Of a DNA stretch of 12,075 nucleotides, positions 1 through 12,075 are shown piece by piece. Positions within the stretch are counted from its first letter, which is position 1, and every line of letters starts with the position of its first letter. This stretch comes from Azolla caroliniana (taxonomy: Eukaryota > Plantae > Polypodiophyta), in assembly GCA_043228905.1 (NCBI GenBank), contig JBHGNT010001098.1, positions 1 to 12,075 of the forward strand. Direction: 5' to 3'. The notes beneath the pieces are model-generated. The model was not told the DNA's origin, ran no database searches, and was given only the letters and a program-made list of their open reading frames with translations. Position numbers and translations under genes: made by a program.

Positions 1-797
1 CCCGGATTTAAACTAAACCGACCTTCCCGACATTTCTCCAAACATAGTCGTAAATGCTCAAAAGGTTTTCCGACTATAAACAGCAAAATTATCCAAAAAG
101 ACTTGCATAAATGTAGGAATGTAATCCCCACATATTTCCTGTATCACTCCTTGGAATGTCATCGGAGCGGTCTTCAAGACAAACATCATTACTACCACTA
201 CAAACACTCCCCATTCTGTAAAAAAGCTGTCTTTTCTTGATCTTTCAGATTCATCTAAACCTGATTATAACCAGTAAAACCATCTAGGAAACTATAGACT
301 TCATGGCCAGCTACCGCATCCAATATACCATCCGTAAATGGTAATGGAAAAGCATCTGTAACGGTAGCCGCATTCAGTTTTCGGTAGTCGACACATACCC
401 AAATCTTGCCATTCTTTTTCGGAACTACTACGATTGGATTTAACCATGTCGATTTTTTCACTGGACGGATAAACCCTACTTTCAAAAGTTTATCTATTTC
501 TTCTTTTACTTTAATAGCATAATTAGGATTTAATTGGTACTTGCGTTGTTGAACTGGCTTTACATCCTTATGCAGGTTGATTTGATGTTGACAGAAAGCT
601 GGGTCAAGTCCCTTCATATCTTCAAAAGACCATGCAAAGACATCCTTATATTGCTTTACTAATGCCATTAACCGTTGTTTGTCAGCTTCTATCATATCTT
701 TAGCAATGAGTACTGTTTTCAACCCATTGTCCTTATCTTCTTCTGCCAAATTCATTTCCTCCAATGCTGAAGCTTGAACTCGTTGGGACACCTTCAT
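1..797 (-). pseudogene. pol: E1 reverse transcriptase (degraded)
   Basis: ORF 255-797 has KDVFAWSFEDMKGLDP, WLNPIVVVPKKNGKIWVCVDYRKLN, DAFPLP and FLDGFTGYNQV. After a stop and frameshift it continues KTAF-TEWGVF...MF.LKTAPMTFQ...MQVFLDNF. The catalytic FLDD reads FLDN at 88-99. Confidence 0.93.
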
Positions 798-1655
798 CTC
801 TCTGTCGGTAGCTTCTTGCTAGAGTCGTATTTCTTTCATTGTTTGCTCATTTATTGGCAATTCCTCCTGGGAATCCACATATGGTGTCAAGGCTAGTAAA
901 ATATCCACTTCGAACAAAGGAATGATTTTCGGATTATCATCAAAATACTAATTTTCTTCGACCTCGTCTATTCCTTCCATCATATTGACAGACTCAACGT
1001 GCACTGGCAAACATTGTTTCCTTGTCGCAACCTTGTTTTGTGTAGACACCCGGATTTTCGTTTTGCCTTTTCTAAACGTCAGTTGATTCTGATTCCAATT
1101 CTGCTTGATGTTAGCAGTCTTTAACTATGGGCGACCTAATAGCAAGGGATATGCACCAGGAGCTTCCAAATGAAGTATTACTGATATCAGAAAGCTATGA
1201 CCACCCACCAACACCACCTCTAATTGTTGGAGTAAGCCAATTGGTCGTATCGTATTGGTATCTGCCATTCTTAGCCAAAATGGGCAAGCTTCCCATTTAG
1301 TAATACCCAACGTATCACAGGTGGTTTTATTAATGACATTTACTTCTGAGCCACCATCGACAATCGCATTTTTGATTTCCTGACCATGAATTATTACTTT
1401 AATCGATGGATTTTGCTCATCCAATATTGAAGGGCTGGTGCTCGGCTGACTATAGTGTACCAATACTTGTTTTGACCCTTTTTGGGCAATCAATGTTGCC
1501 ACCTTTTCGGTAAATCTAGGAACCAACTTAAGTAATCTGGTCAGTGGTAGTGATACTTGGCAATTTGCCAAGATCTTCCAAGTTTCCTCTTGTTCTGGTA
1601 CAACAATAGCTCCTGGTAATTCAATAGCTTGGTTAATTTCATTGTCTTGAAGCAT
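798..1655 (-). pseudogene. pol: E1 aspartic protease and PR-RT linker
   Basis: AIVDGGSEVNVI (DGGS at 1347-1358), CPFWLRMADT and YPLLLGRP*L (W to stop), then the linker VESVNMMEGIDEVEE...IIPLFEVDI. Confidence 0.9.
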
Positions 1656-3050
1656 CCGGTTTACATTATTTTGGTTTGCTTCCTCTACCCATTCCTTGGC
1701 TGCTTTTCGGACTGCTTCCTGAATCTCTCACTCAGATTGTTTACTTTTGCTTCTAGTGGTTACTTGTTGTATTTTTGGTATATTAACCATATTAGCGGCC
1801 GATCCTTTTCCTTTAGTAGGACACTAATTAGCATAATGACCAGTTTGATAGCAAATATAGCAAGTAGGAACAAACGTTCCACTTCCCTCACCTTGCACAA
1901 ACGGACCAGTCCCATCATTTTGTATAAACTGTTGACCATCATTCCCATTAGAATTCGGCGATTGTTGAAACTGTCGTGAGGCTTTTGGCTTGTAGAATTT
2001 TTTATTTTTATACCGGTTCTGCTTAAACTGTCCTCCATTTTGGTGTTGCTAATTCATATTCTGTGCTGCCAAGAATTCTTGATTTTGTTGAAAATCTTGA
2101 TTGTGCTGAAAATTATTTTGTTGAAAGGCCTGATTATTATTTTGCTGAAAGGCTTGATTTTGTTGAAAATTATTTTGTTGTTTTTGTGGAAAACTATTAT
2201 GTTGGTACCCATTATTGAACAAATTCTGGTTATTTTGGTGCCTGTTTTCCGGAAAAATTCGTCTTACTGGAGCCGTCGTCTTATTGAGCAAGTTATACTC
2301 ACATTGCTCGACCGAATGAAGTTTAGAATGACATATTGTGCAGTGTGTTCGTAGACTACATTCGATCGCCGAATGACCAGTATTTAAACAAGTAGTACAT
2401 TGAACTGCTTGTCGAAATTGTAACTCCTCCATCGTTGGCAGTGTACGATTTAATGCTGACATATCCATACTCCGTACATTTATCGGCGGTCAGCCCATAT
2501 CGATTGCCTTATCAATCACTTGCTCGATATTCTGATTCCAAAAATCAAACACCTTTAGTGTTGTTCGTAATGGTTCACGAATTGCTTCAAGGAATACATC
2601 CTTAAATTCATTGTCTGGAATAGGCCTGGAAATTTGAAGTTGTAAATTCTGAAAACGGATCATGAATTGAGACACTGTTTCATGTTGCTCCTGATACAAT
2701 GCATAAAATTGCGCTATCAAATCCTTTTGAGGTATCTGACGATGAAATAACTGCAGAAATTTGTTGGTCAATTGTTCGAATGTTTCGAACCCATGCAGAC
2801 CATTTTGTGCAAACCAATTAGTGGAATAACCATCCAATGACAAAACGAACTCAACAATCTTAGACTTATCTTCGGCTGCCGCCGATAGTTTCTGAGCTCC
2901 ATGGTTAATCTCCCATGTTGTCAGGAAATCCCTCACATGCGCTTCTGCATCAGTTCCCTCACAGAACTTAGAATACGGAAAAGGCATATTGTCCTCACGC
3001 TAGATATCGTAAAATGATACCTCCTCCGGCTGATTTTCGTCCGAAGACTA
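1656..3050 (-). pseudogene. gag: E1 gag (capsid, three CCHC zinc knuckles, Q/N-rich spacer)
   Basis: Retrotransposon gag-like ORF 2490-2987 (KF...DAEAHV...WF...F..LYQEQHETVSQF..RF). Knuckles CTTCLNTGHSAIEC (2358-2399), CTICHSKLHSVEQC (2301-2342) and CYICYQTGHYAN*C (1821-1862). The start position is approximate. Confidence 0.88.
2080..2240 (-). repeat. Imperfect codon-level repeats encoding FQQN(N/Q) units in E1 gag
   Basis: Recurrent ttttgttgaaa / aattattttg on the plus strand; translation QQNNFQQNQAFQQNNNQAFQQNNFQHNQDFQQNQEF. Confidence 0.8.
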
Positions 3051-3083
3051 GCTATAAGTTAAATTAGGAAGTACAAACCACCC

Positions 3084-3657
3084 TGTACTTGTTTCTGGCT
3101 ATAATTCCGCAGCTGATTCTATCTCTAGGGCCTTCGTCACAGAATGTATACGAGGACGTTTACAACAGACTAGTGTATCTGGATCGGACAACATCCATTC
3201 GTCCTGTCCCATCGAGCATACCAAAATTATACTGTGTTGTTCGGGTTCGTACCGAACGTTCTATCAAGAAGTTGTGGTTAGAGGAATAGATACGAATTAG
3301 TTGTAAACGTATTGGTGATAACAGACATCGAGATCGTGACTTATGTAATATAGCTTAGACAGAAGGAAATAGATAGCAAGAGCGATTCCTACACAGAGGT
3401 TTCTTAACTAAACTTTATATTACTAAATACAACGATAGATTTTTCCAATGCCTTCGGTTCCTTTTATAGGTAACCCGAAGGTCTTTTCTCATCAAGAAAT
3501 CCTACTGCCTATAATTATCAAGAATTACAAAACTTCGTAACTAATTATATCCTATTCGGTTATCTGTTGAGTCATCGATCCGAATTGTCGATCCGACTCC
3601 GACTCTGACTCCGAACTTCCTTCCGACTCCGACGCATCCATACTTGTCTGGGTAACA
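3084..3657 (-). repeat. E1 5' LTR (~574 bp)
   Basis: Minus strand begins TGTTACCC at 3657, where E2 gag-like coding abruptly starts, and ends AAGTACA at 3084, about 30 nt before the gag frame. Contains TATAAAA and CCGACT repeats (3593-3633). The second LTR is outside the window, so the ends cannot be confirmed. Confidence 0.65.
3462..3468 (-). promoter_or_regulatory. TATA box of E1 LTR
   Basis: Minus strand CCTATAAAAG inside the inferred LTR, oriented toward gag. Confidence 0.6.
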
Positions 3658-4890
3658 CAATGATCCGTATTCGAACGAAGAAGAGCAAGAAGAAGAGGAT
3701 TACCCGAGCAATGACCGTTACAATCCTCAGGGAGGGCGTTGCTACGATAACCGATGTTCCATCAACAATCGCGGCGGCCAGGTTGAGTCGTGCTCGTATG
3801 GAGGAAATCATCAATCACGAAATCAGCAGCTCCACGATGAGAGTTTGGAGGAAGAACGGTGCCAGAATAATCGTCGTGAGTATTGCCAGAAGCCTCGTAC
3901 CAACAGGTGGTTTCAGCGATCTCGGGAAGAACAAACAACGCATGTGGAGCCGATGGCACCCCCAGTTGTCAAAAAAGGTGAGTCCAATGTCCAATATCCT
4001 TTGTTTTATTTGTCAACAACCAAGCCATTACATGACTCAATGCCTACGCCGCAATAAAGGAAAAGGGCCAGCAGTGAACACAATCACGGTAGAAGTCCAG
4101 CAAGTTATGACCCGTAGCAAGGTGAAAACCACGGACTAGGTGGAGCAAGATGAGATTCGGAAAGCTGCTAAAGCTTGGGTAGAAAAACCAAATGAAGCCA
4201 ATGTGGAACGCATGCGGCAAGAATCCGGGCACACCGCCACTTATGACCAAGAGACGGAATTGGCGCCGGATCTGATATGGCAAGCACTTGCCGATTGCGA
4301 GATCATGCTAACAACAGACAAATTAAATTATTAAATCTAGTTCCTCGATTCCGACAGACTTTGGAAAACCGAATATGGGGCACAAACAAAATAGAAATTC
4401 TGGTGAATTTTATGGAGTCTAACACAGGCCCAGCCATGGTTGATCATCATAATCCAGCCATCAAGGTGGTGCTTCAAGGGTAGGAAATCACGGGCTGGAT
4501 TATCGACACCAGCCTTGGGGTGAACATGATTAGTAAGGCCACATTACGAAATGGGAAGCTTGCCCATTTTGGCTCCGAATGAAGGATACTCGTTTCGTTA
4601 AACCATTAAGGTTGGTTCAGAAATTACGGATCGTAATCAGCGAACATTCCTTTGAAATTGCAGTTGTTGTTTTGGCTCTGGACGCACTAGGGGTGTATCC
4701 TATCTTGTTAGGACGACCATCGTTATGCTTTGCTAATATCAAGCAGAACTGGCAGTACAATTGCATTAGCTTTCGATGAACCCGAGCCAAGGTCTAGGTG
4801 CCAACACAGGAAACCACCTTGCCCACAAAAGCAATAACGCCACTAAACGCGGAAGAAATTAGCATGATGAAAGGGTTGGAGGATACAGAG
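3658..4890 (+). pseudogene. gag-pol: E2 gag C-terminus (acidic/R-rich region, CCHC) and protease
   Basis: DPYSNEEEQEEEDY..., CFICQQPSHYMTQC (~4002-4043), IIDTSLGVNMI (~4499-4531), YPILLGRP. Many stops and frameshifts. Confidence 0.88.
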
Positions 4891-5340
4891 GATAAGGCGT
4901 ACGAAGCGCTAAAAGTGACACTTACACAAGCACCCATCATGCAACGTCTGGTTTGGTCAAAACCATTTCATGTATTTGTCGATGCATCCAACATAGCCAT
5001 CGGTAACACACTCATGCAGCTAACCAAGCTAAGCTGGTATCGGCCAATATATTATTTCAATTGCAAGTTAACAGACGCCGAATAGACCTATTTGACAACC
5101 AAGCGTGAAGCCTTAGGAATGATCTACAACATCAACAAATTCTGGCATTATCTATTAGTTCGGAAATTCACTTTTCGTGTGGATAACGTTGCATTGTTGT
5201 ACCTTGTTGCTAAACAATCACTAAGCGGGGAATTGGCCCGATGGATGCTGCTATTACAAGAACTTGAGTTCAAAATCCAGCATCGGCCAAGGAAACAGCA
5301 TGCGATGGCAGATTATCTAAGTTGGATCAACTATGACGAC
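4891..5340 (+). pseudogene. pol: E2 RT connection remnant and RNase H
   Basis: DKAYEALKVTLTQAPI, FHVFVDASNIAIG (D at 4981), YLTTKREALGM, FRVDNVALLYL, LARWMLLLQE, HAMADYLS. Confidence 0.92.
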
Positions 5341-5629
5341 GACGTAGTCACATCGCATGACGATTTTCTGGATGCCGAAATATTGCGTATTACGAAAACC
5401 GATGTGAAAGATGGCAACCACTTCTTGGATAAATGGTTGATGGAAATGACCTCCGTCTTAAGTACAGGGCTACCACCTCCAAAGCTAAGGACGGACGAAA
5501 AGAAACGACTGGCGGTCAGGAACTGGAACTTCTATCTCTTACTTAAAAGGAATATTATACCATAACGGAAGTGACAGCATCTGGCGACAGTGTGTATGAC
5601 AAGACGAAAAGGACACGGTCTTATGAGAG

Positions 5630-6771
5630 ACTCATTGCAGCACAACAGGGGGGCACTACGCAGGGGATGTAATGGCCCGGAAGGTATGGCAAGCAGGACT
5701 GTGGTGGCCCACAATGCAAAGGGATACGTACGTATATTGTAAAGAATGTGACCTTTGCCAGCGTATGGGCCAATCTATAGGGTTGGCACGGATGCCCCAT
5801 CAGCCGGTACTCCTGCTCGAACCATTTCCGAAATGGGGCCTCGATTTCGTCGAACCCTTTACTCCAGCCGCGGCCCGCACTAGAAACAAATATATCCTAG
5901 TGTCCACGGACTATTGTACGAAATGGGTAGAGGCAAAAGCGTTGCGCGACAACACCGGGGCTTCCACAACTAAATTCTTGTATGAGTACATTTGATGCCG
6001 TTTTGGTTGTCCTATCAAGCTCATCGGTGATCAAGGAAGCCATTTTCTGAATACGGTCATCCACAATCTCACCGAACATTTCGCCGTAGTTCATAAGAAA
6101 AGCACACATATATTATCCACAAGCCAATGGTCTTGCGGAGTCGATGAATAAAACATTCCAGAATATCTTGAAAAAGATCGTCAATGACAACCACACGGAT
6201 TGGGACACGAAGTTGCACAACGCCCTATGGGCATACTGCACCAACTTCAAAACCAACATCCAATCAACACCATTCTGACTGGATTTTTGACAAGAAGCCG
6301 TAATGCCTGTAGAGTTTTAGGTACCGAGTTTACACATATAGGTCCGCGAACGTCTTTCAGGGAGACAGTTTGAACAAATCCGCTTACAACAACTACTCGA
6401 ACTGGGGGAAGACAGAGTCCACAGCATGGCAATTTTGGAGCACGAGTAGCGGTAGTGGAAGGCATTCGTGGACTGGCACAATGGCACCAATGCGAAGTAC
6501 TTTGAGATGGGAAAAGCGGTCCTTGTATTCCAAACTCGCATGGGACAAATGCCAGGAAAACTGCGTTTCTGCTGGACAGGGCCGTATTGGATAGTAGGAG
6601 CCGAAAACGGAACATTCGTATTGGGCACCCTTGCAGGGGGAAGTACTACGCCAAAAGGTCAATGGGTTTCGAGTAAAGCCATATTGGGGACCCACACTAC
6701 CCAACCCTTTTCGTGCCAAGATTGACAATCAAACTGCTTCCCTGACGGAGGTGGAGTGGAACGGCCACTAA
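5630..6771 (+). pseudogene. pol: E2 integrase (HHCC, DDE core, GPY/F)
   Basis: H...GGHYAG...CKECDLCQ; WGLDF (D 5843), GDQGSHF (D 6029), GLAESMNK (E 6138); KLRFCWTGPYWIV; VNGFRVKPY; ends at TAA 6769-6771. Frameshifted. Confidence 0.93.
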
Positions 6772-6921
6772 TAGCGCCCATTTGTAAATATATGTAACGA
6801 TAATGTAGCGTAAGGCCAGTCATAACCATTAGGTCTGAAATGAGAAAAGAAAGTAAAAAGGATAGTCACGACTATTAAAAGGAGCACATGCACGCACACT
6901 TTCCAAGAAAGGGAGAACACA

Positions 6922-9077
6922 ATGTCCTCTCGATTAGCTCGACCGGACGACATGACGATAGATATCTTCCCAGCTCTGTGGTGATGGTTACACGACAAGG
7001 TTACATTCGGGTAGTAGAAGCCACCCCACCCGAACGCTCAGGATGTGGTAAGAAAACTCCACATGGACACAATCACAAAAGCCAGCATTAGGAAAAAGCA
7101 GGGCCTATCTGGAAGTGGCAAATGTTACTTCGAAATCCCTACAACAGGGATTCTCGAACGATACTTCGGGGAATATTCAACTTCAGCAAAAGCATACAAA
7201 ACATGGGAGGTACCTAACCCATTCTTTCGCGAAGTAGCGAAGTTTTTATTGGAAGTAGGGTGCGTACATACCAATGCCTATGGGATGCCGAAGCAGAAAG
7301 CGGGTATTATCATAGATATGTTTGAGGGTCAGGCCATTGACTGGGGAGTCATCACGGGGGCAGCGCTGCGAGAAGGCCTACATCCGTTTCGGGCCGGGAA
7401 ACAACTTCGCCCCATCATCCAACAGTACTTGATAGTATTATATGTTTGAAGGTCACGCCATTGATTGGGGAGTCATCACGAGGACAGCGCTGCGAGAAGG
7501 CCTACATCTGTTTCGGGCCGGGAAACAACTTCGCCCCATCATCCAGCAGTACTTGATAATACTATATGTTTGAGTGTTAGGCCATTGACTGGGGAGTCAT
7601 CACGGGGACAGCGCTGCGAGAAGGCCTACATCCGTTTCGGGCCGGGAAACAACTTCGCCCCATCATCCAGCGGTAAGGGTGTGTTCACCTCGGAGAGCGA
7701 AGTTTTGTCCTACCCAGATATTCCAGACATGGGCCATGAGTTTGGTGCCCTTTTGCAGTTCGGCACAACCTTTGAGCTAATGGAGTTCCTGGTGACACAA
7801 CAAATTAACGTGTCCCAACGAATGGCCGAGGAACACGCCAAATGCCAAATGATCAAGCACACGCTGAACCAAACAACGGAAAGTGAAGACGAAGGCCCAT
7901 TAGCGAGGGTGGGGAGAAAGAGAAATGGCAGCATTCGCCATATAGGCATAGAGCTCCCTTCGCTAAATAGGACCTTAGTGGGGGTACATAGGGAGCTAGC
8001 GACGGTTACCATTGGCACCAAAAATATGGTTGCCAAGAACAAAAATTTATGGAAGACCATAAAGGCAACCTAGAAGCAGTTGGATAAGGCACAACAACAA
8101 ATTACGGAGCTCGAAACTAGTGCACCAGTGACGCAAACATCTCCCATCCCCACCTCCCAAGAAGTTGAGCTGCGGGCTCTATGGGAGGAGGCAGAGGCCC
8201 AAGCAGCATTAACGACCAAGAAAAAATGGGCTACTCAGTTGGCTGAATTCGAGATCGAACGCCTTAGGTTGAAACTCCACCAGTCTTTAGACAAAGAAGC
8301 GGACATTGGAGCAAAAGAACACAAGGCGGTCAAGGCATTGCAAGACAAGCTCAATGACAAAATAGTCGTGCATGGCCGAACAAAGGCCGAGCTGAACACA
8401 TTCAACAGGGAGGGAACCAAGAAAGAAGGAAGCATCATGGCGTTAAGAGAAGCGTCACAGAAAAGGTAGGCGTGGTATAACGATCAACTCGAGCACGAGC
8501 GCCAAAAGACCAGAGATGTTGAAATCCTCAACAACGAGATGGGCCGACTAGAGGGGCTCCATGAGAAGGAGTCTCAGATATGGTCACAAATGAAAATGCA
8601 TTATGAAGAAGCAACGGCGGTCAACAAACGCAAAATCGAAAACCTCAAAAAGGCTCTTGAGGATTTGCAAGCCTGCACTCACTTTACATGGAACGTATCC
8701 GCACCTTCCTCCACACAAAATGTGATTGGTTTATGGCCCAACTCTAAGCGTCCATGGACAGAGGTTGGGCCGGATGGGCAAAACAGGTGGCGAAACTCCA
8801 CATTACAGGGCGGATTGGGAGAATCGGCGAAAGGATGGGAAAGGTTTTTACAAGTTGAGCGAGGATAACATCGCTATGGTCCAAGAAGACCTGACGCAGG
8901 ACTACCAAGCCTTGGCCGACCACCACATCGAGGAATATAGCACATCTATGAGAAGATTTTGGTGAAAGCCAGGAGGAGACATTATGCCAGCTGCATGACA
9001 TCATCGATGAAAAACGAAGAACAGAGGAGAGGAAAAAGATAGAGGTCATCATCCTTCTCGACAGCGACTCCACGTAG
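6922..9077 (+). pseudogene. E2 extra ORF downstream of pol (N-terminal IDWG-type domain plus long coiled coil), degraded
   Basis: ATG 6922 is in the same frame as ORF pieces starting 7045, 7465, 8080 and 8539, separated by point stops. Frameshifted tail ends ...KKIEVIILLDSDST TAG (9075-9077). E/K/Q/L-rich heptad-like sequence ~7790-8670. Confidence 0.72.
7316..7671 (+). repeat. Tandem triplication of a 124-bp unit (two full copies plus 108 bp)
   Basis: Copies start ATATGTTTGA at 7316, 7440 and 7564. By hand, 9 mismatches in 124 between copies 1 and 2 and 4 in 108 between copies 1 and 3. Confidence 0.97.
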
Positions 9078-9203
9078 CGGCACGAGAGTCCGCATGCGCA
9101 AGAGGTGTCATGATATGGCAAGACTGGAACCCACAACCTTATGTTATATGGGTAGAGCTCCTGACCATATTCATTTAAGTTTTACTACAAAAAATTATTG
9201 TAT

Positions 9204-9248
9204 ATTCTAGATTTGTCTGGAACATTCTAGAAGCTTCAGGACTATTCC
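9204..9248 (+). promoter_or_regulatory. Heat-shock element array in E3 LTR
   Basis: gGAAcaTTCtaGAAgcTTCa (9219-9238) is four perfect alternating nGAAn units. In-phase flanks extend it to 9 units, 6 perfect, ending about 10 bp before the TATA box. Confidence 0.75.
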
Positions 9249-9257
9249 TAAGAACAC

Positions 9258-9264
9258 TATAAAA
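9258..9264 (+). promoter_or_regulatory. TATA box of E3 LTR
   Basis: CTATAAAA directly downstream of the HSE array. Confidence 0.7.
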
Positions 9265-9426
9265 TGAGGCATACGGCATTATTTTGAACCAAATTGGTTC
9301 AATGCTAGTCTTAAGCCTCCTAGCTATTTTGTACTTACTCTTCACATAAGATATCATATGTTATCATCATCCTCTCTCTCTCTCTCTCACCTTCGCTATC
9401 CATCCTCTTAGTTGTCATAGACACGA

Positions 9427-9491
9427 TGGAATGTAGGGGGTTGAACCCATGACCTCTTCTTGGGAAACCTTACCAATTGAGCTACATTCCA
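9427..9491 (-). other. tRNA-like module (Pol III A box and B box, intact acceptor stem, truncated anticodon arm) inside solo LTR
   Basis: Minus strand TGGAATG-TA-GCTCAATTGGTA-AGGTTTCCCAAGAAGAGGTC-ATGGG-TTCAACC-CCCTA-CATTCCA. A box TAGCTCAATTGG 9484-9473, B box GGTTCAACCCC 9447-9437, 7/7 acceptor pairs. Confidence 0.75.
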
Positions 9492-9657
9492 TCTATGTAT
9501 TATTGTATTGTATAAGTTTCAATTTATTACATTGTAAGTTAATCACTAGACATGCACTCTCTAGAAGTTTCCATGCATTCTCTAGATGTTTTCTAGCTTA
9601 CAATCAAGGTGAACAACACCAGTTACGGGAGTATAATTTAGTTCTTGTTCTTTTGTC

Positions 9658-9661
<4 letters not shown>

Positions 9662-9725
<64 letters not shown>
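9662..9725 (+). repeat. (CT)32 microsatellite within solo LTR
   Basis: 64 nt of perfect CT alternation. Confidence 0.98.
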
Positions 9726-9728
<3 letters not shown>

Positions 9729-9883
9729 CTATGCTCCTCTCTATCTATATATCTATCTTTCTCTCTTTGTTAATATTGAGCTCGCCTACTTGTCCTTGTC
9801 CTCGTCTACGTCCGTGACATTAGTATTAATAGTACTTCCCTTCTCCAGTACTAATTCTCTCTGTTTTAGTACTATTCTTGACT

Positions 9884-9895
9884 GTTTGAACCAAA
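9884..9895 (+). other. Putative non-tRNA (self-priming) primer binding site of E3
   Basis: GTTTGAACCAAA follows the inferred LTR end and lacks TGG. TTGAACCAA (9886-9894) is the exact reverse complement of TTGGTTCAA (9294-9302), 36 nt after the start of the TATA box. Confidence 0.6.
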
Positions 9896-9945
9896 ATTTC
9901 CCTCTGGTCTTCTTTTTGGTTTCCCTTATCCTCTTACCCCTTACT

Positions 9946-10513
9946 ATGGCTACTGTTAGCACCCAGAAATATCAATCCATTTTTTCTGAGCTACAGTGTC
10001 TAAAAGAAAAAATCGTTGCATAGGAACAAGAAAACCAATGGTTGTTAGGGGATCTTCAACAAATTGCTTTAGAGAAACAACAAATGCAGCAACAACATGG
10101 GAAGTTGCAACAGCAACATGGGGAGTTACCGTTACGCGTACAACAACTCAAAGCAACCATCGTACCGTTACAACAACAAGGATCAAGTCCCCAAGGACTT
10201 CATAAAGAGCCCAAGATTGGTTTTCCTGTGAAATTTGATGGAACGCGCTCACAATTTAGAGGATTCCTTAATCAGGTACGCTTAGTCATGGAAATGCATC
10301 CTTCCCGATACCCCATTGATGCATCCCAAGTAGGCCTAATAGGCACGTTGCTCAGCAGCTTAGCCTTGGCATGGTTCGCTCTGCTTTTGGAAAAACAATC
10401 TACCTTGCTTAATAACTTTAAAGACTTTATTTGCGAGTTTAAAGCTTGCTTTGGAGATACCGACAACATCAAGACAACGATCAACAAAATCCGACGATTG
10501 CATCAAGGCGATC
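9946..10513 (+). pseudogene. gag: E3 gag (N-terminal coiled coil plus PEG10/RTL1/sushi-like capsid), truncated by Copia insertion
   Basis: MATVSTQKY...KIVA*EQENQW...EPKIGFPVKFDGTRSQFRGFLNQVRLVMEMHPSRYP...ALAWF...FKACFGD...IRRLHQGD in one frame, with one TAG at 10021. Confidence 0.9.
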
Positions 10514-10867
10514 TGTTGAGTGACAAGCCCACATTGGGTGCGTAAAACATTACGCATAACGTAAGCTGTAGCGGTGTGTAAACCGCGAGACCGTTGGAAA
10601 GATATTCCGCGTAGGAATATATTTTGGGAGTTAGTGTAGAGCTCATTTATGAGCATTGAAGTACGTGTCAGTACTTTTATTAGTACGTATGGACTTGTAT
10701 AAAAGTGCTCATTGTGCACATCCTATATACAGATTGAGTATTATTTTTGAATTGAGTTTTGTGCTCTCTCTCTCTCTCTCCCGCGTACTGTGTATATTCT
10801 AGCTCTCCATTAAACCTGCGTTTCTGTGTTAGGTTTTCTATTGCTTCCGCACGCTATTCTTTTTACA
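10514..10867 (+). repeat. E4 5' LTR (354 bp)
   Basis: TGTTGAG start exactly where E3 gag breaks. TTTTACA end directly before the PBS. TATATA 10724-10729 and (CT)8 10764-10780. Confidence 0.88.
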
Positions 10868-10879
10868 TGGTATCAGAGC
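10868..10879 (+). other. Primer binding site complementary to tRNA-iMet 3' end
   Basis: TGGTATCAGAGC, the canonical plant iMet PBS, immediately after CA. Confidence 0.96.
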
Positions 10880-10956
10880 GCGAGGGTTGAGAACCTTTAT
10901 AGCCGAAATTAGCTCATAAAGAAAACCTAACCTTCGTAAAGAATAGGAAAAACAAA

Positions 10957-12075
10957 ATGGATAGAGGCATGGCTAGCTCTCTTCCAATAGAGAAGCTCGA
11001 CAGAAATAACTACGCATCTTGGTCCTACAAGATGCACCAGTACCTGCTTGGGCATAGTTACTGGAGCTATGTCGATGGATCAAATGACACAGCACTCGAT
11101 TCAATGCACAAAGATTTCCCAGCGTGGGAATAGTCAGCGAGCAGATTCCTCTACTGCTTCGCGTCTTGTGTGGGGCGAACAGCTTCTGAGCTATATTCAG
11201 GATGCGAAAACGCCGAAGAATGCTTGGGGAAATCTGAAAAAGATCTTCGCCGCAAGCACCACAATCAAGAAGCTTCAACTCCGACAGGAACTGAGCAACT
11301 TACGACAACGTGACTTGTCGGTGGCTGATTACACCTTGAAGATCAAAGAGATATGCGACTCCTTAGCCTCCTTAGCGGAATGCTGGTACTGTGGCAAAAA
11401 AGGCCACAAGGAGAGCGACTACTGGAAAAAGAAAGTCTATTCAGACAAAGCCGAATCGAGCCGAAGAGACATGTCAGAGATCGCACTACGCAGAAGGTTC
11501 TGAACGAGCTAGAAACAATTTGGGCCCAACCTTCGTAATGAAGCATAAGGCCAATTCTATGGCCGTGAACACCTCGAAATCAAGTGAGGTGGGGTATGTT
11601 GATTCCGGAGCGTTAAATCATATGACGAGTCATGAGGAATGGTTCTCGTACTTGGAGAAACCAAAATCGCAAGGAGTGGTCGAAACAAGAGACGACACTC
11701 CGCATACCATCGAACATGTCGGCGACGTTCCCCTCAGCCACGTCGGGCAGCAAGGGAAGCTCATGAACGTGTTGCACGTCCCGATAATAACGAAGAACCT
11801 AGTGTCGGTCGGTCAGATTGACGATCAAGGAATGCAGGTTCGATTCATGCATCTAGGGTGCTTCATAGAAGAGGAAGCCAAAGTGATTGCTCAAGGGCGC
11901 CGTGAAGGGAGGATATTTATCCGCAACACTAATCAAGCTGACACCGCGTTGTACGTGAAAGGACAAAAGGTTGAATCGGATATCAACTTGTGGCACAAGC
12001 GGTTTGGCCACGTAAATTTCCCACGACTTCGTGAGATGCAGTCGAAGAACATTATCTTCGGCTTGCGGAAATTTC
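10957..12075 (+). pseudogene. gag-pol: E4 gag-pol (gag with internal deletion, zinc knuckle, protease, pre-integrase)
   Basis: MDRGMASSLPIEKLDRNNYASWSYKMHQYL; stop at 11131; frameshift ~11175; KNAWGNLKKIF...LQLRQEL...SVADYTLKIKEICDSLAS; CWYCGKKGHKESDY; YVDSGALNHMT (D 11601); NVLHVPIITKNLVSVGQ; LWHKRFGHVNF. Confidence 0.93.

What the first reader, a model, noticed from the sequence alone, without database searches (positions are those of the whole stretch)
9425..9493. LTR carrying a built-in antisense tRNA mimic with a Pol III internal promoter
Seen: 12 bp inside the LTR 5' end, a perfect 12-bp inverted repeat (GATGGAATGTAG 9425-9436 / CTACATTCCATC 9482-9493) encloses an A box, a GGTC variable loop and a TTCAACC T loop at tRNA spacing, with a 7/7 acceptor stem and a shortened anticodon arm (65 nt). 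It points outward from the LTR with no T-run terminator inside it. Known: Cassandra TRIMs carry 5S-derived Pol III promoters in their LTRs, and TFIIIC-bound B boxes can act as chromatin barriers. Inference: a tRNA-based analogue acting as insulator, antisense promoter or RNA processing signal, in a lineage that may not need tRNA for priming. I do not recall this being described, but cannot check.
Basis: partly seen in the sequence, partly recalled or inferred. Interest (0 to 1): 0.8.

Follow-up and report, generated by a model that had tools for sequence, protein, structure and literature searches.

The report
Retrotransposon ends carry backwards tRNA promoter
A lineage of self-priming jumping genes, likely from mosses, keeps the two promoter boxes of a tRNA gene, pointing outward, at the outer edge of its end-repeats while neighbouring neutral DNA has drifted away, so each copy likely carries a docking site for the tRNA transcription machinery that would shield its own promoter from silencing.

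Summary
Observation confirmed and wider than reported. 9413-9819 is a solo LTR (5-bp TSD) inserted in the LTR of a related chromovirus, and both LTRs carry an antisense tRNA-like A-box/B-box module at the U3 edge. In relatives chosen by Gag alone, 33 of 35 LTR 5' ends carry it (background 43 of 4036 windows), in 14 sequence clusters, including 13 LTRs directly behind intact gag-pol-chromodomain ORFs. Among 8 families the box core is 88% identical, against 40% at fourfold sites and 34% between the boxes. The cloverleaf is not conserved: no stem covaries, and the acceptor stem and 12-bp inverted repeat are peculiar to this family. The short anticodon arm is mostly a feature of this copy. The elements self-prime like Tf1/Tcn1. 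Best reading (0.5): a TFIIIC/Pol III site acting on DNA, likely a chromatin barrier; main rival: a Ty3-like tRNA-annealing site in U3. No binding or expression data were available. Closest known: Helenus TRIMs, which are non-autonomous, sense-oriented and tRNA-primed. This scan earlier noted tRNA-type boxes in chromovirus LTRs of a likely gut-fungus genome (unreviewed). New variant of a known kind; interest 0.7.

The parts
9408..9412 (+). 5' copy of the 5-bp target-site duplication (TTAGT)
   Evidence: sequence
9413..9819 (+). Solo LTR of family S (407 bp, TGTCA...TGACA), inserted in the U5 part of the host LTR; this copy has no TATA box before its R block (likely deleted)
   Evidence: contig loose ends at 9413 (PPT-like) and 9819 (PBS-like)
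9426..9491 (-). tRNA-derived module, antisense to the element, pointing out of the LTR 5' edge
   Evidence: Rfam tRNA 26.0 bits, E 0.078; family profile hit (by construction)
9473..9484 (-). A box (T8 to G19)
   Evidence: conservation across families
9451..9455 (-). Variable-loop motif AGGTC (tRNA 44-48), conserved across families although outside the canonical boxes
   Evidence: 81% mean pairwise identity among 8 families
9437..9447 (-). B box (G52 to C62)
   Evidence: conservation
9425..9436 (+). Left arm of the 12-bp inverted repeat (includes the 3' acceptor strand); family-S specific
   Evidence: acceptor pairing at background in other families
9482..9493 (+). Right arm of the 12-bp inverted repeat (5' acceptor strand and start of the A box)
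9492..9536 (-). A+T-rich tract upstream of the module in the Pol III sense (82% A+T), where TFIIIB would sit (inferred)
   Evidence: richer than the rest of U3 in 12 of 12 LTRs
9606..9616 (+). Predicted 11-nt self-primer at the start of R, complementary to the family's PBS
   Evidence: PBS read from loose ends behind 9809 (4 contigs) and 9819 (6 contigs) in run X1
9820..9824 (+). 3' copy of the target-site duplication (TTAGT)
9106..9883 (+). 5' LTR of the host Tcn1-type chromovirus, interrupted by the solo LTR; TATA 9258-9264, self-primer about 9292-9302
   Evidence: uninterrupted relatives L121, L122, L126
9121..9175 (-). Second, decayed copy of the module in the host LTR (B box 9131-9121, A box about 9175-9165)
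   Evidence: (profile includes its close relative L121)
9884..9896 (+). Self-priming-type PBS of the host element
9946..10513 (+). Broken gag of the host element (stop at 10021-10023; cut by a copia insertion at 10514)
   Evidence: Pfam DUF4939, Ty3_capsid

Best explanation
The stretch is a tRNA-gene-derived A-box/B-box module that self-priming, Tcn1-type chromoviruses keep, facing outward, at the outer edge of U3, and it likely works as DNA by binding TFIIIC and the Pol III machinery, which would hold off heterochromatin from the element's own Pol II promoter about 150-250 bases further in. Shown: the solo-LTR anatomy; the module in 33 of 35 LTR ends; selection on the boxes and variable loop but not on the stems; an A+T-rich upstream tract; a separate TATA box and self-primer; intact gag-pol with a chromodomain behind 13 module-bearing LTRs. 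Inferred: origin by one ancient capture of a tRNA gene or tRNA-SINE head, spread to both LTRs by reverse transcription; TFIIIC binding; TFIIIB loading on the A+T tract; barrier or open-chromatin function. The motive is also inferred: chromodomain integrases likely send these elements into heterochromatin, where a portable barrier would pay. Any outward Pol III transcript would be a by-product, since no terminator is conserved.
For:: at most 2 mismatches to the A+B consensus on the antisense strand in 33 of 35 LTR 5' ends (21 of 22 anchored on the PPT alone), on the sense strand in 1 of 35, in 43 of 4036 control windows and 11 of 2100 shuffles; among 8 families with 69-88% Pol identity, box core 0.88, variable loop 0.81, inter-box 0.34, fourfold sites 0.40; G18, G53, T55 and A58 invariant in 30 of 30 distinct modules; in an alignment of 12 LTRs the only conserved blocks are the termini, the module, the TATA box and the R/self-primer block; no stem covaries, as expected of a DNA-read promoter; the 45 nt upstream of the module are 81% A+T against 60% for the rest of U3 (12 of 12, p 0.0005). 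G18, G19 and G53 show no G-to-A change in 30 modules and G52 one, though G-U wobble would tolerate it in a tRNA-annealing site (weak). Self-priming removes the usual need for tRNA: 9 of 11 representatives have a perfect 12-nt PBS complement 32-33 nt behind TATA, in three covarying versions, with a fourth in family S. Precedents: TFIIIC-dependent barriers at tRNA genes and ETC sites (PMC12409998, passages); moss RLG1 chromodomain suggested to target heterochromatin (PMC7466625, passages); Helenus shows the same boxes-kept, tRNA-lost pattern (PMC10886601).
Against: No binding, chromatin or expression data. Spacing is fixed at 35-36 nt in 28 of 30 modules although yeast TFIIIC accepts 32-93 bp between boxes (PMC12409998), and the variable loop is conserved although outside the canonical boxes; both fit an RNA-level partner at least as well. 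C56 is T in 5 of 30 modules, including L162 and L166 that have an intact pol, and C61 differs in 3 of 30. D and T stems are 65% and 63% paired against about 36% for the other two stems, so a loose tRNA elbow is not excluded. The plant barrier review cites tRNA/TFIIIC barriers only for yeast and animals in the passages seen (PMC9540200). One apparently whole LTR (L159) lacks the module. The A+T tract could serve the Pol II promoter instead. Family S itself was seen only as a solo LTR, so its autonomy is not shown.
Confidence: 0.5

Rival explanations
1. tRNA-annealing site. In the genomic RNA the module reads as the complement of a tRNA's D loop, variable loop and T arm just behind the PPT. A packaged host tRNA would anneal there to help dimerisation or strand transfer, as the Ty3 U3 boxes do, even though priming itself is self-priming.
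For: Ty3 U3 pairs with the T arm and D arm of initiator tRNA (PMC5371799, passages); a title in a reference list reports a tRNA-gene-like sequence in HIV-1 U3-R that promotes minus-strand transfer (paper not read). Antisense orientation and position next to the PPT fit. Fixed 35-36 spacing and the conserved 44-48 motif fit pairing with a real tRNA.
Against: Stem positions that any given tRNA would have to match vary freely (49-51, 62-65, 10-13), so pairing would be short and patchy. T54 in 13 of 13 representatives does not fit eukaryotic initiator tRNA (A54; recalled). Wobble-tolerated G-to-A changes are nearly absent. The A+T tract is not explained. The host tRNA set was not available for a direct test.
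Confidence: 0.22
2. Active antisense Pol III promoter. From the 3' LTR it transcribes back over the PPT and chromodomain region, and from 5' or solo LTRs into flanking DNA; the RNA, perhaps with a loose tRNA elbow, limits copy number or feeds small-RNA pathways.
For: Both boxes and an A+T upstream tract are kept, which suggests full Pol III recruitment rather than a B-box-only site. 10 of 34 modules have a T4 run between the B box and the LTR edge. D and T stems are partly paired.
Against: 24 of 34 modules have no T4 before the edge, and the first T4 beyond PPT-anchored edges lies anywhere from 9 to over 600 nt away: no conserved transcript end. No stem covariation. Selection for self-silencing is harder to motivate.
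Confidence: 0.15
3. Landing pad. The boxes recruit TFIIIB so that Pol III-targeting retroelements insert next to them (lead from earlier scan notes on a fungal genome).
For: Ty3 needs intact A and B boxes and TFIIIB to insert (PMC5911963, passages). The solo LTR here sits inside a module-bearing LTR.
Against: That insertion lies about 238 nt from the host A box, not just upstream of it. 0 of 12 outer LTR flanks hold an A+B box within 300 nt, so these elements do not themselves target tRNA genes. Attracting insertions into one's own promoter gives no selective reason for conservation.
Confidence: 0.06
4. Neutral relic or passenger SINE head without function.
For: Sub-threshold Rfam score. In one search, 11 contigs of run X4 leave the LTR right behind the module with mixed sequence, and one contig of X9 joins module to module through an A/T run, hinting at free-standing copies of the S version. 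The L191 module resembles a tRNA-Arg-like gene in L148, so repeated refreshing is possible.
Against: Boxes 0.88 against fourfold sites 0.40; same strand and place in 14 clusters; 44 of 46 profile hits at E up to 0.05 are in LTR context by eye; no TSD around the module.
Confidence: 0.07

Closest known systems
Helenus TRIMs (TRIMp3; Kojima 2024, PMC10886601)
   Same: tRNA-derived sequence inside LTRs; A and B boxes conserved, tRNA function mostly lost; solo LTRs with 5-bp TSDs; one plant family (Selaginella).
   Different: Helenus is non-autonomous (311-1263 bp), tRNA-primed, and in every supplement sequence I could judge (part 2 of 11 plus passages) the tRNA-like part is sense and in the 3' half of the LTR, fit to transcribe the element. 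Here it is antisense, at the U3 edge, beside a separate TATA box, in gag-pol-chromodomain elements that self-prime. The paper expects autonomous partners to use Pol II promoters; it notes that 'not a few LTRs' in Repbase have tRNA-like parts but analyses only TRIMs.
Cassandra and Ajax TRIMs (5S-derived; as described in PMC10886601)
   Same: Pol III internal promoter captured in an LTR and kept for a long time.
   Different: 5S type 1 promoter, sense, drives the element's own RNA, non-autonomous.
Tcn1 clade of chromoviruses (PMC2864245, PMC6317226; moss RLG1, PMC7466625)
   Same: Two ORFs, chromodomain with aromatic cage, 407-516 bp LTRs, 5-bp TSD, PPT, self-priming PBS, RT closer to fungal and vertebrate than to seed-plant elements.
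   Different: The passages read mention no tRNA-like or Pol III module in the LTR; Novikova 2010 could not resolve priming of SM-Tcn1, whereas the covarying self-primer is plain here.
Ty3 bipartite PBS (PMC5371799) and the HIV-1 U3-R tRNA-like sequence (title only)
   Same: U3 sequence complementary to tRNA D and T arms.
   Different: Those elements are tRNA-primed and match one tRNA; here priming is tRNA-free and only positions shared by many tRNAs are kept.
tDNA and ETC chromatin barriers (PMC12409998)
   Same: A/B boxes as TFIIIC sites with barrier function.
   Different: Known as fixed host loci in yeast and animals, not as a standing part of an autonomous LTR retrotransposon; not demonstrated for plants in the passages read.

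Membership tests
Helenus / TRIMp3 | tRNA-derived sequence with A and B boxes inside the LTR | tested here: met
Helenus / TRIMp3 | Non-autonomous, about 1 kb or less, no coding capacity | tested here: not met
   13 of 22 PPT-anchored LTRs directly follow a pol ORF of 1183-1235 aa; Pfam RT, RNase H, integrase, chromodomain in L121. For family S alone the internal part was not seen.
Helenus / TRIMp3 | PBS complementary to a host tRNA | tested here: not met
   PBS is complementary to the element's own R start
Helenus / TRIMp3 | Pol III promoter oriented to transcribe the element (sense); orientation read from supplement sequences, not stated in the text | tested here: not met
   antisense in 33 of 35, sense match in 1 of 35; Helenus sense
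Tcn1 chromovirus | Ty3/gypsy domain order with C-terminal chromodomain and aromatic cage | tested here: met
   Y/F, W and Y at the cage positions (positions recalled from HP1) in 10 of 10 Pol proteins. Tested on relatives of the host element, not on family S.
Tcn1 chromovirus | Self-priming PBS instead of tRNA PBS | tested here: met
   9 of 11 perfect 12-nt complements, 1 of 7 nt, 1 with none found by exact match; family S 11 nt
Tcn1 chromovirus | RT-RH-INT phylogeny within the Tcn1 branch next to Tf1/Sushi | tested here: inconclusive
   no tree with reference Tcn1; named RT hits are 65% (chytrid), 58% (Ustilago), 53-67% (amphibians, fish) against 41-52% for seed plants; Gag 59-65% to Glomeromycota
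Tcn1 chromovirus | Host is a moss or club-moss | not testable with these tools
   organism names are coded; host is inferred from element make-up
tRNA gene | Four stems of the cloverleaf | tested here: not met
tRNA-derived SINE | Own TSD, body and tail, free-standing copies | tested here: inconclusive
   none around the window module; 44 of 46 profile hits in LTR context, but those loci were chosen by Gag; weak hints of free copies
TFIIIC-dependent barrier | TFIIIC occupancy and block of heterochromatin spread | not testable with these tools
   no chromatin data

The most novel reading that the evidence does not exclude
A whole lineage of autonomous, heterochromatin-seeking chromoviruses carries its own tDNA-type insulator at the LTR edge: every insertion installs a TFIIIC/Pol III site that keeps the element's promoter open, and the many solo LTRs left behind seed the host genome with mobile chromatin boundaries, in non-seed plants and possibly in the related fungal elements.
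Probability: 0.4. Interest if true: 0.85.

Novelty: new variant of a known kind. Interest (0 to 1): 0.7.

Why it matters
How chromodomain retrotransposons stay active after inserting into heterochromatin is open, and so is whether tRNA/TFIIIC barriers exist in plants. A conserved 55-nt box pair in abundant LTRs makes both testable with point mutations in a transformable moss. If the rival holds instead, it would be a tRNA cofactor role in an element that does not use tRNA to prime. Either way, small-RNA-promoter capture in LTRs extends from TRIMs to autonomous elements, and such LTRs may inflate tRNA pseudogene counts.

Tried and rejected
No whole genome is held, so copy numbers in the host could not be counted. 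No RNA holder was listed and the guessed RNA run X13 had nothing laid: no evidence either way. A pattern scan of viral contigs gave ordinary phage tRNAs of 9 isotypes, useless for naming the source tRNA. Gag scans of viral and prokaryote contigs found nothing. An RT scan gave two tRNA-primed elements with seed-plant-type PBS (L200, L201) without the module: a small negative control. The copia LTR in the window has no hit. Rfam on 12 relative loci gave one weak module hit (21.4 bits), so standard tRNA tools miss the module. The Plastid-psbM match (E 0.61) is treated as chance. Low-threshold ARAGORN is noise. Cloverleaf mimicry was rejected: acceptor 0.38 against 0.32 in partner shuffles (p 0.045, one of four stems, p 0.17 for Watson-Crick only), D 0.65/0.59, anticodon 0.35/0.36, T 0.63/0.66. 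One search held a one-base register error for L196, corrected; G18/G19 were re-registered. One search scored the window copy in a wrong A register, because its true spacing of 28 lies below the scanned range. tRNA-gene targeting was rejected (0 of 12 flanks). PMC7245038 (passages) was not relevant.

Full report
OBSERVATION. The described features are in the sequence. The LTR runs 9413-9819 with a TTAGT duplication on both sides, so it is a solo LTR. It sits inside the 5' LTR (9106-9883) of another Ty3/gypsy element whose broken gag is cut by a copia insertion at 10514. On the minus strand lie an A box (9484-9473), AGGTC, and a B box (9447-9437). The 12-bp inverted repeat is unique in the window and absent from 30 of 30 shuffles. 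It is not a tRNA gene: Rfam 26.0 bits against a 29-bit cut-off, no ARAGORN call, hairpin fold.

FAMILY S. Contigs of four public DNA runs (at most 3 samples) cover the LTR. Loose ends before 9413 show a purine tract of the kind seen in the relatives, and loose ends behind 9809-9819 in run X1 show GTTTGTTCACCTT, whose complement lies at 9606-9616. Family S therefore has an internal region and a predicted self-primer; its coding part was not seen. Listed substitutions inside the module fall at two inter-box places only (9459, 9465). Six of 7 long contigs spanning 9454 are 5-6 nt longer, so the short anticodon arm is mostly a feature of this copy. Some contigs leave the LTR directly behind the module (11 in X4, one module-to-module joint in X9); free-standing copies are not excluded.

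RELATIVES CHOSEN WITHOUT THE MODULE. A Gag alignment fetched 79 loci, the best 80 of 175 confirmed matches. LTR starts were set by the PPT (23 found, 1 dropped for lack of sequence) or by PBS plus terminus (11, picked by eye; one candidate in L198 dropped as no true start). With the two window LTRs, 33 of 35 have A and B boxes with at most 2 mismatches on the antisense strand of the first 140 nt, against 1 of 35 on the sense strand, 43 of 4036 control windows and 11 of 2100 shuffles (consensus motifs recalled). Counted from the other end, 27 of 36 LTR ends with 560 nt upstream have the module. Of the 9 misses, 6 lack the R block and look truncated or chimeric, L198 has the module displaced by an insertion, L154 lacks its 5' end, and L159 is a real miss. 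The 34 modules form 14 clusters at 75% identity; the loci are redundant and many are collapsed multi-copy contigs.

SELECTION. Among 8 families with intact Pol (69-88% identity), fourfold sites are 40% identical, the inter-box stretch 34%, the 12 box-core positions 88% and the variable loop 81%. Anchoring on the boxes adds some circularity, which the null bounds. G18-G53 spacing is 35-36 in 28 of 30 distinct modules, while the distance from B box to LTR edge varies from 16 to 40 among the 14 representatives. In 12 aligned LTRs the conserved blocks are the termini, the module, TATA and the R block. No stem covaries in 13 representatives (window copy left out for its deletion); D and T stems are about 64% paired, acceptor and anticodon stems at background. 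The acceptor stem and inverted repeat are thus peculiar to family S, perhaps from a more recent refresh. A T4 run lies inside the LTR behind the B box in 10 of 34 modules. The 45 nt upstream of the module are more A+T-rich than the rest of U3 in 12 of 12 LTRs.

ELEMENT TYPE. 13 of 22 PPT-anchored LTRs directly follow a pol ORF of 1183-1235 aa with RT, RNase H, integrase and chromodomain (L121); 10 of 10 chromodomains keep the cage aromatics. Nine of 11 LTRs have a perfect 12-nt PBS complement 32-33 nt behind TATA, in three covarying forms. Named RT relatives are fungal and vertebrate before seed-plant. This fits the Tcn1 clade, which PMC6317226 (passages) places in mosses and club-mosses and predicts to self-prime; no reference tree was built. 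Two tRNA-primed outgroup elements lack the module.

MECHANISM. What is kept are promoter-box bases, spacing, the variable-loop motif and an A+T flank; what is lost is the RNA fold and a fixed terminator. I read this as a DNA site for TFIIIC and the Pol III machinery. Facing outward beside a normal TATA box, it cannot make the genomic RNA. tRNA genes and ETC sites are TFIIIC-dependent barriers in yeast and animals (PMC12409998, passages), and the moss RLG1 chromodomain is suggested to target heterochromatin (PMC7466625, passages), so a portable barrier is the likeliest use (0.5; binding and barrier are inferred). Against it: TFIIIC tolerates 32-93 bp spacing, the AGGTC motif is unexplained, and C56 is T in 5 of 30 modules, two of them behind intact pol. 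A Ty3-like tRNA-annealing site (PMC5371799, passages) is the main rival (0.22), then a regulatory antisense transcript (0.15), neutral relic (0.07) and landing pad (0.06; and the 238-nt offset argue against it).

KNOWN SYSTEMS AND NOVELTY. Kojima 2024 (PMC10886601; parts 1-4 of 6 of the text, figure legends, supplement part 2 of 11 and passages) describes Helenus, TRIMs with tRNA-derived LTRs. Three Helenus features fail here: non-autonomy, tRNA priming, sense orientation. That paper remarks that other Repbase LTRs hold tRNA-like parts without analysing them, so the module may be annotated somewhere. PMC2864245 (passages) does not mention it for SM-Tcn1. Searches that did not show it in print: (listings; open-licence papers and preprints only). 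The HIV-1 U3-R paper was seen as a reference title only. PMC5911963 and PMC9540200 were read as passages. Earlier notes of this scan report tRNA-type boxes in chromovirus LTRs of a likely gut-fungus genome; they are unreviewed and untested here, gave the landing-pad rival, and hint at a wider range.

VERDICT. Real, selected and lineage-wide; a new variant of Pol III-promoter capture in LTRs, in autonomous self-priming chromoviruses and in antisense. Function untested. Interest 0.7.

Noticed in passing
window 9286-9302, 9606-9616, 9884-9896; L135, L137, L146, L151, L152: Self-priming PBS and R-start covary in four sequence versions, always 32-33 nt behind TATA where TATA is present: clear comparative support for Tf1-type priming in Tcn1-like elements.
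   Followed up: yes
L121 5053-5060, L135, L146, L151, L156: The pol ORF runs through the PPT and stops a few bases inside the 3' LTR terminus.
   Followed up: no
window 9487-9493 (runs X4 and X9): Contigs leave the LTR right behind the module, one joining module to module through an A/T run: possible free-standing or tandem SINE-like copies.
   Followed up: no
L191 509-563 and L148 87-162: The L191 module resembles a tRNA-Arg-like gene through the anticodon loop, more than other families do; possible repeated refreshing from tRNA genes.
   Followed up: partly
L161 838-7323: Tandem array of degenerate tRNA-Tyr-like genes, alternating with other tRNA-like units, next to a Gag match.
   Followed up: no
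L146, L149, L156, L189 mid-U3; window 9215-9250: U3 holds tandem palindromic TTCTAGAA-type repeats that give spurious Rfam miRNA hits; candidate heat-shock-element-like enhancer (motif recalled).
   Followed up: no
window 7316-7687: Three tandem copies of 124 nt inside an extra ORF region of a non-chromovirus gypsy element.
   Followed up: no
window 1-12075: Nest of at least five LTR elements: two gypsy remnants in opposite orientation, the Tcn1-type element, the solo LTR and a copia element with initiator-tRNA PBS at 10868.
   Followed up: partly
L159 515-988: Apparently whole LTR of the lineage with no recognisable module; decay or true loss.
   Followed up: partly
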